Source: Parcubacteria group bacterium Gr01-1014_33 (GTDB taxonomy: Bacteria; Patescibacteriota; Minisyncoccia; Sungbacterales; HO2-52-23). From it: 38,262 bases of DNA. Below, in pieces: positions 1 to 38,262 of the stretch (positions within the stretch are counted from its first letter, which is position 1; each line of letters starts with the position of its first letter). Below the pieces are notes generated by a model. That model ran no database searches. It worked only from the letters and a program-made list of their open reading frames with translations, and had not been told where the DNA came from. Position numbers and translations under genes: made by a program. The DNA lies in NCBI GenBank assembly GCA_007376125.1, contig VMFQ01000007.1, forward strand, positions 1 through 38,262. Direction: 5' to 3'.

Positions 1-291
1 GCAATTTATATCGGGGAAACTGGAGAAGTTTCTCCAGATATGTTTAATATGTTGATACGCGAGTATCTTCAGGTACGCAGTTCTCCTCATTTCGAACAAA
101 GTTCTCCTCACTTCGCACAAAGAGCGAGGATGCGGCTTCTTGAGCGGCTTGTATCCGATCTCGTGTGGGTAGTGTGGAATTATACGCGACCAAAAAATCC
201 GAAACTTCAGGATCTACGACCCGTGGAGCAAGCGACAAATGTTGCGGCGCGCTTCAATGGCGTAAGGCAACTCTTGACACGCTATCAATAA
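1..291 (+). CDS. 3' part of a hypothetical protein (runs off the window start)
   Basis: Frame 1 is open from base 1 to TAA at 289-291; no family recognised. Confidence 0.55.
   Translation, partial: AIYIGETGEVSPDMFNMLIREYLQVRSSPHFEQSSPHFAQRARMRLLERLVSDLVWVVWNYTRPKNPKLQDLRPVEQATNVAARFNGVRQLLTRYQ
79..120 (+). repeat. 21-bp tandem duplication inside the CDS (SSPHFEQ/SSPHFAQ)
   Basis: agttctcctcatttcgaacaa then agttctcctcacttcgcacaa. Confidence 0.85.
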
Positions 292-789
292 GAGATGTTT
301 TTTTAGTTCTTTTTGATTATAGCGATTATGCGGATGTGTGAACGTCCGCTTTTTTCTTTTATACATCCATGATACTCTTGAACGTATGGAAACACCTCCC
401 AAGATAACAGAAATCAAAGAATGGATTCTGTCCCATAATCCATTAGGTTTGGCGCATGGCGGAACACTTTCGCTCAAAGATATTGATCCCAATCCATGGT
501 CGGGGCATTTTAATTATCTCATTGCGGCAGGCACAAAAAAGTGTGTGCTCCGGTTTCAAGGTCCGGAGTGGGGAACGCCTGCGGGGGTAGGAGACGAATA
601 CGAAAATTTAAAAGCGGTGCAAAAACACCGTGTGGGACCGAAGGTATTTTATTATGCCGATGATTTTTTCGGAGAGCCAATGATGTGCGAGGAGTATTTG
701 GACGGGAAACCGCTCAATCGGTTTTCCGCGCATACACAGCTCCGATCGTTTCCCGCGATTGGCCGCATGATCGCAAAAATAAATACAAT

Positions 790-964
790 GAGATGGTTAC
801 AAAACTATTTCTACTGCAATGCCGTATTTTCGGTTGCAACTTCGTCAGACTTCGCAAAAAGACTTATCACCGCAGCGCTACTGCGCTTCAAGTCTTTTTG
901 CTCGTCTTTCTTGTCTCGCTCAAAAATACGGCATTTCGTAACGAAATAGTTTTGTAACCATCTC
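790..964. mobile_element. 175-bp MITE-like element, family A
   Basis: Perfect 22-bp TIR gagatggttacaaaactatttc / gaaatagttttgtaaccatctc; 3-bp TSD AAT. Confidence 0.92.
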
Positions 965-1058
965 AATTCCATTTCCTGAAGAGCTCTTGTCGCTCCGCGA
1001 ACGCGCCATGAATTTTCTCCGGCACAAAGACACCTGGCGGATTCGCACGGAAGCTATT

Positions 1059-1217
1059 AGACCTACTGCGTAATAATCTTTCTACTGCAATTTCCAGATT
1101 TCGGCTACGACTTTGCAAAAATTATTCAACATATACGCGGTATATGCTTCATAATTTTTGCTGCGTCTCGCTTGAAATCTGAAAATTTCGCTACGAAAAT
1201 TATCACGCAGTAGGTCT
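1059..1217. mobile_element. 159-bp MITE-like element, family B
   Basis: TIR agacctactgcgtaataat / attatcacgcagtaggtct; TSD ATT; related copy at 37615-37775. Confidence 0.92.
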
Positions 1218-1743
1218 ATTTTACTTGACCGCGAGTTGAGGGATACGGGACACGAAATAAAAAAACTTATTCCGCCGGCGGAAGAAATGCTCCATGCCGG
1301 AGAAGAAGCGCTTGCCCGCGTCTTAAAAACTCATCCGCCCGCGTTTATTTTTGAAAGCGCGCATGTGGGGCATTGCATGCGGCTTCGCCGAAGGGGATTT
1401 CGTTTCGTAAATTGGGAGAAAGTGAGTTTCGGGGATCCCAGTTTTACCCTTGCCGTGTTTCTCTCATCAATTTCCGAGCGAGATGATTTTTTAAGCGTAA
1501 AGGAGATAATGGTAAAAAAATATCTCCAGATCAATCCGGTTCCGGAATGTACCGCGCTTCTTGATTTTCGCTTGAAAGAGCGCGCGGTATCCAATCTGCT
1601 CTGGGTGCCGTGGGCGCATGTAAAGCGGCGCGAGGCGGGCGAGGCAGGAAGCGCGCCGGATTTGGGCAGGCGGTATGAGAATGTAAAAGCAATACTAAAA
1701 GAATTCCAAGGAAAGCGGAAATGATCTATAGTGTACGGGTGTT

Positions 1744-1887
1744 TTCATTGCAGAGAAACGGTTAGTGATCGCTACCGACGTTGTCGTGGCGCGCAATCCC
1801 GCGGCGTAGTATCTCACGAGATTGCTTCCTAAAAACATTCCAATATTCTCAAGAATGTTGGAATGTTTTTGCGGTGCCTGCAGTGAC
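1744..1887. repeat. Degenerate GTCATTGC...GCAATGAC REP-like element with a nested palindrome
   Basis: ttcattgc..gcaatccc..gagattgcttc..gcagtgac; same layout as 30274-30478 and 37106-37215. Confidence 0.5.
1831..1870. repeat. AACATTCC palindrome, copy 1
   Basis: aaaaacattccaatattctcaagaatgttggaatgttttt; reverse-complement copy at 15456-15489. Confidence 0.9.
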
Positions 1888-1952
1888 AGACGAACGGGGG
1901 CGCACACGCATAGGTCCGGATAATCTTTTTCATTAGTGTGCCCCGTATATAA

Positions 1953-1985
1953 ACCCCGTATAGCTCTCAAGAGATTATACGGGGT
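1953..1985. repeat. ACCCCG...CGGGGT palindromic element
   Basis: accccgtatagctctcaagagattatacggggt. Confidence 0.7.
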
Positions 1986-2054
1986 CAACTTCGGCGATCT
2001 TCATTTTGTCCCGCCCTTTTGGTAGCACTCAAAAGGGCGGGACAGCCGAAGTTG
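1986..2054. repeat. CAACTTCGGC-TIR element, copy 1
   Basis: caacttcggc...gccgaagttg with internal tgtcccgccctttt/aaaagggcgggaca hairpin; same TIR at 15576-15695. Confidence 0.75.
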
Positions 2055-2077
2055 TATTACGGATGTGCATAACCCTC

Positions 2078-2106
2078 TTGACTTTTACTGTTCTATTTGA
2101 TATATT
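2078..2106 (+). promoter_or_regulatory. Sigma70-type promoter
   Basis: TTGACT-17-TATATT with TGn extension. Confidence 0.55.
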
Positions 2107-2161
2107 GAGCAAAGTGAGTGTTTTTATCCCGGCTTGCCGGGAGAAAACTCCAATTTGTCCT

Positions 2162-2193
2162 GCATAAAATCCCGCGTACGCGGGGTTTTGTGT
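2162..2193 (+). terminator. Intrinsic terminator-like hairpin
   Basis: aaaatcccgcg-ta-cgcggggttttgtgt. Confidence 0.5.
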
Positions 2194-2255
2194 TAAAGGG
2201 CTTTGTCTAAAATTTGGAGCACGGGGTGCGAACAAATTTTAGCGACAAAACCTTT

Positions 2256-2360
2256 ACCCCCATCTATTTCTACTACTGATTCGAGAGATTTGAGGAGAGG
2301 GTATTGCAGTATGACCCTTACCATACACACAAGGATTCATTAGTAGAAATAGGTGGGGGT
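2256..2360. mobile_element. ACCCCCA...TGGGGGT TIR element
   Basis: acccccatctatttctacta / tagtagaaataggtgggggt. Confidence 0.75.
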
Positions 2361-2419
2361 GCTCAATGGTGTAGTAAATTTTACTGCGCCATAGGCTTGT
2401 AAATTTTAACACCATTGGC

Positions 2420-3568
2420 ATGAAAAAAGCGCTTCTTCTTTATGGCGCAACCGACATAGGCCCTTCCCATTTTTCGGGCGATTTGCTGTGGAGGACTGGA
2501 TTTAAAGCGCCTGATCCGTTTTTCCTCATAGAAATTGAGGGGAAGGCGTTTCTCTTTGCTTCGCCCCTTGAACTTGAACGTGCAGAGAAAGAGGCGCGCG
2601 CGGATACCATACTCTCGCTCCACGACTACACCAAAAGAACTCAAAGAAAAACAGAGATAGAGGGAATACTTCTTTTTCTCAAAGAGCGGGCAATAGAAGC
2701 CGTTGTGGCATCCTCGGACATTCCCTACATAATAGGAAGGGCAATCGCGCGTGCGTTTTCTCTTGAAATAAAAAATGCTCCTTTCTATCCTCTTCGCGCG
2801 CTCAAAACCGATGCGGAGATTGACGAGATTCGTAACGCTCAAGCCGCGGTTGAACGCGCTCTGGAAAATGCGCTAGATTTTCTAAAAGGGTGCGTCATCC
2901 GCGAAGGGAAAATCTATGCGGGAGAAACAGCAATAACCGCAGAAGCGCTTCGTGGCCGGATTGACTCATCGCTTTATAGCGGGGGGTATCTTGGGATAGA
3001 CACGATTGTCACTCCGGGCATTCAAGCCGCAGATCCGCATGCACTCGGAACAGGACTCCTTATTCCGTACGCGCCGATCGTGATAGACATTTTTCCCCTT
3101 TCCATCAAGACGCATTATTATTCGGATCAGACACGGACAATTTTTAAAGGCGAACCGGCAGAGGCGTATAAAAAGATGTATCGGGCGGTGCTTGAGGCGC
3201 AGCTTTTCGCGATACAGAAAATAAAAAGCGGCGTAGACGGAAGCGTCGTGTACGATGAGGTGATACGCTATTTTGAGTCAAACGGCTTTAAGACCGATTT
3301 TTCGCGGCGTCCTATGGAAGGATTTTTCCACGGACTGGGGCACGGCGTGGGGATTGATATACACGAGTTTCCCCGTTTGGGACATACGCCGGAAATTCTT
3401 GAGGAACGAAACGTGGTAACGGTTGAGCCCGGACTTTATTACACGCATGCCGAGAACGGGATTTTGCCCGGCGGCATACGAATTGAGGATATTGTCGTGG
3501 TGGGCAAAAATTCGTGTGAAAATCTTACGGCGTTTCCAAAGCGATTGGAAGATATAATTATTCCATAG
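2420..3568 (+). CDS. Xaa-Pro aminopeptidase, peptidase M24B
   Basis: HGLGHGVGIDIHE, VTVEPGLY and GGIRIEDIV motifs. Confidence 0.95.
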   Translation: MKKALLLYGATDIGPSHFSGDLLWRTGFKAPDPFFLIEIEGKAFLFASPLELERAEKEARADTILSLHDYTKRTQRKTEIEGILLFLKERAIEAVVASSDIPYIIGRAIARAFSLEIKNAPFYPLRALKTDAEIDEIRNAQAAVERALENALDFLKGCVIREGKIYAGETAITAEALRGRIDSSLYSGGYLGIDTIVTPGIQAADPHALGTGLLIPYAPIVIDIFPLSIKTHYYSDQTRTIFKGEPAEAYKKMYRAVLEAQLFAIQKIKSGVDGSVVYDEVIRYFESNGFKTDFSRRPMEGFFHGLGHGVGIDIHEFPRLGHTPEILEERNVVTVEPGLYYTHAENGILPGGIRIEDIVVVGKNSCENLTAFPKRLEDIIIP

Positions 3569-3574
3569 CGTAGT

Positions 3575-3922
3575 CTCAAGGCATGAGAAGGGTTATACTC
3601 TCCCGCTCATTCCGCTAAAAGCGAAATGGGCGGGATTGCTGTTTGTGTCTGAAATTTTTTCTCCCGCTGAAAGCGGGATCAAAATTTTAGACACACAGGG
3701 AACAACATTTTGTCTCCCGACATAATGTCGGGATCCCGACTTCCTTAATTTATATTATAGATGAAGCGTCGGGACTTATGCCTGTCCCGAACTTAATCTC
3801 GACAGAAGAGCTACTTTATTCTTGAGGCACGAGAAGGGTTTTACTCCAAGATTTTGTCCTTATGTGAGTGCCAGCTTCTCATGCCATGAGAATAAATTAG
3901 AAGTCGAGATTAAGTGCGGGGT
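3575..3922. repeat. Mosaic of nested palindromic elements
   Basis: aggca(t/c)gagaagggtt(a/t)tactc occurs twice; tcccgac..gtcggga hairpins; IR acttaatctcgac/gtcgagattaagt enclosing a second IR. Confidence 0.75.
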
Positions 3923-4000
3923 GAAAGTGCCCGCTTCCTCTTTATTGTACATAACCCCTCTCGTTATTGCAAATCGGACGATTTGTGAAATAATACCCTC

Positions 4001-4945
4001 ATGGCTTTAGAAATAAAAGAGCATATATCCCTTGCATTCTTTACTATATATAAAATAGGGGGGTTCGCAAGGTTTTTTGTGGAAGCAAAAAGCGCTGAAG
4101 AAGTGGAAGAAGCGCTCGGTTTTGCCGCGAAAAAAAATATCCCATTTTTTATTCTCGGTGCGGGTTCAAACATTCTTGTCTCGGACAAAGGATTTGACGG
4201 ACTGGTAATAAGAATGAACGGAGGAGAGGTAAAAAGCGACGGCAATCGGTTGATTGCGGACGCGGGCGTTATGATGGCGCGCGCCGCCTTGGAGGCACAA
4301 AAAGCCGGACTTTCCGGATTTGAATGGGGGATTGGAGTGCCGGGAACAATCGGTGGCTCGGTGCGGGGAAATGCGGGATGCTTCGGATCGGAGATTAATG
4401 ATGTAATAGAATCTGTTAAAGTATTCGATTTTCAAAAACCTACAACCTACAACCTACAACCTACTGACTGCGAATTTAGCTATCGCGATTCTATTTTCAA
4501 GCGACGTCCCGAATGGATTATTCTTTCGGCGACGCTTCGGCTTCAAAAAGGAGATCCGAACGAAATCCGCGAGAAAATGGCAAATTTGATAAAAGAACGT
4601 ACTGCAAAGCAAGACATTGGCACAAAATCGTGCGGCTGTATCTTCAAAAATATTTCATGGTCACGAAAAGATATAAACAGACAAGAACTTTTGCCCCGAT
4701 TTACCGAATTGGAAAAATTTGGCGAACGTCCGGGAATCCCGGCCTCTTTTCTCATTGATATGGCCGGACTCAAAGGTAGGCGCGTGGGAAAAATATCAAT
4801 TTCTTCGCGGCACGCCAATTTTTTTATAAACGAAGGCGGAGGAACCGCGGAAGAGGTGATAATGCTGATTGCCATCGCAAAAGATATAGTAAGAAGAACA
4901 TTCGGGCTTTCATTGGAAGAAGAAATCCAATACGTAGGATTTTAA
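4001..4945 (+). CDS. murB: UDP-N-acetylmuramate dehydrogenase
   Basis: GAGSNILVSD, GVPGTIGGSVRGNAG, FSYRDSIFK, SCGCIFKN and HANFFIN motifs. Confidence 0.97.
   Translation: MALEIKEHISLAFFTIYKIGGFARFFVEAKSAEEVEEALGFAAKKNIPFFILGAGSNILVSDKGFDGLVIRMNGGEVKSDGNRLIADAGVMMARAALEAQKAGLSGFEWGIGVPGTIGGSVRGNAGCFGSEINDVIESVKVFDFQKPTTYNLQPTDCEFSYRDSIFKRRPEWIILSATLRLQKGDPNEIREKMANLIKERTAKQDIGTKSCGCIFKNISWSRKDINRQELLPRFTELEKFGERPGIPASFLIDMAGLKGRRVGKISISSRHANFFINEGGGTAEEVIMLIAIAKDIVRRTFGLSLEEEIQYVGF
4437..4464 (+). repeat. (AACCTAC)4 heptamer tandem repeat inside murB
   Basis: Seen directly; translated as KPTTYNLQPT. Confidence 0.9.
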
Positions 4946-5147
4946 ATCCCGATTTTTTACTTGTAGGATAAAAAATCTCTCTTTGCGGAGAGTTTTTATT
5001 AAATTTTTTCAAAAATAGCGCAATAAAAAGTTATTCACTGTTGACATTTTATTTTTTTTGTAAGAAAATTAAAAAAGTGTGTTGAAAATTTTTTATTACT
5101 ATGTAAAAAACTTTCAAATGCGGGAAGAAAATAAAAATAAATTATCC

Positions 5148-5651
5148 ATGACTATACAAGAACTAATCCAAGATTTGGAAAAAAATGTGTATTGCCGTCT
5201 CAATCGTTCGTCTGTGGAGGGGATAGGAGTAGTGGCGATACGGGATATTCCCAAAGGTACCAATATATTTACGGGAGTGAAGAAGAACAGATGGAAGAGT
5301 ATACCTGTTGATGCTGTCTTGCGTAATAAAAAGATCATAAAAGAAGTAAAAGAAATGATATTGAGTTTTTATGCGGTGGAGGCGGGAGTGATTTATTTTC
5401 CCGACCAGAGTCTGAATGAATTGGATATTTCTTTTTACCTCAACCATTCGGATACGCCGAATGTGGAATTTGTGGAGAAAAGCGATATATTTATCACCGC
5501 GCGTAGCATAAAAAAAGGAGAAGAACTTTTTGCGGATTATCGGACATACTCTGACGAATATATGCCGTCGGCGGACGCTAATGGTATTATCACCCGCGAA
5601 TGGCATGGCATGAGAAATAGAAAAAATAGGGAGGAAACAGCACGCGCTTAG
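5148..5651 (+). CDS. SET-domain protein (lysine methyltransferase fold); alternative start 5118
   Basis: GIGVVAIRDIPKGT, YLNHSDTPN, IKKGEELFADY. Confidence 0.9.
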   Translation: MTIQELIQDLEKNVYCRLNRSSVEGIGVVAIRDIPKGTNIFTGVKKNRWKSIPVDAVLRNKKIIKEVKEMILSFYAVEAGVIYFPDQSLNELDISFYLNHSDTPNVEFVEKSDIFITARSIKKGEELFADYRTYSDEYMPSADANGIITREWHGMRNRKNREETARA

Positions 5652-5671
5652 ATGAGCGGATAAGGAAATAA

Positions 5672-5835
5672 GAACCTGTTCACGATCTCGCGGTACCCAA
5701 CCTGAAAATGCGGGTTTTTGAGCGAAAAACGAGTCGGAGCACGAAGCGTAATGGTATTACGATGAGTGCGAGACGAAGTTTTGCAGCCAAAAACATGCAT
5801 TTTCAGGTAGGGGGAAGATCGTGAACAGGTGGTTC
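5672..5835. mobile_element. 164-bp MITE-like element
   Basis: TIR gaacctgttcacgatct / agatcgtgaacaggt(ggt)tc; TSD TAA; long internal stem. Confidence 0.85.
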
Positions 5836-5853
5836 TAAGAGAAAGAGAAATTT

Positions 5854-5947
5854 ACCCCGTTAGAGAATGCCCCGCGGCTTGCTGCGGGGTCTGGCGGCTC
5901 AATACGAACGCGGGGTTCAATGCCCCGCGCGAGTTCTCTAACGGGGT
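5854..5947. mobile_element. ACCCCGTTAGA...TCTAACGGGGT element
   Basis: 14-bp TIR; internal ccccgcggcttgctgcgggg hairpin; short versions at 30284 and 37117. Confidence 0.85.
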
Positions 5948-5952
5948 TTACT

Positions 5953-7335
5953 ATGGCAAATGAAATAAAAAACGGGAATGGGGCTTCCGGAAGTAGCCAC
6001 AATGGGCAGAACGGCCAAAATGGAAATAACGGGGCAATACAAAACGGCGAAAAACCACGATTAAAGTTTCTTTTTATTTCGTGGGAGTCGCTTTCCGGGG
6101 ATGTGGCGTGGCGGCTTACACAGGAAGGCCATGAAGTGAAATATTGGAGCAAGGACTCGGATGATGCGGATGTCTATATTGGTTTTGTGGAGAAAGTGGA
6201 GCGATGGGAAGACCATAAGGATTGGGCTGATGTTATCGTGTTTGACGACACCGGGTTCGGGAAGATTGCCGATGCTTTGCGCCGATCAGGAAAATTAGTC
6301 GTTGGCGGGAACGAATATACCGATCGCCTGGAAGAAGACCGTGAATTTGGGCAAGCGGAAATGAAACGAGTGGGGATGACAGTACTGCCGCACTGGGATT
6401 TTAGCGATTTTGAGGAAGCAATCCGCTTTATCAAGGAAAATCCGGGCCGGTATGTCTTCAAGCCCTCGGGGAGCGTGCTCACCGATCAGAAAGGCATCCT
6501 TTTTATCGGTCAGGAAGACTCGGGCGCGGATCTTTTAGAGGTGCTTGAGCACAACAAAAACACATGGGCTAAAAAAATCAAGAGATTTCAACTGCAGAAA
6601 TTTGCGAACGGCGTGGAGGTTGCGGTGGGCGCGTTTTTTAACGGCAAGGATTTTATACGGCCGCTGTGTGTTAACTTTGAACATAAGAAACTTTTTCCCG
6701 GTGAGATCGGCCCCTACACCGGAGAGATGGGAACGCTGGTGTATTGGGGCGAGCCCAACAAAATTTTCAGCATGACGCTTGAGAAACTGAAACCCGCACT
6801 TGCAGAATCGGGTTATATTGGGTACGTGGATATCAACTGCGTGGCGAATAACAACGGAATTTACCCATTGGAGATTACCGCACGTCTCGGCTACCCGATT
6901 ATCTATATACAACTGGAAGGAATTTTGACGACTGCGGGAGAATGGTTGTCGAAACTGGCGCGCGGAGAATCGTTTGAATTACGCGTTAAGAAGGGATTCC
7001 AAGTCGGGGTGGTAGTGGCGGTGCCGCCGTTTCCGTATCATGACAGACGCGAGGCCGACATCTACCACGATTTGTCAATCGTGTTTCGCAAACCAAATTT
7101 GGAGGGGGTGCATTTGGGAAAAGTGAAGATTGTGGAGGGTGAGTGGCATCCTGCGGGCGAGTCCGGATATGCGCTTGTGGTTACCGGTTCGGGCACCACA
7201 GTCGCGGAAGCGCGAAAAATGGCGTATAATAGGATTGATAATATTATTTTACAAAACAAGTTCTATCGCACCGATATCGGGATTCGCTGGAACACGGATA
7301 GCGATAAACTTCAATCGTGGGGATACCTTTACTAG
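5953..7335 (+). CDS. PurD-like (GAR synthetase-type) ATP-grasp ligase with an N/G/Q-rich N-terminal tail
   Basis: YVFKPSG, NFEHKKLFPGEIGPYTGEMG, LEITARLGYP, FYRTDIG; the ORF extension from 5920 lies inside a repeat. Confidence 0.85.
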   Translation: MANEIKNGNGASGSSHNGQNGQNGNNGAIQNGEKPRLKFLFISWESLSGDVAWRLTQEGHEVKYWSKDSDDADVYIGFVEKVERWEDHKDWADVIVFDDTGFGKIADALRRSGKLVVGGNEYTDRLEEDREFGQAEMKRVGMTVLPHWDFSDFEEAIRFIKENPGRYVFKPSGSVLTDQKGILFIGQEDSGADLLEVLEHNKNTWAKKIKRFQLQKFANGVEVAVGAFFNGKDFIRPLCVNFEHKKLFPGEIGPYTGEMGTLVYWGEPNKIFSMTLEKLKPALAESGYIGYVDINCVANNNGIYPLEITARLGYPIIYIQLEGILTTAGEWLSKLARGESFELRVKKGFQVGVVVAVPPFPYHDRREADIYHDLSIVFRKPNLEGVHLGKVKIVEGEWHPAGESGYALVVTGSGTTVAEARKMAYNRIDNIILQNKFYRTDIGIRWNTDSDKLQSWGYLY

Positions 7336-7395
7336 CGGGTAGCTTGTAGGAAGTGGGTGGTAGGAATAAGGGAATAACATTTAAATCTTTTTTTA

Positions 7396-7426
7396 CTACA
7401 ACCTACAACCTACAACCTACAACCTA
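7396..7426 (+). repeat. AACCTAC heptamer tandem repeat, imperfectly complementary to GTAGG units at 7338-7375
   Basis: ctac(aacctac)3aaccta. Confidence 0.85.
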
Positions 7427-7444
7427 TTTCCTAATGCCTAATTC

Positions 7445-7861
7445 ATGCGCGTTACCATTCGGCAAAAAGATATAGAAATAACCCCGGCGCTTCACGAATA
7501 CATTAAACAAAAAATAGTCCGGCCGGTGGAAAAATTCCTGAAGCGCGAAGAACGCGAGGGAACGCCGCTTTTGGATATTGAAGTGGCGCGTACCACGCGC
7601 CACCATAAAAAAGGCGAGGTATATCGCGTATCCGTGTCTCTTACGCTCGGCAAAAAACTTATCCGGGCGGAGGTGGAAAACGAGGATGTGCATGCGGCGT
7701 GCGATGTGATTGAAGATGAGTTGAAACGCAAAATCACCTCATATAAGACGCGCGCGTTTTCCATGTTTAAGCGGATGGCGCGTCGCGTAAAAAAAGAACT
7801 TCGTTTTGATCGCGCCGCGCGGCTTTTCCGCAAGGGTCGCGATTGGCATGAAGGGAATTAG
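7445..7861 (+). CDS. hpf: Ribosome hibernation factor HPF/RaiA
   Basis: MRVTIRQKDIEITPALHEYI..K; IRAE...EDVHAACD. Confidence 0.9.
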   Translation: MRVTIRQKDIEITPALHEYIKQKIVRPVEKFLKREEREGTPLLDIEVARTTRHHKKGEVYRVSVSLTLGKKLIRAEVENEDVHAACDVIEDELKRKITSYKTRAFSMFKRMARRVKKELRFDRAARLFRKGRDWHEGN

Positions 7862-7949
7862 TCGTCTCTTTGCGGAGTTCAAGTGCAAAATAGGTATGCA
7901 GAGTTTTTAAGTCGTATCCCAACGGCGCGCGCATAAATCCCGCGCCTGT

Positions 7950-8077
7950 CTGCGGGGTTCCGCTCACCAAATTTTGGTGAGGGATAAAATTAAACCCCGC
8001 AGGAAGGATTTCAATGATACCCATTCATCTCGCACCAACTGTTGGTGCGGGATTCATCCCCGTAGCAAGCTACGGGG
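7950..8077. repeat. Cluster of short palindromes (CACCAA..TTGGTG type and CCCCGTAGCAAGCTACGGGG)
   Basis: Hairpins at 7963-7981, 8027-8053 and 8058-8077. Confidence 0.75.
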
Positions 8078-8089
8078 TATTCTGGGAAG

Positions 8090-9016
8090 GTGCGGGATAA
8101 AATTGAAAAACTGAAAATGGAATTTATTGAAGATACAGTTGCGAATAGACCTCTTCTTGAGGAGAGTGTAAGTAGTTTTGGGTATGCGCCGGAGCATAAT
8201 ATTGATTGGTATGAGTACGGAGCCAAACAAGATCAAAAAACTGTTTTCGTCCGGTGGCAAGACGGCACAGGACTTCTTACCTATAAGGGAAAAAATGTAT
8301 GGCATATCTTCTCGGAACCGCTTGCGCCGCCGGGAAAAAGGGGCAAGAGAATTGTAGAGTTTTGCCTCCATGTGGTATCGAAACTCCTTGCAAAAAAAGT
8401 GGTAGTTGAGGTGAGTGCCTCTACGAGACAGGAGGTGCGCGGCCTTCTTCCGGATTCTTTGAGAGCGTGTGCAGTCAATTATATTCTCGTATGGCCGGTA
8501 ATGAACATGGAAAATTTTGATGTAGCGCTTCCCGGCGGACATTGGAAAAGTATCCGTAATGCCCGAAATCAGTTCTACCGGGAGCATCAAGTCAGAATTG
8601 ATGACGCGGCCAATATAGACAAAGAGATGCTCCACGCTATCGTTGATGCATGGAGCGGGAAGCGGAGACAGCATGATCGCTCCCACCCGTACCCGTACCA
8701 CAATCTTATCAATGCACACTTTAGAGGGACAAAAAGCACGCGATGCCTTATTGTGGATGGCAGGCCGGTTGGGTTTAACGCAGGTTGGGAGATTCCAAAT
8801 TCTTACGGATACTACGGGGGTGTGGGCACTCATGACTATTCCATAAAAGATTTTGGCGTGATGCTGTATCTTGAAGATTTGGAATGGATCAAACTTATGG
8901 GCTGGAAAACGGCGGAAATGGGAGGCTCCTACAAAGATGCGATACATTTTAAAAATCAATTTCTTCCGGAATCGTGGTATAAAGATTATTCTTTTTCAAT
9001 TGTGAGGAAACGATGA
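8090..9016 (+). CDS. GNAT-fold protein, DUF2156/phosphatidylglycerol lysyltransferase C-terminal-like
   Basis: LPGGHWKSIRNARN, AEMGGS....HFKNQFLP; no membrane domain. Confidence 0.6.
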   Translation: MRDKIEKLKMEFIEDTVANRPLLEESVSSFGYAPEHNIDWYEYGAKQDQKTVFVRWQDGTGLLTYKGKNVWHIFSEPLAPPGKRGKRIVEFCLHVVSKLLAKKVVVEVSASTRQEVRGLLPDSLRACAVNYILVWPVMNMENFDVALPGGHWKSIRNARNQFYREHQVRIDDAANIDKEMLHAIVDAWSGKRRQHDRSHPYPYHNLINAHFRGTKSTRCLIVDGRPVGFNAGWEIPNSYGYYGGVGTHDYSIKDFGVMLYLEDLEWIKLMGWKTAEMGGSYKDAIHFKNQFLPESWYKDYSFSIVRKR

Positions 9017-9079
9017 AAGGTCTTGTATAAGGAGGTTATGTGTGAGAATATGGAAACACGCGCATGTGCAGAATAAATG

Positions 9080-9104
9080 GTTCTTTAACACTTTTTTAAG
9101 GAGG
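9080..9104 (+). promoter_or_regulatory. boxA-like site plus Shine-Dalgarno
   Basis: GTTCTTTAACA at 9080-9090; AGGAGG at 9099-9104. Confidence 0.55.
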
Positions 9105-9111
9105 AAAAATT

Positions 9112-10878
9112 ATGCTTGGAAGACGAGAAAGATCGCCCGCTCCAATAGAAACAGCGCATGATCAGGAGGAGCCAAAAATCATTCCTCAAGGTCCCAAGTT
9201 GCAATACTTGGATCGCGCGTTTGGTATTCTCCGGGGTCTTGAAAGGGATCCTTTGGGAGAAGAACCAAAGTGGTTTGAGCTTTGGCAGAAAGTAGAGCGG
9301 TATAGAGATGGCGTGGAACTTGCAGACAATATACGCAAAGTGGTCGTGGATTTTATTGCCTCCAAGATTCCGCGTCTTAAGGAAGAAATATCGCCGTTAG
9401 ACACCATTTCGGATGAGAATATCCGAGACGCGCTTTTACACAATTGGTTTGAGAAGGCAGAGGAAGAAGGCGAGATTTCCGGAAAGCGGCGAGAAATTCT
9501 GCTTATGGTAATGGCGCATGTGGTAAAGCGGATTGAAAACGCCGTTTATAAAAAAACGATTGCCAACGCGGCGGAAGAGGATCTTGAAAAAATAGGACTT
9601 AATAATTCTTTACGTAAACTCGTTATTGATGTCATGGATACCGCAATCAGGGCTGATCCGCTTATTATCCGATTTATGGCCTACGCCAAAGCGACTCCTC
9701 CTCCGCCGAAAGGAGCATCGGTATTAGGACTTGATGTCCCCGGACATAAAAAGCCATACACGATTGCATCACTTTTCCCCAATGAGACATATACACTCTC
9801 AAGACATTTCCATGCAATCGCGGAACAAAACGAAGAATGGATAACCCAACCCGGCGGCGCAATATTCAAAGAGTACCTTGAAGCGTTGTCCGTGTGTTAT
9901 AAAGAAAAAGATGTTGCTCAAGCGGAAATCCTTCATAAAGAGGTATCTCGTCTCTATAGAGAGCTTCTCACATCGGAATTTCCGATTGTCATAACTCCCA
10001 CGCTTGAATCAGGATATAAAGAGCCCTATCTTGATCCTGAATTACGAGTATCGGTGGCAACGCCTGACGCGTGCGAAGAAGAACTTATTTTCAAACCCGC
10101 GCAAAACGCAATGGCGGAGAGTTTAGGGGTTTTGGGAGTGCCCGAGTTTTCTGACTCTATGAGAAACGCGCCGGTTCGTATTCTCAACACATTCGGAGGA
10201 TATGGAATAAACCTTAACTGTAATGCGGTTGCCCAAGAACGTCCCGCGATCACGATGTACCTTAATGAGCAATTAAGAAGCTATGACAGAGATTTTCCCG
10301 AAGTGCTTGCAAAAATAAATAATACGGAGAGCGAGTTCGTCAATCTTGGATCAGAAGAACGAAAAATGCGTATAGAGAGAATGTCCCGCGCAAATACGAT
10401 TATGCATGAATATGCGCATTACGCGTATCTTAATGACACCCCGGAATCGCTCCGTTTCGGAGGGAGACGAGTTTTCCGGAAAATTAACGAGATAAAAGCC
10501 GAGATTTTATACCGGCCGCTTATTCCCTCAATTATTGAAAAAAGAGGGCTTGAAGGGACAAAAGAACAGTGGGCGATCGCGCTATTGGCCGCTTCTTTCC
10601 AGATGCTTGGAGATATGCCCGAAGATGATCCTTATTGGCACGGAGCCGCATATTGCCTCAATAATCTTTTTGAGAGCGGCGCAGTAACACTTGAGAACGG
10701 TAAAGCGGTGATAAAGAATTTTGATTTATACTACCTGACTCAAAAGTCAGCCGCAGAAGATATGATCCGATTGCATCAAGATCCCGCTATGACCGAACGC
10801 AAAGCGGCGCAATGGATAAAGCAGAAGTGTATACCAAATGAAAAAGTGCGTGCGGCAATGGAATCCCTTTCTCTTTAA
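9112..10878 (+). CDS. HExxH zinc-metallopeptidase-like protein (M49/CiaB-like)
   Basis: IMHEYAH followed by INEIKAE; family call from memory of the motif pattern. Confidence 0.55.
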   Translation: MLGRRERSPAPIETAHDQEEPKIIPQGPKLQYLDRAFGILRGLERDPLGEEPKWFELWQKVERYRDGVELADNIRKVVVDFIASKIPRLKEEISPLDTISDENIRDALLHNWFEKAEEEGEISGKRREILLMVMAHVVKRIENAVYKKTIANAAEEDLEKIGLNNSLRKLVIDVMDTAIRADPLIIRFMAYAKATPPPPKGASVLGLDVPGHKKPYTIASLFPNETYTLSRHFHAIAEQNEEWITQPGGAIFKEYLEALSVCYKEKDVAQAEILHKEVSRLYRELLTSEFPIVITPTLESGYKEPYLDPELRVSVATPDACEEELIFKPAQNAMAESLGVLGVPEFSDSMRNAPVRILNTFGGYGINLNCNAVAQERPAITMYLNEQLRSYDRDFPEVLAKINNTESEFVNLGSEERKMRIERMSRANTIMHEYAHYAYLNDTPESLRFGGRRVFRKINEIKAEILYRPLIPSIIEKRGLEGTKEQWAIALLAASFQMLGDMPEDDPYWHGAAYCLNNLFESGAVTLENGKAVIKNFDLYYLTQKSAAEDMIRLHQDPAMTERKAAQWIKQKCIPNEKVRAAMESLSL

Positions 10879-10908
10879 ATGGTACATCAGCCCCATGAGA
10901 GTAATTTC

Positions 10909-10938
10909 AAATCGGCATTGAAGAATGCCGGTTTTTTT
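10909..10938 (+). terminator. Intrinsic terminator
   Basis: cggcatt-gaag-aatgccg followed by a T7 run. Confidence 0.75.
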
Positions 10939-11112
10939 ATAATGTGTCACTCTACCGATTTTCACCAAAATCTTAAGGGGACACACGCGAACGGCATATC
11001 AACTCATCAGCTTTCCGTAAATTCCAGTATCATGCGTGAAGCAATAGGCGGCAGGAGCGGACAATTTGGGGAATGCTGACTTATGGATTTACCGGACACG
11101 GCGCTACCCAAA

Positions 11113-11150
11113 TACTCTCATTTCATTACGATCGTAATGGAATGAGAGTA
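11113..11150. repeat. ACGATCGT-centred palindrome, copy 1
   Basis: tactctcatttcatt-acgatcgt-aatggaatgagagta. Confidence 0.85.
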
Positions 11151-11151
11151 T

Positions 11152-11218
11152 GAGACCATTACAAAACTCGGTATTAATGGCTCATATAAGCCAATTTTAA
11201 GAGTTTTGTAACCATCTC
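11152..11218. mobile_element. Short 67-bp family A element
   Basis: Right end gttttgtaaccatctc identical to the 790-964 element; TSD TAT. Confidence 0.8.
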
Positions 11219-11233
11219 TATATCACTATGGGT

Positions 11234-11269
11234 AAAAAATGCCGCCCTTTTCGTGATATCACGGGGCGG
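11234..11269 (-). terminator. Terminator of the minus-strand HTH gene
   Basis: ccgccc...gggcgg then T6 on the minus strand. Confidence 0.55.
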
Positions 11270-12200
11270 ACTTTTTGTGAGAATCTGTAATAAAGGCCCA
11301 TCCTTTATCGCCTTCAAAATCCCAGAGTTTTGACCGCGAATCAAGTTGTGCTCCCGAGCGGTGTGATATTTTTCTTTCGGTGGGCAATTCTACCATCGTC
11401 TTTTGCGCGATATATTCTCTAGGAAATATAAAGATGCGGACAGCATTTTTCCACTTCTGGACTATGCATAGAAATTCGTTTGAGCGGACCGTGCCTATAT
11501 GGATTGAACTATAAGGTACGCGGCCATACGTACTTTTATGATGAGCGCGGTCCGTATGCTTCAAATGAATAATTTTTTCGCCAAGCTGTACTTTTGAGTG
11601 ATCTATAATAAGATTTTCTCCGCTCTCTTTGTAGCACGGTTCAAACAGTATCTTGCGGCGAAAGCATTCATCCTGTACTGCGCGATACCACCATGGTAGA
11701 TTTTCAACCGCGAGAGAAGACAGAAGCGCCTGCTCTCTTTTCTTCTGTGCGCGTCGAGCGCGTCTCCCTTTCTCACCAGAATATATTCCTGCTCGTATTC
11801 CCGCAACTCGTATGGCTTCGCGACTCAACCCGTTGAATTCTTTCCCCATGTCTTGTAAAGAAAGGTCGGTCTCATTAAGGAAGTGTTTCAGACGGTCAAT
11901 GTTCTTCGCATATTCAGGATGTTCTGTCCCGAAGATTTTGTCTCTTCGCCCTTTGCTTTTTTTGCCTCTGGGCCGTCCACGTTGCTTTTTATTTGCGTCA
12001 TACTTATCAAGCACGCGCTTTAGAAATGTACACGCAACTTTTGGCGGACTATTCCTTGTGGGTATAATCGTCTTTTTGTGAAAGGGGATGCGGTCACAAC
12101 CTGCATATGCATAGGTCAAAAGTGTGCGGGGCTTTAGTTGAAGATGCCGTGCGGCCTCTTCAAGCGTAAGTATTTCCGTATCTTCTCTTTCTTCATCCAT
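11259..12200 (-). CDS. Multi-domain DNA-binding protein: excisionase-like HTH, AT-hook, second HTH
   Basis: ILTLEEAARHLQLKPRTL; KQRGRPRG; LSLQDMGKEFNGLSREAIR; SD AGGAG 7 nt before ATG 12200. Confidence 0.7.
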   Translation of the reverse strand: MDEEREDTEILTLEEAARHLQLKPRTLLTYAYAGCDRIPFHKKTIIPTRNSPPKVACTFLKRVLDKYDANKKQRGRPRGKKSKGRRDKIFGTEHPEYAKNIDRLKHFLNETDLSLQDMGKEFNGLSREAIRVAGIRAGIYSGEKGRRARRAQKKREQALLSSLAVENLPWWYRAVQDECFRRKILFEPCYKESGENLIIDHSKVQLGEKIIHLKHTDRAHHKSTYGRVPYSSIHIGTVRSNEFLCIVQKWKNAVRIFIFPREYIAQKTMVELPTERKISHRSGAQLDSRSKLWDFEGDKGWAFITDSHKKSAP

Positions 12201-12207
12201 TCCATTT

Positions 12208-12280
12208 CTCCTTTGTTTTGCGCATGTAAAAGAGCTCTTTCTTTTTACCGAAAGATACTCTATAATCTGTAGTATGTCAA
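12208..12280 (-). promoter_or_regulatory. Promoter, boxA and SD of the HTH gene, overlapping the secA promoter
   Basis: TTGACA (12280-12275)-17-TATCTT; GCTCTTTTACA (12235-12225); AGGAG (12212-12208). Confidence 0.6.
12261..12266 (+). promoter_or_regulatory. -10 box of a probably leaderless secA mRNA
   Basis: TATAAT 7 nt before the ATG; no SD. Confidence 0.55.
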
Positions 12281-15153
12281 TCTTCACAAAAATCTTGGGG
12301 GACGCAAACGAGCGGTATATAAAATCGCTTCTTCCGATCGTCCAGAAAGTGAACGAGTATGAAAAAGAGTACGAAACACTCTCGGATGACGGGCTAAAAA
12401 ATTGTACCGTGGAATTTAAAGCGCGATTGGAAAAAGGCGATACGCTTGACGATATTTTGCCGGAAGCGTTTGCGGTGGTGCGCGAAGCGTCAAAGCGGGC
12501 AATCGGAAAGCGCCATTTTGACGTGCAGTTAATCGGTGGAATCGTGCTCCATCAAGGCAAAATCGCCGAGATGAAAACCGGCGAGGGAAAAACGCTCGTG
12601 GCAACCCTTCCATTATACTTGCACTCTTTGGCAGGGATTGGGGCGCATTTGGTTACCCCGAACGATTATCTTTCGCGAATCGGCGCCGGATGGATGGGGC
12701 CGGTGTATCACGCGCTCGGAGTTTCTGTCGGAGTGGTTTGCCACGATATATCGGGAATATACGATCCGGAATATAAAGATTCCCAGCCACACGGAGACGA
12801 ACGGCTCGCGCATTTTAGGCCCTGTACACGGCACGAGGCATACGCGGCAGACATTACATACGGCACGAATAACGAATTCGGGTTTGACTATCTTCGCGAC
12901 AATCTTGAATATCTTCCCGCGGAACTTCGCCAGTCCCGATTGCACCGCGATCGAGGATTTCCCGATTTTTCTTCTCACCATGTTGACAATGAAATCGAGG
13001 ATCCTCGACAACATCGGGACTCAATTCCGGAGGAGTCGGGACGCGTGCATTACTACGCGCTTGTGGATGAGGTTGACTCAATTTTAATTGACGAGGCGCG
13101 CACACCTTTGATAATCTCGGCGCCGGATACGGAATCCGCCGATCTCTATCAGGTGTTTTCTCGGATTACGCCTCAACTCAAAGAAAACGAGGATTATAAT
13201 GTGGATGAAAAAATGCGCGCGGTTGCGATGGCGGAAAAGGGAATTGATAAAGTGGAGCACATATTAAACATTGGGAATATCTACGAAGAAAAGGGAATAC
13301 GATTTGTGCATCACCTTGAGCAGGCGCTTCGCGCAAAAGCGCTTTTTCATAAAGACAAAGATTATGTGGTAAAAGACGGCGAGGTAATAATAGTGGATGA
13401 ATTTACCGGACGCCTCATGCCCGGTAGGCGTTGGAGCGAGGGATTACACCAAGCGGTTGAGGCGAAAGAAGGCGTGAAAGTCCAGCAGGAATCGCGGACG
13501 CTTGCCACCATCACGTTTCAAAATTATTTCCGCATGTATAAACGGCTCGCGGGCATGACTGGGACCGCGCAAACAAGCGCGGAAGAATTCCATAAAGTAT
13601 ATGCGATTGACGTGATTACGATTCCCACGCACCGTCCCATGATACGGCGCGATGAGCCGGATCTTGTCTTTCGCACCGAGAACGGAAAATTTCAAGCGGT
13701 TATCCGCGAAGTAAAAGAAAAATATGAGAAAGGCCAGCCAGTATTGATCGGCACGGTGTCAATTGAAAAAAACGAGCGGCTTTCCAAAATGCTTCAAGTG
13801 GAAGGAGTTCCCCATGAGCTATTAAACGCGAAAAACCACGAGCGCGAGGCGTTGATTATTGCCGAGGCCGGGAAAAAAGGCGCGGTAACGGTTGCGACCA
13901 ATATGGCGGGGCGAGGAGTGGATATTATTCTGGGAGGAGCGCTTCCTTCGGAAATCAAAAATTCGGAGGAATATAAAGAAGGAGAGGGGGAATACAAAGA
14001 AGTGCGCGCCGCGGGCGGACTCCACGTCATTGGCACCGAGCGCCATGAAGCCCGCCGGATTGATAATCAGTTGCGTGGACGCTCCGGCAGGCAAGGAGAT
14101 CCAGGATCTTCCCGATTTTTTGTGTCTCTGGAGGATGACGTAATGCGTATTTTCGGATCGGAACGGATCAAGAATATGATGGAATCTTTGGGCATACCCG
14201 AAGATCAGCCGATTGAAGCAAAAATGGTATCACGTGCGATTGAGGCGGCGCAGGCAAAAATTGAGGGGTTTCATTTTGACACGCGGAAGCATGTCTTGGA
14301 ATACGACGATGTGCTTAATAAGCAGAGGGATGCGATATATCGTTTAAGAAGAGAAATACTTTTTTCCGAGGCGGCTAACTTAGTTTCCATTGAGGAAACT
14401 AAGTTCGGCGCGGAGGAACCAGAGAACAAATTCTCTCCGAGCGAAGCGGAGAAGACACCTTTGAAGGAAAGAATTTTCGAAATGCTTGAAGAAGAAATTT
14501 CTCGGATTGTTGAATTTCACACCCAAGAAAGTTCGGAAGAAAATTGGAATCTTGAAGAGATTTCTGAAGCAATAAAAGCAATAGCGGGCGGCTTGGATGA
14601 TCTTCATGCGGACCTTCGCGCGATAGCTGCGGAAAAAATTGATACGGAAGAGAAACGATCAAAAATTATTGAATATATTGTTAAAGCGCTTCGTGTCAAA
14701 TATGATACCCGCGAAAAAGAAATAGGGGAGGATGGCATGCGGAATATTGAGCGCGTGGTAATGTTGCGCTCAATTGATATGCTTTGGATGGAACATTTGG
14801 ATCAAATGGAGCATTTGCGCGATTCGGTTCGCCTTCGCGCCTACGGCCAGCGCGATCCGTTGGTGGAATATAAAAACGAGGGCTCACGCATGTTCCGCGA
14901 ATTACAAACCGCGATTCGTGCGCAAATTGTAAATACGATATTTAAAGTGGGCGGAACCCCGAGGCAAGAACAGGCAGTGAGAATTGAAGGAAAACGCCCT
15001 CATATATTGCCCGAGCAAAATCAAGGGCTTACATTACATGTTCAGCCGGAAGCCGATAGTGGGAAGCCGGTAACTATGAAATCCGAGCCAAATAGAAATG
15101 ATCCCTGCTTTTGCGGCTCGGGGAAAAAGTATAAGAAGTGCCATGGAAAATAA
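12274..15153 (+). CDS. secA: Preprotein translocase subunit SecA
   Basis: MKTGEGKT, DEVDSILIDEARTPLIIS, TNMAGRG, QLRGRSGRQGD and a C-terminal SEC-C motif. Confidence 0.99.
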   Translation: MSIFTKILGDANERYIKSLLPIVQKVNEYEKEYETLSDDGLKNCTVEFKARLEKGDTLDDILPEAFAVVREASKRAIGKRHFDVQLIGGIVLHQGKIAEMKTGEGKTLVATLPLYLHSLAGIGAHLVTPNDYLSRIGAGWMGPVYHALGVSVGVVCHDISGIYDPEYKDSQPHGDERLAHFRPCTRHEAYAADITYGTNNEFGFDYLRDNLEYLPAELRQSRLHRDRGFPDFSSHHVDNEIEDPRQHRDSIPEESGRVHYYALVDEVDSILIDEARTPLIISAPDTESADLYQVFSRITPQLKENEDYNVDEKMRAVAMAEKGIDKVEHILNIGNIYEEKGIRFVHHLEQALRAKALFHKDKDYVVKDGEVIIVDEFTGRLMPGRRWSEGLHQAVEAKEGVKVQQESRTLATITFQNYFRMYKRLAGMTGTAQTSAEEFHKVYAIDVITIPTHRPMIRRDEPDLVFRTENGKFQAVIREVKEKYEKGQPVLIGTVSIEKNERLSKMLQVEGVPHELLNAKNHEREALIIAEAGKKGAVTVATNMAGRGVDIILGGALPSEIKNSEEYKEGEGEYKEVRAAGGLHVIGTERHEARRIDNQLRGRSGRQGDPGSSRFFVSLEDDVMRIFGSERIKNMMESLGIPEDQPIEAKMVSRAIEAAQAKIEGFHFDTRKHVLEYDDVLNKQRDAIYRLRREILFSEAANLVSIEETKFGAEEPENKFSPSEAEKTPLKERIFEMLEEEISRIVEFHTQESSEENWNLEEISEAIKAIAGGLDDLHADLRAIAAEKIDTEEKRSKIIEYIVKALRVKYDTREKEIGEDGMRNIERVVMLRSIDMLWMEHLDQMEHLRDSVRLRAYGQRDPLVEYKNEGSRMFRELQTAIRAQIVNTIFKVGGTPRQEQAVRIEGKRPHILPEQNQGLTLHVQPEADSGKPVTMKSEPNRNDPCFCGSGKKYKKCHGK
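12934..13041. mobile_element. 108-bp in-frame TCCCGA...TCGGGA palindromic insertion in secA
   Basis: Removal restores LRQ-RVHYYALVDEVD; terminal inverted repeat; nested IR ending at 13020. Confidence 0.85.
14377..14405. repeat. AAACTAAGTT-family palindrome in frame inside secA
   Basis: aacttagtttcc-attga-ggaaactaagtt. Confidence 0.8.
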
Positions 15154-15427
15154 AGAAAAAATAAAACAAAGAATGTTGCGGGAGGGTTTTTCAATCATAA
15201 GTGAGTATGATGATCCTCCGAATGAAGTATTCCCAGATCATGACCATCCTGGAGATCAACTATTGATTATTGTGAGAGGTTCGATTGAAGTCACGGTGAG
15301 TGGAAAAACTTCAATTCTTAAACCGCGAGACGAAATATTCTTCCCCGCAAAAGTAGTACACAAGGCTAAAATTGGTCCAGAGGGGTGCTTGTATATCGAT
15401 GGTGAACGTCCTGCGGCTCAGGAATGA
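15143..15427 (+). CDS. Cupin domain protein
   Basis: PDHDHP...Q, GSIEV, RDEIFFPAKVVH. Confidence 0.9.
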   Translation: MENKEKIKQRMLREGFSIISEYDDPPNEVFPDHDHPGDQLLIIVRGSIEVTVSGKTSILKPRDEIFFPAKVVHKAKIGPEGCLYIDGERPAAQE

Positions 15428-15432
15428 AAAGG

Positions 15433-15453
15433 AAGAAGTGTCATGGGAGATAA
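15433..15453 (+). repeat. Diverged duplicate of the secA 3' end (KKCHGR*)
   Basis: 18/21 identical to 15133-15153. Confidence 0.75.
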
Positions 15454-15455
15454 AT

Positions 15456-15489
15456 AACATTCCAACATTCTTGAGAATATCGGAATGTT
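15456..15489. repeat. AACATTCC palindrome, copy 2
   Basis: 33/34 match to the reverse complement of 1834-1867. Confidence 0.9.
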
Positions 15490-15516
15490 AAAGATGAAAA
15501 ATGAAATTTTTATTAT

Positions 15517-15545
15517 TTGACAGGCTATTAGAATAAAATTATAAT
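15517..15545 (+). promoter_or_regulatory. Consensus sigma70 promoter upstream of the TA cluster
   Basis: TTGACA-17-TATAAT. Confidence 0.8.
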
Positions 15546-15575
15546 CAAAATATATGACCCAGTAATACAACAATA

Positions 15576-15695
15576 CAACTTCGGCTGACCCCGCCAAGCG
15601 GGATCATAAAGGAGTTTTTTGTTTTACTGGGCAAAATTCGACAGGCAAAGAATGGTCAGAAATGTTTTTGAACGTTCTTTGTTCTGCCGAAGTTG
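15576..15695. mobile_element. CAACTTCGGC-TIR element, copy 2
   Basis: 10-bp TIR; TSD ATA. Confidence 0.7.
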
Positions 15696-15705
15696 ATATA
15701 CTGGG

Positions 15706-15936
15706 ATGACACAAAAACTCTTGAAAATCGGCTCTTCTGCCGTAGTAACTATTCCCAAAAAATCCCTCAAAGAACTCGGCCTCAAAGTGGGGGACGAGGT
15801 GCGAGTTGTGGTTGATGTAGACGAGAAGCGGGTAGTGATTGAATCAAGAGGGAAAATAAATAAAGAAGTGCTTTCTTGGATCGATAGGTTTATAAAGATG
15901 TATCGTCCCGCATTAAAGGCGCTTGCTAAGAAATAG
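15706..15936 (+). CDS. AbrB/MazE-family antitoxin
   Basis: KIGSSAVVTIPKKSLKELGLKVGDEV. Confidence 0.9.
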   Translation: MTQKLLKIGSSAVVTIPKKSLKELGLKVGDEVRVVVDVDEKRVVIESRGKINKEVLSWIDRFIKMYRPALKALAKK

Positions 15937-15945
15937 TTGCCTCTC

Positions 15946-16336
15946 ATGAACTATTTATCAGCAGAGGATGTTTTGGTGATTCATGCGCGCATCATAGGCG
16001 AGACCGGTGGAGCACACGGTGTTCGTGATACGCATCTTTTGGGATCTATTGTTGAGCGACCAAAAATGCAGTTTGGCGGGAAAATACCTAACTGTTTTTG
16101 ATAAAGCGGTGGTCTATTTTGAATCATGCGCGCGCCATCATGTATTTATTGACGGCAATAAGCGAACCGCGATTGCTCTTGCCGCTCGGTTTTTATTTTT
16201 GAACGGATACGAATTAAAGGCTACTAATCGTACATTGGAGAATTTTGTGCTGGATGCGGTAGTGAAGCGATACGATATTTCGGTTATTGCAGTATGGTTC
16301 AAAGAGCATTCAAAGGGGGATATAAAGAAACGCTAA
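15946..16336 (+). pseudogene. doc: Doc/Fic-family toxin, frameshifted near 16084
   Basis: N-half MNYLSAEDVLVIH..GVRD..RPKMQFGGK is in one frame; HVFIDGNKRTA is in the +1 frame. Confidence 0.85.
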
Positions 16337-16345
16337 AATTTTATA

Positions 16346-16693
16346 ATGACTATCGAAATCATAAAAAACCAAATATCAAAAAGCGCCCTTTCGGATATTG
16401 CCAAGAATCAATTCGGGGACTTTGTAAAAGCCGCGGTGGATGTTGAAAAAGAGATCATGGCGATTGGCGGGGAGTTGCATGCGGATTGCGAAGCAGTGCT
16501 TCTTGAGGAAGGATCCCGACAAGAAAACGTGTGGGGCATTAATCTCTACGTCGAAAAAGGCGAGAACGAATGGATAGAGTTTAATTCCATGATCAACGTG
16601 CGTCCGTCGCGCGGAAATAAATCGCGAGGGGTGGAAGACGAAGGGGTGCGGGAGAAAATCAGGGGAGTGGTGAAAAAAATAGTGAGCGCATAA
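16346..16693 (+). CDS. DUF5674-like protein
   Basis: GGELHADCE, NVWGINLY, SMINVRP. Confidence 0.7.
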   Translation: MTIEIIKNQISKSALSDIAKNQFGDFVKAAVDVEKEIMAIGGELHADCEAVLLEEGSRQENVWGINLYVEKGENEWIEFNSMINVRPSRGNKSRGVEDEGVREKIRGVVKKIVSA

Positions 16694-16695
16694 TT

Positions 16696-17152
16696 ATGCG
16701 GTATCATCATGAGAGTATGGAAGAACTATACATATTATAGTCCCTGAACTTGTTGAAGGGCTACCTTAATGGCATTTTTAATCAAGGTATGGCTCGGGCA
16801 AGCTCAGTCAATAACTATTTTTCTAAAGTCTCATCATACTCTATTGGCAGGCGGGAAGTGGCATACACTTTCTCTTATTGAACAGATGGCAAATATCGGG
16901 AGCGAAGTGAGCCGCGCAAAAGAATGGCAAGAGAAAAATGAGAAATATTTTGAGAACGCGATTACGCGCGCGTTTGAACTCCTTGATCTCACTATTCAAG
17001 ACGCGAGGTGGCGCACGCGTTTGAAAGAACTCACGCGAGCGCGAGAAATTCTTGCCGATGCGACTTTAGGCGGAAAAGAATATAAAAGCTCGTTAGAGGA
17101 TTTAGAACGTTATTTTTATCATTTTGCCCTTGCCGCGCGGATTCATAAGTAA
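16696..17152 (+). pseudogene. Small helical protein (EQMANIGSEV) with a ~127-bp insertion near its 5' end
   Basis: Deleting 16711-16837 between tcatcat direct repeats gives MRYHHTLLAGGKW... (109 aa); an ATG inside the insert (16769) may rescue it. Confidence 0.6.
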
Positions 17153-17200
17153 TTTTTCTCATGCGTACCGGGCTTAAATATTTATAGTAAGCTTACCCGT

Positions 17201-17419
17201 ATGAACACAATCACTATACCCAAAAAAATAGCCCAAAAGGGTGATTTAGTCCTAATTCCTTTAAAAGAATACGAAGAACTCCGCGGACTTAAGAGAGTAA
17301 GAGAGTTTGCGCCAAGCGCCGCACAGAAGAAAGCATTAGTGAGAGCAGAGAAAAATCTAAAACGGCGAAAAACACTCTCTTACAATGAACTTGTCTCCAA
17401 GCTGGGATTTACAAGTTGA
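17201..17419 (+). CDS. Putative antitoxin
   Basis: DLVLIPLKEYEEL; overlaps the RelE-type gene. Confidence 0.7.
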   Translation: MNTITIPKKIAQKGDLVLIPLKEYEELRGLKRVREFAPSAAQKKALVRAEKNLKRRKTLSYNELVSKLGFTS

Positions 17420-17654
17420 CCCAAGTGTCTATAAAGTACTCAAAAAATTGCCTCGTCAAGACGCTGAGGCAATTTTACAAGTTATCAAATTGCTACCGGT
17501 GAATCCTTATTTTGGAGATATTCAGAAGATGAGAGGAGAGGAAGATACATGGAGAAGACGTGTTGGCTCTTATCGGATTTTCTATAAAATGAAAGTTTCA
17601 GAAAAAGTCGTTCTGGTATTCCGTACGGAACGGCGGAGTTCAAAAACATATTGA
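17385..17654 (+). CDS. RelE/ParE-family toxin
   Basis: WRRRVGSYRIFY; ERRSSKTY end. Confidence 0.88.
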   Translation: MNLSPSWDLQVDPSVYKVLKKLPRQDAEAILQVIKLLPVNPYFGDIQKMRGEEDTWRRRVGSYRIFYKMKVSEKVVLVFRTERRSSKTY

Positions 17655-17752
17655 GAGTTATGTACCAAAAATATAACGGGAAAAGTACAATCTTATTGCG
17701 CCAGATAGCATCTTGTGAACAAAGGGCGTGCTAAAATGAGGCAACACGCGGA

Positions 17753-17781
17753 TTGTTTGTTTCCGTTATCTGTGATATAAT
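17753..17781 (+). promoter_or_regulatory. Promoter, leaderless
   Basis: TTGTTT-17-TATAAT with TGn extension; ATG 6 nt later. Confidence 0.6.
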
Positions 17782-17787
17782 ACATAT

Positions 17788-18006
17788 ATGTATAACTGGT
17801 CAGTGGACGAGAAAAAATTCAAAAAAGAAGACCCGGAGGGATACAAAATCTGGCGGCTTGAGCAGATGATAAATTATGGCAAGCCCGGAGAGAAAATAAG
17901 TGAACGGGCCGTGAGAAAACATTGGAAAGTAATTCGAGATCGCATAGATCCGCATTATCGCAGATTTTTAGAAGTACTCTTATGGCCAAAACGCAAAGTA
18001 TCTTAA
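17788..18006 (+). CDS. Small partner of the AbiEii-type nucleotidyltransferase (DUF6922-like)
   Basis: WSVD...LEQMINYG; overlaps the downstream gene. Confidence 0.7.
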   Translation: MYNWSVDEKKFKKEDPEGYKIWRLEQMINYGKPGEKISERAVRKHWKVIRDRIDPHYRRFLEVLLWPKRKVS

Positions 18007-18653
18007 CCCCTTATCAACAAGAGGTTCTTGAGGCGGTGGCGCGTGAGAAGTATTTTACGGAGCGATATTATCTTGCGGGCGGTACGGCGCTCGCTGAATT
18101 TTATTTGAAGCATCGGCTCTCGGAAGACCTTGATTTATTTACCGAAAAGGCGGAAGTAAATTTCCCGATCGTTGCGAGGTTTTTTGAACGCCAGCGAAAG
18201 AATTTCCGAATAACGAAAATTGATACCAAACGAGTGTTCGGACTTTGCAGTTTTTTTATACATTCTTCCGATGGAGAGATATTGAAGGTTGATTTCAACT
18301 ACTATCCGTTTCCGAGGATTGAATCGGGAATGAAATTCGGAAATCTTCAGATTGAAAGCGTATACGATATCGGTGTGGACAAAGTGCATACCGTTGTGTT
18401 GAAACCGCGGGCGCGCGATTATATTGATCTCTATTTCATCGTCCGTGAATACAAATATGACTTTCATAATCTCCTCATGCAGGCAAAAGCGAAATTTGAT
18501 TGGGATATCACGCCGACTGAACTCGGAGCGCGGTTGTTGCAAGCATCCGAAATGAGCGATTATCCTCGAATGCTCAAGGAGATTGACCATCGCGTATGGA
18601 AAAATTTTTTCGTCGCTGAAGCGCGAAAACTTAAAAAAGAAATTTTCAAATAG
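17982..18653 (+). CDS. AbiEii/AbiGii-family nucleotidyltransferase
   Basis: LAGGTAL, HRLSEDLDLF, RARDYIDLY. Confidence 0.9.
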   Translation: MAKTQSILTPYQQEVLEAVAREKYFTERYYLAGGTALAEFYLKHRLSEDLDLFTEKAEVNFPIVARFFERQRKNFRITKIDTKRVFGLCSFFIHSSDGEILKVDFNYYPFPRIESGMKFGNLQIESVYDIGVDKVHTVVLKPRARDYIDLYFIVREYKYDFHNLLMQAKAKFDWDITPTELGARLLQASEMSDYPRMLKEIDHRVWKNFFVAEARKLKKEIFK

Positions 18654-18828
18654 GTGGACAAGTGAAATACAATTTGTTGTGTATCGGGTAGCGCGCGATG
18701 GGTATAGCATGATACACGTCTAAACAAATTCTATTTTTTGACAATTTACGATTGACGTATAGTTTCTTTCTGCTATTCTTGGGGCAGATCATTAATTAAA
18801 ATTTGTTTAGGAAATAGGAGGGGTCACA

Positions 18829-19551
18829 ATGGAGCTTACGGCACAATGGAAAATCATACCTCGCAAAGGTCTTGTTATAAGTGAAGAGGGTGAAAAAGAA
18901 TACGATACGGGGGCTCAAATAATGCAGGAGATAGTAGATTCGTTGCAGGGTCGGAATTTGTCGGATATTTATAGGAACAAATCTTCTATAGGGGGATCAA
19001 CATCTATGGAAGGTATTCTTTACTCTTCGTGGGGAAGTCTCTATACGGAGAGTTTCCTTGCTGTAATCCTTATTCCTAAGAGAACTTTCACTCATCTTTT
19101 TGTATTCACATGGGCGGAATGCGCTATACTCATCACGCGCGTACTATCAGACATAGAAAAAAGATTTTTTGCGCAATTTCTCTTTATTGATCTTGACTTG
19201 CGCCGCTTAGCGGAATGGGCAAAAGTAAATGGCGCTCTTTCGTCTTTGCGAATAGAAGGAGGACACTGTGCGAGAGAATATCATTATAGTGATAGTTCCC
19301 TTTTGAATATCTCACGCATGTTGCCGGTAAGAAATAAGGAAATCATCATAAACGTGGGTATATGTGAAGAACAGCATGCCACAGGAAAAAGATTTTATTA
19401 TTTCTTTGATGATGGAGTTTTTTCTATAGGGCATAATATTTTTGGATCTGAAAATAAAAAAAATGTCCGTATATGCGAGAAAATAGCACGGGGTGTTTTA
19501 AAGATAACATCAAGTTTCTGGACGATTCGCCCTCCTTTGTCTGAAGAGTAA
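18829..19551 (+). CDS. Hypothetical orphan protein
   Basis: 240-aa ORF with SD AGGAGG, promoter TTGACG..TGcTATTCT and its own terminator. Confidence 0.7.
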   Translation: MELTAQWKIIPRKGLVISEEGEKEYDTGAQIMQEIVDSLQGRNLSDIYRNKSSIGGSTSMEGILYSSWGSLYTESFLAVILIPKRTFTHLFVFTWAECAILITRVLSDIEKRFFAQFLFIDLDLRRLAEWAKVNGALSSLRIEGGHCAREYHYSDSSLLNISRMLPVRNKEIIINVGICEEQHATGKRFYYFFDDGVFSIGHNIFGSENKKNVRICEKIARGVLKITSSFWTIRPPLSEE

Positions 19552-19552
19552 T

Positions 19553-19589
19553 AATATCCGGCGCGGTTACCGTTTCCGGATATTTTTTT
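19553..19589 (+). terminator. Intrinsic terminator-like hairpin
   Basis: aatatccgg...ccggatatt followed by a T run. Confidence 0.55.
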
Positions 19590-19615
19590 AAGCCAATATA
19601 AGAAAAATAATTATC

Positions 19616-20333
19616 ACGAAAAATACTCGCGGCTTAAAACTCATACTCGGTTCTGTGTCTCCTGCGCGGAAAAAAATCCTTCAGGAAATGGGGTATGAAT
19701 TTGAAGTCATGCCGTCGGGTATTGATGAGAAAGCGATTCGTTCGGAAAATCCGAGGAAACTGGTTTTGATGCTTGCATACGCAAAAGCCGAGGCGCTTCT
19801 TCCCAAGATTCAGGAACCCGCAATCTTAATTACCTCCGATCAAGTGGTTTTGTGCGACGGGAAAATTCACGAGGAGCCGCAAAACGAAAAAGAAGCGCGG
19901 GAATATCTGCAAAACTTAGGTTTGTCTTTGGTGGAAGCCGTAACCGGGGTGGTGGCAACAAATACGTTTGCTAAAAAACAGGTTGAAGCAGTGGACGTAT
20001 GCCGCATAGTTTTTTCCGAAATCCCGGAAGAAGTGATAGAAGAATACATCCAAAGCGGAGAAGCATTTATCCCCACACCTACTTTTCCCGATCTTGTGGT
20101 GTAAATATCTCGCTTCAGAATATTTTTTTGTTTAGAAAGTGCATAGGACATTCAGTTGAATCGAAAAATAAAAAAGGGGAAAAGTAGGTGTGGGGGTTCA
20201 CCCATGCCGGAGGATTTGACATCGCCGATCCTCTTTTTAACCTTATGTAAAAGAGATACACGGGGAGTATGAGAGTATTTTGGGATTGCCAAAAACACTG
20301 ACAGAAAAACTTATCGGAGAAATTGTGAATTAA
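19616..20333 (+). pseudogene. maf: Maf-family NTP pyrophosphatase pseudogene
   Basis: LILGSVSPARK, ITSDQVV, HAGGF and SILGLP motifs; no ATG (ACG at 19616), an insertion at 20069-20197 and a further 1-nt frameshift near 20239. Confidence 0.88.
20069..20197. mobile_element. CCCCACACCTACTTTT-TIR element inside maf
   Basis: ~20-bp TIR; same ends as 38121-38252. Confidence 0.9.
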
Positions 20334-20338
20334 ATTTT

Positions 20339-21328
20339 ATGAAAATCCTTATTTTTCCTCAAGACATTCCGCGTTCAAAAAATTGGTTTGGCCATCCCCA
20401 TTTTTTTAAGCCGGAATATCTGGAGAAAATTAAAAAAGCGGCAGGAAAGAACGCGCATATTTTTGTGGCGTTTAGCGATAAAGAAGCGCATATGCATGTG
20501 CCGCATGCGGATATTATCGCAGGCTTTCCAATGACGATTCCGCCTTTGACGGGCGCAAAAAATCTTAAGTGGCTCCATTCGTTTTCTGCGGGGATGGATA
20601 AGATTTTAACACCCGAAACTGCGAAATTGCTAATTCTTATAAGCAATTCTTCCGGAATCCATGCGACTCCGATTGCGGAGCATTTGATCGGATTCATGCT
20701 AATTTTCACCCGCGGATTTTACCAGACGTTTAAAAATCAGCAAAAACGGATTTGGCGAAAAGACGAAACCATTTCCGAGCTTCGCGGAAAGACCGTATGT
20801 ATCGTCGGGTTGGGAGACATCGGGCTTGAGACCGCGCGGCTTGCTCATGCATTTGGCGCACGGGTTTTAGCGGTTACGCGTTCCCAAAAACAAAAACCGC
20901 AGTTTGTGGACGAATTGAAAACCGGCGCGTATCTGGACAAAATGCTTCCCCATGCAGATTTTATCGCGATATGCCTTCCGCATACAAATGAGACGCATCA
21001 TCTTTTCGGCATAAAGAAATTCAAACTCATGAAGTCAAGCGCGGTTATAATGAATATCGGAAGAGGCGGAATAATAAACGAAAAAGATTTGATTCAAGCG
21101 CTTCGCAAAAAAATTGTTGGAGGCGCGGGGCTTGATGTTACGGAAGAAGAACCACTTCCGAAAACAAACCCATTATGGAATATGGAAAATGTCATAATTA
21201 CCCCGCATCATTCCGGTTTATCGGAAAAATACATGGATCGCGCGATTGCCTTATTCTGTGCGAACCTAAAATTGTTTTTGAGAGGGAAGCGACTTCTGAC
21301 GGTAGTGGATAAGGAGAAAGGATATTAA
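20339..21328 (+). CDS. D-2-hydroxyacid dehydrogenase, NAD(P)-binding
   Basis: VGLGDIG, NIGRG, GAGLDVTEEEPL, ITPH. Confidence 0.95.
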   Translation: MKILIFPQDIPRSKNWFGHPHFFKPEYLEKIKKAAGKNAHIFVAFSDKEAHMHVPHADIIAGFPMTIPPLTGAKNLKWLHSFSAGMDKILTPETAKLLILISNSSGIHATPIAEHLIGFMLIFTRGFYQTFKNQQKRIWRKDETISELRGKTVCIVGLGDIGLETARLAHAFGARVLAVTRSQKQKPQFVDELKTGAYLDKMLPHADFIAICLPHTNETHHLFGIKKFKLMKSSAVIMNIGRGGIINEKDLIQALRKKIVGGAGLDVTEEEPLPKTNPLWNMENVIITPHHSGLSEKYMDRAIALFCANLKLFLRGKRLLTVVDKEKGY

Positions 21329-21342
21329 TTTTGTGCTAAACT

Positions 21343-21375
21343 TCCTACACTTAGTTTAGTAAACTAAGTGTAGGA
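21343..21375. repeat. Perfect 16-bp-arm palindrome, AAACTAAGT family
   Basis: tcctacacttagttta-g-taaactaagtgtagga. Confidence 0.9.
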
Positions 21376-21390
21376 TAAAGTAAACTCTAT

Positions 21391-21945
21391 ATGGTACGGC
21401 TATTCATTCCAATTCTATTAGGCACTGCCCGCGAGGGGCGGCGCACGGAAAATGCAGCACGGTTTGTTTTTGAACAGGCGAAAAAAGACGGGCGGTTTAA
21501 GACGCGATTTTTGGATGTGCGGGATTTTGTGATGATTCCGAAAACCGATGGCGCGGTGAGCGAGGAGAAAAGCAAAGAATGGAAAGAAATTGTAACTCGC
21601 GCGGACGGGCTGATTATTGTTTCGCCGGAATACAATCACGGCTATCCCGGAGAGTTAAAACTGATGTTAGACCAATTGTATGATGAATATAACCGAAAGC
21701 CAGCGGCAATTTGCGGGACAGGCGCGGGTATGGGAGGCGCGCGAATGGTAGAGGCGCTTCGTATGTCACTTGTGGAATTTCAGATGGTTCCGATTAGAAC
21801 CGCGGTGTACTTCTCAAACATCAAAACTCTTTTTGATGAGAATGGGAAAATAAAGGACGAATCTTACGGCGAGCGCCTCAAAAAACTCTTTGACGAATTG
21901 GTGTGGTATGCGGAGGCGCTAAAAGTTGCAAGAGAAAAGAAATAA
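21391..21945 (+). CDS. NADPH-dependent FMN reductase
   Basis: LGTAREGR, SPEYNHGYPGELK..LD. Confidence 0.93.
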   Translation: MVRLFIPILLGTAREGRRTENAARFVFEQAKKDGRFKTRFLDVRDFVMIPKTDGAVSEEKSKEWKEIVTRADGLIIVSPEYNHGYPGELKLMLDQLYDEYNRKPAAICGTGAGMGGARMVEALRMSLVEFQMVPIRTAVYFSNIKTLFDENGKIKDESYGERLKKLFDELVWYAEALKVAREKK

Positions 21946-21958
21946 TTTCTTCAAATAT

Positions 21959-22048
21959 ATGAACAGCGAAACCCGCCAATGTCAAAATTGCAAAACTGAA
22001 TATAACCATATTGAAGTCTCACTTCAATATGGTTCATCCTATGAATGA
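21959..22048 (+). other. 29-codon ORF or remnant of a Cys-rich paralog N-terminus (MNSETRQCQNCKTE...)
   Basis: Resembles MNEEIKTCQNCKNQ of the next gene and overlaps its ATG out of frame. Confidence 0.6.
22004..22034. repeat. CATATTGAAGT-N3-ACTTCAATATG palindrome, copy 1
   Basis: 14-bp arms, spacer CTC. Confidence 0.92.
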
Positions 22049-23786
22049 AGAAATCAAAACCTGCCAAAATTGCAAAAACCAGTTCACGGTCGAACCGGAT
22101 GACTTTGCGTTTTACGAAAAAATCAAAGTGCCTCCGCCGACGTTTTGTCCTCAATGTCGCTACCAGCGTCGTCTTACAAATCGCAATGAGTGGAATTTTT
22201 ACCGGCGGCCGTGTTCGCTCTGCGGTAAATCCATTGTCGCGATCTATAACCCCGAGTATCCGGGACCGGTCTACTGCCAGCCGTGCTGGTGGTCTGACGG
22301 GTGGGACCCTTTTGTCTACGGACGGGAGTTTGATTTCTCGCGGCCGTTTTTTGAGCAGTTTCAGGAGCTGCGTCTCCAAGTCCCGCATGTTGCCATGACC
22401 AATACCCAAAGCGTCAACTCCGAATATACCAATCAATCATTGAGCAACAGAAATTCACACATGCTGGTCTCAAGTGAATATTGTGAAAATTGCCTCTACG
22501 GTTACTGGAACAATAAAGCACGGGAGTGCGTTGATTGCTACATGGTAGAGCAGGCAGAATTGCTTTATGAATCTTTGAACTGTACCAATTGCAGCCATTC
22601 AGTGTATTTAGAAGATTGCGTGGACTGCACCGTGAGTTATTTTCTTAAAGATTGCAGGGGATGCGCTTCCTGTTTTGGCTCCTACGGCCTGCGGAATAAA
22701 TCCTATTACTGGCATAATAGGCAGTTGACGAAAGAGGACTATGAAAGACGCGTGCGCGAGTTTGTGTTCAGCCGCGCCAATATTGAAAAAGAAAGAAATG
22801 CGCTTCGGGGTTTGGAAAAGGGATTTCCGCATAAATACTATCGCGGAAAGAACATCGTAAATTCAACCGGCGATTATATTCAGGATATCAAGAATGCTCA
22901 CATGGTTTTTAATTGCCGTGATGTAGAATATCTTCGTTATTGCCAAGATGTCTGGCGCTCAAAAGACAGCATTGACTGCACGGAAGCGTATGCAGAATTG
23001 AGCTATGAGTGCGAAGGAGTGATTGTAAATGGTTCTATCGCCATCACAAAGGGATTTCCGGTATTTAATTCATACTATTCTGAACTCTGTTTCAACAGCC
23101 ACGATCTGTTTGGATGCGTCGGATTGAATAAAACCGAGTACTGCATCCTAAATCGCCGCTACGAGAAAGCGGAATACTTGTCGTTGCGCGAGAAGATCAT
23201 AGCGCACATGAAGCAAACGGGAGAGTGGGGAGAATTTTTCCCGGCGCGCTTGTCTCTTTTTGCGTATAACGAAACCGTGGCGCAGGATTATTTTCCCCTT
23301 ACCAAGGAAGATGCCGTCTCGCGCGGACTTCAATGGCATGATCGCAAAGAACGGGAGTATAAGATAACATTAAAGCCGCACAATATTCCAGAAACCATTC
23401 GGGAGGTTGATGACGGAATTCTTCAAGAAACCATAGGATGTATTTCTCAAGAGAGCGGCGAGACAAAGAATAAATATCCAAATTGCGCGACTGCATTTCG
23501 AATCACTCCGATGGAGCTTGAATTTTACCGGCAAATCAATATTCCAATTCCTCAAAAATGCTCGGTATGCCGGCGGCAGGATAGATTGGAGATGAGAAAT
23601 CCGCGTAGAATGTGGAAGCGCGCGTGTCAATGCGCGGGCACACATTCGGAAAATCGTATTTATCAAAACGCCATTAGGCATTTCCACGGCGCGCAATCTT
23701 GTCCCAACGAATTTGAAACCTCGTACATGCCGGAAAGACCGGAGATTGTGTACTGTGAGCAATGTTACCAAGCCGAAATTGCATGA
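22041..23786 (+). CDS. CPR-type Cys-rich zinc-ribbon/repeat protein (581 aa)
   Basis: CQNC..PPTFCPQCR..VYCQPCWWSD..DFSRPFFEQF..GEWGEFFP..VYCEQCYQ. Confidence 0.85.
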   Translation: MNEEIKTCQNCKNQFTVEPDDFAFYEKIKVPPPTFCPQCRYQRRLTNRNEWNFYRRPCSLCGKSIVAIYNPEYPGPVYCQPCWWSDGWDPFVYGREFDFSRPFFEQFQELRLQVPHVAMTNTQSVNSEYTNQSLSNRNSHMLVSSEYCENCLYGYWNNKARECVDCYMVEQAELLYESLNCTNCSHSVYLEDCVDCTVSYFLKDCRGCASCFGSYGLRNKSYYWHNRQLTKEDYERRVREFVFSRANIEKERNALRGLEKGFPHKYYRGKNIVNSTGDYIQDIKNAHMVFNCRDVEYLRYCQDVWRSKDSIDCTEAYAELSYECEGVIVNGSIAITKGFPVFNSYYSELCFNSHDLFGCVGLNKTEYCILNRRYEKAEYLSLREKIIAHMKQTGEWGEFFPARLSLFAYNETVAQDYFPLTKEDAVSRGLQWHDRKEREYKITLKPHNIPETIREVDDGILQETIGCISQESGETKNKYPNCATAFRITPMELEFYRQINIPIPQKCSVCRRQDRLEMRNPRRMWKRACQCAGTHSENRIYQNAIRHFHGAQSCPNEFETSYMPERPEIVYCEQCYQAEIA

Positions 23787-23932
23787 TGCTCTGCTAAACT
23801 ATGGATTACGAAACTTTAATTTCTTTACGAATTTTCATCCCTCTCACTCTCGCTTCTCCTTGGAAAGGGGGAGGCGCAAAACGATTAGCAATCGTTTTGC
23901 GGGCGTGGGATAGAGTATTTCGTAATTCAAAG

Positions 23933-23972
23933 TACTAAAATTTATCCCACGATCGTGGGATAAATTTTAGTA
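23933..23972. repeat. ACGATCGT-centred perfect palindrome, copy 2
   Basis: tactaaaatttatcccacgatcgtgggataaattttagta. Confidence 0.92.
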
Positions 23973-24036
23973 GAGGTTATATGATAATGGCAGACGAAGT
24001 CTCGTAGTAACCAAAGGTTCTATCTACTACTGGGGC

Positions 24037-24090
24037 GAAGAGTGCTATCAAGCGGAAATTATCTGATGTCAAAATTGCAAAACTGAATAT
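24037..24090 (+). other. Remnants of a Cys-rich paralog C-terminus (EECYQAEII*) and N-terminus (CQNCKTEY)
   Basis: Matches 23757-23786 at protein level and 21980-22003 exactly at DNA level. Confidence 0.7.
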
Positions 24091-24092
24091 GT

Positions 24093-24155
24093 GCATATTG
24101 AAGTCTCACTTCAATATGCTTCACACTTCAATATGCTTCACTTCAATATGCTTCA
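24093..24155. repeat. CATATTGAAGT palindrome, copy 2, right arm triplicated
   Basis: cacttcaatatgctt occurs three times. Confidence 0.92.
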
Positions 24156-24161
24156 AACTCT

Positions 24162-24540
24162 ATGAAGCAATTCACAAAACGGCTTACTCCCGGGCAGGAC
24201 TTAAAAGGGGAAATTGAAAAAATTGTACAAGAGAAAAGCATCAGAGCGGGATGGTCTTAAAAAAGCGACACTCCGCCTTGCTGATGGAAAAAAGGTGCAA
24301 TCATGGAGTAAGCAATTTGAAATAATATCTGGCACGGGAACGGTTTCAAAAAATGGGTGCCATATTCATATTTCTCTTGCGGATGCAAAAGGGCAAGTAA
24401 TCGGCGGACATCTAAAAGAAGGATGCACTATCAACACCACAGCCGAAATTGTGTTGATTATATTCAATAAGGTGGAATATAAGCGGAGGTTTGACAATCA
24501 AACCGGCTATGAAGAGTTAGAGGTGATCTATACACAATAA
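24162..24540 (+). pseudogene. PPC/DUF296 DNA-binding protein with an internal deletion and frameshift near 24252
   Basis: MKQFTKRLTPGQDLK..IRAG in one frame; GLKKATLR..HIHISLAD..GGHL..TAEI in another. Confidence 0.85.
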
Positions 24541-24550
24541 CGAGAAATCT

Positions 24551-25036
24551 ATGGCACTAAAGAAAAAAGTTATTTGCCGAGACATAAAGGGAAATAAAAA
24601 ACTTGTTTCTGTTGACAAGCTGTCGTTTCGCATATCGGCGTACGGCGTATTGATGCGGAAAAATAAAGTACTGCTTGGAAACGCGTGGGACGGATACGAT
24701 TGGCCCGGCGGAGCGATTAAAATTGGCGAGACGATTGAAGAAGGATTGAAAAGAGAATTTTGGGAAGAGACGGGATTGAAAGTTGAGATGGGAAAAATCG
24801 TGGCAGTGATGAATGATTTCTTTATTCATCCTTTCACTAAAAAATGTCACCACACAATTCTCTTATTTTATCTTTGCAAAAATTCCAAAGGGGAAGTTTC
24901 TGCGAAGAACTTTGAAAAGGATGAAAAAGAGTATATGAGAAAAGCAAAGTGGGTTGATATAAAAAAGGTCCCGACCCTTAAATTTTATAATCCGGTGGAT
25001 AATAAGGCGATTATTAAAGAGGCGTTAAAGAAGTGA
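24551..25036 (+). CDS. NUDIX hydrolase
   Basis: GGAIKIGETIEEGLKREFWEETG. Confidence 0.92.
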   Translation: MALKKKVICRDIKGNKKLVSVDKLSFRISAYGVLMRKNKVLLGNAWDGYDWPGGAIKIGETIEEGLKREFWEETGLKVEMGKIVAVMNDFFIHPFTKKCHHTILLFYLCKNSKGEVSAKNFEKDEKEYMRKAKWVDIKKVPTLKFYNPVDNKAIIKEALKK

Positions 25037-25045
25037 TTGAAATTT

Positions 25046-25213
25046 ATGCGCAAACGTCTTAAAAATAAAAGGCATAGTTGTGCGTTATGCAAGCCGCATA
25101 AAACCGGGCACGATTGCCGCTGGAATAATAAGGATTTGGCAGGACTTAAAGCGTTTGAAAAAGAAAAAGGCAATTTTGTGGGCAGAATGTGGTATGGCGG
25201 GGAAACGGTCTGA
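25046..25213 (+). CDS. 55-aa basic protein with CxxCKPHK (putative Zn-binding); absent from the ORF track
   Basis: MRKRLKNKRHSCALCKPHKTGHDCRW...; starts 10 nt after the NUDIX stop. Confidence 0.6.
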   Translation: MRKRLKNKRHSCALCKPHKTGHDCRWNNKDLAGLKAFEKEKGNFVGRMWYGGETV

Positions 25214-25232
25214 TTAAAAAAGTGATGAATAT

Positions 25233-25263
25233 AAGCATATTGAAGTGAGACTTCAATATGCTT
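25233..25263. repeat. CATATTGAAGT palindrome, copy 3, spacer inverted (GAG)
   Basis: aagcatattgaagt-gag-acttcaatatgctt. Confidence 0.92.
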
Positions 25264-25305
25264 CAAGATTGAGGATTAGCCTCGATAAGTCTTAATATAC
25301 ATTAA

Positions 25306-25917
25306 GTGGAAGCACAAAAAGACAACAGAACAGAACTCCTGCGTCAAATCAAAGATGAGGTGGTGGATTTCAAAGAGTCGCCGCTTTATGGCGAGCGTGT
25401 AGCAAACAAAGTGCATCCGGTAATCGGCGAGGGAAATCACTATGCCGAGATTATGTTTGTGGGCGAGGCGCCGGGAAAAACCGAGGCAGAAACCGGACGG
25501 CCGTTTGCAGGACAAGCGGGAAAAGTTTTAGACGAGCTTCTCGCCTCCATCGGCATTCCGCGAAAAGATGTCTACATCACGAATGTCGTAAAAGACCGCC
25601 CGCCAATGAATCGCGATCCTCTGCCGCAAGAAATCGCACTCTACGCTGGGTTTCTTGACAGACAAATTGAGATTATCCAGCCAAAAGTGATTGTGCTTCT
25701 GGGCCGCCACTCCATGAAATACATCATGGAAAAATTCGGACTGGAAGCGCAATTAACTTCCATAAGCCGGATGCATGGGCAAATATTTTTAGCAAACGCT
25801 TCTTATGGAGAGATAAAAATAGTTCCGATGTTCCATCCGGCCGCGGCGCTTTACAATCCCGATCTTAAAGCGGAGATGCAAAAGGATTTTAAGATTTTAA
25901 GAGAGATGGAGAAATAA
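25306..25917 (+). CDS. Uracil-DNA glycosylase, family 4-like
   Basis: VGEAPG, GRPFAG, TNVVKDRPP.NR, FHPAAAL. Confidence 0.93.
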   Translation: MEAQKDNRTELLRQIKDEVVDFKESPLYGERVANKVHPVIGEGNHYAEIMFVGEAPGKTEAETGRPFAGQAGKVLDELLASIGIPRKDVYITNVVKDRPPMNRDPLPQEIALYAGFLDRQIEIIQPKVIVLLGRHSMKYIMEKFGLEAQLTSISRMHGQIFLANASYGEIKIVPMFHPAAALYNPDLKAEMQKDFKILREMEK

Positions 25918-25920
25918 TCT

Positions 25921-26586
25921 ATGCGGATTTCGCATTCTATTGATGAATTAGCAAAGAAAATTTGGGATTACCATTTAATGCGCTATGCACTTGAAAAAGC
26001 GGATTGCATTTTAGTATTGGGGAGCAACGATACCCGAGTGGCGGAATGGGGGGCAACATTATTTTTGGACGGATGGGCGCCTCTCCTTGTATTTTCCGGC
26101 ACCGGCGCAGGCCATAAAAATGATTTGTTAGCGACTGGTTGGGACCTGCCGGAGGCAGAAATCTTTGCGGAAATTGCGATTAAGAGGGGAGTCCCGAAAG
26201 ATAAAATTTTAGTTGAAAACTACTCCGAAAATACCGGAGAAAATATTCTCTTTACGAAAGAACTACTCAAGAGCCGCGGGATCAATCTCCAAAAATTTAT
26301 TCTTGTCCAAAAGCCCTATATGGAACGGCGCGCATACGCGACATTTAAAAAGTTGTGGCCGGAAAAAGAAGTCATAATTACTTCGCCGCCGATTTCTTAT
26401 GAGGAGTATCCTGCGGGCGCAATCTCAAAAGAGATACTCGTAAATATTATGGTAGGGGATTTACAGAGGATAAAACTTTACGCAGAGAAAGGATTTCAGA
26501 TTCCGCAGGAGATTCCGGAAGATGTCTGGAAGGCATACGAAAAATTGGTAGAATTGGGGTATATGAAGCACTTGGTAAGGGAATAG
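25921..26586 (+). CDS. YdcF/DUF218 family protein
   Basis: ILVLGS, SENTGEN, VQKPYMERRA. Confidence 0.9.
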   Translation: MRISHSIDELAKKIWDYHLMRYALEKADCILVLGSNDTRVAEWGATLFLDGWAPLLVFSGTGAGHKNDLLATGWDLPEAEIFAEIAIKRGVPKDKILVENYSENTGENILFTKELLKSRGINLQKFILVQKPYMERRAYATFKKLWPEKEVIITSPPISYEEYPAGAISKEILVNIMVGDLQRIKLYAEKGFQIPQEIPEDVWKAYEKLVELGYMKHLVRE

Positions 26587-26655
26587 GGCTATAGAAAGTC
26601 TGACTTCCATCACGATATTGTTTCCTGAGAGACGGTGTGATATAAAAAAGATGCC

Positions 26656-28164
26656 ATGTCCACACTTACTCACATACCCGTTGTGTTTGACAAAAGCCAC
26701 CTTTTGACCATAGGCGAGCGGCTTTATAGTACGAGTTTGGATTTGATACGCGAGCTTGTCTCAAACGCGTATGATGCGGATGCCACGCGGGTTGAGATTG
26801 AGATCGGGGCGGAAGAAATCACGGTTGAGGATAACGGAAGCGGCATGGATCAAAAATCGCTTTTCCAGTATTTTACGATTGGCTCGCAGGAAAAACGAAT
26901 GCACCCGCTTTCTCCCAAGTTCCAACGAAAAAGAATCGGCGAATTTGGCATAGGTAAATTTTCGGTGTTGAGTATTGCACGAAAGTTTGCGCTTGAAACG
27001 TGGCAGAGAGAAAGCCAATTTCGAGCGCGTGTGGTATTTGATGCGGCAAAATGGAGCGGAGAACGCGAGAACTGGAGTATTCCCTGCGAGGTTCTCCCGT
27101 TTGATTCCGTGTACTCTCACGGAACACGTGTATCCATACAACACATAAAAAAACAGCTTGATTCGACGAGTGTGGCGCGCCACATCCGCGAGCGGATGCC
27201 GGTCGGCCGCGAGGATTTCCGCATTTTTGTAAACGGCGCGGAGGTGACAGCAACCACGATTCCGGGCAAGCGGTTTCCTGTATTTTTTATGACTCCGTTC
27301 GGAGAGGCAAGCGGCGAAATTATTCTTGCCAACCTTCCGGCAACACAGCGTACGATTGCCGATGCGGGAATTACCATCCGCGTAAAACAGATCAGCGTTA
27401 CCAAAAGTATTTTCGGATTTGAAGCGTCGCATTCCGTGGGAGTAAGCCGACTCCGTGGCTCGGTAAACGCGGATTTTCTTCCCATCACTTCAAGCCGCGA
27501 TCAAATTATGTGGGATTCTGACCAGTACAAAATATTTTACGCAAAAATGCGGGAAATTATTTTTTCGGTTTTGCGGGAAGCGCACACACTCCAGCTCCAA
27601 AAAGAAATTACCCAAGCATCGCACGTGCTTCGCGATGCGTTGGATAAAATCGGTCGCGCGTTTAAGAAAAATCCGGAAATGTTTGAGGAAGAGGGAGTGA
27701 GTCCGCCCCTTGGCGAGTATACATCGGGCGCGGCTTCCCAGGAAGGATATGTAATTTCAAAAGCCGAGTTTGTGGACGGCGGAACACACATACCGCCGCG
27801 CGGAGAAATTCCTGATGGCACATTTGAAGACTTGAGAGCAAAGCCAAAACGAAAACACGTTATTCTTGCAAACCGCGCGGTTATAAGAAAAATGCGATTT
27901 GGCAATTTAGGAATAGTGTGCCGCATGGAGCGCTACGGACCAAAATATCCGCCGAGCTTTCTTGAGGAGGGAATTATTTTTATCAACATAGATCATCCTT
28001 TGTATAGAAAGCAAATGGAAAATACTCCGCTTCTTACCATGTTTATATCAACGCTTCTTACCAAAGAACTTGCGTTAAAGAAACATCCAAACGATTCGGC
28101 GGCCGCCTACACCCTCCAGCATCATCTTTTAACCGATGCCTTTAAAGATGTGAGGAAGATGTGA
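26656..28164 (+). CDS. GHKL (Hsp90/MORC-like) ATPase
   Basis: RELVSNAYDA, DNGSGM, GEFGIGK, ITSSRD, INIDHP. Confidence 0.88.
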   Translation: MSTLTHIPVVFDKSHLLTIGERLYSTSLDLIRELVSNAYDADATRVEIEIGAEEITVEDNGSGMDQKSLFQYFTIGSQEKRMHPLSPKFQRKRIGEFGIGKFSVLSIARKFALETWQRESQFRARVVFDAAKWSGERENWSIPCEVLPFDSVYSHGTRVSIQHIKKQLDSTSVARHIRERMPVGREDFRIFVNGAEVTATTIPGKRFPVFFMTPFGEASGEIILANLPATQRTIADAGITIRVKQISVTKSIFGFEASHSVGVSRLRGSVNADFLPITSSRDQIMWDSDQYKIFYAKMREIIFSVLREAHTLQLQKEITQASHVLRDALDKIGRAFKKNPEMFEEEGVSPPLGEYTSGAASQEGYVISKAEFVDGGTHIPPRGEIPDGTFEDLRAKPKRKHVILANRAVIRKMRFGNLGIVCRMERYGPKYPPSFLEEGIIFINIDHPLYRKQMENTPLLTMFISTLLTKELALKKHPNDSAAAYTLQHHLLTDAFKDVRKM

Positions 28165-28184
28165 TATCGAAAGAGCGGATTTAC

Positions 28185-28228
28185 AACTACTATCAACTCG
28201 TTACGATCGTAATGGGTTGGTAGTAGTT
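28185..28228. repeat. ACGATCGT-centred palindrome, copy 3
   Basis: All three arm mismatches are G-T on the + strand. Confidence 0.85.
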
Positions 28229-28331
28229 TGATTTTGCATGTAAAAGGAGGAAAAAGAATAAAATTTTCCCATATAAAGGTCGGATGCGTTTTGTGTTCCT
28301 TGAAAATGGATGATATGCTGGTAATTGACGC

Positions 28332-28982
28332 ATGACCATCCGAAAATTTCTTCATTCGTGTATTGTGATGGAAGAAAACGGGAAGCGGGTTTTGATTGAT
28401 CCGGGGAGTTTTTGTTTTGTAGAAAACAAAATTACGCCGGAAGATATCGGGCCAGTGGATGTGGTACTTATCACTCACAAGCATCCGGATCATTATTATC
28501 CGGAGGCGCTTAAACGGATTTTTGCGTTGAAGCCGTTTACGATAATTACAAATAGGGAGATCGGAGCCATGCGTTCCGCTGATGGATTGACAGGAGAGAT
28601 AATCTCTGCGGGTGATGTCAAAAATGTGAAAGGGTTTGAAATTCGCGCGTATGAAGGGGTGCATGGGCGAATTCCGACAGAAATTCCGCAAAACCTCGCG
28701 TATCTCATAAACGGAAAAATTTTGCATCCCGGGGATTCGCTTACAGTTCGCGGCGTTCCGGCGCATGACATTCTTGCGCTTCCGATTACAGCACCGTGGC
28801 TCCGGCTCGTGGACGCGCTTGAATTTGCCATCGTGCAGAAACCAAAACGCGTGATTCCGATCCATGATGCGATTATGAAAGATTTTATGTTGGAACGGAT
28901 ATATCAAATGTGCCACGCGGCGCTTGAAAAAGAGGGAATCGGATTTCAGCCGCTTTTACTCGGGGAGGAAATTGAGGTATAA
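28332..28982 (+). CDS. MBL-fold metallo-hydrolase
   Basis: LIDPG, THKHPDH, HPGDS, PIHD. Confidence 0.92.
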   Translation: MTIRKFLHSCIVMEENGKRVLIDPGSFCFVENKITPEDIGPVDVVLITHKHPDHYYPEALKRIFALKPFTIITNREIGAMRSADGLTGEIISAGDVKNVKGFEIRAYEGVHGRIPTEIPQNLAYLINGKILHPGDSLTVRGVPAHDILALPITAPWLRLVDALEFAIVQKPKRVIPIHDAIMKDFMLERIYQMCHAALEKEGIGFQPLLLGEEIEV

Positions 28983-29091
28983 TAATATTGCCGTCTTATA
29001 CGGCGGATGCGATAGAGGAATAGTATGGACTTCTGCTTTCTTTGAGCATAAAATTGATCTATACCTTTAAAGAGAAGATAATTTTGTCTCT

Positions 29092-29595
29092 ATGGACACT
29101 CAAAAGAAATCTGCCAATATAATAATACTCATAATCGGCGTTTTGGCAGTTGCGGTAATAGGTGCATATTTTATATATTCGCGGGATTTTGTTGAGGCGC
29201 CTCGCAATCAGGTTCCTCCGGCGTCCTCGTTTGATGCTCCTCTTAAAACTACTCCTCTTGCCCCGCCTGCTTCGGCGCCGCAATCAGGTAAAAGCCAGCC
29301 TGCTCCGCCGCCGCCGTCTCCCAAACCGATTATAATAGAAATGACCCTGCAAGGATTTTCTCCGGCATCGGTTACTGTGCCGGTGGGGACTACCGTGCGT
29401 TTTGTAAACCGCGATTCGGTAGGACTATGGCCGGCGTCTGACCTTCATCCCACGCATGGGATTTGTCCCGGGTTTGATTCGCAAGGTCCGCTTGGGCCCG
29501 GCGAGACGTATGAATTTACCTTTACCGCGGCAAAAACATGTCCCATGCATGATCACCTGCATCCTTCATTGCGGGGAGTAGTTGTGGTAGAATAG
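29092..29595 (+). CDS. Membrane-anchored cupredoxin-domain protein with a Pro-rich linker
   Basis: N-terminal TM helix; FSPASVTVPVGTTVRFVN; WPASDLHPTH; HDHLHP. Confidence 0.8.
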   Translation: MDTQKKSANIIILIIGVLAVAVIGAYFIYSRDFVEAPRNQVPPASSFDAPLKTTPLAPPASAPQSGKSQPAPPPPSPKPIIIEMTLQGFSPASVTVPVGTTVRFVNRDSVGLWPASDLHPTHGICPGFDSQGPLGPGETYEFTFTAAKTCPMHDHLHPSLRGVVVVE

Positions 29596-29715
29596 CTACG
29601 GAATACAAATAGTACCAATACGAGGTTCTTCGTTCGTCCCGACGCGTCGGGATTCGCATAGTTCGCATAGTTCGCATTATGTTTCGTATATTCGTAAAAA
29701 TTCGTATTTCGTAGC
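29595..29715. repeat. TTCG(C/T)A 9-mer tandem and inverted repeat with nested tcccgacgcgtcggga
   Basis: ttcgcatag twice plus variants; outer gctacg/cgtagc. Confidence 0.75.
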
Positions 29716-29720
29716 CCTAT

Positions 29721-30200
29721 ATGCGAGAATTTCATCCAAAACCGGGACAAATTGATTTTACCCACATTAAACGGGTGCCGGTGGTAAATTGTATTCTCCG
29801 CTATCAAGCGAAATTTCTGATTGTTCAGAGAAGCGTGGAAATAAAATTTTATCCGGAGTACTGGAACGGCATTTCGGGTTTTTTGGATGATGGCAGGAGC
29901 ATTGAAGAAAAATTGCGCGCGGAATTAAACGAGGAACTTGGGCTTCGCGAACAGGATATTATCACGGTTCATCAGGCAGAGTCCTTTGAATATGATGATC
30001 CGCGCTACAACAAAACATGGATCATACATCCGGTTCTTGTGGACGTCAGAACCGATGCAATTCGTCTTGATTGGGAAGCACGGGATTCGCGATGGGTAAC
30101 GCTTGAAGAGGTAAAGGAATACAATACGCTCCCCGGGTTTGAAAAAGTACTGCAGGCGCTTTTCCCGGCCGGCATGGTGGAAGAGGCGGGCGGCATGTAA
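29721..30200 (+). CDS. NUDIX-fold protein
   Basis: ISGFLDDGRSIEEKLRAELNEELG. Confidence 0.85.
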   Translation: MREFHPKPGQIDFTHIKRVPVVNCILRYQAKFLIVQRSVEIKFYPEYWNGISGFLDDGRSIEEKLRAELNEELGLREQDIITVHQAESFEYDDPRYNKTWIIHPVLVDVRTDAIRLDWEARDSRWVTLEEVKEYNTLPGFEKVLQALFPAGMVEEAGGM

Positions 30201-30273
30201 ACATCTGATGCACCCGCAAGGATGCCAATCCTGGCGAGCTGTTTTATTGGTAACCTCTCACAACCCTTCTTCC

Positions 30274-30478
30274 GTCATTGCTTGCCCCGTTAGATACCTT
30301 TGTATCTATCGGGGCAAGCAAAAATGCATTCCTAATGCGCTTTGGCGAGCTCCCGCCGTGCGGACGCTCTAGGAAGCAATCTTAATCTTGGAGAATAGGA
30401 TTGCTGCGTCCTCCTGGCTTGTCGGAGAAACGATTGCAGAAAAGATTGACAATCTTTTCTGCGTTTCTCCGTAATGAC
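30274..30478. repeat. GTCATTGC...GTAATGAC REP-like element with two nested palindromes
   Basis: Nested gccccgttagatac..gtatctatcggggc at 30284-30315 and a hairpin at 30423-30471. Confidence 0.7.
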
Positions 30479-30505
30479 AGGTATAAGGAGTTACTTTTAT
30501 TGCTA

Positions 30506-30534
30506 TTGCGCTTTTTTTAGATACGTGCTATACT
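30506..30534 (+). promoter_or_regulatory. Promoter of the RRM gene, giving a ~125-nt 5' UTR
   Basis: TTGCGC-17-TATACT with TGn extension. Confidence 0.65.
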
Positions 30535-30664
30535 GGTAAAAGTTGTAAGTGTTCTCGTAATAGGTTTCTTTTTCTAATCAAAGGGTTTGCGCTCTTTTGA
30601 GAAAATGCAAACGTAAAAGAGAGGTCGTCTTACACAACATAATTAATATATTTTTTAGCATTTT

Positions 30665-31015
30665 ATGGCAAAGAAGTTATACATTGGTGGGCTTTCCTAC
30701 AGCACCACCGAAGACGAATTACGGGATGCATTTTCCCAGGTAGGCGCGGTTGAGTCTGCGTCTATCGTGATTGACAGAATGACCGGCAGGTCGCGCGGAT
30801 TCGGGTTTGTGGAAATGTCCTCGGATGACGAGGCGCAAGCCGCGATTGAGATGTGGAACGGCAAAGAACTCGGAGGACGGACGCTTACGGTAAACGAAGC
30901 GCGTCCGATGGAGGCGCGCGCGCCCCGACGCGAAGGCGGCGGAGGCGGGTTTAACCGAGATCGCGGAGGAGCGCGGAGCGGCGGATTTGGCGGTCAGCGA
31001 AGAAACAGCTGGTAA
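30665..31015 (+). CDS. RRM RNA-binding protein with a Gly/Arg-rich tail
   Basis: LYIGGL (RNP2), RGFGFVEM (RNP1). Confidence 0.97.
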   Translation: MAKKLYIGGLSYSTTEDELRDAFSQVGAVESASIVIDRMTGRSRGFGFVEMSSDDEAQAAIEMWNGKELGGRTLTVNEARPMEARAPRREGGGGGFNRDRGGARSGGFGGQRRNSW

Positions 31016-31027
31016 TCTGTACTGATG

Positions 31028-31063
31028 CAAAAACATCCCGACCCATCGGGGTGTTTTTGTTTT
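31028..31063 (+). terminator. Intrinsic terminator
   Basis: caaaaacatcccga-ccca-tcggggtgtttttgtttt. Confidence 0.8.
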
Positions 31064-31094
31064 CTAACCTTCATTATAATACTATTCTAAATAC

Positions 31095-31208
31095 TATCCT
31101 AAACTAAGTTTAGGATACGAAAATCACTATTTATTTGGTAATTTCTGTATTATCCTTAAATCCTAAACTAAGTTTACTAAACTAAGTTTAGTAAACTTAG
31201 TTTAGGAT
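31095..31208. repeat. TAAACTWAGTTTA multimer palindromes
   Basis: 31095-31117, and a perfect 24-bp-arm palindrome at 31160-31208. Confidence 0.9.
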
Positions 31209-31337
31209 AATTTAGGAGAAGGATTCTTTTTACGGGTAGGTTATATGGGAATGACAATCGGAAGAGTTTCGTAATGCAAAGTAATGTATACCCACCCACT
31301 CGCGAAAAAGAGCCGTTTCTGTTACAATAGGCATAGT

Positions 31338-32306
31338 ATGCACACTGCTCCTCCTTTACATCGTGATACGCGCCTTGGCAAAGATCTCATTTTAGATGAG
31401 CGTTTTGACTTGCTACTTTATGAAAAATTTCGGGATTATGCAAAAGGCGACCTTAACACGCTTCTTGAGGAACTCATTGCGATTGAATCAAAACACGTGG
31501 TATTTTGGGAAAATTTTTTTGGCATTCAGGGAAGTTCCTTAAATCTCGGGCGGCGGCTTAAGCTCGCGATATTTACGGGAGCGGCGTTTCTTTTCGGCGA
31601 GAAGGTGATCCATTTACTGCTTGAGGCGATTGAGGTCTACGGGATAAGAAAGTATCTGCGCGTCTGGGAGATGTATAAAGACACTGCGTTGGGAGAGGCG
31701 CTGGAAGGCATCTTGCATGACGAAATGGCGCACGAGGATGTTATTGTCTCGCGGCTTGTGGAGCGGAGCATCAATCCCGCGCGCGTACGCAATATTTTTC
31801 TCGGATTTAACGACGGGCTCGTGGAAACGCTTGGCGCGATAAGCGGGTTTTTCGCGGCATTTGATCGCTTGCCGTCAATCGTGCTTGCGGCATTTACCGT
31901 GGCGGTTGCCGGATCGTTTTCCATGGGCGCCGGAGTGTTTCTCGGCACAAGCTCCGAGAATGAAGTAAAGCGGCTTGAAGCGGGCAGAAAGGAATTTTTG
32001 AAAGGGGTGGCGCGCAAGGAAGAAAAATACGAACAGCCGCTCGCATCCGGATTTATAGTCGCCATTTTCTATTTTATCGGAGCGCTTATTCCGATTTCTC
32101 CGGTGCTTTTCGGATTTGAAAATCTTTTTCTCTCGGTTGCGATTTCCGCGGGATTTATCATTTTAATTTCTCTCGTGCTTTCGTTTCTCTCCGGAATGGA
32201 TATTGGGCGAAGAATTTTGCTCAATCTTCTCATTATTGCCGGCGCGGTGGTAATCACATACGCGATCGGGATTATCACGAGGCAAATATGGGGAGTGAGG
32301 TTATAG
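31338..32306 (+). CDS. Ferritin/erythrin-like plus VIT1/CCC1 metal transporter fusion
   Basis: ExxH motifs (ESKH, EMAH); IFLGFNDGL; GSFSMGAG; several TM helices. Confidence 0.88.
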   Translation: MHTAPPLHRDTRLGKDLILDERFDLLLYEKFRDYAKGDLNTLLEELIAIESKHVVFWENFFGIQGSSLNLGRRLKLAIFTGAAFLFGEKVIHLLLEAIEVYGIRKYLRVWEMYKDTALGEALEGILHDEMAHEDVIVSRLVERSINPARVRNIFLGFNDGLVETLGAISGFFAAFDRLPSIVLAAFTVAVAGSFSMGAGVFLGTSSENEVKRLEAGRKEFLKGVARKEEKYEQPLASGFIVAIFYFIGALIPISPVLFGFENLFLSVAISAGFIILISLVLSFLSGMDIGRRILLNLLIIAGAVVITYAIGIITRQIWGVRL

Positions 32307-32320
32307 AGTGAAGAAAATCC

Positions 32321-32565
32321 GTGTTCAATTCCACACAAAAATTTGAAAAATATCTATGGACGCGCCATGCCCATGATAAAATGCAATTCTATCGGCTGAC
32401 GGAATCTCGGATAAAAAGAATAATCCGGTATCCGGCGCGAGTGGAGGAGGGGATTTTGGAAGGTGCAGTGGCGTGCATGCAGGTTGCGGACGCTATCCGG
32501 GAAAAAGTCCGGAACGCGATCCGATCCCTGCGGAAGTTCTCCGTGAAATCAGAAATATTATTTAA
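32321..32565 (+). pseudogene. DUF4258/RelE-like small protein with an internal deletion and frameshift near 32490
   Basis: WTRHAHDKM N-half; RYPGKSPERDPIP...II* in another frame whose TAA overlaps the next ATG. Confidence 0.6.
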
Positions 32566-33479
32566 TGGAACCGGTTCTCCAAATCGAAAATCTTGAAAAA
32601 TCCTACAAAAACGTACACGCGGTGCGGGGGATTTCGTTTTCTCTTCGCGAAGGAGAGATTCTCGGCATGCTCGGACCAAACGGCGCGGGCAAGACCACTA
32701 CGATCCAAATGTGTATAGGAGTCCTTACTCCGACTTCAGGCGAGATACGGTATTTTGGGAAATCGCTTTTTGACCATCGAGAGGAGATTCTGGAAAAAAT
32801 CAACTTTTCTTCCACATATACGCATCTTCCTTGGAATCTGACCGTCAAAGAGAATCTCACTTATATATCATATCTTTATGCGATCAAAAATCGAAAAGAG
32901 CGAATAGCAAAGATAGTAAAGATTTTTCGCCTTGAGCCGTTGCTCAAGCAAAAAGTTGATGAACTTTCCGCGGGACAGCTCACACGGGTGAATCTTGCAA
33001 AAGCATTTATCAATTTTCCGCGCGTGTTGCTCTTGGATGAGCCGACTGCCTCTCTTGATCCGGAAGCCGCGAAGTATATCCGAGAGTTTCTACTCCACGA
33101 ACGACAGAATTTCCAGGTTTCTATTATTCTCACCTCTCATAACATGGCGGAGGTGGAGGAGGTGTGCGATCGCGTTATATTTATTGATAAAGGGGAAATC
33201 ATAGCGGATGATACGCCAGAAAATCTTGCAAAGACAATTGAGGTTTCGCATGTGGAACTCCTCATAACGGATGGGCTCAAACGGGCAGTGGAATATTGCA
33301 GGGAAGAAAACATTTCGCATCGCGTGGAAGGACGCTATATGTGGGCTGATGTCAAAGAACTCATGATCCCGAATTTCTTGCGCGGGCTTATGGATAAAGG
33401 AGTTTTTTATAGTGAAATAAGCATTGATAAGCCGACGCTTGAGGACTATTTTCTTCAGGTCGCGGTAAAAAAACAATGA
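32565..33479 (+). CDS. ABC transporter ATP-binding protein
   Basis: GPNGAGKTT, LSAGQ, LLLDEPT, SH. Confidence 0.96.
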   Translation: MEPVLQIENLEKSYKNVHAVRGISFSLREGEILGMLGPNGAGKTTTIQMCIGVLTPTSGEIRYFGKSLFDHREEILEKINFSSTYTHLPWNLTVKENLTYISYLYAIKNRKERIAKIVKIFRLEPLLKQKVDELSAGQLTRVNLAKAFINFPRVLLLDEPTASLDPEAAKYIREFLLHERQNFQVSIILTSHNMAEVEEVCDRVIFIDKGEIIADDTPENLAKTIEVSHVELLITDGLKRAVEYCREENISHRVEGRYMWADVKELMIPNFLRGLMDKGVFYSEISIDKPTLEDYFLQVAVKKQ

Positions 33480-34264
33480 AGATACATCGGATTTTCGCAA
33501 TGACACTGCGGTATCTCTTTGCCTTTCGGCATAATCTCGATCGCATCACGGATGCGTTTTATTGGCCTACGGTTGATCTTGTGTTATGGGGGCTTACGAG
33601 CGTGTATCTGACTTCTTCTCTCTCGCGTACCTCTCAAGGGGTTGCGGTGGTGGTTTCAGGAATCGTGCTTTGGGTGGTGGTGTGGCGGGGGCAGGCGGAA
33701 GTTGCCGTTAACGTGCTGGAAGAATTTTGGGACTGGAACTTGATAAATCTTTTTGTAAGTCCGCTGAAATTTTCCGAATGGATTGCTTCATTCCTTTTGA
33801 TCGGCGCAATAAAAGCAGCGGTAAGTTTTTCGTTTGCCATGGGGGTGGCATATATGCTGTATGATGTAAGAGTGTTTGATGTCGGGGCGTATCTCATTCC
33901 TATGGGGATTTTGTTGATCATGACCGGTTGGTGGTTTGGATTCCTTGTCGCGGGACTTATCCTGCGCTACGGAAAAAAAGTGCAATCGTTTGCATGGACG
34001 CTCATTTTCGCGATCGCTCCATTTTCTGCGGTATTTTATCCGTTATCTGTTCTTCCGTGGTGGGCGCAAAAGATTTCAATCTTTGTTCCCACGAGCTATA
34101 TTTTTGAAGGGATGCGCACGTTAATCAGCGGCGGAACACTTAATTTTTCCACGTTTGCGCTTAGTTTTTTTCTCAATATCGTGTACCTTTGCCTCGCGCT
34201 GATTTTCCTGTACAAGAGTTTTGAAAAGATCATGGACAAAGGACTTGGAAAAGGGCGCGGGTAG
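33476..34264 (+). CDS. ABC-2 type permease
   Basis: About six TM segments; FYPLSVLP; ATGA overlap with the ATPase gene. Confidence 0.93.
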   Translation: MKIHRIFAMTLRYLFAFRHNLDRITDAFYWPTVDLVLWGLTSVYLTSSLSRTSQGVAVVVSGIVLWVVVWRGQAEVAVNVLEEFWDWNLINLFVSPLKFSEWIASFLLIGAIKAAVSFSFAMGVAYMLYDVRVFDVGAYLIPMGILLIMTGWWFGFLVAGLILRYGKKVQSFAWTLIFAIAPFSAVFYPLSVLPWWAQKISIFVPTSYIFEGMRTLISGGTLNFSTFALSFFLNIVYLCLALIFLYKSFEKIMDKGLGKGRG

Positions 34265-34308
34265 GATTCTTGTCTTTTCACCCGCTTTATGACGGAGTAA
34301 CTTTTATC

Positions 34309-34337
34309 TTGACCTTATCGCGGGATTGTCCTATTAT
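34309..34337 (+). promoter_or_regulatory. Promoter, leaderless TA operon
   Basis: TTGACC-17-TATTAT; ATG 6 nt later. Confidence 0.65.
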
Positions 34338-34343
34338 GACACT

Positions 34344-34538
34344 ATGATTCGTATAGCGACCAAAAACTATATTAGAATTCCCAAGGAGGAATATATACGA
34401 TTAAAACAGCTCCAAAAATACTTTGGAACTTTTTGGAGTTATTTTGAACATCTTCAGGAAATTAAAAAAGCGCGGGAAGAAATAAAAGTAGGGAAAACTA
34501 TTGCGCAAGAGGATTTATTCCAAAAGCTGGGGTTATAG
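34344..34538 (+). CDS. Putative antitoxin
   Basis: IPKEEY..IKKAREEIKVGKT..LFQKLGL; lies before a RelE-type gene. Confidence 0.75.
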   Translation: MIRIATKNYIRIPKEEYIRLKQLQKYFGTFWSYFEHLQEIKKAREEIKVGKTIAQEDLFQKLGL

Positions 34539-34544
34539 AATGCT

Positions 34545-34793
34545 ATGGAAATTCACTATACATATAAAGCGGCGGATGATTTGGAACGATTGCCGCGAGA
34601 TGTTCAAAAGCGCATCGCAGAAAAGATGCGCTTTTATGCAAATCAAAAAGACCCGCTGAAGTTTGCAAAACGGCTCACGGATCCAGCGGAGGGCGAGTTT
34701 CGTTTCCGTATCGGGATGTATAGAGTATCGTGTGATGCGATAGAGGGAAAAATATTTGTTTTGAAAATCGCTCCGCGCGACAAAGCGTATTAA
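34545..34793 (+). CDS. RelE/ParE-family toxin
   Basis: FRFRIGMYRV, RDKAY. Confidence 0.88.
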   Translation: MEIHYTYKAADDLERLPRDVQKRIAEKMRFYANQKDPLKFAKRLTDPAEGEFRFRIGMYRVSCDAIEGKIFVLKIAPRDKAY

Positions 34794-34807
34794 AATAGGA
34801 TAGTTTG

Positions 34808-36001
34808 ATGCACCGGGGAATTGCCACATTCACATTAGACACCGGTCAATGCCCAAAATGGCTGTTTGAGCGGATGGTAAAGTTGGGGCGGGAAATGGCG
34901 CGGGTATTGATAGAAGAATACGGAGCGGATGAATTTATCCGGCGGATTTCTGATCCAGTGTGGTTTCAGTCTTTGGGAACGGTGCTCGCGTTTGATTGGA
35001 ACGCATCGGGTTTAACCACTATTCTTACCGCGGCTTTGAAAGAAGCGATCCGAGGCGAAGAACGGAATTTTGGAGTTTTCATCTGTGGCGGAAAAGGAAA
35101 GACATCGCGCAAAACTCCGGAGGAAATTCAAAGGTGGGGTCAGTGGATCGGACTTCCGGAAACAGGAACGCAAAACCTCGTGTACAATTCAAAAATGAGC
35201 GCGAAAGTTGATTCCGCGCTTGTACAGGACGGGTTTCAACTCTATCATCACTCGTTTTTCTTTTCACGAAACGGCGCATGGAGCGTGGTGCAACAAGGGA
35301 TGAACGCAAGCGAGGGAACAGCGCGCCGCTATCATTGGTACTCCCAAAGCATTAGTGATCTTGTGTGCGAGCCGCATACGGCAATATCTTCCCAGTCAAT
35401 CGGTGAGAACGTCTTAAATATGGTTGCGGCAAAAAGCACGGATACGCGCAATCGTTCAACCGAGCTTGTGCACTCGGGCTACGCGCCGCTCATGAAAGAA
35501 ATCCAGATTATCCGCAAGCATTCGTCTCGTCTTTCGCAGATGATCGCTATGAAAAATAACGGCGGAGAGCAATTAACACTGCTCAATCTTGAGGATACTG
35601 AATTTCATTCCCATCCGGTGATAACCGAGGACTTTTCCAAGAGCAAATACCTTGAAAAAATCTTGGCGCGGGTAACCGACGAGAAACCGGAAAATTACGA
35701 GAAGCTAATTGCAATGGAAGGTGTAGGCGCAAAAACCGTGCGCGCGCTTGCCCTTGTCTCCGAAGTAATTTTCGGAGCAAAACCCTCGTACGAAGACCCG
35801 GCGCGGTATAGTTTCGCGCATGGAGGAAAAGACGCAACTCCTTATCCGGTGGATCGCAAAACATACGACAAAACAATTGAAATGCTTTTGAAAGCGGTGA
35901 GGAGAGCAAAAATAAGTCCGGTGGAAAAAGAGAAAGTGATAAAGCGGCTTGCGTATCCAAAGCGCCAATACACCGCTATTGACTTTTATGCCGCATTATA
36001 A
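34808..36001 (+). CDS. DUF763 family protein
   Basis: SDPVWFQSLG, DWNASG.TT, GGKG, KVDSALVQDG, FAHGGKD. Confidence 0.9.
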   Translation: MHRGIATFTLDTGQCPKWLFERMVKLGREMARVLIEEYGADEFIRRISDPVWFQSLGTVLAFDWNASGLTTILTAALKEAIRGEERNFGVFICGGKGKTSRKTPEEIQRWGQWIGLPETGTQNLVYNSKMSAKVDSALVQDGFQLYHHSFFFSRNGAWSVVQQGMNASEGTARRYHWYSQSISDLVCEPHTAISSQSIGENVLNMVAAKSTDTRNRSTELVHSGYAPLMKEIQIIRKHSSRLSQMIAMKNNGGEQLTLLNLEDTEFHSHPVITEDFSKSKYLEKILARVTDEKPENYEKLIAMEGVGAKTVRALALVSEVIFGAKPSYEDPARYSFAHGGKDATPYPVDRKTYDKTIEMLLKAVRRAKISPVEKEKVIKRLAYPKRQYTAIDFYAAL

Positions 36002-36059
36002 TAGGATTTATGTAAAGTACGGACAGTTCTTTGGTAAAAAATAAGATAAGGAGGCTCGC

Positions 36060-36371
36060 ATGCTGGACTTGGAAATCAGAGAAAGAATATTGGTTGCTAA
36101 AGCTTATTTAGAGGCACTGGCTGATACGCTTGAAGCAAAACAGGAAAAAAGCGCTGAAGAAGAAACGTTCCTTCCCATATTTCAGACATTTTTCACGATA
36201 GACGCGGGCGTATTAGATCGGGGATTTGAATATCTTGCGACCATAGAATGTCAATCTCTTCTGCGCGGACTCTTGCGTTGGTATCCGCAACATAGGGATA
36301 TTCTTTTGAGACGGCTTTCCCCGGATATCTTTGATCAGCATGTTAAGTTATTTGAAGATATGCTTCGGTAA
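36060..36371 (+). CDS. Hypothetical orphan protein
   Basis: SD AGGAGG at 36049-36054; boxA-like GTTCTTTG at 36026; terminator downstream. Confidence 0.7.
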   Translation: MLDLEIRERILVAKAYLEALADTLEAKQEKSAEEETFLPIFQTFFTIDAGVLDRGFEYLATIECQSLLRGLLRWYPQHRDILLRRLSPDIFDQHVKLFEDMLR

Positions 36372-36414
36372 TAAGCGCTTTTTACTTTCTATCGTTCTTT
36401 TTTATAACGTGTTG

Positions 36415-36440
36415 ATAACCGACTATTGTCGGTTATTTTT
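36415..36440 (+). terminator. Intrinsic terminator
   Basis: ataaccgac-tatt-gtcggttattttt. Confidence 0.75.
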
Positions 36441-36444
36441 CTTA

Positions 36445-36623
36445 GAAACTGTCTGAAAAGCGCTTTTCGATGGAAAAATAGCCAGATTTTCAAGGAAAAA
36501 TCATTGATGTATATTGATGTATGACGAAGGAATATCAACACAAAGATATTTCAAGGAGTACATCAATGATGTGTACGCGCATATGGCTCGTTTTTGCCGA
36601 AAGGGCGCTTTTTAGACAGTTTC
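36445..36623. mobile_element. 179-bp MITE-like element
   Basis: TIR gaaactgtct(g/a)aaaagcgc; flanks TTA/TTG. Confidence 0.82.
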
Positions 36624-36635
36624 TTGCAGCCATTT

Positions 36636-37604
36636 ATGACCAAAGAGAAATTTATCCAAACCATAACCAAATGGTATTCCTATAATAAAGAATCCTTTCA
36701 TTTTCCTTGGCGCAATACCCGCGATCCGTACCAGATTTTTGTTTCCGAAATAATGCTCCAGCAAACGCAGATTGTACGGGTGATTCCAAAATACGAGGAG
36801 TGGCTCAAGGAATTTCCCACGCTTGAATCGCTTGCCAAAGCGCCGTTTCCAAAAATTCTCAAAGTATGGCAGGGGATGGGATATAACCGCCGGGCGCGGT
36901 ATCTAAAGGACACCGCAGAAATTGTTGTCCGAAAGTATAACGGACAAATTCCTCGCGATCCGCAAACGCTTGAAAGATTTCCGGGTATCGGACATTATAC
37001 GGCGCGCGCGATTACATGTTTTGCGTATGGGAGATGCGAGCCGTTTTTGGAAACAAATATCCGGCGCGGGCTTATCCATTTTTTCGGAAACTCGCCTCAT
37101 TTGTCTGTCATTGCTCACCCCGTTAGAATTCGAAATTCTAACGGGGTGAGCAAAGCGAAACAATCTCGACACGTCGGGATTGCCGCATCCCGACAAGTCG
37201 GGACTCGCAATGACATGCGGCAAGAGAAGATTTCTGACGGAATACTCCTCGCGATTCTTTCTCGTCTTGAGCCGAAAACAAAAAAACGCGAGTGGTACTA
37301 TGCGTTAATGGACTATGGACGCGAAGTGCTGGGGAAAATGTCCGATAACCCCAATCGTCGCGCAAAACACTATCGGACACAATCAAAGTTTCTGGGCTCA
37401 CGCCGCTATGTCCGCGCAAAGATTGTTTTGTATCTTGTGTCAAAGCGAAATGGGGTAAATAGAAAGGAGTTGCTTCATCTCCTCAAGAAGGATTTACACA
37501 CGAAAGATTTTCTTACTCCTCATGTATTTGATTGGGTTCTTAATGATCTTAGCCGAGACAAGTTAATTACTCGCAAAGCAAACAAGTGGATAATTCTTTC
37601 GTGA
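36636..37604 (+). CDS. mutY: HhH-GPD A/G-specific adenine glycosylase (short, no Fe-S motif) with an in-frame insertion
   Basis: PWR..DPY...VSEIMLQQTQ, WQGMGYNRRA, PGIGHYTA, ETNIRR. Confidence 0.88.
   Translation: MTKEKFIQTITKWYSYNKESFHFPWRNTRDPYQIFVSEIMLQQTQIVRVIPKYEEWLKEFPTLESLAKAPFPKILKVWQGMGYNRRARYLKDTAEIVVRKYNGQIPRDPQTLERFPGIGHYTARAITCFAYGRCEPFLETNIRRGLIHFFGNSPHLSVIAHPVRIRNSNGVSKAKQSRHVGIAASRQVGTRNDMRQEKISDGILLAILSRLEPKTKKREWYYALMDYGREVLGKMSDNPNRRAKHYRTQSKFLGSRRYVRAKIVLYLVSKRNGVNRKELLHLLKKDLHTKDFLTPHVFDWVLNDLSRDKLITRKANKWIILS
37106..37215. mobile_element. Translated nested palindromic element inside mutY
   Basis: tgtcattgc...gcaatgaca host with inserts at 37117-37147 and 37188-37203. 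Confidence 0.88.
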
Positions 37605-37614
37605 GTCGTGTTAT

Positions 37615-37775
37615 AGACCTACTGCACAATAATTTTCGTGACGAAATTTCAGAATTTTGAGACAAAATCGCTGAATAAATTTTGCGGCTTATCTGGAGGA
37701 TACGCCAAAAAATTTTGAGGCGATTTTGGCCGAAATTCTGAAGTTGCAGTAGAAGGATTATTGTGCAGTAGGTCT
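37615..37775. mobile_element. 161-bp family B element, inverted relative to 1059-1217
   Basis: TIR agacctactgcacaataat; TSD TAT. Confidence 0.92.
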
Positions 37776-37982
37776 TATGTATATTGTGTATCGTTCTTCT
37801 ACTGGGCATGCCAACTGCTTGGGAGTTTCTCCATCCAATGGAGTAACTACTCGTACTGACTTCTCACACGACAAGATGTTCATACAAACAGGTGGCATAT
37901 GCATGCTTTTCTCATGTATAGATTGAATTGCAGTAGAGAGCCATATATATCTTCCGAAATCTTTCCCATGGAATATACCCTA

Positions 37983-38024
37983 CCACTAAAATTCATCCCA
38001 CGATCGTGGGATGAATTTTAGTGG
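37983..38024. repeat. ACGATCGT-centred perfect palindrome, copy 4
   Basis: Differs from the 23933 copy only by compensatory pairs. Confidence 0.92.
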
Positions 38025-38120
38025 ATGCCCATGGAACTTCGGCATTGTACCATTGCTCACACTGCGAAAGCACCATTTCCTTCAAGGAAAGAACAAAGGG
38101 AAAGTTGTATCACTGGGTGT

Positions 38121-38252
38121 GCCCCCACACTTACTTTTGCTCAATTCTTGTATGGCCATCATTCTTTCATGTTTTTTCTTCAATGAAAGAACAAGGACAC
38201 GCTCCACACACATGGAATTGGAAAAGCCATAAGCAAAAGTAGGTGTGGGGGT
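38121..38252. mobile_element. CCCCACACCTACTTTT-TIR element, copy 2
   Basis: gcccccacacttacttttgc / gcaaaagtaggtgtgggggt; GT on both flanks. Confidence 0.85.
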
Positions 38253-38262
38253 GTGGATAACT

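Follow-up and report, generated by a model that had tools for sequence, protein, structure and literature searches.

Two multicopy hairpin elements, here called E1 and E2, interrupt a gene of the choline-kinase/APH fold at positions 386 to 1724 of the window, the 38,262-nucleotide stretch of DNA that was analysed as a whole. We consider it very probable that both are non-autonomous MITEs of the IS5 family that were inserted in trans and left an accessory, predicted pseudokinase gene dead. The host genome, in which the window forms contig C81, measures 1.05 Mb (86 contigs, 96.7% complete), and the source runs are groundwater metagenomes from one study. Its size, together with the named records that carry E1-family copies or homologs of the gene, points to a Patescibacteria (CPR) genome. 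The locus is made up of five parts:

386 to 789, forward strand: 5′ piece of the choline-kinase/APH-fold gene, residues 1-134, ending with the left AAT duplication; matched by profile A1 (E 2.8e-59)
790 to 964, no strand assigned: E1, a 175-bp non-coding MITE forming a rod hairpin; AAT is duplicated; the genome has 3 sister copies
965 to 1058, forward strand: middle gene piece of about 30 codons between E1 and E2, including the right AAT and the left ATT duplications
1059 to 1217, no strand assigned: E2, a 159-bp non-coding MITE forming a rod hairpin; ATT is duplicated; the gene's frame meets four stops in it; the census gives 25 more full-length copies
1218 to 1724, forward strand: 3′ gene piece, residues about 165-332, with altered catalytic loop and metal-binding motif

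The AAT duplication of E1 lies at 787-789 and 965-967, and the ATT duplication of E2 at 1056-1058 and 1218-1220. When E1, E2 and one copy of each duplication were removed in silico from 386-1724, 999 nt remained, encoding 332 aa and a stop codon with 0 internal stops. The joined protein aligned without gaps to P0001, an intact homolog of 327 aa, with 55% identity over 325 aa, and 48/50 homologs had neither a gap nor an insert at the E1 or E2 junction. This gap-free alignment sets the length of the duplication at 3 bp; a TA-dinucleotide duplication (IS630-like), considered for E2, was ruled out because it would add one residue relative to those 48 homologs. E1 folded at -75.9 kcal/mol (z -12.6) and E2 at -61.5 kcal/mol (z -11.6), and for each element 0/200 shuffles folded as well. 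An earlier note, written from the letters of this DNA, had described near-complete rods at 790-964 (AAT) and 1059-1217 (ATT), with which our coordinates, duplications and folding z values agree, and had claimed that their exact removal restores one 332-aa ORF, which was borne out by the stop-free reading and the gap-free alignment to P0001.

As it stands, the 5′ piece runs on into E1 and ends at a stop at 947-949, giving a product of 187 aa. E1 with its duplication adds 178 nt and thus shifts the frame, and all three forward frames of E1 contain a stop. E2 with its duplication adds 162 nt, which keeps the frame, and brings in four in-frame stops (TAA, TAA, TAA and TGA). Stop-codon reassignment was therefore ruled out: with E2 stops of two kinds and the frameshift in E1, reassignment of a single stop cannot give read-through.

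A census of the genome with a two-end motif identified 4 E1 and 26 E2 full-length copies; it counted copies with both ends, and blastn shows further diverged or contig-end pieces outside this count. A perfect 3-bp duplication was present in 21/30 of the E1/E2 copies, and in 16 of those it was AAT or ATT. The terminal inverted repeats of E1 are perfect over 22-23 nt, and the arms of E2 are 75% complementary over 79 nt. The window E1 differed from each of its three sister copies at 4/175 nt (97.7% identity), and the nearest sister copy of E2 was 94.6% identical. Both elements have the properties of MITEs, being short (175 and 159 bp; under about 500 bp), without a transposase ORF (stops interrupt all three forward frames of both E1 and E2), multicopy and with ends shared with insertion sequences (IS). 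The two families share interior sequence (71% over 42 nt), and E1-family copies were also found in Falkowbacteria, Parcubacteria, Gribaldobacteria and Saccharibacteria records. At C64:3312-3716, an E2 and an E1 copy lie about 25-26 bp apart, and the same arrangement was seen in DNA runs X1 and X3. Two related elements lie elsewhere in the window:

11152 to 11218, no strand assigned: small MITE of 67 bp with one E1-type end and one that is identical to the right end of this genome's two-ORF IS5-family element
37615 to 37775, no strand assigned: further E2-family copy, intergenic, 10 nt after mutY; duplication TAT

With one end of each type, the 67-bp MITE links E1 to the genome's own two-ORF IS5-family element.

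IS5-family insertion sequences share their terminal repeats and A/T-rich duplications of 3 bp with E1 and E2, but E1 and E2 have no transposase gene. The partner of E2 is a 1,059-bp IS5-family element that extends over two contigs (C75:35289-36004 and C25:11771-12134, with a 21-nt contig overlap) and has ATA on both sides. Its transposase carries HTH_Tnp_4 and DDE_Tnp_4 domains, with transpos_IS5_4 as the best NCBIfam model, and its left end agreed with the window E2 at 14/18 and with two E2 sister copies at 16-17/18. Among 19 related metagenome loci examined (27 returned), 7 had the same ends at 1,056-1,063 bp, and 6 of these 7 had a perfect 3-bp duplication. The transposase of the C75/C25 element has Ala at the third catalytic Glu position, where Glu was found in 9/15 relatives checked and the other 6 gave no motif match; judged by this residue, the copy is probably inactive. 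Its insertion point precedes an ATPase-like ORF by a few bases.

The partner of E1 came from a paired-end scan of GTDB genomes with the E1 end motif, which gave 118 stretches, 80 of them fetched. In one of these, L049 (Kuenenbacteria), two E1-type ends surround 908 bp with DUF4096 and DDE ORFs; the end was identical to that of E1 at 17/17, and the best NCBIfam model was transpos_IS5_3. As the proteins had been scanned piece by piece, the scores for transpos_IS5_3 and transpos_IS5_4 both fell short of the curated cut-off. No relatives of the genome's own C75/C25 transposase were found in the 80 E1-motif loci. In the host genome itself, the two-ORF IS5-family element is represented at contig breaks (C45, C25, C77, C10 and C4) by four right ends and a single left end, which agree with E1 at 14/17. 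This element is a multicopy IS that was lost from the assembly and is known here from those ends. A search of the genome for DUF4096 did not find it, probably because the two-ORF element is unassembled. We take the E2-type partner to be ISL2-like and the E1-type partner to belong to the IS427/IS1031-like subgroup of the IS5 family.

E1 and E2 are part of a larger population of repeats, as the genome has 483 hairpin loci (arms of at least 11 nt), 238 of them multicopy and from many families. Several further hairpin families have TAA/TTA 3-bp duplications, and a cluster of other short multicopy hairpins lies directly 3′ of the gene at window positions 1760-2400, where 1831-1870 is very deep in run X1. 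Two Y1_Tnp genes (C2:16656-16880 and C22:6876-7100), of the IS200/REP-associated tyrosine transposase type, are candidate movers of other hairpin families. E1 and E2 are not assigned to a named prokaryotic MITE family such as those treated in the sections of PMC10969869 used here (Correia elements, QMITE, MITEAba12), and differ from these in that their interiors are nearly fully self-complementary. They resemble the Rickettsia palindromic elements (RPEs) as hairpin repeats of about 150 bp able to sit within genes, but the RPEs found in genes are in frame and coding, according to the same sections of PMC10969869, whereas E1 and E2 break the frame. The 52 aa encoded by E1 had no match to the RPE model. 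In-frame positions do occur among the hairpins of this genome, with 10/238 multicopy loci lying in frame within called ORFs. No publication on the E1 or E2 families in Patescibacteria was found in the literature covered, mostly other than subscription papers, and the families may be listed elsewhere, for example in ISfinder.

Since restoration of the frame is exact and the gene has no other lesion, the rods could instead be intron-like, lost from the transcript or bypassed during translation so that the full 332-aa protein is made, an alternative that the earlier note had also raised. Our analysis makes this very improbable, and the strongest argument comes from where the other copies lie. If the elements were spliced or skipped, genes should tolerate them. 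After removal of one duplication, 2/30 E1/E2 copies break a coding frame, defined as one that extends for 30 codons or more to either side, and these are the two in the window gene; for the other copies the count is 0/28, the opposite of what is expected for a spliced element. In a background with the same margin, 1114/2000 random A/T-triplet sites fell in a coding frame (56%, the figure used; a looser margin gave 69%), so that the probability of 0 of 28 is about 1e-10. Gene calls for this comparison came from a simple hexamer model (887 genes, 77% coding). Eight E1/E2 copies overlap the end of a called ORF. The sole E2-family copy within a called ORF, at C77:12408-12566, is open in frame close to the 5′ end of a pilin-like ORF, the real start of which is uncertain; if this copy is counted as in-gene, the probability of 3 or fewer of 30 is 2e-7. 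Furthermore, among the 98 hairpins genome-wide with a duplication of at least 3 bp, E1 and E2 were the only ones to break a gene. C24:9620-9789, considered as a second broken gene, was ruled out, being a chance hairpin that occurs once and spans two overlapping genes.

In translational bypassing elements of the gene 60 or byp type, the take-off and landing codons match, and a stop or unread codon directly follows the take-off codon. E2 has the duplicated ATT in frame on either flank, so that take-off and landing codons would match, but such a match is expected 1/3 of the time for any 3-bp duplication, and the first stop comes 5 codons later. At E1 the flanking codons differ (ACA vs TCA), and the frame is open for 53 codons further. 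No group I or II intron or other Rfam family was found at gathering score in window positions 1-2500, and no bulge-helix-bulge was found at the junctions in predicted folds with flanks. A tRNA-splicing endonuclease (PF01974) had 0 matches in the genome, 96.7% complete, with a positive control in 4 archaea. The intron-like or bypassed element of the earlier note thus found no backing in the copy positions, the endonuclease and Rfam searches or the junctions present in DNA contigs. If the elements were spliced or skipped after all, they would represent a new kind of bacterial intron. Taken more widely, a MITE-derived intron or double on/off switch, with the rods precisely removed from the transcript or reversibly from the DNA and the 332-aa protein still made, appears improbable to us.

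E1 and E2 could also be MITEs that excise precisely from DNA, with a minority of cells keeping an intact gene and the insertions acting as a reversible off-switch. Both duplications are perfect and are brought together by the rods, the flanks are undecayed, and scarless IS excision that restores a gene is documented for ISAba13 in itrA in the part of PMC9038732 used here, which also cites insertion and excision of IS1301, an IS5-family member, in siaA. The perfect duplications of E1 and E2 would likewise permit scarless excision. As the extracts from PMC4561436 and PMC12730594 have it, Tourist MITEs of PIF/Harbinger generally excise precisely, and PIF/Harbinger has been placed in a tree with IS5. 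However, IS1301 and ISAba13 are, in the same part of PMC9038732, single autonomous IS with observed revertants, and reversion is termed low-frequency there, whereas E1 and E2 are two non-autonomous elements that would require two independent excisions. The empty junctions that the earlier note had proposed to look for did not appear in the DNA: no joint skipping E1 or E2 at the locus was present in the contigs of 4 DNA runs, and as contigs drop rare variants, this limits common empty alleles only. A 964-to-1058 joint in the run contigs was rejected as a deletion here, as it comes from another locus with adjacent E1 and E2 (25 intervening letters on C64). Run contigs compared with C42:4000-16095 likewise gave no joint skipping the E1 copy on C42, and had repeat-to-repeat joints only. 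At C42:6090-6477, the sequence of run X1 departs from that of the assembly in a pair of tight substitution clusters (6378-6383 and 6465-6477), partly shared by X2.

Products of the filled state are also on record. Two assemblies encode the 187-aa truncated product, with a single amino-acid difference between them that falls within E1, and in a near-identical 3′ fragment of 145 aa two residues are not those of the window. These records suggest that the filled state has persisted across strains, and we regard a reversible switch as quite unlikely. No pre-insertion allele was found in close relatives; the nearest intact homolog is 57% identical, too distant for dN/dS. That the insertions are an assembly artefact, with repeats collapsed into the gene, is scarcely credible. 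The summed depth of the elements is about 1000 vs about 10 for the gene, and the assembly does break at repeats, but independent contigs bridge the gene and the element ends in X2 (935-1087) and X4 (901-1029), as do, with borderline overlaps of about 30 nt, X1 contigs at 159-818 and 1188-1362. The same truncated protein is encoded in the second assembly, and misassembly does not make perfect target duplications, so the artefact is already largely refuted.

The locus is thus most likely an ordinary MITE-disrupted pseudogene. IS5-family DDE transposases would recognise the shared ends in trans, and each element would enter an A/T-rich triplet, with 3 bp duplicated. The first insertion would inactivate a weakly selected gene, and the dead gene may then have served as neutral ground for the second. 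A kilobase of non-coding DNA is expected to contain about 0.12 E1/E2 copies, or about 0.95 multicopy hairpins when all families are counted, so the second hit needs no special cause. E2 was probably inserted before E1, an order that the identities to the nearest sisters (94.6% vs 97.7%) weakly favour. Clean restoration of the flanks is what any insertion with a target duplication would give, and it also reflects that the hits are recent. Inactivation of unneeded genes by MITE insertion is described in the sections of PMC10969869 used here.

The distribution of the gene agrees with weak selection on it. A 50-sequence profile found it in 1/35 other genomes of the family, and the 3′ piece as query found it in 4/40 wider relatives; given this rarity, the gene is likely dispensable. 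A distant paralog (27%) at the start of C7 runs off the contig. In the flanks of E1 and E2, the gene departs from 4/77 conserved columns, with 0-13 departures in intact homologs. This lack of excess decay fits a recent insertion, but continued function too. Two MITE hits in a dispensable gene had been the simplest reading of the earlier note, and it gains from the multicopy families, the IS5-family ends and the 1/35 occurrence.

The interrupted gene belongs to a family with unusual motifs. Its intact homologs, some of them from records named Niyogibacteria and Sungiibacteriota, are 322-365 aa long, and 5/6 had PF01636 or PF01633 above the cut-off, mostly PF01636. A structure model of P0001 (pLDDT 93) gave Foldseek matches to YtaA, choline kinases and APHs, the best being YtaA (2q83; E 3.7e-10, TM 0.67, 16% identity); a PDB sequence search gave weak matches only. 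In the joined protein, the motifs ESAHVGH and NWE occupy residues 210-216 and 229-231. Among 56 close intact homologs, the catalytic Asp column was Ser in 56/56, the Asn column was His in 56/56 and the metal-binding Asp column was Asn in 54/56, so that the catalytic residues of an active CAK/APH kinase are replaced in these close homologs, those of HxDxxxxN in all and that of DxE in nearly all. The distant homolog set mostly keeps the catalytic residues (D 42, N 62, D 62). Within the P0001-P0059 family, His is invariant at 41, 213 and 216, and Arg at 282 and 286. In a sister clade, Gly occupies the catalytic Asp position, and Asp lies one position earlier.

The earlier note had left the choice between a pseudokinase and a decaying gene, and here its two halves part: pseudokinase gains support, and decay was ruled out as the source of the motifs, which are common to 54-56/56 intact close homologs and hence predate the insertions. 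Within the choline-kinase/APH fold, these homologs form a conserved subfamily of predicted pseudokinases, whose site could be a remodelled active site. In the kinase group of the spore pseudokinases YtaA, CotS and YsxE, loss of the catalytic Asp is taken as predicting a pseudokinase in the portion of PMC2860764 used here. The subfamily has likewise lost the equivalents of YtaA D239, N244 and D257. It differs from the proteins treated in that portion of PMC2860764 in its host group, which is non-sporulating rather than sporulating, and in having near-invariant Ser, His and Asn rather than freely varying residues at these positions. With its D>S, N>H and D>N changes and its three invariant His, this predicted subfamily is a better lead than the MITEs.

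The tie between two unnamed MITE families and their IS5-family partners is of modest importance. As the genome illustrates, hundreds of hairpin repeats can be present in 1 Mb of Patescibacteria DNA, and accessory genes can fall victim to them. Two other genes in the window contain additional segments. mutY (36594-37604, forward strand) has an in-frame insertion at 37060-37240 that is made of multicopy hairpin repeats and is RPE-like, and secA (12274-15153, forward strand) has an apparent extra in-frame segment at 12900-13060, which is single-copy in the genome by blastn.

Follow-up and report, generated by a model that had tools for sequence, protein, structure and literature searches.

Why would short dispersed repeats with different ends keep the same unpaired bases between stems whose own sequences are free to change? 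The question is raised by 38,262 nucleotides of contig VMFQ01000007.1 from Parcubacteria group bacterium Gr01-1014_33, the whole of which we analyzed and refer to as the window. The original prediction described three elements here that share one motif on the 5' arm and another on the 3' arm, with a fourth that shares a further loop, and proposed a candidate undescribed class of structured mobile RNA or single-stranded DNA. We find that the elements form a real, well-supported and apparently undescribed family of MITEs, and we ask below what keeps their folded interior alike.

The window carries members of a dispersed repeat family

Both motifs lie where they had been described: TTCTACTGCAA at 809-819, at 1080-1090 and on the minus strand at 37754-37744, and TTTCG-NNA-CGAAA at 934-946, at 1186-1198 and on the minus strand at 37646-37634. 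The inner stems of these three copies differ from each other yet pair, with one C·A mismatch each in the stems of the 1059 and 37615 elements. The fourth element, at 5672-5835, has the second loop (GGCTGC/TCGCT), and its first loop differs. The proposed coordinates proved to be the exact ends of the elements, which are flanked by AAT/AAT, ATT/ATT, TAA/TAA and TAT/TAT duplications (Table 1), and the fold z-scores of the four ranged from -10.7 to -13.1 relative to 200 shuffles.

Collection of copies by iterated nhmmer across the 1.05-Mb genome returned 75 non-overlapping matches. When 32 of the copies were used to build a covariance model, it recovered the four window elements and, in addition, a distant fifth member that had not been listed before. 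The TTTCG-N3-CGAAA pattern occurs 27 times in the genome vs 3.0 expected, and spacings of 2 and 6 were also raised, at 14 and 16. An ORF at 338-949 that overlaps an element had no Pfam match, and no tRNA or tmRNA was found within the window. When the window and 20 diverse copies were compared with Rfam, no family reached its gathering threshold; the weak matches, far below gathering scores, were mostly to miRNA hairpins. No description of the family was found in the literature searched, whose coverage leaves out most subscription journals.

Copies can cluster or form chains. A GAGATGG-type element lies beside an AGACCT-type element at window 790-1217 and again at C64:3312-3715, and in genome G020 (locus L303) one copy is flanked on each side by the end of another.

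Table 1. Family members, their target duplications and empty target sites in the window
Feature	Position	Strand (for elements and loops, the predicted folding strand)	Details
MITE copy	790-964	minus (G·A-rich)	175 bp; GAGATGG-type terminus; 23-bp perfect outer arms; 108 bits
AAT target duplication of the 790-964 copy	787-789 (left), 965-967 (right)		
MITE copy	1059-1217	minus	159 bp; AGACCT-type (ISL2-like) terminus; 147.5 bits
ATT target duplication of the 1059-1217 copy	1056-1058 and 1218-1220		
Loop 1, 3' half on the folding strand	1080-1090	minus	Reads TTGCAGTAGAA; also 809-819 and 37744-37754
Loop 1, 5' half on the folding strand	1186-1198	minus	TTTCG-N3-CGAAA; also 934-946 and 37634-37646; predicted cross-arm pairing, not side hairpin
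MITE copy	5672-5835	plus	164 bp; GAACCTGTT-type terminus; one arm longer by 3 bases; retains loop 2, has a variant loop 1; 94 bits
TAA target duplication of the 5672-5835 copy	5669-5671 and 5836-5838		
MITE copy	37615-37775	plus	161 bp; AGACCT-type terminus; 143 bits
TAT target duplication of the 37615-37775 copy	37612-37614 and 37776-37778		
Distant fifth member	36445-36623	plus	GAAACTGTC-type terminus; loop 1 altered; inner core with G·A loops; flanks TTA/TTG; 41 bits, E 6.5e-9
Empty target site, AAT once	7989-7991	minus	Inside repeat; paralogue on contig C30 has a copy flanked AAT/AAT
Empty target site, AAT once	1974-1976	minus	Inside repeat; paralogue on contig C33 has a copy flanked AAA/AAT

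The elements are MITEs that insert with target duplication

The four window elements are MITEs of about 160 bases that insert with duplication of the target. The hallmarks are a length of 159-175 bp, the lack of a transposase, and termini that match at 14-17 of 17 positions in 41 of the 75 genome matches; in these 41 both termini were found automatically, and two more were added by hand. The 3-bp duplication is exact at all four window copies. Elements with AGACCT-type termini had duplications in 14 of 19 cases in this genome and in 30 of 44 in relatives, GAGCTT-type elements in 4 of 4, and GAACTC-type elements lay within TA...TA in 9 of 9; for metagenome copies the figure was 30 of 64. Across the family, the duplicated sequence is a 3-bp AWT, TWA or NNT, or TA. 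The two empty paralogous sites in the window each carry the target triplet once, with a 3-base overlap. No empty allele of the three elements within window positions 1-8000 was seen in metagenome contigs. The sequencing runs listed are four DNA runs of one study, with no RNA run among them, which carries no information on expression. Eight identical copies in genome G020, together with a ninth that has a single change, lie at unrelated sites, which points to a recent burst. Copies are nearly all intergenic, with one of 75 inside a called gene according to our own rough gene calls. These marks of integration (3-bp or TA duplications, empty sites and the autonomous IS5 elements with matching ends described below) are those of an ordinary IS5-family MITE, and the proposal of a new class of mobile element is not upheld.

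The family belongs to groundwater bacteria with small genomes and is widespread in its order. The model matched 42 of 62 genomes of the order when this genome was included (41 of the 61 others) and 17 of 151 genomes sampled from the phylum, again with this genome included; a DNA search found the element in 24 of 60 relatives. Element length is near-constant across the phylum at 158-175 bp. A scan of species genomes for the pattern of the 3' arm only gave 119 stretches, and 54 of the 80 that were examined matched the model, mostly in records titled Patescibacteria. The genomes in records titled Pacearchaeota, Bdellovibrionales and Gammaproteobacteria measure 0.7-1.2 Mb and encode a bacterial RpoC (over the cut-off in four of five). 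Because the record titled Pacearchaeota archaeon (G212, locus L213), which holds many element copies, has a bacterial RpoC over the cut-off, its archaeal label is probably wrong. The records that carry the element support no spread beyond Patescibacteria. In viral contigs, 49 loci were hit by a loose two-motif pattern and none had a model match, so these were dismissed as chance matches, and a blastn search of plasmids found no match to the element.

Some copies depart from the usual length. Minimal versions of 71-74 bp are present at C83:9665-9736 and in G097, G069, G212 and G213; the 72-bp C83 copy has only termini and loop 1, with its ATT duplication intact. Long variants (C7:27182-27391, C36:8023-8231, C47:16142-16343 and C64:3312-3515) have a hairpin of ~45 nt inserted in loop 1 that itself contains TTTCG-N6-CGAAA, and other variants have a GATTGCCAATC hairpin inserted in the inner loops.

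Termini of several IS5-family elements enclose one core

Autonomous elements with matching ends were found in this genome and in others. Here, an IS5-family element is split over the ends of contigs C75 and C25. Its ends are of the AGACCT type, each outer flank reads ATA, and its domains are HTH_Tnp_4 and DDE_Tnp_4 (PF13613+PF13359); the two halves may be from different copies. An element in a relative (L268) has the same AGACCT-type ends. Elsewhere, the end of L271 is identical to an element terminus over 19 nt and the ends of L272 and L273 match two further terminus types. The transposases of L271-L273 are of the DUF4096 type (PF13340/NF033580), with L272 over the NF033580 cut-off and fragments and frameshifted halves below it. 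In L271 (G013:C36), the IS5-family element is cut short by another transposase gene, which by its motif we take to be IS982-like. The MITE termini match autonomous IS5 elements of two transposase types, ISL2-like and DUF4096-type, of which the ISL2-like one is in this genome; ISL2, IS1031 and IS427 are the subgroup names that we assume for these transposases. BLASTP gave no significant similarity between the two types for the one pair compared, an N-terminal fragment against one DUF4096-type protein. No DUF4096 transposase was found in this genome, and no autonomous partner was found for the GGGTC-type end.

Larger, ORF-bearing versions with the same ends had been suggested as something to look for. 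They exist in the form of these autonomous IS5 elements, and none has the core: a search with model R1 found it in none of 28 transposase loci, and among 82 metagenome matches there was no long ORF-bearing version (64 were short and 18 were cut by contig ends). The match to the ends of known ISs, which the original prediction had named as the result that would speak against it, thus holds for the termini and fails for the core. Since the autonomous elements are without the core, the family is not an internal deletion of its IS. Transposase and element are also mismatched among genomes. PF01609 was present in 11 of the 62 genomes of the order, far from the 42 with the element, and G013, G025 and G019 had 9, 6 and 2 transposase matches and no element match. 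This mismatch possibly reflects assembly or transient transposases; multi-copy ISs are often missing from assemblies. Genomes G029, G015, G042 and G018 had 23-46 element matches and no PF01609 match.

Termini and core behave as separate modules. In this genome, hairpin cores of unrelated sequence also occur within these termini, and conversely one core is shared by about nine terminus types. Different terminus types were found in 24 of 210 pairs whose cores are at least 84% identical, a few of the 24 being label artefacts, and in example pairs the cores are 89-90% identical and the termini 42-47%. A core tree with 109 rows and 120 columns (from 129 elements, with 15 unlabelled rows and the duplicates dropped and terminus labels assigned by rough patterns) held 36 terminus changes vs a minimum of 8, and its well-supported branches held at least 8 changes for the AGACCT type alone. 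In one pair from G215 the cores are identical and all nine differences are in the termini, mostly paired. Left and right ends are mostly of the same type in the 129 parsed elements, and the nine pairs flagged as different are distinguished by point changes. Because unrelated cores occur under the same termini and the autonomous elements have no core, the core is dispensable for transposition. Other MITE families with the same termini lie at window 11151-11217 and on contigs C8, C14, C16, C43, C50, C61, C71, C75 and C83, and the unrelated cores under these termini include GTCATTCCCG...GGGAATGAC multi-hairpins and a 67-bp core.

The predicted folding strand carries conserved G·A mismatches

The strand on which the motifs had been described turned out to be the poorer folder, in 43 of 43 copies from this genome with RNA parameters and in 41 of 43 with DNA parameters. 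The predicted folding strand is its reverse complement, which we call the G·A strand. Among 68 representatives below 80% identity (143 pooled, 128 parsed and 113 passing), the G·A strand folded better in 66 with RNA and in 63 with DNA parameters, and in a metagenome set collected by pattern only it was the better folder in 62 of 64. The energy gap between the strands was 14 kcal/mol with RNA parameters vs 4.6 kcal/mol with DNA parameters, a part of which is explained by base composition, since z-scores against shuffles were similar on both strands (12 copies).

On the folding strand, the "invariant loops" resolve into conserved G·A mismatches, in the form of GA/GA tandems and of a GA/GYA motif that is repeated twice. 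Purines make up 80% of the internal loops on this strand vs 22% on its complement, and of the 2x2 loops GA/GA is the most frequent, with 93 cases. The order of loop 1 is a C-G pair, a G·A, a short bulge, a variable pair, a C-G pair, a G·A, an extruded C and an A·G, followed by a 15-bp stem. The G·A was present in 56 of 68 copies, the A·G in 58 and the extruded C in 55, which are lower bounds, several rows having been parsed off-register. About 20 nt deeper in the fold, GA/GYA recurs as loop 2, with the G·A in 48 and the A·G in 47 of 68. The inner stem took the form of 56 different 9-mers in the 68 copies, and 922 of 1020 pairs are Watson-Crick.

The TTTCG-NNA-CGAAA half of loop 1 had been read as a triloop mini-hairpin. 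We rejected this side hairpin as the conserved pairing because the first base of the triloop covaries with the opposite arm: on the folding strand, the variable pair was A-T in 24, G-C in 17, G·T in 4 and A·C in none of the 45 copies parsed out of 68. Long side-hairpin insertions at this place in some copies indicate that a side arm can exist, yet the conserved fold is without one. Compared with their consensus, the K-turn and loop-E readings were a poor fit. In the 32-copy alignment 42 of 53 pairs changed on both sides, and 88% of cells pair vs about 40% for slid partners, a contrast that is inflated because the structure was derived from the same sequences. Between near copies, change rates were 0.68% at G·A positions, 1.77% in stems and 2.97% in other loops. 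Together, the free stems, conserved loops and strand asymmetry support the earlier view of a folded single strand, beyond what recognition of double-stranded TIRs needs.

Selection on the fold is probably exerted on single-stranded DNA

In 25 disjoint pairs of copies from the same genome, 62 stem changes were one-sided and 13 were full compensations vs about 1.3 two-sided changes expected. This pattern suggests that resident copies decay and that amplifying lineages keep or restore pairing. Selection likely acts on the folded single strand, probably as DNA, during amplification.

The nature of the folded strand was weighed from its orientation and its loops. Of 51 tandem-gene contexts (by our own rough gene calls), 28 had the G·A strand as sense and 23 as antisense, and it was on the G-rich contig strand in 44 of 75 cases in this genome and in 35 of 87 cases elsewhere. 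Its orientation was thus not biased with respect to genes, replication or GC skew, and it is not a host mRNA element of fixed orientation. Among the tip loops (n = 68) there were 30 triloops, 28 G...A-closed loops, 11 GNA loops and no GNRA or UNCG loops. In DNA, both GNA triloops and sheared GA tandems have high stability. Two observations count against the preferred reading: GA tandems in DNA need a YGAR context, and 54 of 186 of the 5' neighbors of GA tandems are purines, outside YGAR; and in stem mismatches of the pattern-only set G·T is not favored over A·C (10 vs 11; in all 68 the counts are 40 vs 20). The copies are kin, so p-values overstate. All structures considered here are predictions, and we consider single-stranded DNA about twice as probable as RNA.

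The alternative is that these are IS5-family MITEs whose selected fold is RNA: a G·A-strand transcript, made by read-through or from a flanking promoter, would form a rod that binds a protein, resists or attracts RNase, or is itself a small RNA. We give this reading a real but minority chance. The larger strand gap with RNA parameters favors it, as does the excess of G·T over A·C among shared changes (21 vs 2) and at the cross-arm pair. The GYA/GA motif resembles the GUA/GA core of the bulged-G motif, but the base extruded there is U and not the C of loop 1. Roles of this kind have been proposed for bcr1 and other MITE transcripts; bcr1 is transcribed, and its fold is kept by compensatory changes (PMC3184786). 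On the other side stand the near-equal sense and antisense counts, the tip loops, the lack of an Rfam match and promoter-like sites that are at chance (2 found vs 1.0 expected), and fresh mutations freely break the stems.

ComEC was not found in this incomplete genome. The only RT found (C11:7079-7687, L397) has an upstream 112-aa helical ORF and a repeated gene end nearby; by its motif it is presumably part of a diversity-generating retroelement. Retro-mobility was rejected on the ground that this sole RT has such an appearance and lies beside a small helical accessory ORF.

A proposed route of amplification

We judge it somewhat better than even that these are non-autonomous MITEs with the ends of several IS5-family elements around one core, and with a predicted one-strand rod stabilized by G·A pairs that is likely favored as single-stranded DNA during multiplication. 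IS5-family transposases would act in trans on the outer ~17-20 bp, as the matching ends and duplications suggest. One strand, transiently unpaired, would fold into a rod of ~75 bp whose loops are spanned by sheared G·A pairs; on the opposite strand T·C mismatches would take their place, and the duplex would never be one long perfect palindrome. The rod may set both ends of one strand side by side and in this way aid copying of the element. One arm could template the other, by which a terminus newly gained at one end would become fixed at both, and the lineage might then change over to any IS5 transposase that happens to enter these small genomes. The repeated 5'-YGA-3'/5'-GYAG-3' motif, at ~20 and 40 nt from the end, is a candidate protein site on the folded strand.

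It is doubtful, in our estimation, that the fold has no selected function at all, and that the family goes back to one ancestral hairpin in which template switching runs from arm to arm, gene conversion swaps interiors at shared loops, and G·A mismatches escape correction. Such a history would suit the block-wise distribution of paired changes, the identical cores under different termini, left and right ends that are mostly of one type, the short internally deleted versions that keep their target duplication (such as the 72-bp copy), and a core that these termini can do without. However, template switching itself requires a hairpin to form in DNA, and gene conversion leaves unexplained both the fixed loops amid so many different inner stems and the lower rate of change at G·A positions; nor is the near-constant length across the phylum explained. 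It is very improbable that IS5 ends have acquired, as the core, a hairpin recognized by an enzyme specific for single strands (an Ssn-type GIY-YIG nuclease, RAYT/TnpA or an integron-like recombinase). In favor of this reading, five short GIY-YIG genes and two Y1 transposases are present in the genome, other cores found within these termini resemble Ssn motifs, and attC sites likewise depend on a folding strand that is rich in purines and has extruded bases (PMC5027507). Against it, none of 202 elements matches the published SRM pattern, which has 27 matches elsewhere in the genome, none has attC-type ends, the core does not bracket the GIY-YIG and RAYT genes that were examined (two GIY-YIG and both RAYT genes have flanking repeats of their own), and no integron integrase was over the cut-off.

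A more far-reaching form of the preferred reading, the rod of single-stranded DNA under several IS5 ends, is offered tentatively and is in our view unlikely to hold in full. Here a phylum-wide MITE lineage would amplify via the rod, with strand choice residing in the sheared G·A pairs, a GA/GYA protein site, and arm-to-arm copying that allows hops between unrelated IS5 transposases. If true, it would mean a single-strand step in DDE-type transposition and a parasite that switches transposases. If the G·A rod matters, there would be an unrecognized single-strand-dependent DDE route, and MITEs could outlive any one transposase. The family bears on how MITEs reach high copy number and why many keep folded interiors, and it lends itself to testing, with a defined folding strand, a small set of invariant motifs, natural variants that place the one core between different ends, and autonomous transposase elements whose ends match. 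The repeats can also be mistaken for non-coding RNA genes in Patescibacteria.

Other repeats in the window and genome

The window and genome hold further hairpin repeats. Palindromes of the form ATATTGAAGT(G/C)(A/T)(G/C)ACTTCAATAT are present at window 21979-22036, 24066-24159 and 25208-25269; they match repeats that flank and interrupt a Y1 (RAYT-like) gene at C22 6876-7100 and are likely its REPs. Short GIY-YIG (Ssn-like) genes at C22:18083-18301 and C66:11980-12198 are bracketed by their own hairpin repeats. Runs of the heptamer CAACCTA lie between genes at window 4429-4463 and 7378-7440. Additional families of 35-50-bp palindromes, each with at least two copies, were seen at 1831-1867/15453-15489, 21336-21378/31154-31210, 23934-23974/37985-38025 and 11109-11150/28184-28228, and the 1831-1867 type is abundant in metagenome contigs.

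Comparison with known systems

MITE features and transcript stem-loops are the subject of PMC10969869, and an IS5-type MITE, MITEPsy1 of Pseudomonas syringae, that of PMC3189936. Our family is like IS5-derived MITEs in being below 300 bp and non-coding, with IS5-like TIRs and a short duplication, and like MITEPsy1-type elements in its intergenic AT-rich targets and stable predicted stem-loop. Unlike them, it has a core that is absent from the IS and common to the termini of at least two unrelated transposase types and to some nine terminus types, and a predicted fold that is strand-specific and built on G·A mismatches.

Other dispersed hairpins offer partial parallels. The element bcr1 of the Bacillus cereus group is similar in its ~155 bp, patchy occurrence, target duplication and compensatory changes, but it has 5-bp direct repeats, a cruciform-like two-stem fold and transcription (PMC3184786), and our family is set apart by duplications of 2-3 bp, a predicted fold that is a single rod, and termini that can be exchanged. 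Rickettsia palindromic elements (RPE) are likewise ~150-bp dispersed hairpins and, unlike our nearly all intergenic copies, insert in frame into genes (PMC10969869). The RPE1 model TIGR01045 gave no match here, and its control also gave none. We take the RPE terminus to be similar, AGACCT-like. The NTS/SRM hairpins of Ssn nucleases, whose SRM pattern was taken from PMC11893778, and the REP/REPIN-RAYT systems are scattered hairpin repeats that are read in the form of single-stranded DNA, and this genome has them too, partly with the same termini; our family differs from both in the absence of the SRM pattern and of bracketed GIY-YIG or RAYT genes, in its greater length and in its IS5 termini.

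An analogy in how the fold would work is the integron attC site. The family differs from attC in having no RYYYAAC/GTTRRRY ends, cassette array or integrase over the cut-off and in inserting with a duplication, in a DDE-like manner, but it is like attC (PMC5027507) in that one strand folds better, the unpaired parts are purine-rich, bases are extruded and the stem sequence is free.
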